This document shows positions 1 through 64,000 of a DNA stretch of 64,000 nt, in pieces. How positions within the stretch are numbered: the first letter of the stretch is position 1; every line of letters starts with the position of its first letter. The position numbers and the translations under genes are program-made. Below the pieces are notes generated by a model. The model saw only the letters and a list, made by a program, of their open reading frames with translations, had not been told where the DNA came from and did not search any database. The stretch covers positions 682,001 through 746,000 of the forward strand of contig OZ251246.1 of NCBI GenBank assembly GCA_965240325.2, given 5' to 3'. The DNA comes from Rebecca billardiae RCC1528 (Eukaryota > Protista > Haptophyta).

Positions 1-265
1 GTGGCGAGGTACGGATTGCCGTCCCCGCCTTAGCGAGGCTTCCGGCGGCAGCTGCCCCCGTCGTGAGCTGGGCGAGCAGCACCACGAGAATCAGACTTGT
101 CCGGCCGAGCAGCAGACCCGCGCACGGCGCGCGCCGAGCGGAGGCCGCGGGCGCGAGCTCCGCACAGCACCGCACGTGCCGAACCTGCCGTGCTGAAAGC
201 AGGCGTTCGTGCCGTACGGGAAGCCGTGCTCGCGCATCGTCTGCCTCGTGACAGGCGACCGACAT
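1..265 (-). CDS. 5' part of a tandem paralog of the Pro-rich membrane protein (runs off the left edge)
   Basis: ATG at 265 opens MSVACHEADDARARLPVRHERLLSARQ...GRTSLILVVLLAQLTTGAAAAGSLAKAGTAIRTSP, which is closely similar to the N-terminus of 829..2655 and has no stop before the window edge. Confidence 0.8.
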   Translation of the reverse strand, partial: MSVACHEADDARARLPVRHERLLSARQVRHVRCCAELAPAASARRAPCAGLLLGRTSLILVVLLAQLTTGAAAAGSLAKAGTAIRTSP

Positions 266-828
266 CGCCCGTACGTACGGTGCGGTCGCGTGTTCCGCTC
301 GGCGGTTCGTTTGTTGTGAGAGGCGACTCGACGGTACCGATTCGCCGCTTCCATGGCGACCAGTTTTCTAGTCGTTCGTAGTACAGATCAGGCTCCGGCG
401 CTCTGATCAGGTCGCATCCGGAGGACACAGGTGTGCCGGACCAGCCCAACCACCCCTGGCCTACTACCGGTACGGCCCTTGCCTGGCCTGGCCCTTGTCC
501 CGACCGCTAAGAGTATTATAAGACTGAAGGTTCAGCCAAGGGCAGTCGTTAGCCTTCAGTTCAGTGCACGGGCAAAAGCAGCCCGCTGGGCCGGGCCGGC
601 CTCGGGGCCGGGCAGCCGGGGCTCAGAGTCGTTCTAGCAGTACGCCAGCCCCAGCCGCAGCGGGCCAGCCCCAGGGGCACGACACTGCTCACACTGACGT
701 GAGAGTCCGTCCGCTTGCGCGGCTGCTCGGCCAGTCCGGGAAGTCGCCGCAGTTGGAGATGGTCGGCGCGGGCGGCTGTGCCGCATTCGCACAGCCGGGC
801 TGCTGCGTGTGGCGTGGCAATCTCCGAA

Positions 829-1936
829 TCACAGCAGGCACACCGCCGCCCCGCCGCTGTGGCCGCCCGCCGGAGGCCCAGGCTGCTGCGGCTGATGAGC
901 GCGAGCGTGCGGCTCGCCGGCGTCGCCACCCCGCCCGCGCTCGAGGCGGCGGTACGGGGCGGTGCCCAGTGCGTGCGCGCGGCCGAGGAGGACGAGAAGC
1001 CCCGCGAGCACACCTAGCACAGCCACGGCTGCGACCAGCGCAATCGTCGGCGGCACAACGCCGGCACCCCATGGCCGCGCCAAAATCGAGGTCGCGCCGC
1101 GCGGGCGGCTTGCCTGCGCGGGCGCATGCTCCGTGACGAGACTGGCGCCGCCAATCCCGCCATCCGACACGCCTGTCGGTGGCGACAGGCCTGTGGGTGG
1201 CGGCGGCGACGGTGGCGGCGGCGAGGGCGGGCTCGGCGGCTGCGGTGGCAGCGGCGGCGGTGACGCCGGTGGCGGTGAGGGCGAGGGCGGCGGCGGCGGG
1301 CTGGGCGGCGGTGGTGGCGGCGGCGACGGTGGCGGGCTGGGCGGCGGTGGCGGCGAGGGCGAGGGCGGCGGCGGCGAGCTGGGCGGCGGTGGTGCGGGCG
1401 GCGAGCGCGGCTGCGGGGGCGGAGAGGGCGAGGGCGGCGGCGGCGAGCTGGGCGGCGGTGGTGCGGGCGGCGAGCGCGGTTGCGGCGGCGGTGAGGGCGA
1501 GGGCGGCGGCGGCGGGCTGGGCGGCGGCGGCGGCGGCGGCGAGGGTGGCGGGCTGGGCGGCGGCGGCGGCGAGGGCGAAGGCGGCGGCGGTGGGCTCGGC
1601 GGCGGTGGCGAGGGCGGCGGCGGCGGCGAGGGCGGCGGGAGGGGAGGCGGCGGCGGCGAGGGCGAGGGCGGCGGCGGAAGGCTCGGTGGTGGTGGCGAGG
1701 GCGGCGGCGGCGGCGAGGCCGGGGGTTGCTTCCCCGGCGGCGGTGAGGGCGAGGGCGGCGGCGGCGGGCTGGGCGGCGGCGGTGGCGGCGGCGAGGGCGG
1801 CGGGCTGGGTGGCGGCGGCGGCGAGGGCGAGGGCGGCGGCGGTGGGCTCGGTGGCGGCGGTAAGGGCGGCGGCGGCGGTGAGGGCGGCGGCAGCGGCGGC
1901 GGCGGCGGTGAGGGCGAGGGCGGCGGCGGCGGGCTT

Positions 1937-1968
<32 letters not shown>

Positions 1969-2655
1969 GCTGGGCGGCGGCGGTGGCGAGGGCGAGGGCG
2001 GCGGCGGTCGGCTTGGCGGCGGCGGGGAGGGCGGCGGCGGCGGAGTGGGCGGTGGGAGGGGTGGCGGCGGCGGCGAGGGCGAGGGCGGCGGCGGCGGGCT
2101 TGGTGGCGGCGGCGGCGGCGGCGAGGGTGGCGGGCTGGGCGGCGGCGGCGGCGAGGGCGAAGGCGGCGGCGGTGGGCTCGGCGGCGGCGGGGAGGGCGGC
2201 GGCGGCGGCAAGGGCGGCGGGCTGGGAGGCGGCGGTGGTGAGGGCGAGGGCGGCGGCGGCGGGCTGGGCGGCGGCGGCGGCGGCGGTGACGGTGGCGGGC
2301 TAGGTGGCGGCGGCGGCGAGGGCGAGGGCGGCGGCGGCGGCGGTGGCGAGGGCGGCGGGCTGGGCGGTGGCGGCGGCGAAGGCGATGGTGGCGGTGGCGA
2401 GGTGCGGGGTGCCGTCACCCGCGTAGCACCGCTCCTGTGGGCGGCAGCTGCCCCCGTCGTGAGCTGGGCGAGCAGCACCACGAGAATCAGACTTGTCCGG
2501 CCGAGCAGCAGACTCGCGCACGGCGCGCGCCGAGCGGAGGCCGCGGGCGCGAGCTCGCCACAACGCTGTCCGTGCCGTGCCTCCCGTGCTGACAACAGGC
2601 GTCCGCGCGGTACGGGAAGCCGTGCTCGCGCGCGGTCGGCCTCGTCGGCCGACAT
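829..2655 (-). CDS. Extensin/pherophorin-like Ser-Pro-rich cell-surface protein with C-terminal transmembrane helix
   Basis: Hydrophobic N-terminal segment (SLILVVLLAQL), about 400 aa of SPPPP/SPSPPPPP repeats, a TM helix (IALVAAVAVLGVLAGLLVLL) and a short tail. Confidence 0.8.
1195..2400. repeat. GGC-rich coding tandem repeat (SPn units)
   Basis: Directly visible ggcggcggc/gagggcgagggc array encoding poly-Pro/Ser. Confidence 0.95.
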
Positions 2656-3291
2656 CGCTTCTTCTCCGAATCGGCGGTGCGGGCGCGAGCGCCGCGCGCG
2701 CGACGCTTGGCGCGCTCACCTTTGCAAGTGCTTCCCGGAAACGGGTCCCTCCCAGCCGCTCGCTTCCGCCGCGCCTTCCTGTCCGGTCGCTCGGAGGGCG
2801 GCCACCCACCGGTCGTTCCAGGGCCTTCTCCAGGACCTGAGCGCCCGGACCCAGTCCCAGGCACGACGATGCCGCTGACTGCTAGTGTATTTGTGACTAG
2901 TAGCCTAGCTGACGAGCATGTACACTGTAAGTGACAGGGTCTTTCCGGACGGTGGCCCAGCGGCAGCGGCGGCCGCCAGGTTCAGATGAGGCGGGACCGT
3001 CGCAGACGGTTGCCAGGGCCATGCCACGGTAGTGCCAGTCGAGTGGCGGCTCAGAACCGCAGGAGCGGGCACGGAGAGGCTGGGCAGTCGGGCGGCACTG
3101 GCGTGACTCCGTGTGACGGGCGGCGGCAGCTGAGCCGTCCGACCCACGCCCACGCTGCCAAGAGGGCATGCGCGGGCTTGGCGCGAGCAGAGCAGAGGGC
3201 AGAAGCAGAGCACACACGCGGCGCGTGGTCAGGTGCGCGGGCAGCGGCGCGCTGCCAGTCAGGCGCGACCGCTGACTGCTGCGCGCCGCTG

Positions 3292-4866
3292 CTAGCTCGG
3301 CGCCGCCGCCGGGCCATCGGCGCCGCCGCCGCTCGGCGCAGTGTACTGCTCCAGCGCCGCGTCGGCGCGGCCGGTGCTCAGGTCGCAGCCGAGGGGCAGC
3401 TCAGCGCTCGGCTTGACCCACACCGCGCCCGTGCGCAGCGCGCGCGCGAAGCTGCTCGCGCGCGCCGCGCTGCTCGTCCACACGCCGGCGGCCAGCGTGA
3501 ACCGAGCGTCTGCCGCGCGCGCCACCGCCTCCTCGTCAGTCGAGTGCTTGAGCACGCAGAGCACGGGCCCGGCGGAGGCGGCGCGCGCGATGGTCATGTG
3601 GTCGCGCACCTCGGCGAAGACGGCCGGGCGCATGAAGTACCCCACGCCGCCGAGCACCTCGCCGCCCGCCACGAGCCGCGCGCCCTCCGCGCAGCCCGCG
3701 CGCACCTGCCGCTGCGCGAGCCGCAGGCCGCTCGAGCTGACGATCGGACCCTGGCCCGTGCGCGCGTCGAACGGGTCGCCGACGTGCACGTGCGCGGCGC
3801 GCTCGGCGGCGCGCGCGACGAACTCGTCGTACACCTTCTCGTGCACGAACACCCGGCTGTCCGTCGCGCACAGCTTGCCGTGGCTCGAGAGTGCCGCGCG
3901 CACCGTCTCCTCAGCCGCCTGCGCGACGTCGGCGTCCTCACACACGATCGCGGCCGACTTGGCGGAGAGTGAGTCGTACGCGACCTTGTTGACGAGCGGG
4001 TGCGCGGCGAGCGCGGTGGAGGTGGACGCGTCCGGGCCGGCGAGCACGTTCAGCACGCCCGGCGGCACGCCCGCCTCCGCCGCGAGCTCGGCGACGCGCA
4101 GCAACGAGAGCGGCGCCTGCCGCGGCGCCCTCAGTACCGCCGTGTTGCCCGCCGCCAGCAGCGGCGCGACTTCCCACATGCCCATGAGGAGCGGGCGGCA
4201 GGTGGGGATGATGGCGGCGACGACGCCGACGGGCACGCGCGGCGACGTGTCCGGCGCGCGCAGCGCCGTGCCGTGCGTCCAGCTCGCGCCCGAGAAGGCG
4301 CGCAGCAGCGCCGCGCTCAGTGGCACATCGGCTTCTCGCACGCACGAGAAGATCTTGCCGCCGTCGAGGGTCTCGAGGGCGGCGATCTCGTCGGCGTGCG
4401 CGTCGAGCGCGTCGGCGAACCGGCGGAGCAGCGCGCCGCGCTCCGCCGCCGACATGCGCGGCCACGGGCCGCGGCGGAACGCGCGATCTGCCGCGCGCAC
4501 CGCCGCGTCGACGTCCGCCTTGCCCGCCTCGGCGACCGCGCAGATGGGCTGTGCCGAGCGCGGGTCGATGGTGTCGAAGGTGCGCCCGCTGACCGAGTCG
4601 GTTGGCGCACCGTCGATGAAGAGCCGCGTCGCCGTCGGTATCGGCGCTTTCGCGCCGCGCGCGCGCGTGGCCGCGCGCGCGACCGTCTCGAGGATGCGCG
4701 CCGCCGCGCGCTCGTCGGCGCGCGCCTGCTGCAGGGTGGACAGAGCGCGTATGCTCGGCAGGAGGCGGGTGGCGGCGTAGAGTGGCGCGGCGAGCGCCGG
4801 GGTCGCCGCTGGCAGCGCGCGTGCCAGCGGCACGAGCGGCGAGTGGCTGGAGAGCGCGAGTAGCAT
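3292..4866 (-). CDS. Aldehyde dehydrogenase family (ALDH1/2-like) protein, probably mitochondrial, with degenerate catalytic and cofactor motifs
   Basis: Motifs LFIDG..SVSGRTFDTIDP, ADVDAAVRAA, ETLDGGK, AGVPPGVLNVL, GDPFD...QGP, GYFMRPAVF and LAAGVWT. ATG at 4866 is preferred over the TTG at 4917, and the Arg/Ala/Ser-rich N-terminus resembles a presequence. Confidence 0.85.
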   Translation of the reverse strand: MLLALSSHSPLVPLARALPAATPALAAPLYAATRLLPSIRALSTLQQARADERAAARILETVARAATRARGAKAPIPTATRLFIDGAPTDSVSGRTFDTIDPRSAQPICAVAEAGKADVDAAVRAADRAFRRGPWPRMSAAERGALLRRFADALDAHADEIAALETLDGGKIFSCVREADVPLSAALLRAFSGASWTHGTALRAPDTSPRVPVGVVAAIIPTCRPLLMGMWEVAPLLAAGNTAVLRAPRQAPLSLLRVAELAAEAGVPPGVLNVLAGPDASTSTALAAHPLVNKVAYDSLSAKSAAIVCEDADVAQAAEETVRAALSSHGKLCATDSRVFVHEKVYDEFVARAAERAAHVHVGDPFDARTGQGPIVSSSGLRLAQRQVRAGCAEGARLVAGGEVLGGVGYFMRPAVFAEVRDHMTIARAASAGPVLCVLKHSTDEEAVARAADARFTLAAGVWTSSAARASSFARALRTGAVWVKPSAELPLGCDLSTGRADAALEQYTAPSGGGADGPAAAPS

Positions 4867-5423
4867 GGTTTGTGGCCACGGGGAAGTGGCCGAGGAAAGG
4901 GCGGAGACCGTTCGCAATCTGCGCGCCCGGCCGGCCGGGCGCAGCGGCAGGGGGGGGACGGGTGGAATGGGAATGTGCCGGCGACTCGGCGAATAAAGCG
5001 CCGAAGCACTTGAGGTTCACAAATTCCACCAGGCCACTGATAGATGGGTAACACGCCTCTGCCGCCGCCGGGATTGGCCGACCGAGCGCGTGTGAACCTT
5101 CACTTTCAAGCCGAAAAGAATATGGGGCGATCGCGCCCCAATGAATGTTGAACGCGTGATCCAAAAGCAAGATCGAGTCATGGGGATTCGACCCTGATTT
5201 CATCAACCTCTTGAGTAGCTGTAGAGTAGGCCCATCAAAATTAATGCCGTTTCGCTCCGTTCGCCCGCCCGACTTTCATAATAATGATCGGCTCAGAGCT
5301 TCGGCGCTCTTGTGTCCGATGGTGTTCCAACTCATGATCATTGATGATGATTTACAATAACTTTACTCACCGTAGCCATCATCTTGCAGCCTGCCTAGCT
5401 GACAGCTGTGTACGCGCGGGCCA

Positions 5424-8146
5424 TCACTGCCCCGGCGGCGGCGCGCGCGGCGCGGGCTGCCCGCGCGGCCGCCCCTCCGCGCCGCCGCCTTCGCGGAGCA
5501 CGGCGCTCGCGCGCTCGAGCACGGCGCGCGGGAAGCCGGCGACGCGCGCCGCGTGCAGCCCGTACGAGCACGGCGCGGCGCCGGGCTCGAGCGAGTAGGT
5601 GAACTCGACCGCCTCGTCGTGCGCGAGCGCGGGCTCGGCGTCGGGCGTGCTCGGCGGCGCGCCGTCCGCCCCGCCACCCGCCGCGCCGCGCCCTGCGCCG
5701 CGCTCGACGGGCTTGGCGCCCATCTGCGCGGCGGCGACAAGGCCAGGCAGCTCGTTGGCGAGCTCAGTGAGTGCGTGGTAGTGTGTGGCGAAGAGCGCGC
5801 GGCAGCCGACGCTCGTGGCCAGGTGCTCCGCGACCGCGCGCGCGATCGCCTCGCCGTCGTCCGCGCTCGTGCCCCGCCCCACCTCGTCGAGCAGCACGAG
5901 GCTCGCCGCGCTCGCGTGCCGCAGGATCTCGGCAGTCTCGCGCATCTCGACGGTGAAGGTGGAGAGACCGCCGCCGATGTCGTCGACCGCGCCGACGCGC
6001 GTGAAGACGCGGTCGGCGAGCGTGAGCGTCGCCGCGTCCGCCGGCACGAAGCACCCCGCCTGCGCCATCAGCTGCACCAGCCCGAGCGTGCGCAGGTACA
6101 CAGACTTGCCGCCGGCGTTTGGGCCCGTCAGAATCAGCATGGCCGCCGCGCCGTCGCCCGCGCGCGCGGCGGCCGCCGGCGCACCGCCGCGCGCGGCGGG
6201 CGAGCCGGCGTGCCGCGCGTGCGCCGCCGCGTGCGCGGCCGAGCCGCCCAGCGCCGCCGGGTTGGGCACGAACGCGCCCGGCGGCAGCAGCCGCTCGACG
6301 ACCGGGTGGCGGATGTTCTCCGCGCGCAGCACGTGCGCCGCCGGACCGGGCTCGGCCGGACCGCCGCCCGGCTCGGCCGGACCGCCGCCCGGCTCGGCCG
6401 GAGCGCCGCCCGGCTCAGGCGGCGCGGGCAGGATGTGCGGCCGGCAGTACCCCTCGTCCACGGCGGTCTGCGCGAAGCTCGCGAGCGCGTCGACGCGCGC
6501 GACGAGCGCGCACGCCGCGCGCGCCGCGTCGGCGTACGCGTCGATCTCGCCGAGAAGCTTCTCGAACGCGGCCGTCTCGAGTGCGACGATGCGGCGCGTG
6601 GCGCGCGCGAGCGCCGACTCGCGCGCGCGCAGCTCGTGCGTGCTGAAGCGACGCTCGCGCTGCGCGGCGCAGGGCAGCTCGAGCCAGCCGTCGGGCAGCG
6701 CGCCGCCCGCCTTGCCGCCGCCGAGCAGCCGCAGGCCCGCCGCGCTCTTCACCTGGATGAACCGCTCGCCCGTGCGCGCGGTCGTCACCAGCCGCAGCGG
6801 AATCTGCGTGCGCGCCGATTCCAACACTTCGAACTCTGCGAGGTACGCGCGCGCCGCGGCGGCGCGCGCGCGCTGCGCCGAGAGCTCGGCGCACGCGACC
6901 GAGGGCGCGATCACCGCCTCGCCGCCCTCGCCGCCGATCCGCGCCGGCGGCTCGTCGACGAGCGTGCGGCCAATCAGATCGCTCAGCTCGGACAGCGCCG
7001 CGCGCGCGCGCGGCTCCAGGGGCGAGAGGAGGGCTGGCCAGTCAGACGATGGCGGCGGCTGCTGCTGCTGCTGCGGGTGCGGCTCCAGGGGCGAGAGGAG
7101 GGCTGGCCAGTCAGACGATGGCGGCGGCTGCTGCTGCTGCTGCGGGTGCGGCTCCAGGGGCGAGAGGAGGGCTGGCCAGTCAGACGATGGCGGCGGCTGC
7201 TGCTGCTGCTGCGGGTGCGGCTCCAGGGGCGAGAGGAGGGCTGGCCAGTCAGACGATGGCGGCGGCTGCTGCTGCTGCTGCGGGTGCGGCTCCAGGGGCG
7301 AGAGGAGGGCTGGCCAGTCAGACGATGGCGGCGGCTGCTGCTGCTGCTGCGGGTGCGGCTCCAGGGGCGAGAGGAGGGCTGGCCAGTCAGACGATGGCGG
7401 CGGCGGCGGCTGCTGCTGCTGCGGGTGCGGCGGCTGCTGCTGCGCCGCCGCCGCCGCTGCGCTGGCGGCGCGGGCGGCGGCGGTGTCCTCGGCGGCGGCG
7501 GCGTGCGCCGAGCCGCCGCCGAGCCCGCCCGACCCCTCGGCCGCGCCGCGCGCGCTCGGCTGCGCGCCCGCCGCAGCGGCCGCCGCGGCCGGCCCGAAGA
7601 GCGCCCGCCTCGCGCGAGCGTCGTCGCCCAGCGCGGCGGCGCGCGCGCCCTCCAGCGCGGCCTCGATGCGCGCGAACGCGCGGATCGAAGTCCGGATCGT
7701 GCCGACGCACTGCGGGCTCGCGCGGCGCGTCTGCACGCGCGTGAGCAGGCGCTCGACGTCCTTGAAGCCACGCAGCGCGCCGCGCAGCGCCGCGCGCCCG
7801 CCGTGCGCGCCCGCGAGCGCGGCGACCGCGTCGTGTCGGCTGATGACCGTTGGCCGGTGGGTCGAGGGTCGGGAGAGCCACTGGCGGAGCAGGCGCGAGC
7901 CGACCGCGGTGCGCGTGCGGTCAAGCGCCCAGAGCAGCGAGCCGCGCCGCTCGCCCGTCCGCGCGGTGCGCTCGATCTCGAGATTGCGCCGCGCCGCCTC
8001 GTCCAGTTCCATACTGTCCCCGAGCGCGTAGACAGTTGGCGGCCGCAGCTGCGGCATGCGGATTCGGCCCGCTCGCGGCGCGTCGGCGGTGCTGAGCAGG
8101 CCGTCGGCGTCGTCCGCGGCGTCGGCGTCCGCGTCCGCGTCCGCGT

Positions 8147-8178
<32 letters not shown>

Positions 8179-8726
8179 GAGTCGGAGTCCGCGTCGGCGT
8201 TCGCGTCGGTGGCGGCCTCCGCGCCGCGCGCGGCGTCGGCGCGCGCGCCACCGCTCGTGGCGGCGCGGCGTCGGCGCGCACGGCCTGTGGTGGCAGGGGC
8301 CGCAGCTGCGCCCTTCGCGCCCGCGGTGGCGGTGGCGTTGGGCGCGGCGGTCGTGTCGCGCGGCGCGAGCTTCTCCACCTCGTCCGCCGCCGCGGTCGTC
8401 TCGCGCACGTAGCCCAGCAGCGCGCCGAGCGCCTGCGTCGCGCGCGCGTGCCTCCCGAGCCCGAGCGCTTGCAGCGGCGCGCCGCCGTAGTGAGTGGCGA
8501 TGGCTGCGGCCGCGCGCGCCTCGCAAAAGGCGCGCGGCGGGAGCAGCAGGTAGCGCGCGCTGGCGGGGGCCCAGCTGGGCACGTCGGGGCACGAGCGCGC
8601 CTGGCCGGGCAGCAGGCAGCGCGGCACGACGCGCGTGCCCTCCTCTCCCTCGGCACTCGCGCCGCCGCCGCCGCCGCCGCCGCCACCGCCGCTGCCGCCG
8701 CCGCTGCCGCCGCCGCCGCTGCCGCC

Positions 8727-8757
<31 letters not shown>

Positions 8758-10757
8758 TAGGGCACGAGGATCTCGGCGGGCGAGATACGCGCGAGCTCGG
8801 CCGCGAGGGCGCTCGGGGAGGATGACTCCGTGGCCCACACCTCGCCCGTCGAGATGTCGGCGTACACCAGCGCGCTCGGCGGCGCCGCCGCGCTGGCGGC
8901 GCTGGCCCCGGGCAGCCCGGCCGCCGCCGCGCCCGCGCCCGGCGCGGCCGCGTCGTCTCCCGGACTTTCGGAGCCGGAGCCGCCGGAGCGGTGCGTGGGC
9001 CCGCCCGGCAGCAGGACGGCGAGGAAGTTGTGCTCGGGCGAGAGCCAGCCCTCCTCGAGCAGCGTGCCCGGCGTGAGCACGCGCTCGAGGTAGCGCTTCA
9101 CGCGCGGCCGGCCCGCGCCGTCCGCGCCGACGGTGTACTGCTGGCACACCGCCACGGAGACGCCCGCCTCGAGCAGCGAGTGGCAGTGCGCGCTGAGGCG
9201 CTGGTGGGGGAAACCCGCCATGGGCACGTTGACGACCCACTGCCCCGCGCCGGCGCCGGCGTCCGGCTCGGCGCGCGCGTCGTCGCCCACCCACACCGCG
9301 CCCGCCATCGGCGGCGCGCCCGGCTCGCGCCACTCCGCGCTCCGGCGTAACTGCCGCCGTGTAACGGTCATGTCCAGAGTCCGGCCCAGCAGGGTGGCGT
9401 CCTCAAAGTACGCCTCGAAGAAGTCGCCGATCCGGACGAGCAGGAGCGCGTGCTCATGCCGCCGCTTGTCGCGCACGTACCGCTGCAGCATGTCCGGCAG
9501 CTTGCTCACGTCGACCGTGCGCGTCGTCACCGCGACGCCGGCCGCGGCTGCGCCCGACGCGCCGGCGCCGCGCGCGCTCCGCACGCCGCCTGTCGCCTCC
9601 GGCGCGCCCGCGCCCGCGCCCATCTCAGAGTCCTCGGGGGCGAGGGCACCCGCGATCGGCTCGAGCTCGGCGTAAGGATCGCCCGCCGCATCGGCATCCA
9701 CGTCGGCGGCCCGCGCGGCCGGCACTGCCGCCCATGCGCCGCCGTCCGCGCGCTCCGCCGCCTCCGCCGCCGCCGCCGCCGCCGCCGCCGCCCCCTCCGC
9801 CGCCGGCTCCGCCGCCGCCGCCGCCGCCTCCGCCGCCTCCGCCTCCGCCGCCTCCGCCGCCGCCGCCGCCGCCGCCTCCGCCTCCGAGTGGGCGGCGGTC
9901 GGCGCGCGCCGCCGTGCGCCCGAACGCGCCGCGCTCGCGGCGGCTCGCGCGCCCGGCCTCGCGCCGCGCGTGTCCAGCTCGAACGCCGTCGCCTTCAGCC
10001 GCGGCACCGACAGGCCGTACTGGAGGTCGAGCCGATCCACGATGGCCGCCAGCAGCCGGCAGTCGTCGAGCGCGCGGTGCGTCGGCCGGAGCGCCGCGAC
10101 GTCGAGCTCGAAGAAGCGGGCGAGCGCGTCGAGCGACATGCGCTCGGGCGCGGCGCGGACCCACGGCTGCCTGAACAGCTCGCGCGCCACCGCGAGCGAG
10201 TCGGCGAACCGCCAGCCCGGCGGCAGCGCCAGGCCGGCGCGCGCGAGCTCGGCCGCGAGGAACGGAGCGTCGAACGCTCGGCAGTTGTGCGCGCACAGGA
10301 TGGCGTGCTCGCCGACGAAGTCGTGCAGCGCGCGCAGCGCCTCGTCGGCGGAGGGCACGCCCGGCGCGTGCACCTGCGCGTCCTTGAGCCCCGTCAGCCG
10401 CGAGATCGTGCCGCGCACGCGGTGCGCGGCCCCCGGGTTCACGAGGGTCGAGAAGGCTTCGCCGCTGGCCGGGTCGAGCGCGCCGATCTCGATGACGCGG
10501 TTGCGCGTCTTGGAGAGCCCCGTCGTCTCGAGGTCGAAGTAGAGGAGCCGCGTGCCACGCGCCTCCGCCGCGCCCTCCGCCGCGCTGCGCGCGGCGCCGT
10601 CGCCGCCGTCGGCTGGCGCTACCGCCGCCGCGCGCATGGCGAGGGCGTGCGAGCGCGCAAGCGGCGCGACGCGCGAGCGCACGAGGGCGGCGCGCGCGCC
10701 GCCGCGCTGGAACGAGGCGAGGGCCGCGATCATCATCAGGCGCCACGCCACGCGCAT
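5424..10757 (-). CDS. mutS: MutS1-type mismatch-repair ATPase fused to an N-terminal DEDDh 3'-5' exonuclease; putative plastid targeting; about 1777 aa
   Basis: Exonuclease motifs: YFDLETTG, AHNCRAFDAPFL, HRALDD. MutS domain I: RIGDFFEAY, PMAGFPH, RVLTPGT. Domain III: RRNLEI..GSLLWALDRT. ATPase: TGPNAGGKS, FTRVGAVDD, STFTVEM, LLDEVGRGT, FATHYH, SYGLHAARVAGFP. ATG at 10757 starts MRVAWRLMMIAALASF. Confidence 0.9.
7012..7428. repeat. 69-bp tandem repeat x6 inside mutS, encoding PHPQQQQQPPPSSDWPALLSPLE
   Basis: Unit ggctccaggggcgagaggagggctggccagtcagacgatggcggcggctgctgctgctgctgcgggtgc starts at 7012, 7081, 7150, 7219, 7288 and 7357. Confidence 0.95.
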
Positions 10758-10949
10758 GCACGCCCACCAGCGCGAGCGCGCGAGGGCCGCCGCCCGCGCG
10801 CGAGCGCCAAGCTCCGCGCGACGACCTCGTGAGCAGCCTCGGCCACGCGTGCGCTTCCGTGAGAGACGGTTGGTCACTGCGCCGGACCGCCTTCGACCGC
10901 TGCCCGACCGACGGGCGACCGCCCGCCCCGCCGCGCCGGTCCCCGGCGC
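10758..10949. promoter_or_regulatory. Probable bidirectional promoter (about 190 bp) between exo-mutS and the CmcJ-like gene
   Basis: Head-to-head ATGs at 10757 (-) and 10950 (+). Confidence 0.5.
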
Positions 10950-11885
10950 ATGGCGTCGCTGCAGCGAGGAGCGCTCTTCGCCCGCCGTCGGATGTCCACG
11001 GCGCCGTGCGTGCTGGGCACGCTGCACTACCAGGACCGCGTCCCGGGCAAGGGCGTCGGGCGGTACATCGGCGTGGAGGACCGAGGCGAGCTGTGCGACG
11101 TGCACAAGCCCGTCGAGGCGCCGATTCTCGACGCGCGCGCGATGCAGCCGGCGCCGTCGCTCCGGACGACGGGCTTCGAGCTGCTGCGCGCGCCGAGCTC
11201 CGCGGGCGACCTGCGAGACGACGCCACCGTCGAGAGCGCGTACTATGACGAGGTCATCGCCCTCGTCAAGCGCGCGACGGGCGCGACGCACGCGCTCGTC
11301 TTCGACCACACCGTGCGCGAGACCGGCCGGACCAACCTGAACACGCTCAACGCGCCGGGCGCGGCGGCCGCCGTCGTGTCGCGCGTGCACTCGGACTACA
11401 CGGACGAGGGCGCGCCCCGGCGGCTCCGCCAGCTCGTCGCCTCGGGCGCGTTCAAAGGCACGATCTCGCAGGCCGAGATCGGCCGCTTCCTCGACGGCGA
11501 GCCGCGCGCCGGCCACTACTTCATGTTCCTCAACGCGTGGCGCAACGTGGACCCGTCGCGGCCCGTGCTACGCTCGCCGCTCGCCGTGTGCGACTGCAGG
11601 TCGGTGGCGCGCTCCGAGCGCTTCCCGTACACGATGGTGTACAAGGACCGCGTCGGCGAGAACTACTCCCTCGAGCACGCGCCGCACCACCGCTGGGCGT
11701 ACTTCCCGCGCATGGCGCACGACGAGGTGCTGCTCTTCAAGGTGTTCGACTCGCGGCCGGCCGTGCCGGGGTACGTGTTCCACGCGGCGTTCGAGGACCC
11801 GACGACGCCGCCCGACGCGCCGCCGCGCGCGTCGATCGAGTGCCGCACGGTCGCCTTCTTCGACGGCGCCGAGGCGGGGGCGTAG
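10950..11885 (+). CDS. CmcJ/NvfI/AsaB-family oxidoreductase (Fe(II)/2OG-type hydroxylase/desaturase-like)
   Basis: Motifs GFELL, YYDEV...TGA..ALVFDHTVR, VHSDYT, NAWR, PLAVCD, HRWAYFPRM..DEVLLFK.FDS, HAAFEDP and PRASIECR. Confidence 0.85.
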   Translation: MASLQRGALFARRRMSTAPCVLGTLHYQDRVPGKGVGRYIGVEDRGELCDVHKPVEAPILDARAMQPAPSLRTTGFELLRAPSSAGDLRDDATVESAYYDEVIALVKRATGATHALVFDHTVRETGRTNLNTLNAPGAAAAVVSRVHSDYTDEGAPRRLRQLVASGAFKGTISQAEIGRFLDGEPRAGHYFMFLNAWRNVDPSRPVLRSPLAVCDCRSVARSERFPYTMVYKDRVGENYSLEHAPHHRWAYFPRMAHDEVLLFKVFDSRPAVPGYVFHAAFEDPTTPPDAPPRASIECRTVAFFDGAEAGA

Positions 11886-12089
11886 TATGAGGACAATCGG
11901 TGATGCGCCCTGTCGGTGAGTGTCGGGCCGTATTCGGACGAGGCTGCCGTCAGCACTCAGAGCAACCGGCGAGCCGAGTCCGAAACTCTTGATGGCTGCG
12001 CGAGGCCGTGAGACCTGAGACATGAGACTGGGTGCCAGCACGAGTGCTGCAAGGCCGCGCCGCGTACGGGATGCTACGACTGTATTGTA

Positions 12090-12137
12090 ACAGTTTACTA
12101 AGAATAAGAGACGCACACAGCTCAGGCAGGCGAGATT
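12090..12137. repeat. Dispersed ~50-bp repeat (inverted copy at 55520-55569; partial copies at 55924-55968 and 51108-51133), possible MITE terminus
   Basis: acagtttactaagaataagagacgcacacagctcaggcaggcgagatt matches the reverse complement of 55520-55569 apart from a 2-bp indel and one substitution. Confidence 0.7.
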
Positions 12138-12303
12138 ACCGCGCGCCCGCTCCGGGCGGGCGCAAGGGAATATCCTCGTCTCATATTCCCATGACTGTGC
12201 AGTAACAATTGAATGCATCAGACTTCCCGTGCAGTTTGCTGCGTGGACGAAATCGGGAATCTAGACGAGTTCTCGCGCTCTCGCCCGCACGTCCGCCTCC
12301 GCC

Positions 12304-13781
12304 ATGCCGTCGTCGACGACGCACTGCAAACGCACATCGCCAGTCGCACGCGTCGCGTTGGTGCTGGCGTTGCTGCAGGTGGTGTCCGGCGCCCTCCGAC
12401 CGACGCTCCGCACGCGCGTCCTAGGCCTCCGAATGGGCCTCCCCGAGGTACCGATTGCGTCGACGCATTCGGGCATTGATCTCGAGCGCGATGTGTACCT
12501 GCACCCGGACGAGAAGCCCTACTCGGACGGCTCACGCCCGGCGGGTGCTCCCGAGCTTGCGCAGTCTAATTTCAAGCGCCAGTTCGGCGCGCTCGCGCAG
12601 GGCGCGTGGGAGACGCTCGTCGGCCGCGAGGTGACCAACACGACGATGCCCGAGTGCCTTGGGCTCACGCTGTCCAACGCGGCGGTCACCAACGCTGAGA
12701 GGCGGCGTGAAGCGGCGAACGGCGGCGTCGACGCGCACCCAGTCTCGCGCGTCCTCTACAACGTCGGCTGCTTCTTCCTGGACAACTTCTTCGACGGTCG
12801 TCCCATCCAGCGCTTCTGGTTCCTCGAGACAGTGGCGCGCATCCCGTATTTTTCGTGCGCGCTTGGCGCACCTCAAGGCAGCCGCGCGCCGCGCGCGCCA
12901 CAGCGCGCGTGGCGCCCTCAACGAGGCGGGCTACGTGGGCCCACCCGTCTCTCCCGCCCGCCCGCGCGCGCCCGCGCGCGCCGCCCGCCGCAGCTACACG
13001 TCGATGCTCCACCTGTACGAGTCGTTTGGCTGGTGGCGCGTGCCCGAGCTGCGCAAGGTGCACAACGCGCAGGAGTGGAACGAGGTAGCGCGCGCAGCCC
13101 GCGGGCGTGTGGGCGCGTGCGTGCCTCTCGGGCGCGGGGGGCGCCCTCAGCGCGCCCCCTGCCCACCCCGCCCGCCCGTGCCCCCGCGTGCTGCAGCTGC
13201 ACCACCTCCTGATCATGGAGGCCCTCGGCGGGGACGCGCTGTGGTCTGACCGTTTCCTCGCGCTGCACGCGGCGATCGTGTACTACTGGTTACTCATACT
13301 CACCTTCCTCTTCTCGCCGCGCATCGCGTACCAGTTCATGGAGCTGCTCGAGGCGCACGCGGTGGACACGTACTCGACCTTCGTCAAGGAGAACCGGCCG
13401 CGGCTCGAGGCGCTGCCGCCGCCCGCCGTCGCGCGCTCCTACTACACGGGCGCAGACCTGTACATGTTTGACGACTTCATGATGCGCGAGGCGGGCTCGC
13501 GCCGACCGCCGTGCGACAGCCTGCTCGACGTGTTCGTGAACATCGCGGAGGACGAGGGCGAGCACGTGAAGACGATGCGCGCGTGCCAGGACTACGCGGT
13601 GCTCGGCTCACTCGTGCTCAGCCCGCACCTCGACAAGCGGCTCGAGCCCATGGACGGCCGTGGCTCGTTCGACGGCAGTGTGCGGCCAACGACACAGTCG
13701 CCCGAGAAGCGCGCCGCATGGGAGAGCTGGGCCAGCGCGCTGCACGAGGAGATGCGGCACGGCGAGGCGGCCGAGGGATGA
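12304..13781 (+). CDS. PTOX: Plastid terminal oxidase (alternative oxidase family); exons 12304-12854, 12994-13084, 13197-13781
   Basis: The spliced product reads [30 protein letters not shown]...EWNELHHLLIMEALGG...WSDRFLA.H.AIVYYW...AYQFMELLEAHAVDTY...NIAEDEGEHVKTM, containing the diiron ligands. GT-AG introns at 12855-12993 and 13085-13196 restore the frame. There is a hydrophobic signal-like N-terminus. Confidence 0.92.
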
Positions 13782-14662
13782 GCTCCGCGCCCGCGCGCGC
13801 GACCCTGGCTGGCTGGCAGCTTAGGAGTGCGATGGACGCCACTCGACAGTTTTGAACCGTCTTCGTCTGCCAGTACTGGCGAAGTGGCCATAGTGCCCTA
13901 CGGACGGTGTTGCTAGGCCAATGGTGTTCAGGAGACAGGATGTGCTCGGCATTATGCTTGTGGCCGAGGCGCGCATGCCCGGAGGCGCGTCGTGCGCGCT
14001 TTGGTGCGCGCCCACGAGCCTGGCTGCTTGGATGCGGCGCACGGCAAAATGACGCCGCCGAGCGGCGCGTATGACGCGTGCGCGGACAGCGGCGCCGTTT
14101 GCGGCGGCGGCGGCGTCGGCGGCTGCGGGGACGGCGCATGCGACGACTGCGGATACACGGAGCCATACTGCGGAGCCGCATACGGCGGCAGCGGTGGCAG
14201 CGGAGGCAGCACGCCGCCCGAGGGCGAGCTCCCACCGCCAGCAGCGGCCGCCGCCCGTGACGACGCGCGCCCCACTGGGCCAGCCCGCCCCGCCGCCGCG
14301 CTCGCGGGCCACTCCCCGTGCGATTCCACAGTCGGCTCGGCGGCATCGTGGTCGTGTTGGCCAGTTTATAAAGTGGGTAAAATTGCGCACGTTTGTTGAC
14401 GCGAGTTCTGAAAACATCTCAGTATCTATGATAAATAAGCCGATTCAATGATCGTGAAAATGACTATAATAGACGGTCGGAGTTCATTCCTCGTCCTTGT
14501 GTCCCGACTCCCGATCCGTAGCGTCAATCACATGCGCCCAATGACAATAGGACGGCTCAATTTCAGGGGCAGGGACTGTCCTAGCAATCAGTAGTGAGTA
14601 CTGCTGCACTGCGGCAAAACTGCGCTCGACCGCCCCGCGCCCTCGCCACGACCGGGGCGACC

Positions 14663-16315
14663 ATGCCGGCAGTCTCGATGGCTGACATCACGGGCACGTC
14701 CACGGACAGCGACGTGGGCTCCGTCGTGCCCGACTGGATGGACGCGCGCGCGCGCCGCCAGCGCTGGCACGCCCCGGTGCACCTCGTCGAGAATCAAACG
14801 TGGAAGGAGGCGTTCCGATTCGGCGAGGAGATGGGCGTGGGCGGCTTTGCGTCGGTGTCGCGCGCGGTGCACATCGCGACGGGCACGGAGGTGGCGGTGA
14901 AGATGGTCATCGATCGCACCAGCGACGACAAGCCCACCGCCAAGTCCGACTCCGTCCGCCGCGAGATCGAGACCATGCGCCGGATGGACCACCCGGCCAT
15001 CGTCTCTCTGATTGAGGTCTTCTCGCAGAAGCCGACGCCGCAGGAGCAGGACCCGAACGCGCCGTGGGTGCGGCGCTGGTGGCTGATCCTCGAGCTCTGC
15101 CGCGGCCGCGACCTGCAGCACATGCTGCTCGACCGCGGCGCGCTCCCGCTCGAGGACGCCGCCGCCATCTTTGGCCAACTCGCCGTCGCGGTCGAGCACG
15201 CGCACTGGCGCGGAGGTGGGCGCGCGCGCTCGCTCGCGCGCGCGTGTTCGCCCGCGGCGCAGCGGCGGGGCAGAGGGGGCGCGTGGAGGCAGCCCGCGCG
15301 TGCGCCTGCGAGCGCGTCCCTCCGCCCGGTGCGCCACCCCTGCTCCAACCCGCCGCAGCTCAGCCGCCCTCCGCGCCGATGCGTACCCCTTCCCGCCTGC
15401 CCCCGTTCTCTCCGACCCCGCCCTGTCCCGCACCGCACCGCCCCTCCAGTGATCCACCGAGATATCAAGCCGGGCAACGTGATGATCCTCGACCCGTCCG
15501 AGACGGGCGGCGCCAAGGGCCCGAAGATCAAGCTGCTCGACTTTGGGCTGGCCGAGGCGCTCGACGAGCAGTTTGTGCGCTTCTACCGCAAGGCGGCGCG
15601 CAAGCGCGCGCTGCGCGAGGGCGTGAGCCTAGACCCGACACTCACCGAGTACGACTCGATTCACGGGCGGACGACCAGCAAGCGGTTCACCGCGGGGCTG
15701 CTGCCGTCGGCCGTGATGGCCGGGCAGGCGTCGGAGTACGACTCGGCCTCCGAGTCCGGCGGGCCGTCGCTCGGGCCGAGCCGCGGCACCACACCCGTGC
15801 CCAACCAGGGCACGCCGCTGCCGCAGATTGAGGAGCGGCGGCAGCGGCAGCTCCGGCGCGAGGTCTTCGCCAAGGGCGAGAGCATGAGCCGCGTCGGGCC
15901 GAACCTCGAGCCGACTGGCACGCAGGAGTTCGCCGCGCCCGAGGTGCTCGCGGAGGAGAACTACCGCAAGAAGCACGGCACGGTCGGCGGGATGGTGGAC
16001 AACGTGGTCGTGCGCACGCCGATGGTCGTCGACTCCTATTCGATGGGTAAGCTGCTCCTCTATGTGCTCACCGGCGTGCCCCCGGACCAGCACCCGGGCT
16101 GGTTCGTGGCGACGCGCCGATCGCCGCTCTGGGGGATGGTCCGGGGCTGCGCCGGCCGCTCGCCGTACACGGCGCGCAGGCTGGAGGAGCTGCCAGACGA
16201 CGTGCGAGCGCTCGTGAACGGCCTGACCGACCCGTCGCCTCAGACGCGGCTCACCATCAGCGACCTGCGCGCGCACCCGTGGGTGGTGGCAGCGCACGCG
16301 CCCTCCGCGGTGTGA
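14663..16315 (+). CDS. Ser/Thr protein kinase (CAMK-like); probable in-frame intron 15216-15449
   Basis: Motifs MGVGGFASV, VAVK, RREIETMRRMDHPAIV, LILELCRGRDL, (spliced) HWRGVIHRDIKPGN, DFG and GTQEFAAPE. The 234-nt gtggg...ctccag segment interrupts the subdomain VIa/VIb junction. Confidence 0.88.
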   Translation: MPAVSMADITGTSTDSDVGSVVPDWMDARARRQRWHAPVHLVENQTWKEAFRFGEEMGVGGFASVSRAVHIATGTEVAVKMVIDRTSDDKPTAKSDSVRREIETMRRMDHPAIVSLIEVFSQKPTPQEQDPNAPWVRRWWLILELCRGRDLQHMLLDRGALPLEDAAAIFGQLAVAVEHAHWRGGGRARSLARACSPAAQRRGRGGAWRQPARAPASASLRPVRHPCSNPPQLSRPPRRCVPLPACPRSLRPRPVPHRTAPPVIHRDIKPGNVMILDPSETGGAKGPKIKLLDFGLAEALDEQFVRFYRKAARKRALREGVSLDPTLTEYDSIHGRTTSKRFTAGLLPSAVMAGQASEYDSASESGGPSLGPSRGTTPVPNQGTPLPQIEERRQRQLRREVFAKGESMSRVGPNLEPTGTQEFAAPEVLAEENYRKKHGTVGGMVDNVVVRTPMVVDSYSMGKLLLYVLTGVPPDQHPGWFVATRRSPLWGMVRGCAGRSPYTARRLEELPDDVRALVNGLTDPSPQTRLTISDLRAHPWVVAAHAPSAV

Positions 16316-16642
16316 CGCCGACGCGCGTCCGGCGCCACCGCCGCGGCCGAGGGCTGGGGGATATGCCGGCTCGATGCGCACGGTGACGATGCGAATTGCG
16401 ATACATGCGCACGGCAGCCGGGCGCTGATGGCTCCGCCGGCGCTGCAGCCTCGCTGCAGCGCCTGCTGCGCATTATTTTTCTCCGCGGCCCCCGGGCCCG
16501 GTCCGAGTGGGCAGCAGTCTCACTCAGTCTAGCAGCAGCAGCATCAGGTCGTCGTCGTCCGTAGTCGGGCGCTTACAGATCTGAGCAGAGTGACCGATAT
16601 CGATTAGTTGAGCGGCGCGCTACTTATCGGACGTACTACGTA

Positions 16643-19052
16643 GGGGGTCCATCAGATTAAATTGATTTTTGATTTCTTTTCTTTTCCTTTTCAGAACTTG
16701 TTCGGCGTGTTTTCGCGATCGGCAGATTCCAAATCCGCGCTCGGCTGGCCCAGGCGCGGGAGCGGAGCTCTGAACGGGGTCGGCGAGGCTGATGGCCCTC
16801 GTCGACGGCCGTCCGCTCGCCGTTGGGCGCGCCCACCTCGGCGCAGGCGCCTCGCCGAGCGGCTGGGCGGCTGCGGACAGGTAGCCATGCTTCGTGTGGA
16901 CCGGGCTCTCGCTGGGAGTCGCTGGCCGGTCGACGCTCGTGCTTCATGATTTGAATCTGCGTGCTCAACGTGTGCTGCCCGCGACCAAGGAGCGCGTCCT
17001 AGGAGCACGTACAGGCGAGCAACGCGGAGACGAACATGCGCAACGCGGTGGGATAGGCATCGGCAACGACTCGACGCTGTCTCCTTCCCCACCCGACGCT
17101 GCCTTCTCGCCCTCGGACGTGCCCGCGACGCCTCTGCCGCAAGGGCCAGCTACCGCCGACCAACTTGCGGACCGCTGTGCCGGGCATGACGAGGTCCAGG
17201 GCGCGGCAGATGATGATGCACGCGTGCCCATGGATGTGTGCAACCCGCCCGAGGTCCCCGCTGGCACCGCCGAGGGGCTCGCCTCCTCCGCGGACGGCCT
17301 CGGCTGTGTGCAACCGTGCAGGCCCGAGCTACGGCCTGACGTCAACGTCAGCGCGCAGCAGCTCGAGGAGACGGCGGTGGCGGCGCGCGCCATCCACGTG
17401 CTGCAGCCCTTGGCCGGTCGGCCCGTGGCCGGCTTTCGCCCGCGGTACGCATCGGTGCTCAACTTCATGCTCCTCGACCTCCTCCGTACGCTCATGGACC
17501 TCATGCTCGAGAACTTGAAGAAGCACAAGCCGTTGGTCAGAGTGTTCACCCCGGCGTGCGCCCAGACCGCGCGCGACGGTGGGACGAAGAAGCCCAATGC
17601 GCTCGCGCTCGTCTGCGCGGATGCGCTCGGCATCTCGGCGCGCCACGACTCGCCGCTGCTGGAGGTGATCGGCATCTGGCTGATGACCGTGCACAGGTGG
17701 TGGAAGGGCAAGAACAAGGACATGGAGCGCATCCTGAGCCGCGGGAAGCAGGGCGCGTCGGCGGCGGAGAGGAAGGCGGAGCTGGATGCCGACGACACGT
17801 CGCTGGGCGCCGGCGACGACAGCTGCCCCTTCCGCGACCTCTACTCGCCCCCCGACGCCGGCGCGCCGCGCGCGTCCGCAGCAGGCCGCGTGCAGGTGCC
17901 GCTGCACGAGCAGCGCGTGACTCCTGCTGAGCACGCGGTCATCTTGGAGCAGCAGGTGCGCCTGACGGAGCAGCAGGTGGAGCTGGACTCGTCGCGCAAG
18001 GCGACCGCGCGCGCCGTCGCCGACGCTGCGCGCGCCAGCTTGCGCGCCGACGCAACCGAGCGCAGCGCGCGGGGGGGCACAGATCGCGCTGCGGCCGAGC
18101 GGGCTGCCATGGCTGCCGACTGCGTCCAGTTCGAGCGCGAGAGGAGAGCGGCGGAGCTCGAGGGCGAGCGCGCGGCGAAGCGCGCGCAGTCCGCCGCAGG
18201 ACCGGTGGACCGGTGACGGCCTCGCGTGGGCTGGGGTACGACGAACGGCGACGACGCCGGTGACACAGAGCACGGGCACGGAAGTCGCCGAACGGCCGCG
18301 GCAAGCTCGGCGGCGGCGATGACTGCTAGTCTGCGCACGCAAGCGTCGATGGCGGAGGACTCCTTCACGACTATGGGGATGGTGGCATGCTCAGAGGTGC
18401 GCTTGGTAGTGTGCTTCGGCACGCAGCCCGCCGCCCACATCAGGTTCGTCCGGGCCTGCTGCGGGACGGTTTGACGGTGGCATGAGCCCGCCGTCACTGA
18501 CACTCCGCGCGGCGGCGCGGCCTATTCGGATGACCCAGCACGAATAGTGAACAAGGTACCCCCATATTGACACCACCCTGAATATATATTTAAACCCCAC
18601 CCGCATTGTATAATAAACGGGTGGGTAAGTGCATATATACGGGTACATGTCTCTAATTAAGTGGGTAACATGCTCGATCTTGGAGTAGTTTTTCACCGAC
18701 CTCTACGCGCACTCATCGTGCCTACTAAAATTTAGCAAGTCCACCTTAATTTTGTTGGGGCGGGTTGCAACGGTTATGAATAAGTAAGTCCGACGACATA
18801 CCGTCATTTAGCCGCCATAACAAGTCGTTGACGTTTGGCTGAATCTGTATGTGACACAGTGTCACAGTGGCGCAGCTGGCGTGCGCGCACGACCGCGCGA
18901 CGACGCGCGGAGTCGGTTTTGGGTGCTTCTGACGGCTGGGCTGGGTTCCAGGACATATTTGTGGGTGCCTCCGCAAGCGCCACGCTCGTCAGACACCTAA
19001 ATCGCATGGTTGTCGAAAATCACAATTCAGTGGGCTGCTGTCATGGACCCCC
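16643..19052. mobile_element. Putative 2.4-kb DNA transposon-like element with 10-bp TIR GGGGGTCCAT and TA target duplication
   Basis: TA|GGGGGTCCAT at 16641-16652 and ATGGACCCCC|TA at 19043-19054. No transposase was recognised. Confidence 0.5.
16894..18216 (+). CDS. Hypothetical protein with C-terminal coiled coil, inside the TIR element; start uncertain
   Basis: 440-codon ORF with a protein-like central part (RYASVLNFMLLDLLRTLMDLML...IWLMTVHRWWKGK). No family was recognised. Confidence 0.4.
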   Translation: MWTGLSLGVAGRSTLVLHDLNLRAQRVLPATKERVLGARTGEQRGDEHAQRGGIGIGNDSTLSPSPPDAAFSPSDVPATPLPQGPATADQLADRCAGHDEVQGAADDDARVPMDVCNPPEVPAGTAEGLASSADGLGCVQPCRPELRPDVNVSAQQLEETAVAARAIHVLQPLAGRPVAGFRPRYASVLNFMLLDLLRTLMDLMLENLKKHKPLVRVFTPACAQTARDGGTKKPNALALVCADALGISARHDSPLLEVIGIWLMTVHRWWKGKNKDMERILSRGKQGASAAERKAELDADDTSLGAGDDSCPFRDLYSPPDAGAPRASAAGRVQVPLHEQRVTPAEHAVILEQQVRLTEQQVELDSSRKATARAVADAARASLRADATERSARGGTDRAAAERAAMAADCVQFERERRAAELEGERAAKRAQSAAGPVDR

Positions 19053-19111
19053 TATACTACGACGCGCGGATGGACGATTAATTATTAAAATTTATACGGT
19101 ACCACTATCTA

Positions 19112-19113
<2 letters not shown>

Positions 19114-19180
<67 letters not shown>
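19114..19180. repeat. (TA)n microsatellite
   Basis: Direct. Confidence 0.98.
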
Positions 19181-20565
<1,385 letters not shown>

Positions 20566-22801
20566 GACTTTTACTTTTAGTGCGCGCAGTACTAGCATTA
20601 TTTTTGACATCATCGCGATGGTATAAGACTACATACAATAATCGACGACGACGATTGTCATCGTCAGCAACGTATAGGACGGCTACTACGACGATCGAGG
20701 CGGCATATCAGAATAAAGATATGACGAGCGCAGATATATATGATCGGCTACGCCGATCTTCGGGTAGTGAACAACGAAGTTGACGGCGCACGGCCCTATA
20801 GTGGCTAGTTGTCGCGTTCTGTCTTATTCGTCACGAATCACGCAGCTTGTGAATGTGAGCAGCAGCCGGCTTGTGACGACACGGTCGGACGGTCGGACGG
20901 TGCCATGCGCCGAATGCAGCCGAGTCACTGGCGAGTCCGACAGCCGGGCGGCGGCGCCGGGGGTGCACGCGAGCTCGCACGCGCGTTGTGTGCGCAGCCG
21001 CGCTGCGCGCAGAGCAGCCACTCAGCGCCGCGCCCGACCACTACGCGAGAAGCCGCTGCGCCGCGCGCAGCGGCAGCAGCGGCGCCTCCGCAGCGCGCGC
21101 CGAGCCGCCACCTCCCGCCCGCCTCACGGCCGCGGCCGCGGCGCGCGAGCGACTTGCGGCTTGCGGCGGCGGCGGGCAGCGGCGGCGCGGCGAGCGCGCA
21201 CAGCGGCCCCTCGAGCGTGCGGCCGAGCGCCGCCGCGTACGTCGGGTCGCGCGCCGCGCGCCGTCGCCCACACGGCAGCAGCCCCGCGTGCGCCGCCGTC
21301 TGCCACGAGGGCGCGGAGCACGGTGGTGCACACATTTTGGAGGCGCGCGCCGTCGAGGCGCGGGACGGGCGGGAGGGCGGACGGGGGCGGGAGGAGCGGC
21401 GGCGGCGGCGGCGGCGCGTTGCGCGAGCCGCAGCGTACGCCCGCGCCGATCTTGAATCTCGACGGCGGCGGTGCGGCGGCCGTGGCAGCGCGTGCGCGCG
21501 CGTTGACCAACGGCGGCGCGGCCTCTGCCGTCTGCGACGGCGGCACGGTGCGGCAAGGGCAGCGGCGGCGCGACGGCGTCGGCGGTGGCGCGCTCGCACA
21601 GCGTCTGCCGCCCGCGTGCGCCGCCGTCGTCGCCGTCGTCGCCGCGACGGCGGCACTGTGCGCCGACCGGTTAGCGCCCTCCCGGCTCCGCCCCTGCGCT
21701 GACTGACGGGACGCCGAGGAGTTGACGGAGGGCGTGCGCGCGAGGTCGGCGGCGGTGTGCGCGGCGGCGCTGGGCGAGTGCGCCAGCTTCTCGGGCAGCG
21801 CATGCCCCGCCGCGCGCCTGCCGCCGCCCAGGCTCCCCGGCGCTCGGCCGCGCGCCACGCCGCCGCGCGCGCGCACGGGGCGGCACGTGCGCACGGCGGC
21901 ACCGACGGAACATGACGCCTCGCGATCTGAATCGTCACGCGACTTATGCTGGTAGTCTTATTTTCGATCACACCCGCATTGGCTTCGGAATCAGTTTGCA
22001 ATAAGGGGTGAGGAATCTTGAATGACAATCGCAATAATTGCCCTTCCGCTCAGGCTGTCTAGGACACACTCACTACACTTCTTTCATCAGAGAGCTCTTA
22101 ATCCTCGCAGATAAAGATTTCGAATCCCATCACCCGCATTGGGCCAAGAAGCCAATAACAGATGACTTCGTCCTATTTGCTTCCGATTTCTTCTATTACT
22201 TACTATCCAAGGATTAAGGAGCAGTACAAACGCAATCATGAGCAGCGAAATGGACTCAAATGCTCGGTTTCACACCTAAATCCACCTACAAAAATCCCCC
22301 CAAATCCTGCGCGCATCCTCTTTTTTGATTTTGCGGAGCACGTGCGCCGCCCCCCCCGGCTTTCGCTCACGCTCAGACCTTTCGGGGGGGCCGTGCGCCA
22401 TCATAATTCATATTGCGCCGCAATGGGCATTAGCCCGAATCATTAGGCACCCCGCCACCCGCCGAATCTGGCGGCACCATGCTGCGCCCGGCTGGCCTAC
22501 GACAGCAAGCTTGGCGGCCCGAGCGAGAGCACAACGGAGTAGTGGCCGCCCGGACGGCCTCTTAAGTTGCCATGCACCCTTACTTACTTAATCCTCCAGT
22601 CGTGTCGCACGACTCGAAACATTTTGAAGAACCTGCTCTGCGCACGCACGCACGACGACGACCCTGGACTCGGGCTCGGCTGCCCGTTGGGTTGTTAGCC
22701 GCGCCGCGCTGCTCTCGGTTGGACGAGTTTCGGCATCATACGACCGTATTCGTTTTTGTTTTTGGCTCCGCCCTGCCCGGCGTGTGCTGGGCAGGGCGGC
22801 A

Positions 22802-24430
22802 TCACCTATGTGATGCCGCCTCCAAAGATGTCGATGACGAGGACGATGCCGAGTCAGCCGCACGCGGCCCGACCGCGTGCGGCATCACCGCCGCGAGCCA
22901 GACGTCGCGGATGGCCTGCTGCTGCCCGCTCGTGGCGAACACCTCCGTCTCGCTCAGCTGGTGCCCGAGCAGGAGCAGCTCGACGGCGCGCTCACGCTGC
23001 GCCGGCGGGAACAGCTCGTGTGTGCGCGCGCTCCACGGCCCAGCCGCGGCCCGCACCAGCAGTGCAGCGGGTGTGCCGGGCGCGCCGGGCGAGTCCAGCA
23101 CGCGCTGCGCGAGCTCGAGAGGGCTCGGGGCGCCGGGCGTGGGCGCGCGCGCGTGCAGGTCGGCCCCGCCGCGCAGCAGCTCGCGCACGCGCGCGCAGGG
23201 CAGCACCTCGACGAAGTGCAGCGGCGCGACCCACTCGCGGGTCCGGCCCAGCCAATCGGCCGCAAGCGCCGCGTGCGCCGCGTCTGCCGAGGAATGGCGG
23301 CCGCGTAGGCTCGCGTCGAGGGCCATCTGCTCCGCGCTCCGGCCGGTGGGGAAGCCGCGCCGCGCGCCGTGTGCGCAGAGCAGCTGCGCCATCGGCACCG
23401 ACGGCCCCGCCGCCAGCGACGCCTCCAGCGGCGTGAGCCCCTTCCGTGTCTGCTGGTTCACATCTGCGGCCGCGCCGAGCAGAGCGGCGGCACACTCCAG
23501 CCGACCGGCGGCGCGCGGCTGCGCGCAGCACGCGTGCAGCGCTGTGTTGCCGGAGTACGTGGCGAAGCCGACGCCGGCGCCCGCGTCGAGGAGCGCGCGC
23601 ACGATCGGCGCGCGCCCGGCCTGGCATGCCGCGATGAGCGCAGTGCACTCGCCCGTCGTGGTGACGGCGTTCACGTCCGCCGAGTGCCGCAGCAGCAGCA
23701 TGGCAAGCTCCAACAGCCCGCGGCTGCACGCCCACATTAGCGCGCTGCGGCCGTGCAGCACGGGCGCGTTCACGCTCGAGCCGTGCCGGACGAGCAGCAT
23801 CGCCGTCTCGGCGCGGTTCTCCTCGCACGCGCACCACAGCGCCGTGCGCCCGCCCTGCATCGACCGGTTCGGATCCGCGCGCGCGCCGAGCAGCAGCACG
23901 CACGTCGCGCTGTGTCCGAGCATTGACGCGCTCATCAGCGCGGTCGAGCCGAGCTCGGTCGCCTTGTCCGCGCGCGCGCCCGCGTCGAGGAGCAGCCGCG
24001 CGCACGAGGTCTCGCCCGCGAGCGACGCCCACATCAGCGCGGTCCGGCCGAAGCCCGGGGCGCCATCCACGTCCGCGCGCGCTCTCAGCAGCGCGCGCAC
24101 GCATGGCTCCGCGCCCACGCGGCACGCCTCCATGAGCGCGGTGGTCTCGTCACACGCGCGCTCAATGTCGGCGCGGGCGATGAGCAGCTCGGCCACGAGC
24201 TCCGCGTGCCCGCCCTCGCATGCGCGCAGCAGCGGCGTGCGCCGGCCGTGCCGCGCCTCGGACGAAGGCGCCGCCGCGTTCACGTCCGCACCGCGCGCGA
24301 TGAACGCGCGCGCGCCCTCGAGGTCGCCCGCCGCGCACGCGGCGAGCAGGTCGGCGTCCTCCGCGCTCACCGCCTCCGCCTCATGCGGCGCGGGCGGCTT
24401 GCCCGCACCGGCTCGCAGCGCCGTGGGCAT
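22802..24430 (-). CDS. Ankyrin-repeat protein
   Basis: About 10 ankyrin repeats (TPLLRAC..GH, TALMEAC, GRTALMWAS, TALMSAS..GH, GNTALHAC, GLTPLEA) followed by a C-terminal PWSARTHELFP..RAVELLLLG segment. Confidence 0.92.
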   Translation of the reverse strand: MPTALRAGAGKPPAPHEAEAVSAEDADLLAACAAGDLEGARAFIARGADVNAAAPSSEARHGRRTPLLRACEGGHAELVAELLIARADIERACDETTALMEACRVGAEPCVRALLRARADVDGAPGFGRTALMWASLAGETSCARLLLDAGARADKATELGSTALMSASMLGHSATCVLLLGARADPNRSMQGGRTALWCACEENRAETAMLLVRHGSSVNAPVLHGRSALMWACSRGLLELAMLLLRHSADVNAVTTTGECTALIAACQAGRAPIVRALLDAGAGVGFATYSGNTALHACCAQPRAAGRLECAAALLGAAADVNQQTRKGLTPLEASLAAGPSVPMAQLLCAHGARRGFPTGRSAEQMALDASLRGRHSSADAAHAALAADWLGRTREWVAPLHFVEVLPCARVRELLRGGADLHARAPTPGAPSPLELAQRVLDSPGAPGTPAALLVRAAAGPWSARTHELFPPAQRERAVELLLLGHQLSETEVFATSGQQQAIRDVWLAAVMPHAVGPRAADSASSSSSTSLEAASHR

Positions 24431-24779
24431 GGGGCGCGTTGGACCGAGTCTTGACGGTCCAACGCGCTGAGGGCGGGCGTGAACGGGGGACGATGATGAC
24501 GCCTCATCACCGACATCGGTCCCCGACGGCAGGCCGGGCGTCGCCTCGACCTCGAGGCGCCTGGCTCAGCGTGCTTTCCCAGAGTCTCACTCCGAACGTG
24601 CCATCATGCTACGGACTGCAGCACCGCAGCACGAGCTTGACACCAGGCCCGAGCTTGGTGATGGCAGCCGCCTGCACCGCCTCCGTGTCCACACACTGAC
24701 ACTGAAACAGCGCGACAGGCTGCGTCGAGCAGATATCTAAGACGATGTCGCGCGGTCCTGCCAGCTCGCGACACAGCGG

Positions 24780-25703
24780 TCACGCTCGCGCCACGCCCGC
24801 GATATGCGGCGAGATCAGCCACTGGTCCGGCACGCGGAACGCCTCGGCGTCCACCTGGGCGAACCCTGCGCCCTCGATGGCCTGCAGCGTGCGCCGCGTC
24901 ACGTGGCAGCCGTCTGCAAGCGTCGACTGCAAGCCGTCAAGCACACGCTGTTGGAGGGCGAGCGACGGGTCTGACTCGGCGAGGACGTGCTCGATGAAGA
25001 AGAAGTGCCCACCCGGCGCGAGCACGCGCCGCACCTCCGCCAGCGCCTCGCGCTGCGACGCCACGGAGCACAGCACCAGCGTGCACACGACGGCGTCCGC
25101 GCTCGCGTCAGCCAGCGGCAGACGCTCCGCCTCCGCCTCGACGAGCTCGAGCTGGCCGCCGAGGCCCGCGTCAGCGGCAGCGGCGCGCGCGTAGCTCCAC
25201 ATCGCGCGATTCGGCTCGATGCCCACCACGTTGGCCCGTGCGAGCGCGCGCTTCGGATAGCTCACGAGGTTTGGACCGGTGCCCATACCAAGCTCGACGA
25301 TCGTCAGCGGCCGGTCGGCGCGCGCCGGCGGGCGCAGCTGGTCGAGCTGCGCGAAGAGCGCGCGCTTGCGCTCGCGGATAGCCGTCTCGTACGACTGCAT
25401 GCTCGTCGCCATCGCCTCCGCGAACACCGCGTTCTCGCGCGCGCCCGCCGCACCGCCGCCCAGCAGCCCGCAGCCGCACGGGCAAGCACCGAGAGCGAGG
25501 CCGGCCGTGCCAGCGCCGAGGACGGCACGGCGCGTCAGCCGCGAGGGCGCGCACGGATGCCGTGGGGTTGGCGCGCGCGGATGCCGTGGGGCTGGCGCGC
25601 GGCGGGTCTGGTGAGCCGACTGCACGGCAGCCGGCAGGGCTGCCGCCAGCAGCAGGAGCAGAAGTGAGGGCATACGCGCTCGTCGAGCGGACGGCGCCGC
25701 CAT
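24780..25703 (-). CDS. Class I SAM-dependent methyltransferase (type 11, METTL7/TMT1-like) with signal peptide; start 25703 or 25673
   Basis: Motifs IVELGMGTGPN, GIEPN..M, AERLPLADASADAVVCTLVLCSV, EVRRVLAPGG.FFFIEHV and LADGCHVTR. N-terminus MPSLLLLLLAAALPAAVQS. Confidence 0.9.
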   Translation of the reverse strand: MAAPSARRARMPSLLLLLLAAALPAAVQSAHQTRRAPAPRHPRAPTPRHPCAPSRLTRRAVLGAGTAGLALGACPCGCGLLGGGAAGARENAVFAEAMATSMQSYETAIRERKRALFAQLDQLRPPARADRPLTIVELGMGTGPNLVSYPKRALARANVVGIEPNRAMWSYARAAAADAGLGGQLELVEAEAERLPLADASADAVVCTLVLCSVASQREALAEVRRVLAPGGHFFFIEHVLAESDPSLALQQRVLDGLQSTLADGCHVTRRTLQAIEGAGFAQVDAEAFRVPDQWLISPHIAGVARA

Positions 25704-25847
25704 CTTGGTGTCAGTATGTATCCTTGGGTAGATCTCAGTGAAACAGGCAAGCTGAACTCTGCTGGAGCGCGGGGCGCGGGCGCGCGCGGGTGTCGTCGGG
25801 GTGTGTTCGCGCGGGCGACCCACCGCATCATCGCTCGGCCGGCTGCG

Positions 25848-27733
25848 ATGGCCGAGCCACTCCAGGGCGCGTGGGTGGAGGTGGCCCCGCAGACAGAGCC
25901 CGTCCAGGGCACGTCCGACCACATCAGCGTGCGCTACTCGCACGCCGGCGTCGCGTGGCACGGCTCGATGTTCGTTTCGCACGGGTACTTTTACAACCAC
26001 AAGCGGCACCGGCCCGCGTGGCAGTCGGACACGTGGCGCTTCGACCTGCGCGCGCTCAAATGGGAGCGCGTGCACCGGGCGTGGACCGGCGATGGCGACG
26101 CGTCCACCCCCAGCCCGCGCTACTCCACCTCGGCCGTCATCGACGCGCCGCGCGGCCGCATGCTCATGTTTGGCGGCGACGACGGTGGCCACCGCGAGTC
26201 GCCGAACAATTACATATTCGGCGCGCACTTCGACGAGCTGTGGGCGTTCGACCTGGAGCGGCACGCCTGGTCGCGCACGTACAAGCCCCCGGGCGCGGCC
26301 TGGCCCGCGAAGCGCGCGCTGCACGGCGCGGCGATCGCGAACGGGCGCATGCATGTGTATGGGGGGCTGGGGATCTCCGACCACTGGGCGTACGAGCTGG
26401 AGAGCGGCGCGTGGCTCAAGGTCGCGGCGACGTCGGCGGAGTCGGCGTCCGACTCCGCGGGCGAAGGGTACGCCGACGCGTACCCCACCGGCCCTGGCTC
26501 GCGCCACGCCCTCAAGCTCGCGGCGGGCGGCGACGGCCGAGGCATCTATTTGTTCGGCGGCTCTCGGCACGGCACAAAAGGCGCGATGCGGCCCAAGGTG
26601 TTCGACGACCTGTGGTACTTCGCGGAGACGGGGGCGCGCGGCGGCGTGCTCGAGGGCGTGTGGCTCCGCCTCGGCGGCGGCACGGCCAGGATCACGCCGC
26701 CCAAGCCGGGCGCGCCGCCTCCGGACACGGGCAACCTCTGGCCCGGGCCGCGCGGCCACCACTCGCTGATCACCCTCGCGCCCGAGTCCGGACTGGACGT
26801 GGGGGTGGTGCTCTTCGGCGGGGCGATGTGCTCGCCGGGGTGCGCGTGCTACAACGACACGTGGGTCTTCGTGCCGCGCGAGCGCGCCTTCCACCGCGTC
26901 CAGGTGCGCGCGCCCGAGCGCGGCATGCTCCGAGTGCGCGGCCGCTGGCTGACAGTCACTCGGGCGCCGGTTGACTCAGCTCAGCCGCGCGCGCTGCCCG
27001 GCCGGGGCCCGCCTGTCGCCGCGCGCGCAGGTGGCGGAGCCGATCATCTGGCGGTACCGGCAGTCGCTCGTGTACAGCCCCGAAGACAAGGCGTTCTACA
27101 CCTTCGGCGGCGAATCCTACCGCCCGTACATGTGCGCGCGATGGGCTCGCGCGCACCCCCCCCCTCGTCACTTGGCGTGCGGGCGGCCCTGCGGACTCAA
27201 GCCCCGCGCCCCGCTGACTGCCGGGCCCCGCGGCGCGGCGCGGCACTGCACGGCGCAGGTACCACAACTCCGTGTCCAAGCTGACGCTCCCGACCGGCTG
27301 GATCGACGCACAGCTCGAGGCGGAGCGCGCGTCTCCCCACCCGCCCTTCGTGCCGGCCGCAGCCGCAGCCCGCAGCGCTGCCCTCAGCGCCAGCGCGCCC
27401 TACGCAGCCGCGCCCGCGCTTGCGCGAGCAGACAGCGCGGTGGCGCCGCGCGAGGGCCCTGGCGCAGGCTCAGCTGCCGCCACCGGCGGCGCGCCGCTCG
27501 GTATGAGCGCGGCTGCGCCTGCACCCATCCTCCGGCCGGCGCAGGCCTCTGCCATGCCAGCCGTGGGGGCGGCGACGGCGGCCGGCACCGCCGGCCTGCC
27601 ATGGTGGGCGTTCGCTGTGTTCGCGCTCGCAGCCGTCGCGCTCTGCGTGCGCTGTGCCGGCTCGCTGCGCTCGCGCAGGAGGGGGAAGGCCTACGGCCGC
27701 GCGCCGACGGGCAGCGCTGACGAGGATGTGTGA
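25848..27733 (+). CDS. Kelch-repeat beta-propeller protein with C-terminal TM helix; exons 25848-26903, 27031-27131, 27259-27733
   Basis: Kelch motifs (RYSHA..MFVSHG..DTWRFD, PSPRYS..MLMFGG..DELWAFD, LHGAA..VYGG, YLFGG..DDLWYF, PGPRGHHS..VLFGG..NDTWVF, FYTFGG). GT-AG introns join the three ORF pieces in frame. TM helix WWAFAVFALAAVALCV. Start uncertain (alternative 25716). Confidence 0.85.
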
Positions 27734-27971
27734 CGACGATGCCGTGCACGTCGCACGACCATGACGACGACCTCCGACAAGGCGGCGGCTGCGATTTGAG
27801 TCACTGCAGCATGGTTGATGAGCAACGCGCAGTGAATGACGATCACGGATCAGCCGTGCGCCGATCGTTGTCCTACGATCGTTGTAGGTCACTTGTCCTC
27901 ATTGGAACCGCCGTCGCCGAAGACAACGACGTGCCAGACATACCGGTCATCCATTGACAGTCGTCGTAATA

Positions 27972-28018
<47 letters not shown>
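27972..28018. repeat. (TTA)n microsatellite
   Basis: Direct. Confidence 0.95.
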
Positions 28019-28020
<2 letters not shown>

Positions 28021-28590
28021 ATAAGCTATATATCATACGGTCGATAATAATTAAACTGTTAATTAAAACAAAATCCATGCGCAATATTATTATAATAATG
28101 TCGTCTGCTACGACAGTGACGAGTCGTCAGAGAGAGAAAGAGAGAGAGAGACGAGAGAGAGAGAGATCAGCAGAGTCACACCAGCGGCGAACACTGCGCG
28201 CCTTCGAGTTCGAAATCGAAACGCGAATAACGATGCCACTCAGGTTGACTGTAGTCGTGACCGACTGACGTCGGACGTCGTGACGGGCACGCCGCACTGG
28301 ACGCGCACGGGCCCTGGCACGGGCACGGTGACGGTTTCCCGGACGCCTGCGAGTCGCGTGCGAATCCTCGTCAGCAGATGATGAGTCCGTATCGTGGTCG
28401 TCTATCGGATCGAGTCATCGTCCGCATCCACATCGTCATCGCCACCGTCCGGTCTCCGGACGCGGTGGAGGGTCTCGTTCGTCAGCGCCTTACGGGGCCC
28501 CTGCCAGGCGGGCCGTACCGTGCCCGCACTCACGCTGCATGCCGCAGGCACGAGCCGCCACCGCCGCCGCCGCCGCCACCGCCGCCGCCA

Positions 28591-29004
28591 TCATGGCTTG
28601 TTCTTGTGCCTGTTCAGCCGCCTGCGCTTCTTCAGCTTGTGCTTGTTCATCTTCTTCACGCGCTTCTTCTTGGTGGAGGAGAGCTCGAGCGCGGGCGGCG
28701 TCGGCTGCAGGGGCATTGGCACCTCGATCGGTGCACGCTCGATAACCAGCTGCGAGGCGAGGAGAGGTAGCACGGTGTGCGCCGGCGGCGGGGGTGGCGG
28801 CGCCGCGACGCTCACCTTTGCGTGTGCGCACTTGTCGGCGGTGGCAAATGGCTCCCAGCCCAGCGGCGGAGCGCGCGCGAGCAGCGAGTGCCCGAACTGT
28901 GCGCCGGGCGAGGGCCCGAGCCACTGCGGCCGTCGCGTCGCGCGCGCAGCGAGCTCAAATCGCGCGCCGGCGATTGCACGATGAGCTGCGCGTCTCGTCG
29001 CCAT
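28591..29004 (-). CDS. Mitochondrial small-subunit ribosomal protein mS38 (COX24/AURKAIP1, DUF1713)
   Basis: C-terminal signature LSSTKKKRVKKMNKHKLKKRRR and an Arg-rich presequence-like N-terminus. Confidence 0.85.
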   Translation of the reverse strand: MATRRAAHRAIAGARFELAARATRRPQWLGPSPGAQFGHSLLARAPPLGWEPFATADKCAHAKVSVAAPPPPPPAHTVLPLLASQLVIERAPIEVPMPLQPTPPALELSSTKKKRVKKMNKHKLKKRRRLNRHKNKP

Positions 29005-29215
29005 CGCTCCCTCCCGGCCTTGGGTCCGGGCGTGCTACCAGAGTACGGTGTATCTTCCTGCGTCCGGACCGACGATTGTTACTCGCAAACGGCCCCGGGT
29101 AAGATCGAGCCTTTCCTAAAAGCACCAAAGCAGATCGAGAGTCGAGGCCGACTCAGCAAGTTGGCCTCCAACAGCGGGGTGGCGCGCGCCCGCGCCCGCG
29201 GCGGGCTCAGCGGCG

Positions 29216-32200
29216 ATGGGCTCGCACGAGCCACCCTCGCCATTCAGTCGCACGGGCACGCAGGACCTGTCCCGCCCGCCCTTCCGACGCCGCGAATCGA
29301 CGGGCGTCAACACGAGGTCGGCCAGTAACTCCCGTCGCAACTCTCTCAACATTGTGGGCAACCCGGCGGCCGACCCGCGGCTGATGCAGACGATCGCGAC
29401 GGAGATGCTGCTCACGTGCGGTGGGACTTCGTCGGCGTTCCCGACGAATATCGCGCCGATGACGCCCACCCATCGCCGCGGCTCGCGCGAGGAGATGGTC
29501 GGCGGCGGCGGCGGCGCACACGCGCCCAAGTCGCCCGGCCGCCGCCCGACTGGCAGTCGCTTCGGGCCGCCGGACCGCACGATGAGCTCGGGGCTGCTGC
29601 TCGACGGCGCGGACGAGGCTGCGCGCATCATGGCGTCGGCGCCCAAGACCTCGCGCCCGGCCGACCGCCGCGGCTCCGACTCGGCGGGGAACTGGAGCAA
29701 GCGCGCGGCCGTCGCCTCTGGCACAATGACTCCAGGCAGGCGCTCGCTCGATCAGCCGGGCAACTGGGCGGCGGCGACGTCGACGACGCCGGGGCGGCGC
29801 GACGGCCCGGGCAACTGGGCGCAGACGCCCGGCCGGCTCAACGCTGGCCAGCGCTGGGTCGCCAACCCGGCGATCGACGCCGCAGCCGTCGCTCAGGCGA
29901 TGGTTGATGTGCCACCGCCTCCGCCGCTCAACCGCCGCTACTCGCAGGGTGTGGGCTCGCGGCGCTCGTCGCTCAAGCGCGCGGTGAACAAGGCGCAGAC
30001 GAGCGCGCGCGTCTTCCTCCGCTCGGCCACGCGCACCTCGCTCGTCGCCACCGAGGGCGACGACGCGCACTCGCAGCAGGACCTGGATGGGCTGAACGAC
30101 GATCTCGGCGCGGGAGATTCCGATCTCGGCGCCGATGAGGAGCTCGACCCGCGCTCGCTGCTGATCATGCGGATGCGCCGCGCGCTCAACCTGCACTTCG
30201 TCTTCTCGCTCGCGGTGCGTGCGCGCGCGCCTTGCGGCCGGCCGGCGCGTGGCCCCCGCGCGGCCCGCCAGAGCCGCCGCGCCCCTCGCCCACGCGCGCG
30301 CCCACTCGCCCGCCCACGCCGCCGCCCCCGCTGCCCACGCCGCCGCCCCCGCTCCCGCGCGCGCCCTCGCCCTCCGCCGCGCGCGCGCACGCGCGCGCGT
30401 GCAGGCCATCCCGCTGATGATGTTCGAGCTCGAGGTGGTGTACGACTTCTACGGCGACTTCTCGCAGCGCTCGGGCGTGGGGCCGGTCGAGTCGGGCGCG
30501 CAGGACGTGCTCGAAGAGGCGCTGGCGGCGGACGTGGCGCGGACGGCGGCGCAGGACGACTCGGCGCTCACGCCGTACGCGACACACGTCACGCTCGCGC
30601 ACTTGCTCAAGGGGTCGATCTCGTTCCTCTCGCTCCTCGCCTTCTACGAGCTGTGCAAGTACTACCTGCTCTGGGGCAAGCTGGTCACGCCCGCGACGTT
30701 CGCCGGCGCGATGGAGGAGTACGGCGAGGAGGAGGACGAGGCGGAGGAGAGGCTGGACGCAATCGACGAGCGTGCGGAGGAGGCGGCACACGGTGGCGAG
30801 GAGGAGGACGACGACAACGTCGCCGTGGAGGTGACGCCGGGGGTCGTCGTGGGTGCGGCGAGGTCGGGCGCGCCCGAGGACGCGCGCGGCGCGGGCGGCA
30901 GTGCGGGCGGCGGTGCCGCCGCCGCCGCCGCCGCGGATGCCGCCGCCGCTGCGGCCGCGGACGGCGGCGCGAGGGGCGCGCGGGCGTCTGACGCTGAAGC
31001 GGAGGAGCTGATTGTCGAGACGAAGCGGCGGCGGAGCTCCGTCGCGAGGCTGCTGCGCGGCCTGACCTCGAGCAAGCTGCCCGGGCTCGGCGCGGGCCTG
31101 CAGACCAGCCAGTCGTCCGTGCACCCGGCCCGCAGCTCGGGCGCGGCGGGCGGCGCCGAGGAGGAGGGCACGGCCAGCTTCGCCGGCCGCGCGCGCGGCT
31201 CGGTCGGGAGCACTGCGTCGTCGTCCGAGCAGCAGCGGCGCGAGCGCTCGAAGCGCTGGTCGATCGGCGTGCTCGGCAGGCGCAGCGCGGGCTCGGAGGA
31301 GGCGGGCGCGGCGGGCGCGGCGGCGGGCGCGGCGGCGGCGCCCGCCGCCGCGCGCGAGCGGCGGTCCACAATGATCACGCACTTCCTCGCAGCCGGCGAG
31401 GGCGAGGGCGCGCCGCGCGCGCGGCTCGAGCGCGCGCTCGCGTTCGCGCAGCGGCTGCGCGTCTTCCTCTCGTGGGGCTTCGTCGGCGAGGCGGTGGTGT
31501 GCCTGTTCCACGTGCCGCCGTTTGTGGACTTCTCGATCACGATTCAGATGGCGTACCGCTCCGCCGTGTTCCTCTCTGTCGTCGACGGCGAGCAGCCGCT
31601 GCTGGCCGTGCAGACGAGCGGGGACCTGCTGAACATCTTGCTTCTGTTCCGGCTCTACTCGCTCGTGCGGTACATCCGCGAGCGCTCGATCCTCGGCTCG
31701 CGGCAGGCGCGGCTCGTGGGCGCGCTCAACGGCATCGAGTTCGATGCTTCGTTCACGCTCAAGACGCTGCTGCATACGCACCAGATGCAGATGACGTTCT
31801 CGATGATCATCGCGCTGCTGCTGCTGGGCGCTTACATCCTCTTCGTGCTCGAGCGCACGCACCCGTACGGCGGCGGGCCCAAGACGTTCCTCGACGCGCT
31901 CTGGCTGATGTACATCTCGGCGGCGACGGTCGGTTACGGCGAGATGCTCGCCGTCACGTACCCGGGGCGGATCGTGACAGTGATCGTCGTCGCTATCGCG
32001 GTCGTGCTCACGGCGGTGCAGGTGGCGGTCGTGACCAAGAAGCTGCAGCTGAGCCACCGCGAGCACAACGTGATCAAGGTGCTCGAGGACGAGCAGTTCG
32101 ACCGCATCCGGCAGGAGGCCGCGGCGAAGGTGCTGCAGGCGGGCGTGCGGTACTGGCTGACTGGCCGGCGCATGCGCGAGAAGATCGAAGCCGCGGCGCG

Positions 32201-33842
32201 CGACGCCGCCACCAAGGCCGAGGGCTACCGCGAGCGGCGCGTGGGCAAGCCGTCGTGGTGGCACCGGGAGAAGGCTGGGCAGCACACGCCGACCGCCTCG
32301 GCGCGGCGCAGCGAGTCGGCGCTCTCGCGCATCGCGTCGGAGGGCTCGGAGGGGGTCGACACGCCGGGCTCTTCGAGGCGCGGCGTGAGCACTGCCGACT
32401 CGGCATCCGGGCTCCTCACCGCACCCGGCGGCGGCCTGCGCGTGCTCACCGCCTCCGAGTACTCGGCGCCGACGCGCGAGATCGGGATCTCGGAGTCGAG
32501 CGTGGACGACTCGCCCGCGGCGTGCGCGCGCACCTCCGCGCTTCGCAAGTCGGCGGAGGGCGGCGGCGGCGACGACGCTTCGGCGGCGAGCAACGGCCCG
32601 CGCCGCGCGTCCGCGACGGTCGGGTTCGCCGACTCGAAGCTCACAGTCAAGCAGATCTCTCTGCGCGGGAACGCGCGCCCAACCAACTCGCCGGCGGGCG
32701 GCGGCGCGGCGGCGGGCGGCGGGCGCGTGGGGTGCCGCGGCGGCGGCATCACGGTGGAGGCTGGCTCGGGCGCGTCGTCGTCAACGGGCGGCCGAGCGCG
32801 CGCGTCGGCTGAGGGCGACGACGCGGCCGTGTCGGAGGCGGCGAGCACGCCGGTCGAGCGCCTTGACGGCGGGGCGTTGCAGTCCGAGCTGGAGGTGGTC
32901 GGGGGCGAGGGCGGGCAGGAGCCCACCGCGCTCGACGGCTCGCTCGACACCGCCGGCGGCGCCGACGGCGACGACCGCGACAGCGTGCGCGCGCGCCGCC
33001 GCTTCAAGCTGCAGGCACTCGCGGTGCCCGCGGCGGCGGGGCAGCACGGCCGGGGCGAGGCGGGCGAGCCGCCAGCTCTGGAGCTGGACGAGGCGGACGC
33101 GGACGCGTGCGCGGGGCGGCCAACGCCTGACGCAGCCGCCGAGCACGGCACGCCGCCCGACGACGACAAGTCGAGCGCGCCGCGCGTGCCGGTGGAGCGC
33201 GTCGCGTCGGCGCGGACGTCGGCGCTCGACGGCGTCACCGCCGCCAACACCGCTGCAAACCTGAAGGGCGCGGGCAGCAACATCCTGCGGCGCTCAGGCG
33301 TGCTCCGCGCCTCGCGCATGTTCACGTCTGGCACGCACGCGCAGCCCGGTGGCGCCGCCGCCGCGGCGGCCGCCGCCGAAGACGGCGGTGAGGACGAGGA
33401 CGGCTCCGCGCTCGCGCGCGCGCGCGCCCTGCGCGTCTCGCGCACTCTCTTCTCGGCCGCGCACGCGCGCGCGCTGCGGGAGCAGTTCTCGCGCGAGCGG
33501 CTGGTGGCACACATGCGGCTGCTCGCGGCGATCGACAACTTCCGCAACCTGCGCATCGCGATCTCGAACCGCTCGCGCTCCGAGATGGAGGTGCTCCGCG
33601 ACATGGTGCTCGAGGCCGTCTCGGAGGAGCTTGCCAAATCGTTTGAGCAGCTCGAGGTCGAGAACTCTGCGACGCGCGAGCGGCTGACGCACGCGCAGAC
33701 GCAGACGGGACAGCTCAAGGCGACGATCGACGCGCTGCGGCATGAGATGGCGGACGAGGCGCGGCGGCACAAGGAGCAGATGTCCGAGCTGGTGGGCCTC
33801 GTGCGGCAGCTCGTGCCCCAGCGAGAGGGCGGCGCGGCGGCG

Positions 33843-33883
<41 letters not shown>

Positions 33884-34157
33884 ACGGGGCGGCACGGACG
33901 GGGCCACACGCGGCGGTGCCGCCAGTGCGAGCGGCGTCGGCGGTGCCAGCAGCAGCAGGACCAGCAGCGGTGGCGGCGTGAAGAGCGTCAAGAAGCCGAT
34001 CGAGCTGGATGTCCCACTTGGAATCTCCGCAGGCTCGCCGGCCAGGCCGGTGATCGCCGAGAGGGGCGGCGCGCTCGGCGGCGATCTCGGGCTCGAGGAG
34101 ATTGCGCGGCGCAGGCAGCGGCGCTCCTTCTCGCTCAACGACCGACCGGAGATCTAG
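29216..34157 (+). CDS. SK-type (small-conductance Ca2+-activated) K+ channel-like protein; exons 29216-30214 and 30405-34157
   Basis: S3 EAVVCLFHVPP, S4 LLFRLYSLVRYI, the ALNGIEFDASFTLKTLL linker, pore FLDALWLMYISAATVGYGE, S6 ...AVVTKKLQLSHREHNV, and CaM-binding-like AAAKVLQAGVRYW and HMRLLAAIDNFRNLR. The phase-0 intron gtgcgt...tgcag lies at 30215-30404. Confidence 0.85.
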
Positions 34158-35923
34158 GCGCCGCCGATGGCGGCATTCGCCCGGACTCCCTCCGAATCCG
34201 GTGAGCCGTTCGCTGCCAACGCGCCCGACGACTGCGCACTGCTGCACACTCTGCAAAGATCGACGCGGGGGTCCGGGGACGTTCGCCTAATCGCCTTGCA
34301 CTTGTAGCCCAGCCAGCCCTTCCCCGTTTACCCGCTGCCGACCTACTCATACTCTGCTAACTGCTTTGGGTCCGAGGCCAGTGACTGCGCGTCCAGACGC
34401 GCGCACGGTCCGCGGCTCACCGCCCAGCGCGGTCCGACGGTGCGTATCGGCAACAGGCAACTAGTAGCTGGCAGCTGCGTCTGAAGTTGTATTATATAAA
34501 TCGAAGAATATATATATATTATTAATATATATGGCATACGACTAACTGCCGTACAGCGTAGAGATATACGGCGGTAGTATATTAAGTAAACACGCATCAT
34601 CAGTAGGCTGCAGTAGCGACTAGCATTGCCGTCATCGGCGTCGTCTGACGTCTAGTCGTCTCTGTCATTACTCTCTGTCGTCTCGGAATTGCGCAGCTCT
34701 GGAATCAGCGCATTCAGCGCTGCACTCGATCGACACGATTACGAGTTCAGTTCCGCGACATCGTCACTCAGACCTCGTCCGATGGCGACGATAGGCAGGT
34801 CCGAAACTCCGGCGAGCACCGGCGATCACGGTCCGAGCGGGTCACTGCGTGACTGGCTGTCTGGGTCTGGTTGAGTGGTTATCGGGAGACGGCGGATCGG
34901 ATCCGCCATCGGGGCCCATATATCGCTCAGCTGTGTGCATCCGTTGGCATACTGCTGATGCTCCCCCCGGAGTGATGATCGAGTCAATCACTGTAGTGAG
35001 ATGATCAGTGGCGAATGTGTCAGCAACGGTGTATCAGTGGCGAATGTGTCAGCAACGGTGTAACTAATGTCAGTCACAGTGTATCGAGAGCGCTCATGTC
35101 TCGTTGCCGTTGGAACTTGACGGCCCGGTTTGGCGCCCACGCGGCGAGGGCGACGACGGGCGTACACGGGGCCCGCGGCGGCGGGAAGCGCGCGGGCGTG
35201 GCCGAGAACGGCACGGTCCGGACGCCTCTCGCCAGCTGCGGACGCGCACCGCGCCTCCTCCTTGCACGCTGCTAACTTTATCCGGGGCCATGCGGTGTTT
35301 TGCTGCCAACCAGCTCAAGTTCCACGGCTGGTCAAGGTTCGGCTTGCGACATCGCCGCTGGTGCTTGCAAGAAGGTACACGAATTGGTCGAACTCCCGCG
35401 CGCCCGCTCTGCGCTTGTCGACGCCCTCTGTCGGTGACTCGGGGGGCATGCGGGGCAGTGGAATGCAGTGCATTGACTCTCAGTCGTCCAGCGCGCTGGC
35501 CACGTAGCGCGGATGTGGTGCGAGCATGGCCCGGCAATGCGGTCGCGACGTGCCTGCCTGGTCTACCCAAGGCCTGCCGCACCGCGAAGCGAGCGCTCAG
35601 GAGCGTGTGCCGAGCGTGCCAGCCCCGCCGAGATGGGGCGTTGGGAAATGCCGAATGCGGGCTCAAGTTCCTGACCACCGAGAGAAACCAACCCCCGCCC
35701 AAAAACGGTGGCAGGACCAAAGGGTGCGCAGGGCGTGCTCACATTATTGCGTCAACTTCGCGGGCCTTCGATGGCGAATCGTCTCAAATAGTGGCGAGTA
35801 CTCATAACGTCGTCGGTGATCTCACGTTTTGATGACGAGTTCTCGTAGTAGTAGTACATCATCATTTCGTACATTTTCTTTTCGTCATGCGTCATCCATC
35901 GGTGCTGCTTGAAATTCATCAGC

Positions 35924-38050
35924 ATGGGCTCATGCCTCTCCGCGCCCAAGCGACCGCCCTCGGATCTCGGCCTGCCCGACTCACCGGGCGCACGCCACGC
36001 TCCTGCACCGCCGCCAATCGTCGTCGTCCGGCCAAGCGTGCCCGACTCGGACGCGGGCGACTCGCCGGTGGCGCACGACAACCGGCTGGCTGACCTGGAG
36101 GAGGAGGAGGAGGCAGCCGACGACGCGCGTGCGAGCGCGCACCCGCCCAGCGCCGACGCTGCCGAGGCGGCAGCCGCGGCGCCCGTGGCGTCTGTGCCGG
36201 CGGCCGCGGTGGCGGCGCCCGCGCCCGCAGCCGAGGGCGCGGCGCCGGCGGCCGAGCCGCCGGCACCGGCCACCCCGCCCCCACTCGCTGAGCGCCTGTT
36301 TGGGCCTCGCGTCCCGCGGCTTGTGCGCGCGCTCGCGTCCGACTGGCGGCCGCGGCTGATTGTCGGCGCCCTGCTCGCCACCACCGACGCGTACACGGAC
36401 GTCGGCATGATCTGGTCCTGGTGGCACGAGGGCCATGCGCTCTGGGCCGCGCTCGGCCTCCTCTTTGTCCTCCTCCCCACGGTCGTCGTGTCCGCGGCAG
36501 GGCTGCTCGTCAAGATAGCGGAGGCGTTCGCTGCGTGCTGCGACCAGCTGCTCGGCTGCTGCGACGCCATCTGCGCGTGCATCGCCATGTGCAACGGCAA
36601 GGCCGCCGAGCGGCCGAAGAGGGCGCCCCGGGAGGAGGAAGTGCCGTTCTCCCCCGTCGCCTTCGCGCTCTTCGCCGCGCTGCAGCTCGGAGTTCTCTAC
36701 ATGGCCGCCGTGCATGTCTACTACGGCGTCGAGCCGAGGGCAAATCGCTTCCTCAACCTCGCGCGGCTGTGCGAGGTGGTGCTCGAGGCGGTGCCGCAGA
36801 CGTGCCTGCAGACGTACGCGCTGCTGCAGCGCGCGCCGCCGCCGCCCGGCGCGCCGACCAGCCTCGCCGACGCCCTCGCCTGGCCGTCACTGCTCGCCTC
36901 GCTCGGCGGTATGGCCGCCGCCCTCTCGAATATTCCGCAGTATGCGCCTTGGGAGCGGAGGCATGTGGTCGCGTACGCGGTGCCCGCCATGGCGCTCCGC
37001 GCCGCTGCGGTGAGCCTCACGGCGTGCGCGTTCAGCTGGTGGGTGCTCGCGCCGACCATGCTGCTACCAGCCGCGCACTGGCTGTGGCTCCGCTCGGGCG
37101 AGCCCGGAGCTGACGTGATCTCGGCCGTTCTCGCGGCGCTGATCCCGGTGCCGCTGCCCGGCGCGTGGCAGCGCAGGAGCCCGGTCAGTGCCCTCAGCCC
37201 GGCGCTCGAGCTCGCCCTGAGCTATGCCGCTGTGACCGCGCCCACCGCCTGGCTGCGCCGGCAGCGGGGCGCGACCCGGCTGCTCGTCGCACGCTGCGCG
37301 CTCGCACCCACCGGATGCTTGGTCTACGCTGCGCTGCTGTGGTGGCTCCGAGCGCGGCAGGCGCACGAGGCGCGCGAGGCGGAGGCGCGCGCGAAGCGGG
37401 AGGCGGACGCGACGGCGCTGGAGCAGGAGCACGCTCGAAAGCGCGGCGCCGCCCGCCGCCCTCCGCCTTCGCTGCGCATGGCGCGCACGACTGATGGCGT
37501 GCCACATCCATACACCTCAGAGCTGATGGAGGGCGGCGGCAGCGGCGACGACAGCGACGGCGATGGAGGGCATACGGCCGCTGCCAGCCCCCCCGCGCCC
37601 GCACCGCTCGGCAGCACCAGCCGCGGCGGGCGTGGCGCTGCGACAGCGCCACCGCGAGCCGCCAGCGGCGGCTCGCCAACCGCGCCCGGTGGAAGATCGC
37701 CTGCGTGCAGCAGGGCCGCGGTGACGCGGCCAAAGGCGTCAGCTGGCGCCACTGCGTCTGCTGTGCCGCACGCGAATGGCGCTAACGGCGCGGCTCGCGG
37801 GCAGCGTGACGCTGCCATCGCTCCAAAGGTGGGCGGAATGGGCCTCCCAAGTGCTGGCGGCCAGCTACCCGAGCCCGCGGGCGCGCAGGGCTCACTTCAT
37901 GACCACGACCGCCGTGATGGGCTGCACGGCAGCGGGCCTCGTTCTGAGGCGGACGCTGCTGGAGCACGTCGGGCGTCGCTGCCGCTGCCGCGCCAGCCGC
38001 GCCTGAGCGCGCAGGTCGTCTCCAATGATGACGAAGCCCACGAGGCGTAG
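35924..38050 (+). CDS. XK-related (Xkr scramblase family) multi-pass membrane protein
   Basis: TM1 TDAYTDV..I, WAALGLLFVLLP and the family signature LCEVVLEAVPQTCLQTY. N-terminal MGSCLS is an acylation-like motif. Confidence 0.75.
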   Translation: MGSCLSAPKRPPSDLGLPDSPGARHAPAPPPIVVVRPSVPDSDAGDSPVAHDNRLADLEEEEEAADDARASAHPPSADAAEAAAAAPVASVPAAAVAAPAPAAEGAAPAAEPPAPATPPPLAERLFGPRVPRLVRALASDWRPRLIVGALLATTDAYTDVGMIWSWWHEGHALWAALGLLFVLLPTVVVSAAGLLVKIAEAFAACCDQLLGCCDAICACIAMCNGKAAERPKRAPREEEVPFSPVAFALFAALQLGVLYMAAVHVYYGVEPRANRFLNLARLCEVVLEAVPQTCLQTYALLQRAPPPPGAPTSLADALAWPSLLASLGGMAAALSNIPQYAPWERRHVVAYAVPAMALRAAAVSLTACAFSWWVLAPTMLLPAAHWLWLRSGEPGADVISAVLAALIPVPLPGAWQRRSPVSALSPALELALSYAAVTAPTAWLRRQRGATRLLVARCALAPTGCLVYAALLWWLRARQAHEAREAEARAKREADATALEQEHARKRGAARRPPPSLRMARTTDGVPHPYTSELMEGGGSGDDSDGDGGHTAAASPPAPAPLGSTSRGGRGAATAPPRAASGGSPTAPGGRSPACSRAAVTRPKASAGATASAVPHANGANGAARGQRDAAIAPKVGGMGLPSAGGQLPEPAGAQGSLHDHDRRDGLHGSGPRSEADAAGARRASLPLPRQPRLSAQVVSNDDEAHEA

Positions 38051-38357
38051 ACTTCGTGTACTGCGTCAGAGCACTTTGCCGGTCTGCTGGTACCGTATCT
38101 GTGACAGACCTGAGACCGGCGCCGCCGCCCCGGGGCCCGGCCCGGCGGCCCGCGCCCGCGGCGGCCGCGGCCCGCCGTCGGTCCGTCGGCGTCGGAGAGT
38201 GTATATTTATAGATTACTGCGGACTGCGGTTCAGCGCCGTACCCGCCACCTGGAGTCACCGGAGTGCCGTCCGGCCCGTTATATATATATATAATATATA
38301 TTATATTATATATAGTATATATAGCTGATATATATAGCTATATATATAGCTATATAT

Positions 38358-41494
<3,137 letters not shown>

Positions 41495-41683
41495 CCGCGT
41501 TCCGCGGTCTTTTTCCGTAGAACGAACGTAGTTCGGGGCCCGCGGCGCACCCTCCGTCGGCTGCTGTGTCAGTCTGACATGTGTAACAGTTCGCCTGAGC
41601 TGCCACCGCCAACTCAGTCACTGCCGCCCACCGGGCCGGCGGGCCGAGGACTGTCGCCGCGGGTCCGCGGGCCGCCGCGGGGA

Positions 41684-43082
41684 CTAGCGGCCGGCGCGCG
41701 CGCGCAGGCAGGACGAGAGGCGCTGGCGCGGCGCGAGCCAGCGCGTGCGCGCGAGCGGGCGCACCTGCTTGAGGTACTCGCCCTGCGCCATGCGCTCGAC
41801 GACGGGCCGCTGGTCGCTCGTGCCGGCAGAGCGAGAGCGTGCGCCACTGCTGGCCCCGGCCTGCCGGCTGCGCAGCCTCGCACCGAGACCGACCGAGCGG
41901 AGCTCGGGGCGGTGGAACGAGGCGAGCGGCGCGTCGCGCCTGCCGCCGCGCGTGCGCGCCTGCTCCACCGCGCCGCCGTGCTCGCCCGCCGCCTCCTCCG
42001 CCGCGTCGGCCTCGAAGACGGCGGCTGCCAGCGGCAGGCTGAGCCGCGCGCCGGCTCACTCACACTGTGAGTCACACCCGCGGTCGCCTCGACGGCCAAC
42101 TATCCACAGCTGCTCGAGCTGCTGGAGGGCGCCGCGACGATGGCGGCGCGGGCGCCCAGCGCGTCCGTTGCCGCGTCGCTCAGCTCGTCGAGCTCGGCGC
42201 CGCACTTCGCCAGCTTGGCGCCTAGCGCCTCCGCGTGTCACGTGCTCGTGCACGTCAGCCTGCTGATACGCCGCCGCCCATCGGCACTTCTGGCATCTGC
42301 GCGCGCAGCTGCTGCAGCTCGACGGCGGAGTCGTCGCGGCTGGCGGCGAGGGTGCGCACCGCGTCGATTGCCGAGGCCTGCAGCCCGGTGATCGCCGCGT
42401 CGACGCGCGCGGCGATTTCCCCACGCAGCTCCTCGCGCCACGTGGCCGCCGCTCGCGTGGCAGGCAGCTGGGCACCGCTGCGCGACCCGGAACCGGCGCG
42501 CGTTTCACTGATGCTCCTGCTCGTCCTCACGCTGCTGCACCTCCGCGCCGCCGTCGACCGAGTTGAGGAGGAGCTCGCGCTCGGCGTCGAGGCGCGAGCT
42601 CGCGTGCTCGAGCTCGCCCTTCAGCCGCGCGAGCTCCGGGCGCATCCGGCTCATCAGCTCTGCCGCGCCGCTCGCTCGGCGGCGGCGGGCGGCGCGCTCT
42701 GCTCCGGGCGGCGAGCGACGAGCTCGCGTGCTCCGGACTCGGCTCGCCCTTGCGCGCTGCTCCTCGAGTGACGAACGCCTGCGGGGCACGAACGAAAGTC
42801 GGTGATCAACCGCGCAGCGCCACCGCTGCCGAGTGCGCCCTCCGCCGCCAGCACCTTGCGGACCTGGCCAAGGAGCTGCTTGATCGCTTTTGTTGACGTA
42901 CGCCGTACTCGCTCGCGGCGCCGGGGATGGTCTGCTTGTGCCTGGCGACGGAGATGGCGGCAGCGGTGCTCTGGAACGTGGTGTTGTTCACCCGCGTCAC
43001 CGTCCTCGAGTCGAGCAGCGCGTTCAATACGCGGCGAACGTAGTCCTGGTCGGCGTCGCCGGTCGAGGTGCTGCTTGCCATC
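41684..43082 (-). pseudogene. Frameshifted coiled-coil protein fragments inside the large Helitron2-like element (captured or decayed cargo)
   Basis: Consecutive protein-like pieces in shifting frames: DQDYVRRVLNALLDSR, KAIKQLLGQVRKVLAAEG, PELARLKGELEHASSRLDAERELL and WREELRGEIAARVDAAITGLQ. Confidence 0.45.
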
Positions 43083-43424
43083 GCCCCCCACCCACGTGCG
43101 ATCGGGCCCACCTCTGTTGTTTTGCGTCGGTGACGGGGCCGCGACGACTTGACGGGAGCATCTTCAATAATCTATGATCATCTCAGGGTTACTACGTGAA
43201 GCGGTAGAATAGAATTTCATTTACGAGCATTGATACGACGCGGTGCAACGTGAAGCGGTTTTTTTAAGATACGACGCGGTCTAATGACCCATTGTTCATA
43301 CATGTACATGAATGGGTCGTCATAAACGGCGGGCGGCTCATTTATGACCAGACCGGGCCCTGGGTGATTGATGATCAGAACCCGCAAAAGCTAGCGGCAG
43401 TCCAGCACACAAGTAATGAATTAA

Positions 43425-44727
43425 TGACCGCGTTCCGCGGTCCTTTTCTGCATAGAATCAACGCAGTTGGGGGCCCGCGGTGGCCGTGCAATCGCGGCTC
43501 TCCGCCGTAGTGGCAGTTCGCCAGTTGAAGTCGGTTCTGAGATGACTGGAAGCTATATTAGTCCGACCGTCGCCCTGCCTGCGCGACCGCGAGACTCATT
43601 CACACTTCACACAATCACAGCAGCGGACCTGAGACCGCACCCGGCACCGGTCGTCAAATCGGACGTCCGTCTGACAACTAGCTGCCAAATGTCCAACTGG
43701 CTGATCAGCTCGGATCCGACCCGTCCGCGATCGTGCCATCGGCATCGGAATTACTACTAGTAGCTGCCAAACTGTTACTGTGTCCAACTCTGGCTGATCA
43801 CAGATCAGCTCGGATCCGACCCGTCCGCGATCGTGCCGAGTGAGTCGTGCCGCGGAGCTCGGAGTACTGAAGGAGTCGGGTGTGACAGCAGGGTGCTTTA
43901 GCGCTGCGGCCCGTGCCAGCCAACGACCAGACGTACTCTGGCCACTTGACCCGTTGCACGGGTGAGTGACCGTACGCCCTGCCTAGTGCCTACCGCGCGC
44001 GCCGCGCGACCGGCGACTCGGGGTGATGGAGAGCGGATGGCGACAGCAGCAGCAGTCCTCATGAAGACGATGAAACTGGCGGCACGGGTGCACGAGGTGG
44101 CAGGCGAAAGCGCGCCGACGAGACCGCATTTGACACACCTGAGCCGCACGCGCGTGCCGTCACGCCGAGCGGCGAGCGCTGCAAACGCGCAACCGTACCG
44201 CGCGCGCCACGACGGCGCGGCACTAGCTGATGCAGGCCGTACTGCCGGCACTGCTTCTGCGATCATGCGCCACGGTCGCAGCTGACTGCGTGAGCAGCAA
44301 GCGGGAGGCGGGTCCGGAGGCACGTGCAGGCGCCGTCCCGCATATCCGCCGCATCGCCCATCGTGCCGGGGCACGTCACCTCCGACGATCCGGATGTGGC
44401 CCAGTCCGGACGTCACGCGATCCGGGAAGACGAGTACGATTCGCTCGTAACGAACCGTTACACTAATGTCACGTCCAGCTGACGTCCAGATCGCACTTTA
44501 CTTAAGGGAATCAGCTGGGCGCGGTTTTTTTTGGCCTGATAGACCTCTCAATGCGATCTCAAAAACTCGAAACTCGGTCTCCGCCAGCCCTAAAAATCGC
44601 CCCCCGTCCCTTTTTTTCCGCCGCCCCCCGTCCCTTTTTTCTTGATGATCAAAGATCTTTTTGAAACGTGGTTCGGGCCCGCTGGTGCGGGCTCCACGCT
44701 GCGCGCTCCGCCCTGCACCGCGGGCCA
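43425..44727 (-). mobile_element. Helitron2-like element copy B (inverted near-identical copy of 19180-20468), nested
   Basis: Starts TGACCGCGTTCCGCGGTCCTTTTCTGCATAG and ends GCACCGCGGGCCA. The ORF track shows the same peptides in opposite orientation. Confidence 0.9.
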
Positions 44728-45109
44728 TAACAAGCGCAGTCCAGCACACAAGTAATGAACGAATGGCCCGCGGTGCCGGCTGGCTATCTAGATACGTCGT
44801 CATCGCTCCTTGATGACCTTGCGGCAATCTCATTGGCTGGAAAAAATCGCTTGTAACGGTTCGTTACGTTATGGATCCTAAAGGGCGTGAAGTTTTTTGG
44901 ACGGGCGTCACTCCAATATGAACTTGCCGTGGGCGCGACCTTTTTCGACGCTAATGCACCTGTAAGGGAGTCTCAAAATTCGAAACTCGGTCTCCTCCAG
45001 CCCTGAAAATCGTCCCCCGTCCCTTTTTTCTTGATCAAAGATCTTTTTGAAACGTTGTTCGGGCCCGCTGGTGCGGGCTCCACGCTGCGCGCTCCGCCCT
45101 GCACCGCGG

Positions 45110-45225
<116 letters not shown>

Positions 45226-45719
45226 GGGTTATTGGTACAATAACTGATTGTCTAAGAGGACGACAAGAACGCCGGGCGCCAGCGCCGCTCATCAGCCACA
45301 TCGCCCTCTACCAGACCATCGCCTCAAAGGGCGCTGCTCCCGGACAAACAGTCTGTCCGGGTTGTTCTTTCTGCCGCCCAGGAGATCATTCGGTTTCCGG
45401 CGCCGGCCTCTGCCGCCTGCTTCGCCAGGCGCGGCGTGCGAGATGGCTCCAGCCAAGCTCGTCCTGCGTCGCCGGCGGCGGCGGCTCACACGCGGGTGGC
45501 GCGTCGCGTGCACCGACCAACATCTTTCGGCAATCGACGGCGAGCGGCATGCCCACCGCATCTGCTGCCGCTCGCCAAGGCATGAGGACACGTAAATCCC
45601 ACTGAGTAGGAACACACGCAGCCGCCTCGGCATCGACATGCCAGGCGGCGTGCCCACCTTCGGCCAGCAGTTGGCGTCGGCGTTCACGAGGACGGCTAGA
45701 CATATATATATATATATAT

Positions 45720-47560
<1,841 letters not shown>

Positions 47561-48005
47561 CGGCCCTTACGGCGCCTTACGGCCGCGTGACTGCCGTGAC
47601 TCATGACTGCGCTATTTCCGATTTCGGATTTATAGCGACTAGCAGCGCAGCAGCACGTCGTCTGAGTATTGACGATTGTGATGAGCGTATGTACTGTAGT
47701 AGGTGAGCAGCACAGTGATCCCGGATCAATGTCTGGTGACAAACTCGTCAGTGAGCTGTTACGGTTACCATTCCGAGACAAATCTGACTCACGGGCTGCC
47801 CCGCGCTCCGCCGCCGCCACCTCGGCCTATTGGCACGCAAGCGGCTCTGAGCTCGCCCCGACGAAGGGTCTGGCCGTCAGCGATGAGGCCGAGTGCCATT
47901 CCAGCATCGAGGCATTGCCTGCGCATATCAGCAAGGGCCAAGGCTTCGCTGGAGGGAGTCAACTCTCTGCAAAGCGCGTAGCTCCAGGCCGTGCACCAAA
48001 ACACC

Positions 48006-48293
48006 TCACATGTCCACCCAGTACTTGACAGTGGAAAACATCGGGTTATTGCACGGCTCCATCGACACGTGGATCACCCTGCCGTCGTTGACCACGTCCA
48101 GTTTGCCGGTCAAGTTGATCCGCTCGTCAGTCTTCACCTGCCACTTCTTCTCCCCGAGCACTTTGTGCAGCTGTGCGTCGAGCTCTGCAAGCCCCATCTT
48201 GTACGTGTAGATGGCGCGGAACTTCGAGGTGTACAGGATCTTGCGCTCAATTCCATCGGGTGGTGGCAGGCCCTGAAAGTCGTTCGAGGCCAT
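48006..48293 (-). CDS. Small hypothetical protein (95 aa)
   Basis: MASNDFQGLPPPDGIERKILYTSKFRAIY...KYWVDM has globular, non-GC-biased composition, unlike the shadow ORFs. No family was recognised. Confidence 0.6.
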   Translation of the reverse strand: MASNDFQGLPPPDGIERKILYTSKFRAIYTYKMGLAELDAQLHKVLGEKKWQVKTDERINLTGKLDVVNDGRVIHVSMEPCNNPMFSTVKYWVDM

Positions 48294-48360
48294 CGACGAG
48301 CCAGCCGCGCACGGAGCGCGCCTCCACGCGCGGCAATGGCGGTTTCCACACTCTGCAAGT

Positions 48361-51063
48361 TCAGCCGAGAGAGGTGGCATTGCCACCTCTCGCGCGAGTT
48401 GGGGAAACGTTGAGTTCCCGAGTTTTTACACGGGGCGGCAATTTCTGGCGCGCGCAATCTTCCGATTTTAAGGCGGTGGGTGGCGCCGCCGCCGTCGCGC
48501 TCTCGACGCGCGCGAGCTGCGCGCGCGCGGCGGCGGTTTTGGCCGCGCGGCACTGGGCCGGCTGGGTCCGCACGGCCGAGGAGGCCACTCTTGCCGCGGT
48601 GGTCGTGGCGCGGGGACGTCCCCGCCGCTCGCCAACCTCCCGCGAGCGCCTCGCGCCGCCTCGCGCCGCCTTCACGCCATCTCCGCGCGCCAACTGCACG
48701 CTCTGGACGCCTCGGCGGCAGAGCCGCGCGCGGCGCGGTTGTGTGCCGTGTAGACTGGGCCCATGCGCGTCCGCTGTCGGTGCGCCCCGGCCACGCGCGC
48801 GCGCAGCCCAGACCTCTCGCCTCACGCGTCGCCGCCGAGCACGGCTGTGCACCTCAGTCTGCCGTGGTGCCGCGCGCGCGGCCGAGCGAGCAGGCGACGC
48901 GTTGTGGAGCGTGTGACGCACGAGACGGGAAGGCGTCCGAGCGTCGGAGCCACCGCCGACCGGCGGCGCGCACGCGATCGGCTTGAGCCATCGGCGCCGA
49001 CGGCGCGCGCGCGCTGAGCCAGCTGAAGGCTTGTGCGCCATGGCACGGCAGCCGCCAATCGCGGCCTGCGGCCGTACTGTGCGGCAGGCGCGCTCGGTGC
49101 GGGCGCTTCGGGGCGTGGCCTCACGAGACCGGAGCCCCTGGAAGCGCGACGCCTATGAGCTCGCCCCGGCCTGAGTGAGCGCGCATCTGTCAGTGATCGG
49201 CACACGCAGCAGCACGGGGTGGCCGTCGTCATGAGCCATGGCCTTGACACGGCCGCGCTGAGCGCGCCACGACACACCGCACGGCGCCGCGTGAAGAGTA
49301 GATGTATGACCCCCGGCACTTACCTTGGCCCGTGTGCTCTTGCGCGCACGCACGCGAGCACTCGCATGCTGCCGCGCACCTGCCTCAACGCGTTTCATCT
49401 GAGCGTCTGTCCGATGCCAGCCACGTGCTTCCATTGACAGAGAGAGTGACTATACCAGTCAGAAGTCGTAACCCTCCAGTTGAACCGCACAGTTCCATGG
49501 TTGCAGTGCTGCTGGTCCGCTGACTCCGAGGTGGGCGCGCCACGGCAGCTCTCTCTCTCACGGCGCACGGTCCTTGTGCGCCGGGAGCAGCCGCGTCTGC
49601 GCAGACCGACTGCTTACCAGGAAGTTTGAGACTGTATCTCCTTCCATCCCAGCTGCTGCAACGTCTACCACGGCTGGTAGCCTGCTGACCCAGACGACTA
49701 GCGAGCAAGTATGTCTCCTCGGTGAGCGCGAGCGAGCGCTGCTGCTGACACTCGATTCGTGCGCACACGCGCCCGCCCGACGCACTCTCACGTTGGCCCG
49801 AGGTGGCGTGTGCGCGCGCCCACGCGCGATGATGCCAACTGCTGCTCAGGTCATCCGACTACATGGGCTGAATAGTGGGTCGTGCTACCTGGCCGCGCGG
49901 CGCTCGAAGCTCGCGTTTCTGGCTGACACGAGCTTTTCAAGGTGTCAGCGTAGGTGAAGGGTGGGATACTGGGATCCCAGCCTTCCGCCGGTACGGAGAC
50001 AGCGCACACGCACGCGTGGCGCCTGCGACGCCGGCCATCGCACACAGCCCTACTGAATGGTCTCGCATGCGCCAGCATGACCGTGCACGCCTAGCGCCGC
50101 ACCATGCAGGTGAGAACTTCAAAAGTGCGCATGCTCGCTTGTTCTTTGTGCCTGGTCGACACCCAGCGTGGGAGCGCTCAGCGCGGAGCTCATGACGACG
50201 GCCACCCCGTGCTGCTGCGTGTGTCGATCACTGACAGATGCGCGCTCACTCAGGCCGGGGCGAGCTCATAGGCGTCGCGCTTCCAGGGGCTCCGGTCTCG
50301 TGAGGCCACGCCCCGAAGCGCCCGCACCGAGCGCGCCTGCCGCACAGTACGGCCGCAGGCCGCGATTGGCGGCTGCCGTGCCATGGCGCACAAGCCTTCA
50401 GCTGGCTCAGCGCGCGCGCGCCGTCGGCGCCGATGGCTCAAGCCGATCGCGTGCGCGCCGCCGGTCGGCGGTGGCTCCGACGCTCGGACGCCTTCCCGTC
50501 TCGTGCGTCACACGCTCCACAACGCGTCGCCTGCTCGCTCGGCCGCGCGCGCGGCACCACGGCAGACTGAGGTGCACAGCCGTGCTCGGCGGCGACGCGT
50601 GAGGCGAGAGGTCTGGGCTGCGCGCGCGCGTGGCCGGGGCGCACCGACAGCGGACGCGCATGGGCCCAGTCTACACGGCACACAACCGCGCCGCGCGCGG
50701 CTCTGCCGCCGAGGCGTCCAGAGCGTGCAGTTGGCGCGCGGAGATGGCGTGAAGGCGGCGCGAGGCGGCGCGAGGCGCTCGCGGGAGGTTGGCGAGCGGC
50801 GGGGACGTCCCCGCGCCACGACCACCGCGGCAAGAGTGGCCTCCTCGGCCGTGCGGACCCAGCCGGCCCAGTGCCGCGCGGCCAAAACCGCCGCCGCGCG
50901 CGCGCAGCTCGCGCGCGTCGAGAGCGCGACGGCGGCGGCGCCACCCACCGCCTTAAAATCGGAAGATTGCGCGCGCCAGAAATTGCCGCCCCGTGTAAAA
51001 ACTCGGGAACTCAACGTTTCCCCAACTCGCGCGAGAGGTGGCAATGCCACCTCTCTCGGCTGA
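48361..51063. mobile_element. Foldback-type element: 876-bp near-perfect TIRs (48361-49236 and 50188-51063), AAGT target-site duplication
   Basis: AAGT|TCAGCCGAGAGAGGTGGC...GCCACCTCTCTCGGCTGA|AAGT. Identical 226-aa and 168-aa mirror ORFs occur in both arms. Confidence 0.88.
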
Positions 51064-51146
51064 AAGTGGCCCGAGCTGATCAAGGGGCCGAGACTGTACC
51101 CGGTTCCTAAGACGCACATGTACAGCTCAGGCAAGGGAGTCAAGGG

Positions 51147-52320
51147 TGCCCGCGCCCCAGTGGCGCGCTCGGCGGATGTGATGATACACCTTTGGCTTCG
51201 GAGAGCGTGCGATACTGCGATGAAGGATGGCGCGGCAACCTGCCACCGTGAGCCTTACGCACGTTAAAACAAATAAACTGTACACCTTTTTGCCCGGCGC
51301 CCTGCGGCGGCTGCGGCGAGGGCGTGCTCCGCTGGCGGGGCGAGCGCACGGGGCACGGCGCTGCGGGCGCGGATGTGCCCGCGAAGCCGGCGCGTGCGGA
51401 CGGGCTGTTGCGGGAGAGCATTCGGCGCCCTCCTGCGCCGCGCGACTTGCGCCACGCCTCTTTCGCCTCGGCTCAGAGCAGCGCGCACGCACGCGCCGCC
51501 TCAAGGCCAGCCTTGCCGCGCCGCAGCCGGCCGCGCGCGCGCCGTGCGCGGCGCGGTCGGGAAGGAACGGGCGCTGCTGCCGGGCGAGATGGCGAAGGCA
51601 TGTGCGCACGCCATGCCGCCCCGAGGCGCCTTGATGAGCGTGTCGTCGGTCTGTTTGCATGCCTCTTCGACTTGTTACCAATGGGGTGCACGACCTCGCG
51701 GTCGTGACCCTTGTCGGGACGATCATTGAGACACAGAACAGTGCCAGACGGCCGCGCGGGCTACTCTTGCATGGATGTTCATCACTGCGTGGTCATGCAG
51801 AAGTGATGGCTGCGACGCTTTCCTCGCGCTGATGCTCTTTCATCATCTTCTGCGAGCTCAGGTCTGGCTTCGTGCACGACAAGTGATCAGCACTCGTCAA
51901 CAGCTGTGCGGATCCGTTCTCGTGCTCTTTCGCGGCGCCGCGGGGCGGCATGGCGTGCGCACATGCCTTCGCCATCTCGCCCGGCAGCAGCGCCCGTTCC
52001 TTCCCGACCGCGCCGCGCACGGCGCGCGCGCGGCCGGCTGCGGCGCGGCAAGGCTGGCCTTGAGGCGGCGCGTGCGTGCGCGCTGCTCTGAGCCGAGGCG
52101 AAAGAGGCGTGGCGCAAGTCGCGCGGCGCAGGAGGGCGCCGAATGCTCTCCCGCAACAGCCCGTCCGCACGCGCCGGCTTCGCGGGCACATCCGCGCCCG
52201 CAGCGCCGTGCCCCGTGCGCTCGCCCCGCCAGCGGAGCACGCCCTCGCCGCCGCCCGCCGCGGGCAAAAAGGTGGATCCCTCACATCCGACGAGCGCGCC
52301 ACTGGCCAGGGCGCGGGGCA
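51147..52320. repeat. Second long inverted repeat (arms about 51147-51630 and 51934-52320)
   Basis: A core of about 320 bp is near-perfectly inverted. The left arm has about 95 extra bp bounded by a TACACCTTT direct repeat. Confidence 0.85.
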
Positions 52321-54742
52321 AATTGTCCATGCTGGTGGAGTTATTGTAAACTCGCGCCAGAAAAAAGGAGAGGGGAGGAAAAAGGAGGGGGAGGAGGGAA
52401 GGAGGGAGAAGAGAGGGGGAAGAAGAGAGGGAGGAAAAGGAGGATCATCGTAGTCGGTGATAGTGGTCAGTCTGATACAGCTGGGCGCTCGGTCAGGGAC
52501 ATCATGTCTCGGCTACAGACGTGACATCCGTCGACTGTAGTGGCTGAATCGGTTACGCCTGCTCGTCGTCGCGCGCTCGGCGCTTCGAAATCACTGTCGT
52601 CGTGCCGTGATTGTGACGACAGGCGACGACAGTGACCCTCCGCCGCAGGCAAAGCGCACGCCGTCAGACCTGGGCTCAGTGAGGCGGTAGCGGTGCGCAC
52701 ACGCCCTGCCGTCACAAACACATGCCGATGCATTCAATGGGCGTCTGGCTGTTTCACTCATCGACCACTGCTGCCGAGCAAGAGGAGCGCTCGAGTGAGG
52801 CGCGTCTAAGGCATGGTATCACGCCACGCAGTCAGCGGCCAGCGAGCAAGTGGGCGGCACTCCGCCCATCAGCAGCCTCCGCACACGTGCGAGCTGTGGT
52901 GGAGCTGTGCAGGTGGTCACGCGACAGACGAGAGGAGGCGGCTGAATGCGGGCGAACAGTCGCCTCAGCCGATGCGCACGAAAGCGTGTGTCGGTCAGCG
53001 GATGGCTACCTCGTACACACACGGCACAGTGCACGGCTGCCAACAGCACGTGCCACTGGGTGGGTCGCTCTCACAAAGGACTCAGCGCCGCGAGAGCGAG
53101 GAGCGCTGGCCTGACGACGGGGGGCGCGAGTGCAGGTGCGGTGGACCGGTGCCGCGGCCTGTATGCGACTCCCGATGCAAATGCGCGCGCGCGTGCGCGT
53201 AAGGGTGTCGTCCAGCCTCTGCGGCACTCAGACTCTGGAAGGCTGCTGCGGTGCACACATGTGCCTTCCTCAGCCGCCTCACGCGCCAAGTGGCACGCAT
53301 CACGGCGGCGAGAGCGTCCGCGACGTTGGCGATCGCAGGGCCGACCCCTAGCAGCTTCAGCGCCTCGTCCTCGGTACCGCCCGGAGCCCAAAGCTGCTGA
53401 AGCTCTGGGCCGACCACGATCTCACACTCACCTACCGTGCAGCAGGGGCCTGCTTTGCGAGCGCGGTCGTACGTGCATGGTCCCTTGCTCCACGGTGTGC
53501 TTTCTCTCGCAAATCCGCTGCTGATCGCGCCTCTCAGCCATGCGCCCAGCGCCGCCGCGACAAGCTGCGCAGCGCCGCGGCTGTCGGCGCGCGCGAGGGC
53601 GGCCGCGACTAGGCACGCGACGGCAGGCGGTGCGCTGTGCGGCGCGGCGGCGAGCGGCGCGTTCGGCACTGCCGGCGCCACAGAGGCCGCGCGCTCGCAG
53701 CTGAGATTGCGGTGCGCGTCTACCCATCACCCGCGTCGCCGACCGCTGGCGGCAGCGGTGGCCGCCGAGGGCCGCGCGCACTGGCGGCGTAGGTGTGCCG
53801 CGCGCCGCCGACTCCGAGCGTGCACGCGGGCGCGCGTGTGTGCGTCACGTCGTCGGGAAAGGGCAACGCCACGGCGCCCCGCATCTGCCGCGGCCGGCAT
53901 GGCGACACGAGATACGGCCGCGTCCCCCGAAGGTCAGCGGCGCTAACACCGAAGTCAGCAACGTGAGCAGCGCCAACCTCGACGCAGACAAGAGCTGGAC
54001 TGCTTCGGCTTAGCTGTCAGACGCCACGTGGGTGGTCAGGCGCGTCCCCTGCCGACACGTGCATATGTGCCAGTGGGAGTGATGCACGCGAGGCCACGGC
54101 GTTTAGCGTCGATCGTGCGTTGCCAAACGCGCCTTGAGGTCGCTCCCCACGCGCGGTCTGTGAGGGTGTTTGAACCCCTCGCCGGGCGCCATCGTCAGCG
54201 ACCAAGTGCGAGGGCCGGAGGAGGGGAGTCAACGAGGGCCAAGGGCGTTGTCGCCACGAGGCCTCCGCCAACTCGTGCAACCATTGGCTGAGCCAAAAGA
54301 TGGCAGTCTGAAGTCCTATGTGAGCCAAAAGATAGCCCAATAAGTAAAAGTCCTGCCTAGGCCCTTCCGGACAGCCAAAAGAGTCCACCAGCATGCCCTA
54401 GTAGCCGTGCGCGGGCACCAGTTCTTGACGGCTCAGGCAGACGCCCAACGATGGCGGAGGCCGCCAAGACTACCAGCCAGGCTGGAGGCCGCTCCGTCCG
54501 CAGAACTCTGACATCTCCGGCCAGTTCGGCCAGTGGTGTGGCAGCCCGCATGCGCGGTCGGCAGTGGCCTTGGTCAGTAGACCGCCAGAGAGATGACGAA
54601 CATCAGCATGCGGGACATCTCACAAGACTCACATCATGATTCTACTCAACTTCAAGACTCCGAACTCGAAGTAATCATCAGTAACCGTTCTTGTCGCGCC
54701 ACTGGCGTGCCGAGCGTCAGCTCGACCATGCGGTCGCAGCGA

Positions 54743-55435
54743 CTACTGCTGCGTCTGCAGCAGGTGGATCTCCCGATCAAGCTTGGCTCCCGACCGTTGC
54801 CACAGCGCCAGGTTAAACGCTGCCGTGCGTAGGCCGAGCGGCGTCCAAGCGCGGAACGCATCCGCATCGCTCAGTATCCCCAGCTTGGCGTAGAAATCCG
54901 TGACGAGCGCGGCGCCGAAGAGCGGGTCGGGCGGCGACGCCGGGGTGCTTGGCGGCGGGGGAGTCGTGGCTGCAAATCCGGGTGGGCCGTCGTACACCCG
55001 CCAGAACTCGCGCATCGAGGGCGCGTGCGGGCGATCGCAATGTGCGTGCGCAGAAGACTGCCGGAGCTTCAGGTCATCGATGAATGCCTGTGCTCGAGCC
55101 TCCAATGCGTCGTCGCGCTCGGTGCGCAGCCGGCAGAGCACCACTTCATTGCTTGTGCTCGGCGCGTCAGCCAGCCGCTCCTCGAAAGGCGTGAAGCGCA
55201 CTGCGGACGCACCGCCCTCGAGCACCCATGGCACACCTGTCCTCGGGTGGCGCACGACGACGCCTGCATGGTCGAAGACGCCGCGCCCGTCGTGCGAAAG
55301 GCCGTACTTGCGCAAGGTGCATACGGTCGCAAAGAGTGGCTGCGCGCCCAGCGCGTCGCAACGCTGGCTGAAGAGTAGGAGGTCGCCCGTCTGTGCGTTG
55401 GACGCGAGGGCCGTACGGACGGCCACGTCGGCCAT
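54743..55435 (-). CDS. Permuted NlpC/P60 (papain-like, YiiX/YebB-type) protein lacking the catalytic Cys
   Basis: QTGDLLLF, FDHAGVVV, PWVLE, FTPFEERL, VLCRL, and LFGAALVTDFYAKLGIL...WTP where the family normally has FCSELV. Confidence 0.72.
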   Translation of the reverse strand: MADVAVRTALASNAQTGDLLLFSQRCDALGAQPLFATVCTLRKYGLSHDGRGVFDHAGVVVRHPRTGVPWVLEGGASAVRFTPFEERLADAPSTSNEVVLCRLRTERDDALEARAQAFIDDLKLRQSSAHAHCDRPHAPSMREFWRVYDGPPGFAATTPPPPSTPASPPDPLFGAALVTDFYAKLGILSDADAFRAWTPLGLRTAAFNLALWQRSGAKLDREIHLLQTQQ

Positions 55436-58400
55436 TGCCCTCGGCAGCCACACGCTCACCCTACAGTTTAAATTATAATGGTACTGTACTGTGTGCACGT
55501 TAAAACATAGTAAACTGTCAATCTCGCCTGCCTGAGCCGTGTGCGTCTCTTATTCTTATAGTAAACTGTATGATTACGTGCACACTTGGTCAAGGCGTGA
55601 TTGACGCCATCCAACACTGCACAAAGACACCGCCACAAAACAGACCGGCGCAGGCAGGTGAGGGGCGCGTTGCTGCACCTCATCGAGGCGGCGGCCCGAT
55701 TGCAGCAAGCGGCCGCCCGCCCCGCGCTCGGAGGCACGCGCTAGAGAGCGCGCTCTGACACCACACGGGGAGGGTGCTGCACCTGGATGTTGTATCCCAC
55801 CCACCTCGAGAGTGCAGCCACGCCAAACAGTAGCGGTTTTTGACGACTGCTGTTTTCGCAGCATTTTTGGGGAAAATCTCTCCGGACGGTGGGTTCGCGC
55901 GCATCACTTGAACTACAGTACTATGTGCGTCTCTTATTCTTAGTTAGTTAGCAGTGAGTAAACTGTACGCGTCTTCCACGGGCTGTACAATATAGTATTT
56001 ACACTGTCAACTCACCAAGGCGCCCCCACCCCTCCAGCTCGGAGCTACTCCGCTCGGGCGGACGCACAGCTGAATCACGGGCCGCATAATTTACATGTGC
56101 TGAAGCAGTACGACGCGCTGGCACGGCTACAGGCAATCGCGGGCAATAAAAAGTCAGAGATCTCACGGCTAGCCTCGGTTTCTTAGCCGTTCGGTAGCCC
56201 GAGCGCCTACGGAGTCTCTGTTTCTTAGCTAGGTCCGCCCGCCGCGCAGGCGCGGGGGGCGCAGGGGGGCAGAGCCCCCCGCTGAGTCTTTAGGCCCGGC
56301 CGGCGAGGGCGAAGAAAATTTTGGGCCTTTTTGGAGCAAATCTGGCATGATGTTGCATGGATGCTGCGGTGCACTGGCCAGGAGTCAGTCATCAGGAGAA
56401 GTCGGGACTTGGCAGCCTGTACTCGTAGTCGGGCCGCGCGCGCCGCGTCCCCGCGACGGGCCGACTGCGCCTCGCGGCCCTCGGCGGACCACTCGTCAGC
56501 TGGGACGACGTAGTCCCGGTTTCTTATAGTGTGACTATGCGTATAGCGAACCAACCAATCGCTAGTCTCAGTTTCTAGGCCAGATCCGCAGATTGCAAGC
56601 CCCAGTTTCTTAACGTGACAGCTCCTAGTGACCTTATTGCCCGCCGGATTGCCTGATGTATGTCGCTGAGTTCAGAATTAGAAATCGCGCCCTTTTAACA
56701 GTGCAGTGGTCGCGATCTGAGTTGGCTAGCCTGCCCGATGCGCCTCGTCGCAGGGGCGTTCCCCGCATTGGTCATACCCAAATTGAACCACCTTCCTATC
56801 GAAACGGGCTTCCTCTATTTGAAGCGGGTACATTTGAATACGGAAAAAGGCAAAGCCTGCCCCGCAGCGGGGGAGTTTGCTTTTCAGGGGCGTGTGGCAG
56901 GATCCCGGGAACGCCCTTGGAGGAGCACGTAGAGCCCAAGAATGTCGACGAAGGACGACGAAAATTGGGCGAGAAAATCCATTTTTTTGACTTTCGGAGA
57001 AGTTCGAATTGCCAGATAGGATCTGAGGCGCTCAACTGGCTCAGCCGCGCCGCGCGCGCAGCGCGCGTGCGCCAGGCGCCGGGCGGCGACCAGCGTATCA
57101 AGATGTCACGGCGCAGCTAGAAACGCAGGCCAATGCCGCACCCACTGGCGCAGCTTGCTTAGTGCCCCCTGTCAGGCCTGCAGGTAGCGTGTCTGCTGCT
57201 TGTCCGGAGGCCAGCATCCGCGTCGTGGATCCGGTGAGGCAGCTCCGTACCGCGAGCAGCTGCTGCACGTCTCAGTCACCTTGTCCAGCATGCCGCGTGT
57301 CGGCGGTGCTCGCTACGATCACCTCCCTACGGACTCGTATGCGACCGAGCCCAGTTGGCTCCGACGCACCGGCTCTTCCATGACGGCCCAGCGTCCCGGC
57401 GCCACAGCAGACATGCTGCGCGGCCGCTCTGAGCTTGGCGGGTGAGTCAGCGGGTTTTATTCACTTTCTTCAATCAACCGCGCTTTGCAACTCGAAAAAA
57501 GTTTCCCTTTAATTCGCCGAAGTGCGATTCTAACTGACTCAGCCATGATTGTACCGGAAAGACGGAACGAGGAGTACCCAGACGACATCATCCTGAATAA
57601 TGACGACGCAGCCCGATAGTACATACTACTTTAGTGTGCCGCTTGCGCGGCGGGGGTGGTTTGTACAGTTTACGACACAGGAAAAATTGCATGGACCATC
57701 ACCATGGTCCAGCAGTAGTCATCATGCATAAAAACTGTGCCCTGGCGGGCGGGGGAGTCGGCGGGCCGTGCCAGTGCTGTCGCAATGTATCCTTTGCGGG
57801 TTCGCGTCTTTCCACATTCGCTCGTGGCCGTGGGTTACGGACAGTCGAGTGCAAGGACCAGTGATGACACGTGAAGTTGGCTCCCCGACGTGTGACACGT
57901 CTCAGTCTGTACTCTTATGCGCATCAGCGAGGCCCACACCCACGAGGGAATGTGCAGCGCGCGGGGCGGGGCGGGTAGCCCGTTGCTCCGCGCGAGCGCG
58001 GGTACGCACTGTATGTGCCGCATCTCGACCGCGATGGCGTAATCGAGCGCCTCGCCGCCGACGAAGCCGCCAGAGTAGATCATGTGCATGTCCTCCTGCC
58101 GCCAGCCGAGAGCGGTCGTCGCGAGGATGCTTGCCGATGTCTGCTCCGGGCATGATGGGCTCGGCGCAGGTCGCGTTGGCGTCGTGCACGGCTGCCACGC
58201 AGAGCACGAGCGCGTTGACGTTCGCGCGGTCGTCGCTCTTCGCCTCGTGCGACAGGTCTGGCGCCTGCGTGTTCGGCGGCACAAGGAGCTGTTGGTTGTG
58301 CGCGCGCGCGCACAGCGACAGCGTGTGCCACTCGCGATCGAGAGCGGGCACGAGCTGCTCGAGCAAACACACGATTCGCAGCGCATCCGTCACCGGCGTG

Positions 58401-59373
58401 ACGACGTCCGCCTCGTCCCGCAGCGCCTGCGCCATGGACGAGGATGGCGCGGCGATGTTGCATGCTCGACGTCCCGTCTCTCTGCAGATGGCATCACGGG
58501 CTTGTCTGCGTCGCGCTGCGGCGAGGGTCGCCAACTCGCGATGACGCGGTTGCTGCCACGGCGACAGACCCGGGAGGTGCGTCCGCTGCGCGTCGTACGC
58601 CGTTGGCGCTGCGCTTCCGTCGCATTGGTCACCGTCGACGCCATGCAGGCCGGACGTGGGCTTCGTCTGAGGGACCGGACCGCGAGCGAGGACTGAGTCC
58701 GGTGCGCGGATTCCGGCGATCGAGTTCAGAAGGCCGCGCCAAATCTTGCGTCGCGTGCGATGGCGCTTCCCGCCCGCGAGACGCCTCGTGATGAGGGCTT
58801 TCTCGCACCGAGCCCGACGCGCGACGGTGGATCGCGCCAGGCGGTCATCGTGCGCAGCGCATGATGCTATGGCCGGTGCGAGCTTTCGACGTGCACGTCG
58901 GGCGAGGATCGCCCCAAGTCGCACGATCGTGTCGACGCGCCGAGCGTACCGCATCAAACGGTCCGATTTGGGCCCCGTTCGACCTGCACGCGAGACGACG
59001 AGGGCAGCAATCGCGAATCGGGCGAAAACCCGTCTAGGGAATCCTCGCGCGATGTCCGCGCTGGCGTTGGATTCGGCGCGCGCGGCCCACGCGCTCCGCG
59101 CCAGGCGCCATATGGTTTTCGGCCGAGCGTCCCCAGTGGGAGCTGCGAGGGCGCCCGGTAGTGAGCGAAGCGATTTTCTTTTCTACTTTGCGAGGCGATT
59201 TTCTTTTTTCCTTTTCTTTTTCTTATCTTTTTCCCGGGCACTACAAGGGGCGGACCTACGGCCCGCCATTTCGGCCTCATTTGGGTCGTAGCGAAGCGGT
59301 AGACCCGGGTCATCAATGAGTTGTTCATTGTAGAAGCAAACCTAAGTTTGATTGCTGGAGAACCAATGGGACG

Positions 59374-59539
59374 AGGCTTAGAGGCATCCGATTGGCTGCT
59401 CTACATTTCGGACGTTCGGAACCCCCGAGATTTCAGATTCAGAGAGGGTACGTACTAGGCTTTAGAGGCATCCGATTGGCTGCTCTACATTTCGGACGTT
59501 CTGAAACCCGAGATTTCACGTCGAGAGAGGGTACGTACT
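59374..59539. repeat. 83-bp tandem duplication containing CCAAT-box (ATTGG) motifs upstream of the AP2 gene
   Basis: aggct(t)tagaggcatccgattggctgctctacatttcggacgttc...gagagggtacgtact occurs twice. Confidence 0.85.
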
Positions 59540-60137
59540 TTCTCGCTGATTGATGAGCATGCGTTTTGATTTTCGTGCGAGAATGTTCCTCGCATGTTCT
59601 TTCTGACTTTCATGATGATGTCGTATAGTAAACAGCATGGGTTGCAGTGTGATCGAGCGTCTTCCTTAGAAAACCGTATGTAGTAGTAGCTTGTCACGGC
59701 AACATCGCGATGACTAGAAAATCATCAATGCCAGTACTACCACCATAATACACCAGCTTGCTCTCAGAATCGTGTGTATGATGGTGTGCCCCGCGGGAAA
59801 ATTCGTTCGAATGCACCGCACCATCCTACCTGCGTCGGTAAATCATAGATGAGTGCCCCCTCTGCACCGATGAACGCCGATAATATCAACGGCCCGCCAT
59901 ACTACAACTCCAACAGGAACGGTCCGCGCACGCATTCGTCGTTGCGCGAATATGACCGCACGTCCGCAGATGCGCACCGGGATCAGGGGGTACTCGTTGG
60001 CGGTCAACCGGTGGGGTCACCAGCCTGCAGCAAGTACATCGATCTGCTGCAGTGAGCTGTGAGCTCCTCGGCGGGCAAGCAACCCGCCGCCGTGCAAGGA
60101 GCGCGGACGCGGCCCACCTGTATTTATCCACGGAGGC

Positions 60138-61289
60138 ATGCATCATCCCTCGCAGCCGCAGATCGCCGTGATGAGGCACGCTTGTCGCCGGCTGAGTGGC
60201 GACCATCAGCACGTGGACGACGCACGCGCCGCCAAGCGGCAATGCGTCAACTTCGTCGCCACGCCACCACCACTGTCGCCGACCACGCAGGCGCTGGCGG
60301 GCGCAGCGGGCGCAGCGGGCGCAGGGCAGACGAACGAGCTTGAGGTGTCCATTCAGTCTGTTCTCGACAGCGTCATGCATGACGCTGCGGTGGTTGCTGA
60401 GCTGGACCGCTTGCTCTCGTGCAATGCGGAGGCCGCGCATATGGGAGCACACTCGTTGCCATGCCGGGCTGTGCGACGGGCATCCCCATCGTCGTTCGAC
60501 TTTGTGCGACGCGTGCTGAGCGAGGACCCTGCGCTGTCACCGCCCAAGGCGGCATCAGCAGATGCCGCCAGTGACGCCGCTCACGCGGTGGCGGCGGTGC
60601 CATCACCGGCGCGCCCACTGCCTGCTCTTGTGCACCACCCCTCGTGGACGGCCGCGACAGCAGAAGCAGCCTTCACCCCGGATGGCCTGCAGCCCACGTG
60701 GAAGGCCCAGGCGTGGGCAGCTGCTTTGCCGCACGGGCTGGCCCACGCATCGCGCTCTGCGGCAGAGGGCACCTATTCGCACGGGTTCACGCCGGCCAGT
60801 GATCTCGCTGCCTGCGCTGCGCCCCGGGCGCCGCCGGTGCTCACCGCCGCGGGCTCCTCCATGTTGCCTGATGCCATGACAAATGGCATGCCTACCGTGT
60901 TGCCGCCGACGATGGGCTTCTCCTCCCTGCCCCCCGCTCCAATGCCGGTGCTGGCGCAGTCCGTGCAACCTGTCACGCAGCGGCAGCTCCCGCACACAGG
61001 GTTCATCGGCGTGCGCTGCCGCCAGTCAGCGAGACCGGGCGAGCAGCAGCAGCATGCGAAGCCGTATCATGGGCGCGTACGGTACAAGGGCAAAGAACAC
61101 TACACGCGCTTCTTTGCGTCGCCGGAGGAAGCCGCGCGCGCGCGCGATAAGCTCGTGGTCCAGCTCGGCCTTCACCACGCGCGAAAGTTGAATTTCCCTT
61201 TGCCGGAGTCGGAGGCAACGGCGGCGGTTTCCGAAGCCTACGACAACGGCTCGACCGACAACAGCACGGCTGTGCCGTCGCGTGGCTAG
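60138..61289 (+). CDS. AP2/ERF-domain transcription factor (possible upstream exon from 59849)
   Basis: C-terminal TGFIGVR...YHGRVRYKGKEHYTRFFASPEEAARARDK....LNFP and a low-complexity N-terminal region. Confidence 0.8.
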   Translation: MHHPSQPQIAVMRHACRRLSGDHQHVDDARAAKRQCVNFVATPPPLSPTTQALAGAAGAAGAGQTNELEVSIQSVLDSVMHDAAVVAELDRLLSCNAEAAHMGAHSLPCRAVRRASPSSFDFVRRVLSEDPALSPPKAASADAASDAAHAVAAVPSPARPLPALVHHPSWTAATAEAAFTPDGLQPTWKAQAWAAALPHGLAHASRSAAEGTYSHGFTPASDLAACAAPRAPPVLTAAGSSMLPDAMTNGMPTVLPPTMGFSSLPPAPMPVLAQSVQPVTQRQLPHTGFIGVRCRQSARPGEQQQHAKPYHGRVRYKGKEHYTRFFASPEEAARARDKLVVQLGLHHARKLNFPLPESEATAAVSEAYDNGSTDNSTAVPSRG

Positions 61290-62137
61290 CTCGGCACAGC
61301 GGCACGCCGACGGCAGTGCAGCTGCTGCGTGCTATTGTGCACGGGTCGTGGGTGCCGTCTTCATCGTGATCATCAGTCAGTACAACGTACTGTAGCTAGC
61401 AGGCTGATACGGGCGATGACTGAGTGAGGGAGTACCGACCGCGTAGCCTACCTTACACTTTACATCAGGACAAATAACTAGCTAGTATAGTACGACGTGT
61501 AGTTATAGATAACAACCAACCGCTTGTCAGGTGGTCCTAGTTTATGGTATATTGTTATGCCCGACCGCGTTCCGCGGTGTTCCTTTTTTTATAATCCTCG
61601 TAGAATCAACGTTACTATGTGCCAGGGGCACGCCGCGCACGCCGGCGGCGCGCGGGCGCAGGGCGCAAGCGCCATCATCACGGCGCGTCGGCGATCGCGG
61701 CAACAAGCACGAATCAAAGATGCGCGCAAATAACGATGGCATCAATATATAACACAACTGCTGACCCATACTGATGATACTAAGCGACGGCAATACAGCT
61801 TAATGAACCGAAGCTCATCATATCCGCCTGATGACATGATGTGCTGCCCGGCTGACATCCACGCGGCAATGTTATATATATAACATATACGATGACACTG
61901 TCATGTTGATTATTATATTGACCGATGATACACTAGATAGCTATACCTTACACATGCACAATTATAAGTATTTATTAAGACTATACGCTATTCGTTTGTA
62001 CGACGACTTAATTGATAATTAGGCGGCATCTAAACACGACAGAAACTGAGTAGTGAATAAACATGATGATGACGATGCTGATTCATGTCGGCTACAGGGG
62101 GCGGTTCAATGTGATATATATACTATTTTTGTAGTTA

Positions 62138-62250
<113 letters not shown>

Positions 62251-62435
62251 TCTCTATTGATGGATTAGGGGTGGAATTCCCATTTCTGGCGCACTTCCGC
62301 ACTGGGGAGGCGAATAAAAAGCGTCATTAAATACGCGAATAAGGAATAGACTATCAATAATGGGAATAAAGCGCACGCATCAGTGCGAAGAATGTTTTCC
62401 GGGTGTATCAGCGTAGGTCAGTTATTATGCGAAGC

Positions 62436-62438
<3 letters not shown>

Positions 62439-62495
<57 letters not shown>
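62439..62495. repeat. (AG)n microsatellite
   Basis: Direct. Confidence 0.98.
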
Positions 62496-62497
<2 letters not shown>

Positions 62498-64000
62498 ACG
62501 TCGTTAATATATATATATACATAATATATATCACAGTGCCGGAAAACTGCTCAGGGTGACGTTTTAAGTTGTCCGCACCACTAGTCGAATCATCGGACAA
62601 TTCTGAAGCGGTGCGCCTAAATTCGGCGCACCATAGGCGCGTCGAATCGTGGCACAGACCTTGGTAGCAGGCCACACCTGAGCGCGCTGCGCGCGCCGAC
62701 GCGCGCTCGGCGCGGGCAAAAAATCATGCGCCGTTGGCATTACGCAGCCCCGCGCAGCGCTGTGCTCGAGCTCGGCGGCGGCGAAAGCGGGCGGGCGCAC
62801 ACGGCGGTGCGCGTGCGCGCTGCTCCGAGCGCAGCTGCGGCCACCCCGGCGGCATACCGCCGGTCGAGGGCACGAAAACCGATTTTTCGGGAAAATGCAG
62901 AGCAGCGGCGCCCGAGCGCGCCCGAGCTCGTCGCAGCACAGTCTCCTGGTGGCTGCGCCCCGTGAAGCCACGCCACGCGGGGCGCTGGCGTGCGCGTGGC
63001 CTGCGCCCACCGTGCGCTGCCCGATCATGGCCGTCGACCGCTCCGAGCGCCTCACCACGCGTGCTCGAGCCCACCGATACTGACGCCCGAGCACGGTGCC
63101 GGCAGCGCTCGCAGGTGGGCGTCGGAGAAAACACGCCGGCCGAACGAGCTTGAAGCGTCCGCCGCGATGCCAACGGCAGCGGACGACGTGCGCGCCACCT
63201 CGGCGCCAGTCGCCCAGCCCTTGCGCGGCGGTGCGGGCTCGCTCGTTCGCCGCCATCAGCTGCGCGCGCGCAGCCCGATCACTGCCCGCTGGTTCTGTTG
63301 TCGAGCAGCTGCGGCCTGCCACGCGCACTGCCGGACATTGAGCCACAGCGCGAGCACGCGCCTCGTCTGGCACGCGCGAGCACTCAGCATCGTGCGTGGC
63401 CACCATGACGCGCCCATCTGCGCCAGCAGCGATGAGCACGCCGCCGTTCAGCTCGCATCGGGCTCGCTCGCGACGCAGCAACGCGCGGCCGTAGCGGCAG
63501 CAGCGGCGCCGTCGAGCACGCGCAGCAAACAAATATGCAGCGCGGGCGAGTCGACGGTCTGGAAAATGCGCGATCACGCCACAGCAGGCTGGCAGAGCCC
63601 GCCCGAGCTGCAGCATGCCGTAGGTGCTGCCCCAAGCTCTCGACTGCCCGTAAGCGGCGGCATGTGCGGCGGCGCCGGCGGCGGCCATGCTGCCACGCCG
63701 TTGCGCGCCGCGGGGCGCCGTCGGCACCTCCGTGGTGAAGCGCACAGAGCTCGAGCCCACGGGGGCTGGCGACCGTCAAACCGACACCCCATGACGCGGG
63801 GCTGCGTGCGCCAGCTGCGCGCACTCCGTGGGCCCACCTAGCCCGCTCGAGCAGCTCGCCTTGGGTGCGCGCAGCGGCTCGAGCACACTGGTATGGGACG
63901 CCTGCCTGCGGTGCCGCCGAGCACATGCGGCCGACGGTCACTCAGCACGGGCGACTCGACGGCGGCGAGCAGGCGCGACGGCCTCGCCGCGCCGCGGAAA

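Follow-up and report, generated by a model that had tools for sequence, protein, structure and literature searches.

A predicted DPD1-MutS1 fusion protein in the haptophyte Rebecca billardiae

The window analysed, a stretch of 64,000 nucleotides of Rebecca billardiae RCC1528 (contig OZ251246.1, positions 682,001 to 746,000), carries on its reverse strand a gene whose predicted product joins an N-terminal DPD1-type DEDDh 3'-5' exonuclease to a MutS1 of cyanobacterial type. As judged from its sequence, the protein belongs to the DPD1-MutS1 family described in Viridiplantae. The overall explanation, a presequence followed by a DPD1-type exonuclease, a flexible tether and a cyanobacterial-type MutS1 in a member of that family, together with the mechanism proposed below, is considered likely to be correct. 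The first-pass annotation of this DNA did not recognise the architecture, which is in fact already catalogued: in Viridiplantae, Sloan et al. (2024, Plant Cell; PMC12292046) described proteins in which DPD1 (PF00929) is the N-terminal fusion partner of a cyanobacterial-like MutS1, as well as DPD1-RecG fusions. They speculated that the fused exonuclease provides for excision and that acquiring nuclease domains is tied to losing MutL. Only the lineage, a haptophyte, is new here; both this domain arrangement and the proposal of excision independent of MutL had been published. No report of a DPD1-MutS1 fusion in haptophytes was found in the literature searched.

The range of DPD1-MutS1 is widened from Archaeplastida to an alga with a secondary plastid and to at least one further eukaryote group. 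Its design is likely functional because it is kept across such distant lineages. The fusion in R. billardiae opens no new question. It adds, with P0001 (whose contig may be either cDNA or genomic DNA) and the compact-genome group B, compact, apparently intron-free versions that may prove more tractable for expression and assay than the land-plant proteins of 1,200-1,900 aa.

Gene organization and domain composition

The ORF listing of the window gives a stop-free frame at 5424..11516 (-). Within it the fusion CDS (5424..10757, -) codes for 1777 aa, with its stop at 5424-5426, and is free of internal stops and frameshifts; translation probably starts at the ATG at 10757, with the one at 10637 as an alternative. 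The GC content of third codon positions (GC3) is 0.84-1.00 from about 10700 to 5430 and about 0.5-0.6 outside, collapsing at both ends of the gene. The locus is best explained as a nuclear gene in an alga of high GC content. The continuous GC3 and the single ORFs conserved in relatives suggest that one transcript would carry both domains. A search for RNA runs listed none over the whole gene. Between 9000 and 10800, runs of any kind came only from unrelated organisms, each with 5-7% of the words, and four of them aligned to the gene as GC-rich scraps of 28-48 nt, with no spanning piece among them. The strand opposite to the gene also carries an ORF of 1090 aa.

The first 69 residues (10551..10757, -) form a presequence in which an Arg/Ala/Ser-rich region comes after the hydrophobic stretch WRLMMIAALASF. 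Hydropathy reaches its maximum (2.2-2.3) at residues 6-16, and 11 R+K stand against 4 D+E. Comparable amino termini are found in P0003 and in the upstream-extended ORF of P0001, while the group B gene models have no presequence. The segment is a candidate bipartite signal for targeting to the plastid or another organelle.

The exonuclease domain (aa 70-255; 9993..10550, -) matches Pfam RNase_T (PF00929) over aa 73-239 with an E value of 9e-19. Motif reading identifies ExoI as FDLETTG (D75, E77; 10518-10538, -), ExoII as HNCRAFD (D163; 10269-10289, -) and ExoIII as HRALDD (H227, D232; 10062-10079, -). All five catalytic residues align with those of the plant fusion proteins, in agreement with the earlier description of an intact DEDDh exonuclease with all its Exo motifs in one frame, and the domain is predicted from motifs and alignment to be catalytically intact. 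Its AlphaFold model has a pLDDT of 91, and Arabidopsis DPD1 (Q682U6) is its top fold match in Swiss-Prot (E 2.5e-16, TM 0.79, 33% identity); DPD1-family signatures such as STLVNP and WRFxDS are also present. Fold and motifs are common to this domain and the epsilon/PolC proofreading exonucleases, and the NCBIfam equivalogs for DNA polymerase III epsilon (DnaQ)/PolC all score far under their cutoffs (e.g. 74.7 versus 245). The domain is of the DPD1 lineage and not of another DnaQ-like group, on the basis of the fold match to DPD1 and of the DPD1-type MutS and RecG fusions that are its nearest full-length relatives.

A low-complexity Ala/Glu/Gly linker of about 165 aa (aa 256-419; 9501..9992, -) follows, close to the length of about 180 aa given originally. 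It contains a (GCN)n array at 9737-9886 (-), identified by repeat reading. From ExoIII to the Phe-X-Glu (FxE) motif there are 211 aa in R. billardiae and 112 aa in P0001. In group B the spacing is 89-135 aa; the majority of land-plant proteins have 277-301 aa, but Selaginella P0017 has 138 aa.

The MutS part begins with the mismatch-binding domain I, which includes a lineage-specific insert (9063..9500, -; Pfam MutS_I E 2e-21 in two stretches) and bears the Phe-X-Glu motif as GDFFE (F446, E448; 9414-9428, -, motif reading). The connector domain II (8394..9062, -; MutS_II E 3e-11) has Ala and Gly/Ser runs at 8660-8756. It is separated from domain III by a low-complexity insert (8013..8393, -) that includes a (Asp-Ala)n array at 8102-8241 and whose P0001 counterpart is shorter and poorly aligned. 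Domain III (core/levers) with the divergent clamp region, domain IV (6315..8012, -; MutS_III E 6e-40 in two stretches), is colinear with P0001 and is interrupted by an in-frame tandem repeat of 69 nt x 6.1 whose copies match at 98% (7010-7431, -). Domain V, the ABC ATPase with a C-terminal helix-turn-helix (5427..6314, -; MutS_V E 4e-64), holds Walker A GPNAGGKS (6102-6125, -) and Walker B LVLLDEVGRGT (5868-5900, -), both assigned by motif reading, and the STFTVEM and FATHYH motifs. The Pfam set anticipated by the first-pass annotation, RNase_T plus MutS_I/II/III/V, was recovered in full. Its description of MutS domains I-V stands for I, II, III and V, for GDFFE and for Walker A/B, while domain IV falls below the Pfam threshold for MutS_IV but can still be aligned to relatives. 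Several of the long low-complexity stretches may represent in-frame introns or may disturb function.

The NCBIfam MutS equivalog NF003810 is passed (569 bits versus a cutoff of 480), TIGR01070 is not reached (474 versus 641.7), the inserts breaking up the match, and the mutS2 model reaches 138, well short of its cutoff of 400. At E <= 0.01, Pfam matched neither GIY-YIG nor HNH nor Smr in the fusion. Over the whole MutS part, identity to cyanobacterial MutS1 (Trichocoleus, Leptolyngbya, Nodosilinea) is 35-40%, and the named top matches are all Cyanobacteria. In the tree, the MutS part joins cyanobacteria and plastid-lineage eukaryotes, apart from other bacteria (branch 99*). Searches and trees thus identify it as a cyanobacterial-type MutS1, apparently plastid-derived, and support the organellar, cyanobacterial-type reading made earlier.

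Relatives with the same architecture

P0001 is an ortholog, 62% identical (54-64% across aligned blocks), with the same domain order in one ORF; it has about half the ExoIII-to-FxE spacing of R. billardiae and an in-frame upstream stop. Among named relatives the closest is the pavlovophyte haptophyte Pavlovales sp. CCMP2436. There, MutS-I exons come after the exonuclease exons on one strand, and a scaffold gap lies beyond the MutS-I exons. The upstream neighbour of this locus is MRS2-like; in the R. billardiae window the tested upstream ORFs, 10950-11885 and 12304-13212 (+), have no Pfam match, and no synteny emerged between the two loci. Identical domain order is found in four proteins of group B, the further eukaryote group (P0004, P0324, P0325, P0326), and in Cymbomonas, Riccia, Selaginella, Adiantum and other plants. 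Cluster entries for group B trace to EukProt (g2117.t1, g3549.t1), and the Atlas gave only generic exonuclease clusters, at a score of 0.71. Among 1.84 billion representative proteins, the nearest full-length relatives of a query made of exonuclease and MutS-I are DPD1-MutS and RNase_T-RecG fusions. The word-index search with the R. billardiae protein itself gave one match and was swamped by low-complexity words, P0001 and P0004 being cleaner queries. A viral origin of group B was considered and rejected within IMG/VR, which holds only unfused MutS of 28-40% identity and leaves the exonuclease part unmatched.

Reality, origin and function of the fusion

Domain matches, an architecture kept in relatives and uniform GC3 through the linker support a genuine fusion, as far as can be read from sequence. 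Continuity of the ORF does not add to this, since the linker stays stop-free in about 42% of composition-matched shuffles and its open frame is not above chance. The same figure could favour two adjacent genes, exonuclease and MutS1, whose spacer is open by chance because stops are rare in DNA of 79-90% GC; long spurious ORFs are common here, such as the 1090-aa one on the opposite strand, and the sole annotated pavlovophyte model (KAJ1617371.1) is a 235-aa exonuclease only. That model, from CCMP2436, is however mis-spliced at ExoIII and ends before the same-strand MutS-I exons. The linker GC3 of 0.88-0.94 contrasts with about 0.55 in flanking non-coding DNA, and at least 12 relatives from at least four lineages have both domains in a single ORF with linkers of differing length, which makes the two-gene reading highly improbable. 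A single fused gene could also have arisen separately from the green DPD1-MutS1, a red-algal-derived MutS1 having convergently captured a DnaQ-like exonuclease. Haptophyte plastids are red-derived, red algae have unfused MutS1, the land-plant exonuclease domains lie on a separate long branch, and the AU test does not reject a clade that unites pavlovophytes with group B and red algae (p = 0.28). Neither, on the other side, does it reject a single clade of all fused proteins (p = 0.39), and the tree topology is compatible with common descent with the Viridiplantae proteins. Pavlovophytes stand beside group B and near Cymbomonas in both domain trees, with supports of 80/65 and 80/74 for the exonuclease, whose tree was taken without a bacterial outgroup, and of 89-91 for MutS, and the exonuclease carries the DPD1-family signatures. 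An independent origin is regarded as unlikely.

Under the preferred reading, a DPD1-MutS1 family member, the protein would enter an organelle, most probably the plastid. A MutS dimer would bind the mismatch through Phe-X-Glu and become an ATP-bound sliding clamp, and the tethered exonuclease would then degrade whichever strand has a free 3' end, be it the nascent one at a fork or a gap, or the one that invades in a recombination intermediate with mismatches. Mismatch sensing would in this way lead to excision with no need to recruit an exonuclease separately. Since the exonuclease is unable to nick, it depends on replication, recombination or another nuclease for the 3' end. The earlier idea of one-protein repair is incomplete as stated because a 3'-5' exonuclease neither nicks nor picks the strand. 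It is possible, but distinctly less probable, that the fusion is real but serves chiefly for something other than post-replicative mismatch correction. MutS could instead find mismatched heteroduplex for the exonuclease to destroy the invading 3' strand, in a form of recombination surveillance, or serve as a DNA-loading module for bulk organelle DNA breakdown and salvage of the DPD1 kind. Such roles are favoured by the degradation of plastid and mitochondrial DNA by Arabidopsis DPD1 known from the literature, by the fusion of the same exonuclease elsewhere to RecG, a recombination-surveillance helicase, and by ferns that retain the fusion despite a lost FxE motif; recombination control is named as an alternative by Sloan et al. 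(PMC12292046). The FxE and all ATPase motifs are nevertheless intact in R. billardiae, which fits genuine mismatch recognition, and the roles, which the sequence does not separate, are not mutually exclusive.

A bolder extension of mismatch-coupled excision, which we hold only tentatively and as rather unlikely, is that DPD1-MutS1 was inherited by or transferred whole into the red-plastid lineage (pavlovophytes and group B), where it replaced the MutL-dependent step and left plastid repair MutL-free. If so, mismatch recognition would directly license a tethered 3'-5' exonuclease at nascent or invading 3' ends. A green/glaucophyte-like, and not red-algal, affinity would then mean either that the fusion predates the Archaeplastida split or that it passed from greens to haptophytes.

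Comparison with known systems

The Viridiplantae DPD1-MutS1 proteins (Physcomitrium patens MutS1, Cymbomonas KAK3249950.1, Riccia KAL3686956.1, Selaginella XP_002981449.1) have the same domain order and share with the R. billardiae protein the five catalytic residues, a disordered linker, the FxE and ATPase motifs and a presumed organelle role. The latter differs in its host, an alga with a red-derived plastid outside Archaeplastida, in a signal-peptide-like presequence, in its many GC-driven low-complexity inserts with a 6-copy in-frame minisatellite, and in a MutS_IV under the Pfam threshold. Most land-plant members have a longer linker. The R. billardiae protein also does not have the C-terminal STICHEL-like DnaA_N domain that is weakly seen in the land-plant proteins. 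Arabidopsis DPD1 (Q682U6) has the same DEDDh motifs but is a stand-alone, organellar Mg-dependent 3'-5' exonuclease of 316 aa, whose known role is organelle DNA breakdown in pollen and senescing leaves, as distinct from excision directed by mismatches. Cyanobacterial MutS1 proteins lack an exonuclease domain and act with MutL and separate exonucleases. In green-algal DPD1-RecG (Micromonas, Ostreococcus, Volvox type; P0018, P0031, P0034, P0131) the same exonuclease family is tethered N-terminally to an organellar DNA-binding motor, its partner being a branch-migration helicase instead of a mismatch sensor. Plant MSH1 (GIY-YIG), MutS7 (HNH) and MutS2 (Smr) likewise combine a MutS-family ATPase with a nuclease in a self-contained sensor-cutter. 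Their nuclease is a C-terminal endonuclease that can break DNA, whereas that of R. billardiae is an N-terminal exonuclease needing a pre-existing 3' end.

Organization of the gene and its product

The window gene is read on the minus strand (CDS 10757 to 5424) and is predicted to code a DPD1-type exonuclease fused to MutS1. RNase_T (aa 73-239), MutS_I, MutS_II, MutS_III and MutS_V are found above the Pfam gathering scores, as the first-pass annotation had anticipated, and MutS_IV is not detected by Pfam in this protein. With the NCBIfam MutS equivalog NF003810 the protein scores 569 bits, above the cutoff of 480, and all DnaQ/PolC and MutS2 NCBIfam models score far under their cutoffs. The DEDDh catalytic set is complete (D75, E77, D163, H227, D232), and the MutS part retains the mismatch-binding motif GDFFE (FxE), Walker A, the STF signature, Walker B and the His loop. 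These domains and intact motifs bear out the initial reading of an exonuclease, a linker and MutS in one frame, in which the exonuclease domain (about 10030-10550) was accurately positioned. A low-complexity tether, whose length varies among relatives, joins the exonuclease to MutS. The N-terminal extension features a hydrophobic stretch and then a basic segment.

The stop-free frame identified by ORF scan runs from 11516 down to 5424 on the minus strand. Its GC3 is 0.84-1.00 from ~10700 to 5430 and ~0.5-0.6 directly beyond the stop. Between ~10850 and 11900 the first-position GC in the same frame is ~1.0, a signature that points to a gene read from the opposite (+) strand. ATG 10757 is therefore taken as the most likely start, considering this change upstream of ~10850 and the GC3 range, and gives a protein of 1777 aa (alternative ATG at 10637). 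ORF 10950-11885 (+), a candidate gene consistent with the first-position signature, has no match in Pfam. The downstream neighbour (3292-4917, minus strand) codes an aldehyde dehydrogenase (Pfam Aldedh, E 5e-102).

The CDS carries several in-frame repeats. A 69-nt unit repeated 6.1 times with 98% identity (7010-7431, minus strand) lies inside MutS domain III and encodes the 23 aa unit HPQQQQQPPPSSDWPALLSPLEP. The ortholog P0001 lacks this array, which may reflect recent expansion of a minisatellite, an intron that keeps the frame or an artefact of assembly. Further in-frame simple repeats at 8102-8241, 8660-8756 and 9737-9886 (minus strand) code (Asp-Ala)n, Gly/Ser runs and Ala/Glu runs. These simple repeats make the window protein (1777 aa) longer than its ortholog (~1260 aa).

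Evidence for a single fused gene

Continuity of the ORF across the linker is weak evidence for fusion because GC content is 79% in the CDS and ~86% in the linker, ~42% of linker shuffles are stop-free in the composition control, and a 1090-aa ORF is present on the opposite strand. Three other observations argue that the gene is a real, well preserved fusion. The linker GC3 is of coding type (0.88-0.94), adjacent non-coding DNA having ~0.55 GC. P0001, which comes from an independent assembly (a 4255-nt Logan contig, cDNA or genomic), has the same domain order in one ORF of 1261 aa with an in-frame stop upstream. It is colinear end to end with the window protein (54-64% identity), the spacing from ExoIII to FxE being 112 aa vs 211 aa in the latter. 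Genomic DNA of Pavlovales sp. CCMP2436 has, downstream of the exonuclease exons and in the same orientation, exons that encode the beginning of MutS domain I with its GDFFE motif, after which the scaffold enters a gap. At this locus (L002 6439-10341, MU632051.1) the ExoIII and MutS-I exons lie between AT-rich introns and precede ~5.1 kb of N. The annotated 235-aa "ribonuclease H-like" model KAJ1617371.1 of this strain is truncated and mis-spliced at ExoIII. None of the public sequencing runs searched contains the window gene.

Relatives and origin of the two halves

The segment of P0001 from the exonuclease to MutS-II was compared exhaustively by HMMER with 1.84 billion representative proteins. 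This search identified the same architecture in other eukaryotes, the best full-length matches being P0004 (EukProt), Cymbomonas tetramitiformis, Riccia, Selaginella, Adiantum and other plants. RNase_T-RecG fusions are also among the matches; they are abundant in marine metagenomes, where they are far commoner than MutS fusions, and the cluster of P0031, of green-algal type, has 221 members from Tara, JGI and ENA. A further search yielded three additional members of the P0004 group (group B), one of them on a compact, intron-free metagenome scaffold. Group B (L083, the ENA scaffold; P0004, P0324, P0325) is eukaryotic with compact intron-free genes of 46-56% GC, whose models start nearly at ExoI and lack a presequence. 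In L083 the 294-nt spacer 3' of the fusion gene holds a duplicated T-rich motif. The extreme C-termini of the land-plant proteins P0007, P0011 and P0017 show weak matches (E 1e-4 to 3e-7) to PF23007, the DnaA_N-like domain of STICHEL, with only P0017 passing the cutoff; there is no PF23007 match in the window protein or group B.

The AlphaFold model of the exonuclease (pLDDT 91) has Arabidopsis DPD1 as top Swiss-Prot structural match (E 2.5e-16, TM 0.79; 33% identity to the window domain), followed by PolC and epsilon proofreading domains. Among solved structures, a profile search retrieves PolC exonuclease, TREX1/2 and DnaQ. The family signatures STLVNP and WRFxDS are common to the window exonuclease and the plant fusion proteins.

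The MutS part is cyanobacterial-type. All named proteins among its best 120 matches are cyanobacterial (35-40% identity), and in maximum-likelihood trees a branch with support of 99 separates cyanobacteria and plastid-lineage eukaryotic MutS1 from all other sampled bacteria. The window protein pairs with P0001 (100), with group B as sister (89-90), and a 91% branch sets these, Cyanophora, Cymbomonas and land plants apart from red algae and cyanobacteria. The exonuclease tree groups the three pavlovophyte sequences together (94/90), then adds group B (80/65) and next Cymbomonas (80/74). These placements make the two halves compatible with one fused unit, but the data leave alternatives standing: in AU tests on rows affected by long branches and skewed composition, neither a clade of all fused proteins (p = 0.39) nor one of pavlovophytes, group B and red algae (p = 0.28) is rejected.

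Proposed function and published precedent

The signal-peptide-like start and cyanobacterial ancestry suggest that the protein is imported into an organelle and that this is probably the plastid. There, a MutS dimer would bind the mismatch and form an ATP-driven clamp, and the tethered exonuclease would degrade the strand from an available 3' end. DEDDh exonucleases have no nicking ability, so the protein alone is an incomplete repair system. The 3' end itself would need to dictate which strand is chosen: an end on a nascent strand or gap would lead to repair, and one on an invading strand to rejection of mismatched recombination. A role in recombination or degradation is a plausible alternative reading because the same exonuclease is fused to RecG and because ferns retain the fusion though it lacks FxE.

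The new element is the lineage, since haptophytes are mentioned in neither PMC12292046 nor PMC7884376 and no paper in the literature searched combines them with DPD1. The architecture, which the first-pass annotation did not recognise, is already published, as is its hypothesis of excision independent of MutL. A 2021 paper described cyanobacterial MutS1 from photosynthetic eukaryotes (PMC7884376). In Viridiplantae this MutS1 commonly carries an N-terminal 3'-5' exonuclease (PF00929) orthologous to DPD1, with conserved active-site residues, while green algae that lost MutS1 have the same exonuclease joined to RecG (Sloan et al. 2024, Plant Cell, PMC12292046). The fused exonuclease was proposed to supply the chew-back of mismatch repair or to target invading recombination strands, and loss of cyanobacterial-like MutL may be tied to the gain of the nuclease domain (PMC12292046).

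Follow-up and report, generated by a model that had tools for sequence, protein, structure and literature searches.

The descent of a eukaryotic MutS1 from the plastid, by transfer of a cyanobacterial-like gene, is already published for Archaeplastida (Hofstatter & Lahr, 2021; Sloan et al., 2024; PMC7884376; PMC12292046). Red algae also retain a cyanobacterial-like MutL (PMC7884376), and in Viridiplantae the fusion of a DPD1 exonuclease to the N-terminus of MutS1 was described earlier (PMC12292046). In these DPD1-MutS1 proteins, found in Physcomitrium, liverworts and Cymbomonas, a DEDDh exonuclease precedes a cyanobacterial-like MutS1. DPD1 degrades organellar DNA in angiosperm pollen and senescing leaves. 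Plant MSH1 likewise unites a MutS and its own nuclease in one organelle-targeted polypeptide, but belongs to another MutS subfamily and carries a GIY-YIG domain at its C-terminus; its published origin is a horizontal transfer, possibly viral. The yeast-type mitochondrial MSH1, which is alphaproteobacterial-like, is a further nuclear-encoded MutS1 of bacterial type that serves an organelle.

The gene described here lies in a stretch of 64,000 nucleotides of haptophyte DNA, the whole of which we refer to as the window, and its predicted product shares its order of domains with the green DPD1-MutS1 proteins (Table 1). As in these, the catalytic DEDDh residues and the F-x-E motif are kept, there is a putative N-terminal extension of organelle type and the large size is due to inserts. 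The differences lie in the host, a haptophyte whose secondary plastid is red-derived and whose group does not figure in PMC12292046, in a presequence that looks bipartite, in a diverged clamp domain, and in the absence of the C-terminal STICHEL-like extension seen in the Riccia fusion. Taken as a whole, we consider it highly probable that the locus is a nuclear haptophyte gene for a plastid-derived MutS1 with an intact N-terminal DEDDh exonuclease, joined in a fusion homologous to the green one.

Table 1. Features of the exonuclease-MutS1 gene, in positions of the window, listed from the N-terminus of the encoded protein.
Feature	Positions	Strand	Basis
Complete CDS, exonuclease-MutS1 fusion	5424-10757	(-)	1777 aa + stop; all conserved blocks in one frame
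N-terminal presequence, residues 1-72	10542-10757	(-)	sequence inspection and hydropathy scan
DEDDh 3'-5' exonuclease (Pfam RNase_T)	10041-10541	(-)	Pfam 9e-19
FDLETTG, exonuclease motif	10518-10538	(-)	
HNCRAFDAPF, exonuclease motif	10260-10289	(-)	
HRALDDC, exonuclease motif	10059-10079	(-)	
Ala-rich low-complexity linker, exonuclease to MutS	9492-10040	(-)	translation; GCC-type tandem repeats 9737-9886
MutS domain I, mismatch binding	9303-9491	(-)	Pfam MutS_I 2.4e-21; F-x-E intact
GDFFE (F-x-E motif, domain I)	9414-9428	(-)	motif in the same ORF
RVLTPGTLLEEGWL	9042-9083	(-)	motif in the same ORF
MutS domain II, connector	8754-8873	(-)	Pfam MutS_II 2.8e-11; detected in part only
Gly/Ser and Asp-Ala repeats flanking domain II	8102-8241, 8660-8756	(-)	tandem-repeat scan
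MutS domain III, first half (RRNLEI...LWALDRT)	7623-7997	(-)	Pfam MutS_III 6.4e-40, two stretches
RRNLEIERTARTGERRGSLLWALDRTRTAVGSR	7893-7991	(-)	motif in the same ORF
69-bp in-frame tandem repeat encoding PHPQQQQQPPPSSDWPALLSPLE	7010-7431	(-)	TRF: 6.1 copies, 98% identity
Domain III, second half, and divergent clamp (domain IV)	6318-7009	(-)	Pfam: MutS_III only
HPVVERLLPPGAFVPN	6261-6308	(-)	motif in the same ORF
MutS domain V ATPase and helix-turn-helix	5493-6137	(-)	Pfam MutS_V 3.8e-64
Walker A, TGPNAGGKSVYLRTLGLVQLMAQ	6060-6128	(-)	domain V
FTRVGAVDD	5979-6005	(-)	domain V
STFTVEM	5943-5963	(-)	domain V
Walker B	5865-5900	(-)	domain V
FATHYH	5775-5792	(-)	domain V

The reading frame runs uninterrupted from the ATG at 10757 to the stop codon at 5424-5426. 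An earlier note on this DNA had quoted six MutS motifs, and all six are found in this one minus-strand frame, far beyond chance expectation; the span it assigned, 5560-9500, fits the MutS part but falls short of the whole gene. The coding sequence has a GC content of 79% (94% at third codon positions), a gene for an aldehyde dehydrogenase adjoins it, and the orthologue in Pavlovales sp. CCMP2436 contains introns. As these three properties indicate a nuclear context, the gene is, as far as its sequence tells, native to the nuclear genome of a haptophyte that is very rich in GC and probably belongs to the pavlovophytes. The predicted gene model is apparently free of introns, and some of the low-complexity inserts could be introns that stay in frame. 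The presequence consists of a hydrophobic start (MRVAWRLMMIAALASF) and a subsequent stretch rich in arginine, alanine and serine, with acidic residues absent before about residue 50, and the N-terminus of the CCMP2436 orthologue is similarly laid out (MTARLCVMLAVIGAV...). From this layout we infer an organellar destination, which may be the plastid or the mitochondrion.

In the exonuclease domain all five catalytic residues are present, in alignment with D12, E14, D103, H162 and D167 of E. coli DnaQ. The AlphaFold model of the domain reached a pLDDT of 94.8, and its closest folds are DnaQ, a TREX1 homologue, RNase T and the epsilon subunit of Pol III. The MutS part shares domains I, II, III and V and every catalytic motif with cyanobacterial MutS1, a protein of about 850-980 aa that has a canonical domain IV and, unlike the protein in the window, no exonuclease, presequence or low-complexity inserts. 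It exceeds the cut-off of the NCBIfam MutS equivalog NF003810 (569.1 against 480 bits) and remains below that of TIGR01070 (473.9 against 641.7 bits), plausibly because the inserts split the match into six stretches. The 69-bp repeat is one such insert; it interrupts domain III and is missing from the orthologue P0001, a Logan contig, where the alignment shows a gap. After domain V about 20 residues remain to the end of the protein. In alignment with E. coli MutS and six cyanobacterial MutS the columns of F-x-E, the Walker A motif GxxxxGKS, the Walker B residues DE, the STF signature and the ATH histidine are invariant, as is the entire G-D-F-x-E block (F36/E38 in E. coli). The clamp is the exception. 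Pfam MutS_IV gave no hit in the window protein and 14 bits, at a cut-off of 22, in P0001; by eye, a segment ERRFSTHEL in this region aligns with the cyanobacterial consensus EERYITPEL. Domain IV thus appears too diverged for Pfam. This divergence, together with the score below the TIGR01070 cut-off, means that canonical mismatch repair is not assured.

For the function of the protein we give about an even chance to organellar mismatch repair with excision built into a single polypeptide. The fusion protein would be imported into the plastid (or the mitochondrion), a MutS1 dimer would recognize the mismatch through F-x-E and undergo cycles of ATP binding and hydrolysis, and the tethered exonuclease would carry out the excision step by degrading the error-bearing strand from its 3' end. 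A different task is possible, although we hold it to be rather unlikely: MutS might act as a sensor of DNA structure that aims the exonuclease either at recombination intermediates, to suppress recombination or reject heteroduplexes, or, in the manner of DPD1, at organellar DNA that is to be degraded. Sloan et al. name such alternatives for DPD1-MutS1 (PMC12292046), and both the diverged clamp and the large low-complexity inserts within the MutS core, among them the young six-copy repeat, would be in line with them. Against this stands the conservation of F-x-E, the Walker A and B motifs and the signature motifs in three haptophyte sequences, as selection for mismatch recognition predicts.

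The earlier note took the MutS moiety to be cyanobacterial and plastid-derived, and both sequence comparison and phylogeny bear this out. The alignment with the six cyanobacterial MutS confirmed that its motifs follow the cyanobacterial consensus. The proteins of Cymbomonas and Riccia were among the best matches in 1.84 billion representatives, and in the domain V search all named matches among the next 119 were cyanobacterial, as were the best 5 of 596 relatives from sampled genome stretches. Over 800 aligned columns the MutS part is 38-41% identical to cyanobacteria and 31-39% to other phyla. With so modest a difference it is the tree, rather than the motifs, that bears the argument. This was calculated by maximum likelihood (LG+C20 PMSF, 58 rows by 837 columns; supports are UFBoot/SH-aLRT) from a sampling that leaves out MSH2-7, yeast MSH1 and the deep cyanobacteria Gloeobacter and Gloeomargarita. 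The window protein forms a group with P0001 and P0246 (100/100) inside a clade of 12 rows, all eukaryotic, that includes Cymbomonas, Riccia, Cyanophora, Galdieria and Cyanidiococcus (97/90). Two further members of this clade are encoded on eukaryotic contigs that bear genes for kinesin, uricase and GCFC proteins. The sister group of the whole clade is Cyanophyceae (100/99); Melainabacteria and Sericytochromatia branch just outside the two. These data support the descent of the putative MutS1 from the cyanobacterial ancestor of plastids, in the same clade as the proteins of red algae, glaucophytes, green algae and non-seed land plants that are named 'chloroplastic MSH1' or 'cyanobacterial-like MutS1'. 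Note that amino-acid composition is unusual in the haptophyte rows and that their stem is long, at about 1.0.

The same arrangement of exonuclease and MutS recurs in Cymbomonas, Riccia and the EukProt protein g2117.t1. Within haptophytes, P0001 is 54-64% identical across both the exonuclease and the MutS half, and a single contig of Pavlovales sp. CCMP2436 bears exonuclease exons and, after them, pieces of MutS domains I and II. Cyanobacterial, red-algal and glaucophyte MutS1 proteins have no exonuclease; those of the red algae Galdieria and Cyanidiococcus and of Cyanophora fall into the same eukaryotic clade, and the one of Cyanophora has a C-terminal Mrr_cat-like region. The claim that MutS1 'later gained' the exonuclease therefore holds for the direction of the event, but the gain probably did not take place in the haptophyte lineage, because in a separate tree of the DEDDh domain, which the earlier note had proposed and which was built without angiosperm DPD1 and TREX sequences, the haptophyte domain joins P0248 and the Cymbomonas fusion (97/88). 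As the domain order is that of DPD1-MutS1 of Viridiplantae and the exonuclease is closest to that of Cymbomonas, the predicted fusion and the green one are most likely homologous, the gene having been passed on by descent or by transfer with both parts joined. A related exonuclease has also been joined to another organellar DNA-handling protein in green algae, the DPD1-like exonuclease-RecG, where the partner is a helicase and not MutS; the exonuclease of one such protein (P0121, RNase_T plus helicase, RecG by its JGI name) is 37-38% identical to that of the window and belongs to a separate subclade of the exonuclease tree.

Haptophyte plastids are of red-algal descent, and an unfused MutS1 might have come from the nucleus of the red endosymbiont, to be joined separately to a DnaQ-like exonuclease in convergence with the green DPD1-MutS1. 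For the MutS part, forcing haptophytes, P0248 and red algae together costs 0.4 lnL (AU p 0.50), so that red as well as green ancestry is compatible with the test and not rejected. The red-algal proteins lack an exonuclease, as this route requires, and in the free exonuclease tree the DPD1 domain of Riccia lies outside the haptophyte subclade; uniting every eukaryotic domain in one clade is compatible with the AU test (p 0.42). The free MutS tree, however, joins haptophytes with Riccia, Cymbomonas and Cyanophora (82/93), the exonuclease groups with the MutS fusions of Cymbomonas and EukProt, and two independent fusions of the same families in identical order are less parsimonious than one. We regard separate fusion in the red line as unlikely. 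A direct horizontal transfer of mutS to haptophytes, independent of plastid endosymbiosis and with a free-living cyanobacterium or some other bacterium as donor, is very improbable: the closest prokaryotes are indeed cyanobacteria and the long stem leaves the precise placement uncertain, but the haptophytes are nested within the all-eukaryote clade, outside crown cyanobacteria, and other eukaryotic fusions are their nearest relatives (P0248, 97/97). An alphaproteobacterial or mitochondrial MSH1, a nuclear MSH2-7 paralogue or a plant-type MSH1, all MutS-family proteins with a domain V and some of them organelle-targeted, can be dismissed at the level of these comparisons, since a clade with Alphaproteobacteria, one of the outcomes that the earlier note had named as contrary to its reading, is rejected (delta lnL 88.2, AU p 0.004), phmmer against the PDB scored E. 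coli MutS at 266 bits, spread over five stretches, and MSH6, MSH3 and MSH2 at 183, 172 and 164 bits, with matches confined to one or two stretches at the C-terminus, and Pfam and NCBIfam scans of the whole protein found no GIY-YIG domain, so that it is not plant MSH1.

Tentatively, and at somewhat less than even chance for the combined proposition, the pavlovophyte protein may derive from the very fusion event that gave rise to green DPD1-MutS1. It would have reached a lineage with a red plastid in fused form, whether a green alga passed it on or it arose before the split of red and green algae and was lost in the sampled red algae, and would act as an organellar mismatch-repair enzyme in one polypeptide whose tethered 3'-5' exonuclease performs excision. 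What the present locus adds is limited to the occurrence of the exonuclease-MutS1 fusion in pavlovophyte haptophytes as well, as evidenced by the window, Pavlovales sp. CCMP2436 and the Logan contig.

On the minus strand of the window, in DNA of 72-80% GC, one predicted gene encodes an RNase_T (DEDDh) exonuclease close to its N-terminal end and, after it, MutS domains I, II, III and V, as evidenced by a Pfam scan of the whole protein. Against the bacterial MutS equivalog NF003810 of NCBIfam the product scores 569 bits, with a cut-off of 480, and every motif that the earlier note had quoted for a MutS protein lies in this frame, within 5560-9500. As the conserved blocks all share one frame, frame-shifting introns are excluded; the gene model is a prediction and may contain in-frame introns. 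Low-complexity inserts enlarge the protein, among them an alanine-rich linker, Asp-Ala runs and Gly/Ser runs, and a minisatellite contributes about 140 residues of PHPQQQQQPPPSSDWPALLSPLE. The 69-bp repeat is missing from P0001, a complete orthologue of 1261 amino acids on a Logan contig with 75% GC, and is thus a recent expansion within a conserved repair gene. A plus-strand frame of 1090 amino acids (5553-8825), antisense to the MutS gene, was rejected as a gene: it is arginine-rich, mirrors the repeats and represents frame noise in DNA of 80% GC.

Features of the exonuclease-MutS1 locus and of its counterpart in Pavlovales sp. CCMP2436
Feature	Position	Strand	Remarks
Exonuclease-MutS1 ORF	ATG 10757, stop 5424-5426	-	1777 residues, one frame, predicted
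69-bp minisatellite, 6.1 copies, 98% identical	7010-7431	-	in frame inside MutS domain III
Aldehyde dehydrogenase ORF	3292-4917	-	strong Pfam match (5e-102, two segments); next gene downstream of MutS, same strand
Pavlovales sp. CCMP2436 exonuclease-MutS1 region	MU632051.1 6439-17483		pieces all on one strand

The exonuclease-MutS1 gene is native to the nuclear genome of a haptophyte with GC-rich DNA. Bacterial contamination is ruled out by a eukaryotic neighbour gene, by the extreme GC content at third codon positions (GC3 of 94% in the coding sequence) and by the introns in the orthologue from Pavlovales sp. CCMP2436. A protein of the latter is the top named match to the exonuclease, with 68% identity, and it is on this match that the haptophyte assignment is based. 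It is annotated only as a 'ribonuclease H-like domain-containing protein' of 235 aa, and at its C-terminus it no longer follows the family alignment. On contig MU632051.1 the exonuclease exons are followed by pieces of MutS domain I, a 5.6-kb N gap and pieces of MutS domain II, so that the fusion is present there as well, split by introns; judged from this arrangement, the NCBI model covers only a truncated part of this fused gene. P0001 shares 62% identity with the window protein in the exonuclease domain and 54-64% in the MutS blocks. The fusion is thus intact and conserved in haptophytes, with the F-x-E mismatch contact, the ATPase motifs, the helix-turn-helix and the DEDDh residues kept in three sequences.

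The earlier note had proposed that the MutS moiety is cyanobacterial and derived from a plastid, and both match lists and phylogeny bear this out. In a word search with domain V, P0001 ranked first and every named protein among the next 119 was a cyanobacterial MutS (43-49% identity). In a pattern scan that covered each prokaryotic species with a single genome, cyanobacteria were the best five of 596 confirmed relatives among the matches listed, followed there by Chloroflexota, Bacillota, Acidobacteriota, Planctomycetota and Sericytochromatia. Raw identity to cyanobacteria (38-41%) exceeds that to other phyla (31-39%) by a modest gap only and fails to separate the two cleanly, and the case is therefore not rested on identity. 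When residues 1-1200 of P0001 were used as a HMMER query against 1.84 billion representatives, the top named matches comprised fused proteins from Cymbomonas tetramitiformis and the liverwort Riccia (both RNase_T plus MutS) and P0248, a EukProt fusion, together with proteins that have no exonuclease from the red algae Cyanidiococcus and Galdieria and from Cyanophora, the last combining MutS with an Mrr_cat-like region. Another match from the representatives, P0359 (1269 aa), is a bacterial-type MutS in which an intein containing a LAGLIDADG homing-endonuclease domain sits immediately ahead of domain V.

A maximum-likelihood tree of MutS was calculated from 58 rows and 837 columns (LG+C20+F+G4 PMSF, UFBoot/SH-aLRT support), with early-branching cyanobacteria, yeast and plant MSH1 and MSH2-7 left out. 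The window protein, P0001 and a further row, P0246, group with full support (100/100), P0248 joins them at 97/97, and Riccia, Cymbomonas and Cyanophora are added at 82/93. Together with the red algae and two further rows, eukaryotic in that their contigs carry kinesin, uricase and GCFC genes, these form a clade of 12 rows (97/90) that is sister to Cyanophyceae (100/99), with Melainabacteria and Sericytochromatia as the next branches outward. The haptophyte rows lie far from Phaeobacter, Sinorhizobium and E. coli, and no affinity to Alphaproteobacteria or to nuclear MSH proteins emerged from the rows and structures compared: constraining the haptophytes and the two Alphaproteobacteria to one clade lowers the lnL by 88 units and is rejected (AU p 0.004), and among solved structures E. 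coli MutS matches with 266 bits over five stretches, versus 183 for MSH6, 172 for MSH3 and 164 for MSH2, these in the C-terminal part only. Identity as a plant MSH1 was likewise rejected, as the Pfam scan of the whole protein revealed no GIY-YIG domain. Note that the haptophyte rows are unusual in their composition and sit on a long stem in this tree; as cyanobacteria and Archaeplastida are not GC-rich, composition is an unlikely cause of the grouping. A clade of haptophyte and red algal MutS costs only 0.4 lnL (AU p 0.50), and judged from these trees the MutS half may have passed through the red endosymbiont, or it may stem from the green lineage.

The exonuclease is predicted with high confidence by AlphaFold (pLDDT 94.8). 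The folds closest to it are those of a DnaQ domain, a TREX1 homologue, RNase T, Pol III epsilon and TREX2, and its DEDDh residues align with D12, E14, D103, H162 and D167 of E. coli DnaQ, five of five. Beyond the haptophyte orthologues, the nearest domains in BLAST belong to P0248, with 129 bits, to Cymbomonas, with 99, and to an RNase_T-RecG fusion from a metagenome, with 98; bacterial matches do not exceed 87 bits. A feature search of the ESM Atlas returned generic RNase_T clusters, mostly viral, which carry no weight here, and a word search with the exonuclease among long proteins yielded, within the 8000 candidates listed, only P0001 and unrelated fusions, so that it does not bear on DPD1-MutS1 of plants. 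In a separate tree of the DEDDh domain, as the earlier note had suggested, 70 rows were included and TREX and angiosperm DPD1, such as Arabidopsis DPD1, were left out; here the haptophytes join P0248 and Cymbomonas (97/88), with Riccia and the RecG-type domains outside. A single clade of all eukaryotic exonuclease domains is not rejected (AU p 0.42). The exonuclease is absent from the cyanobacterial, red algal and glaucophyte MutS1 proteins examined, so that the fusion is derived, in line with the proposal that the exonuclease was a later gain. This gain, however, most likely took place outside the haptophyte lineage: both halves are nearest to other fused genes, which argues for a fusion made only once and elsewhere.

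The window protein begins with a hydrophobic segment, after which comes an acid-free stretch rich in Arg, Ala and Ser, and the same layout is seen in CCMP2436. This fits a bipartite plastid presequence and suggests import into an organelle. After import, MutS1 would find mismatches and the tethered 3'-5' exonuclease would remove the faulty strand from its 3' end, the excision step being carried out within the polypeptide that detects the mismatch. We give such a mismatch-sensing MutS1 with tethered excision about an even chance. The diverged clamp domain and the large inserts call for caution over a reading in terms of mismatch repair. As a less likely alternative, the MutS part might direct the exonuclease to recombination intermediates or to DNA bound for degradation.

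Hofstatter & Lahr (2021, PMC7884376) reported that eukaryotes have a third source of mutS, cyanobacteria, and named this type 'chloroplastic MSH1'. Sloan et al. (2024, PMC12292046) reported cyanobacterial-like MutS1 across Archaeplastida, with an N-terminal DPD1 exonuclease fusion in Viridiplantae, Cymbomonas included, an Mrr_cat-like tail in Cyanophora and DPD1-RecG fusions in other green algae. For the plant protein, on which they state functional studies to be absent, they proposed mismatch recognition with excision by the tethered exonuclease. Neither paper mentions haptophytes, and our literature search for DPD1 together with MutS1 turned up no later work on other lineages. A fusion of the kind known from Viridiplantae is now seen in haptophytes, hosts with a red-derived secondary plastid. 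In Riccia sorocarpa (P0252, 1864 aa) residues 1776-1855 show a weak STICHEL DnaA_N-like match that, at 22 bits, misses the cut-off of 27; unlike the Riccia protein, that of haptophytes has no C-terminal extension. The green algal DPD1-RecG fusions are resembled by a 1245-aa protein from JGI metagenome 3300042896 (268-4005, contig of 70% GC) in which an RNase_T exonuclease, with 37-38% identity to that of the window protein, is fused to a DEAD/Helicase_C helicase that JGI names RecG.

With the cyanobacterial origin of MutS and the fusion to a DPD1-type exonuclease already published for Archaeplastida, our finding mainly confirms known biology. Its addition is taxonomic, a fused gene that is intact and conserved in haptophytes and that has the nearest counterpart of its exonuclease half in a green alga. 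Besides exposing the NCBI model in CCMP2436 as truncated, it provides another data point in the debate over 'green' genes in red-plastid lineages and makes more organisms available for the study of the still uncharacterized DPD1-MutS1 protein.
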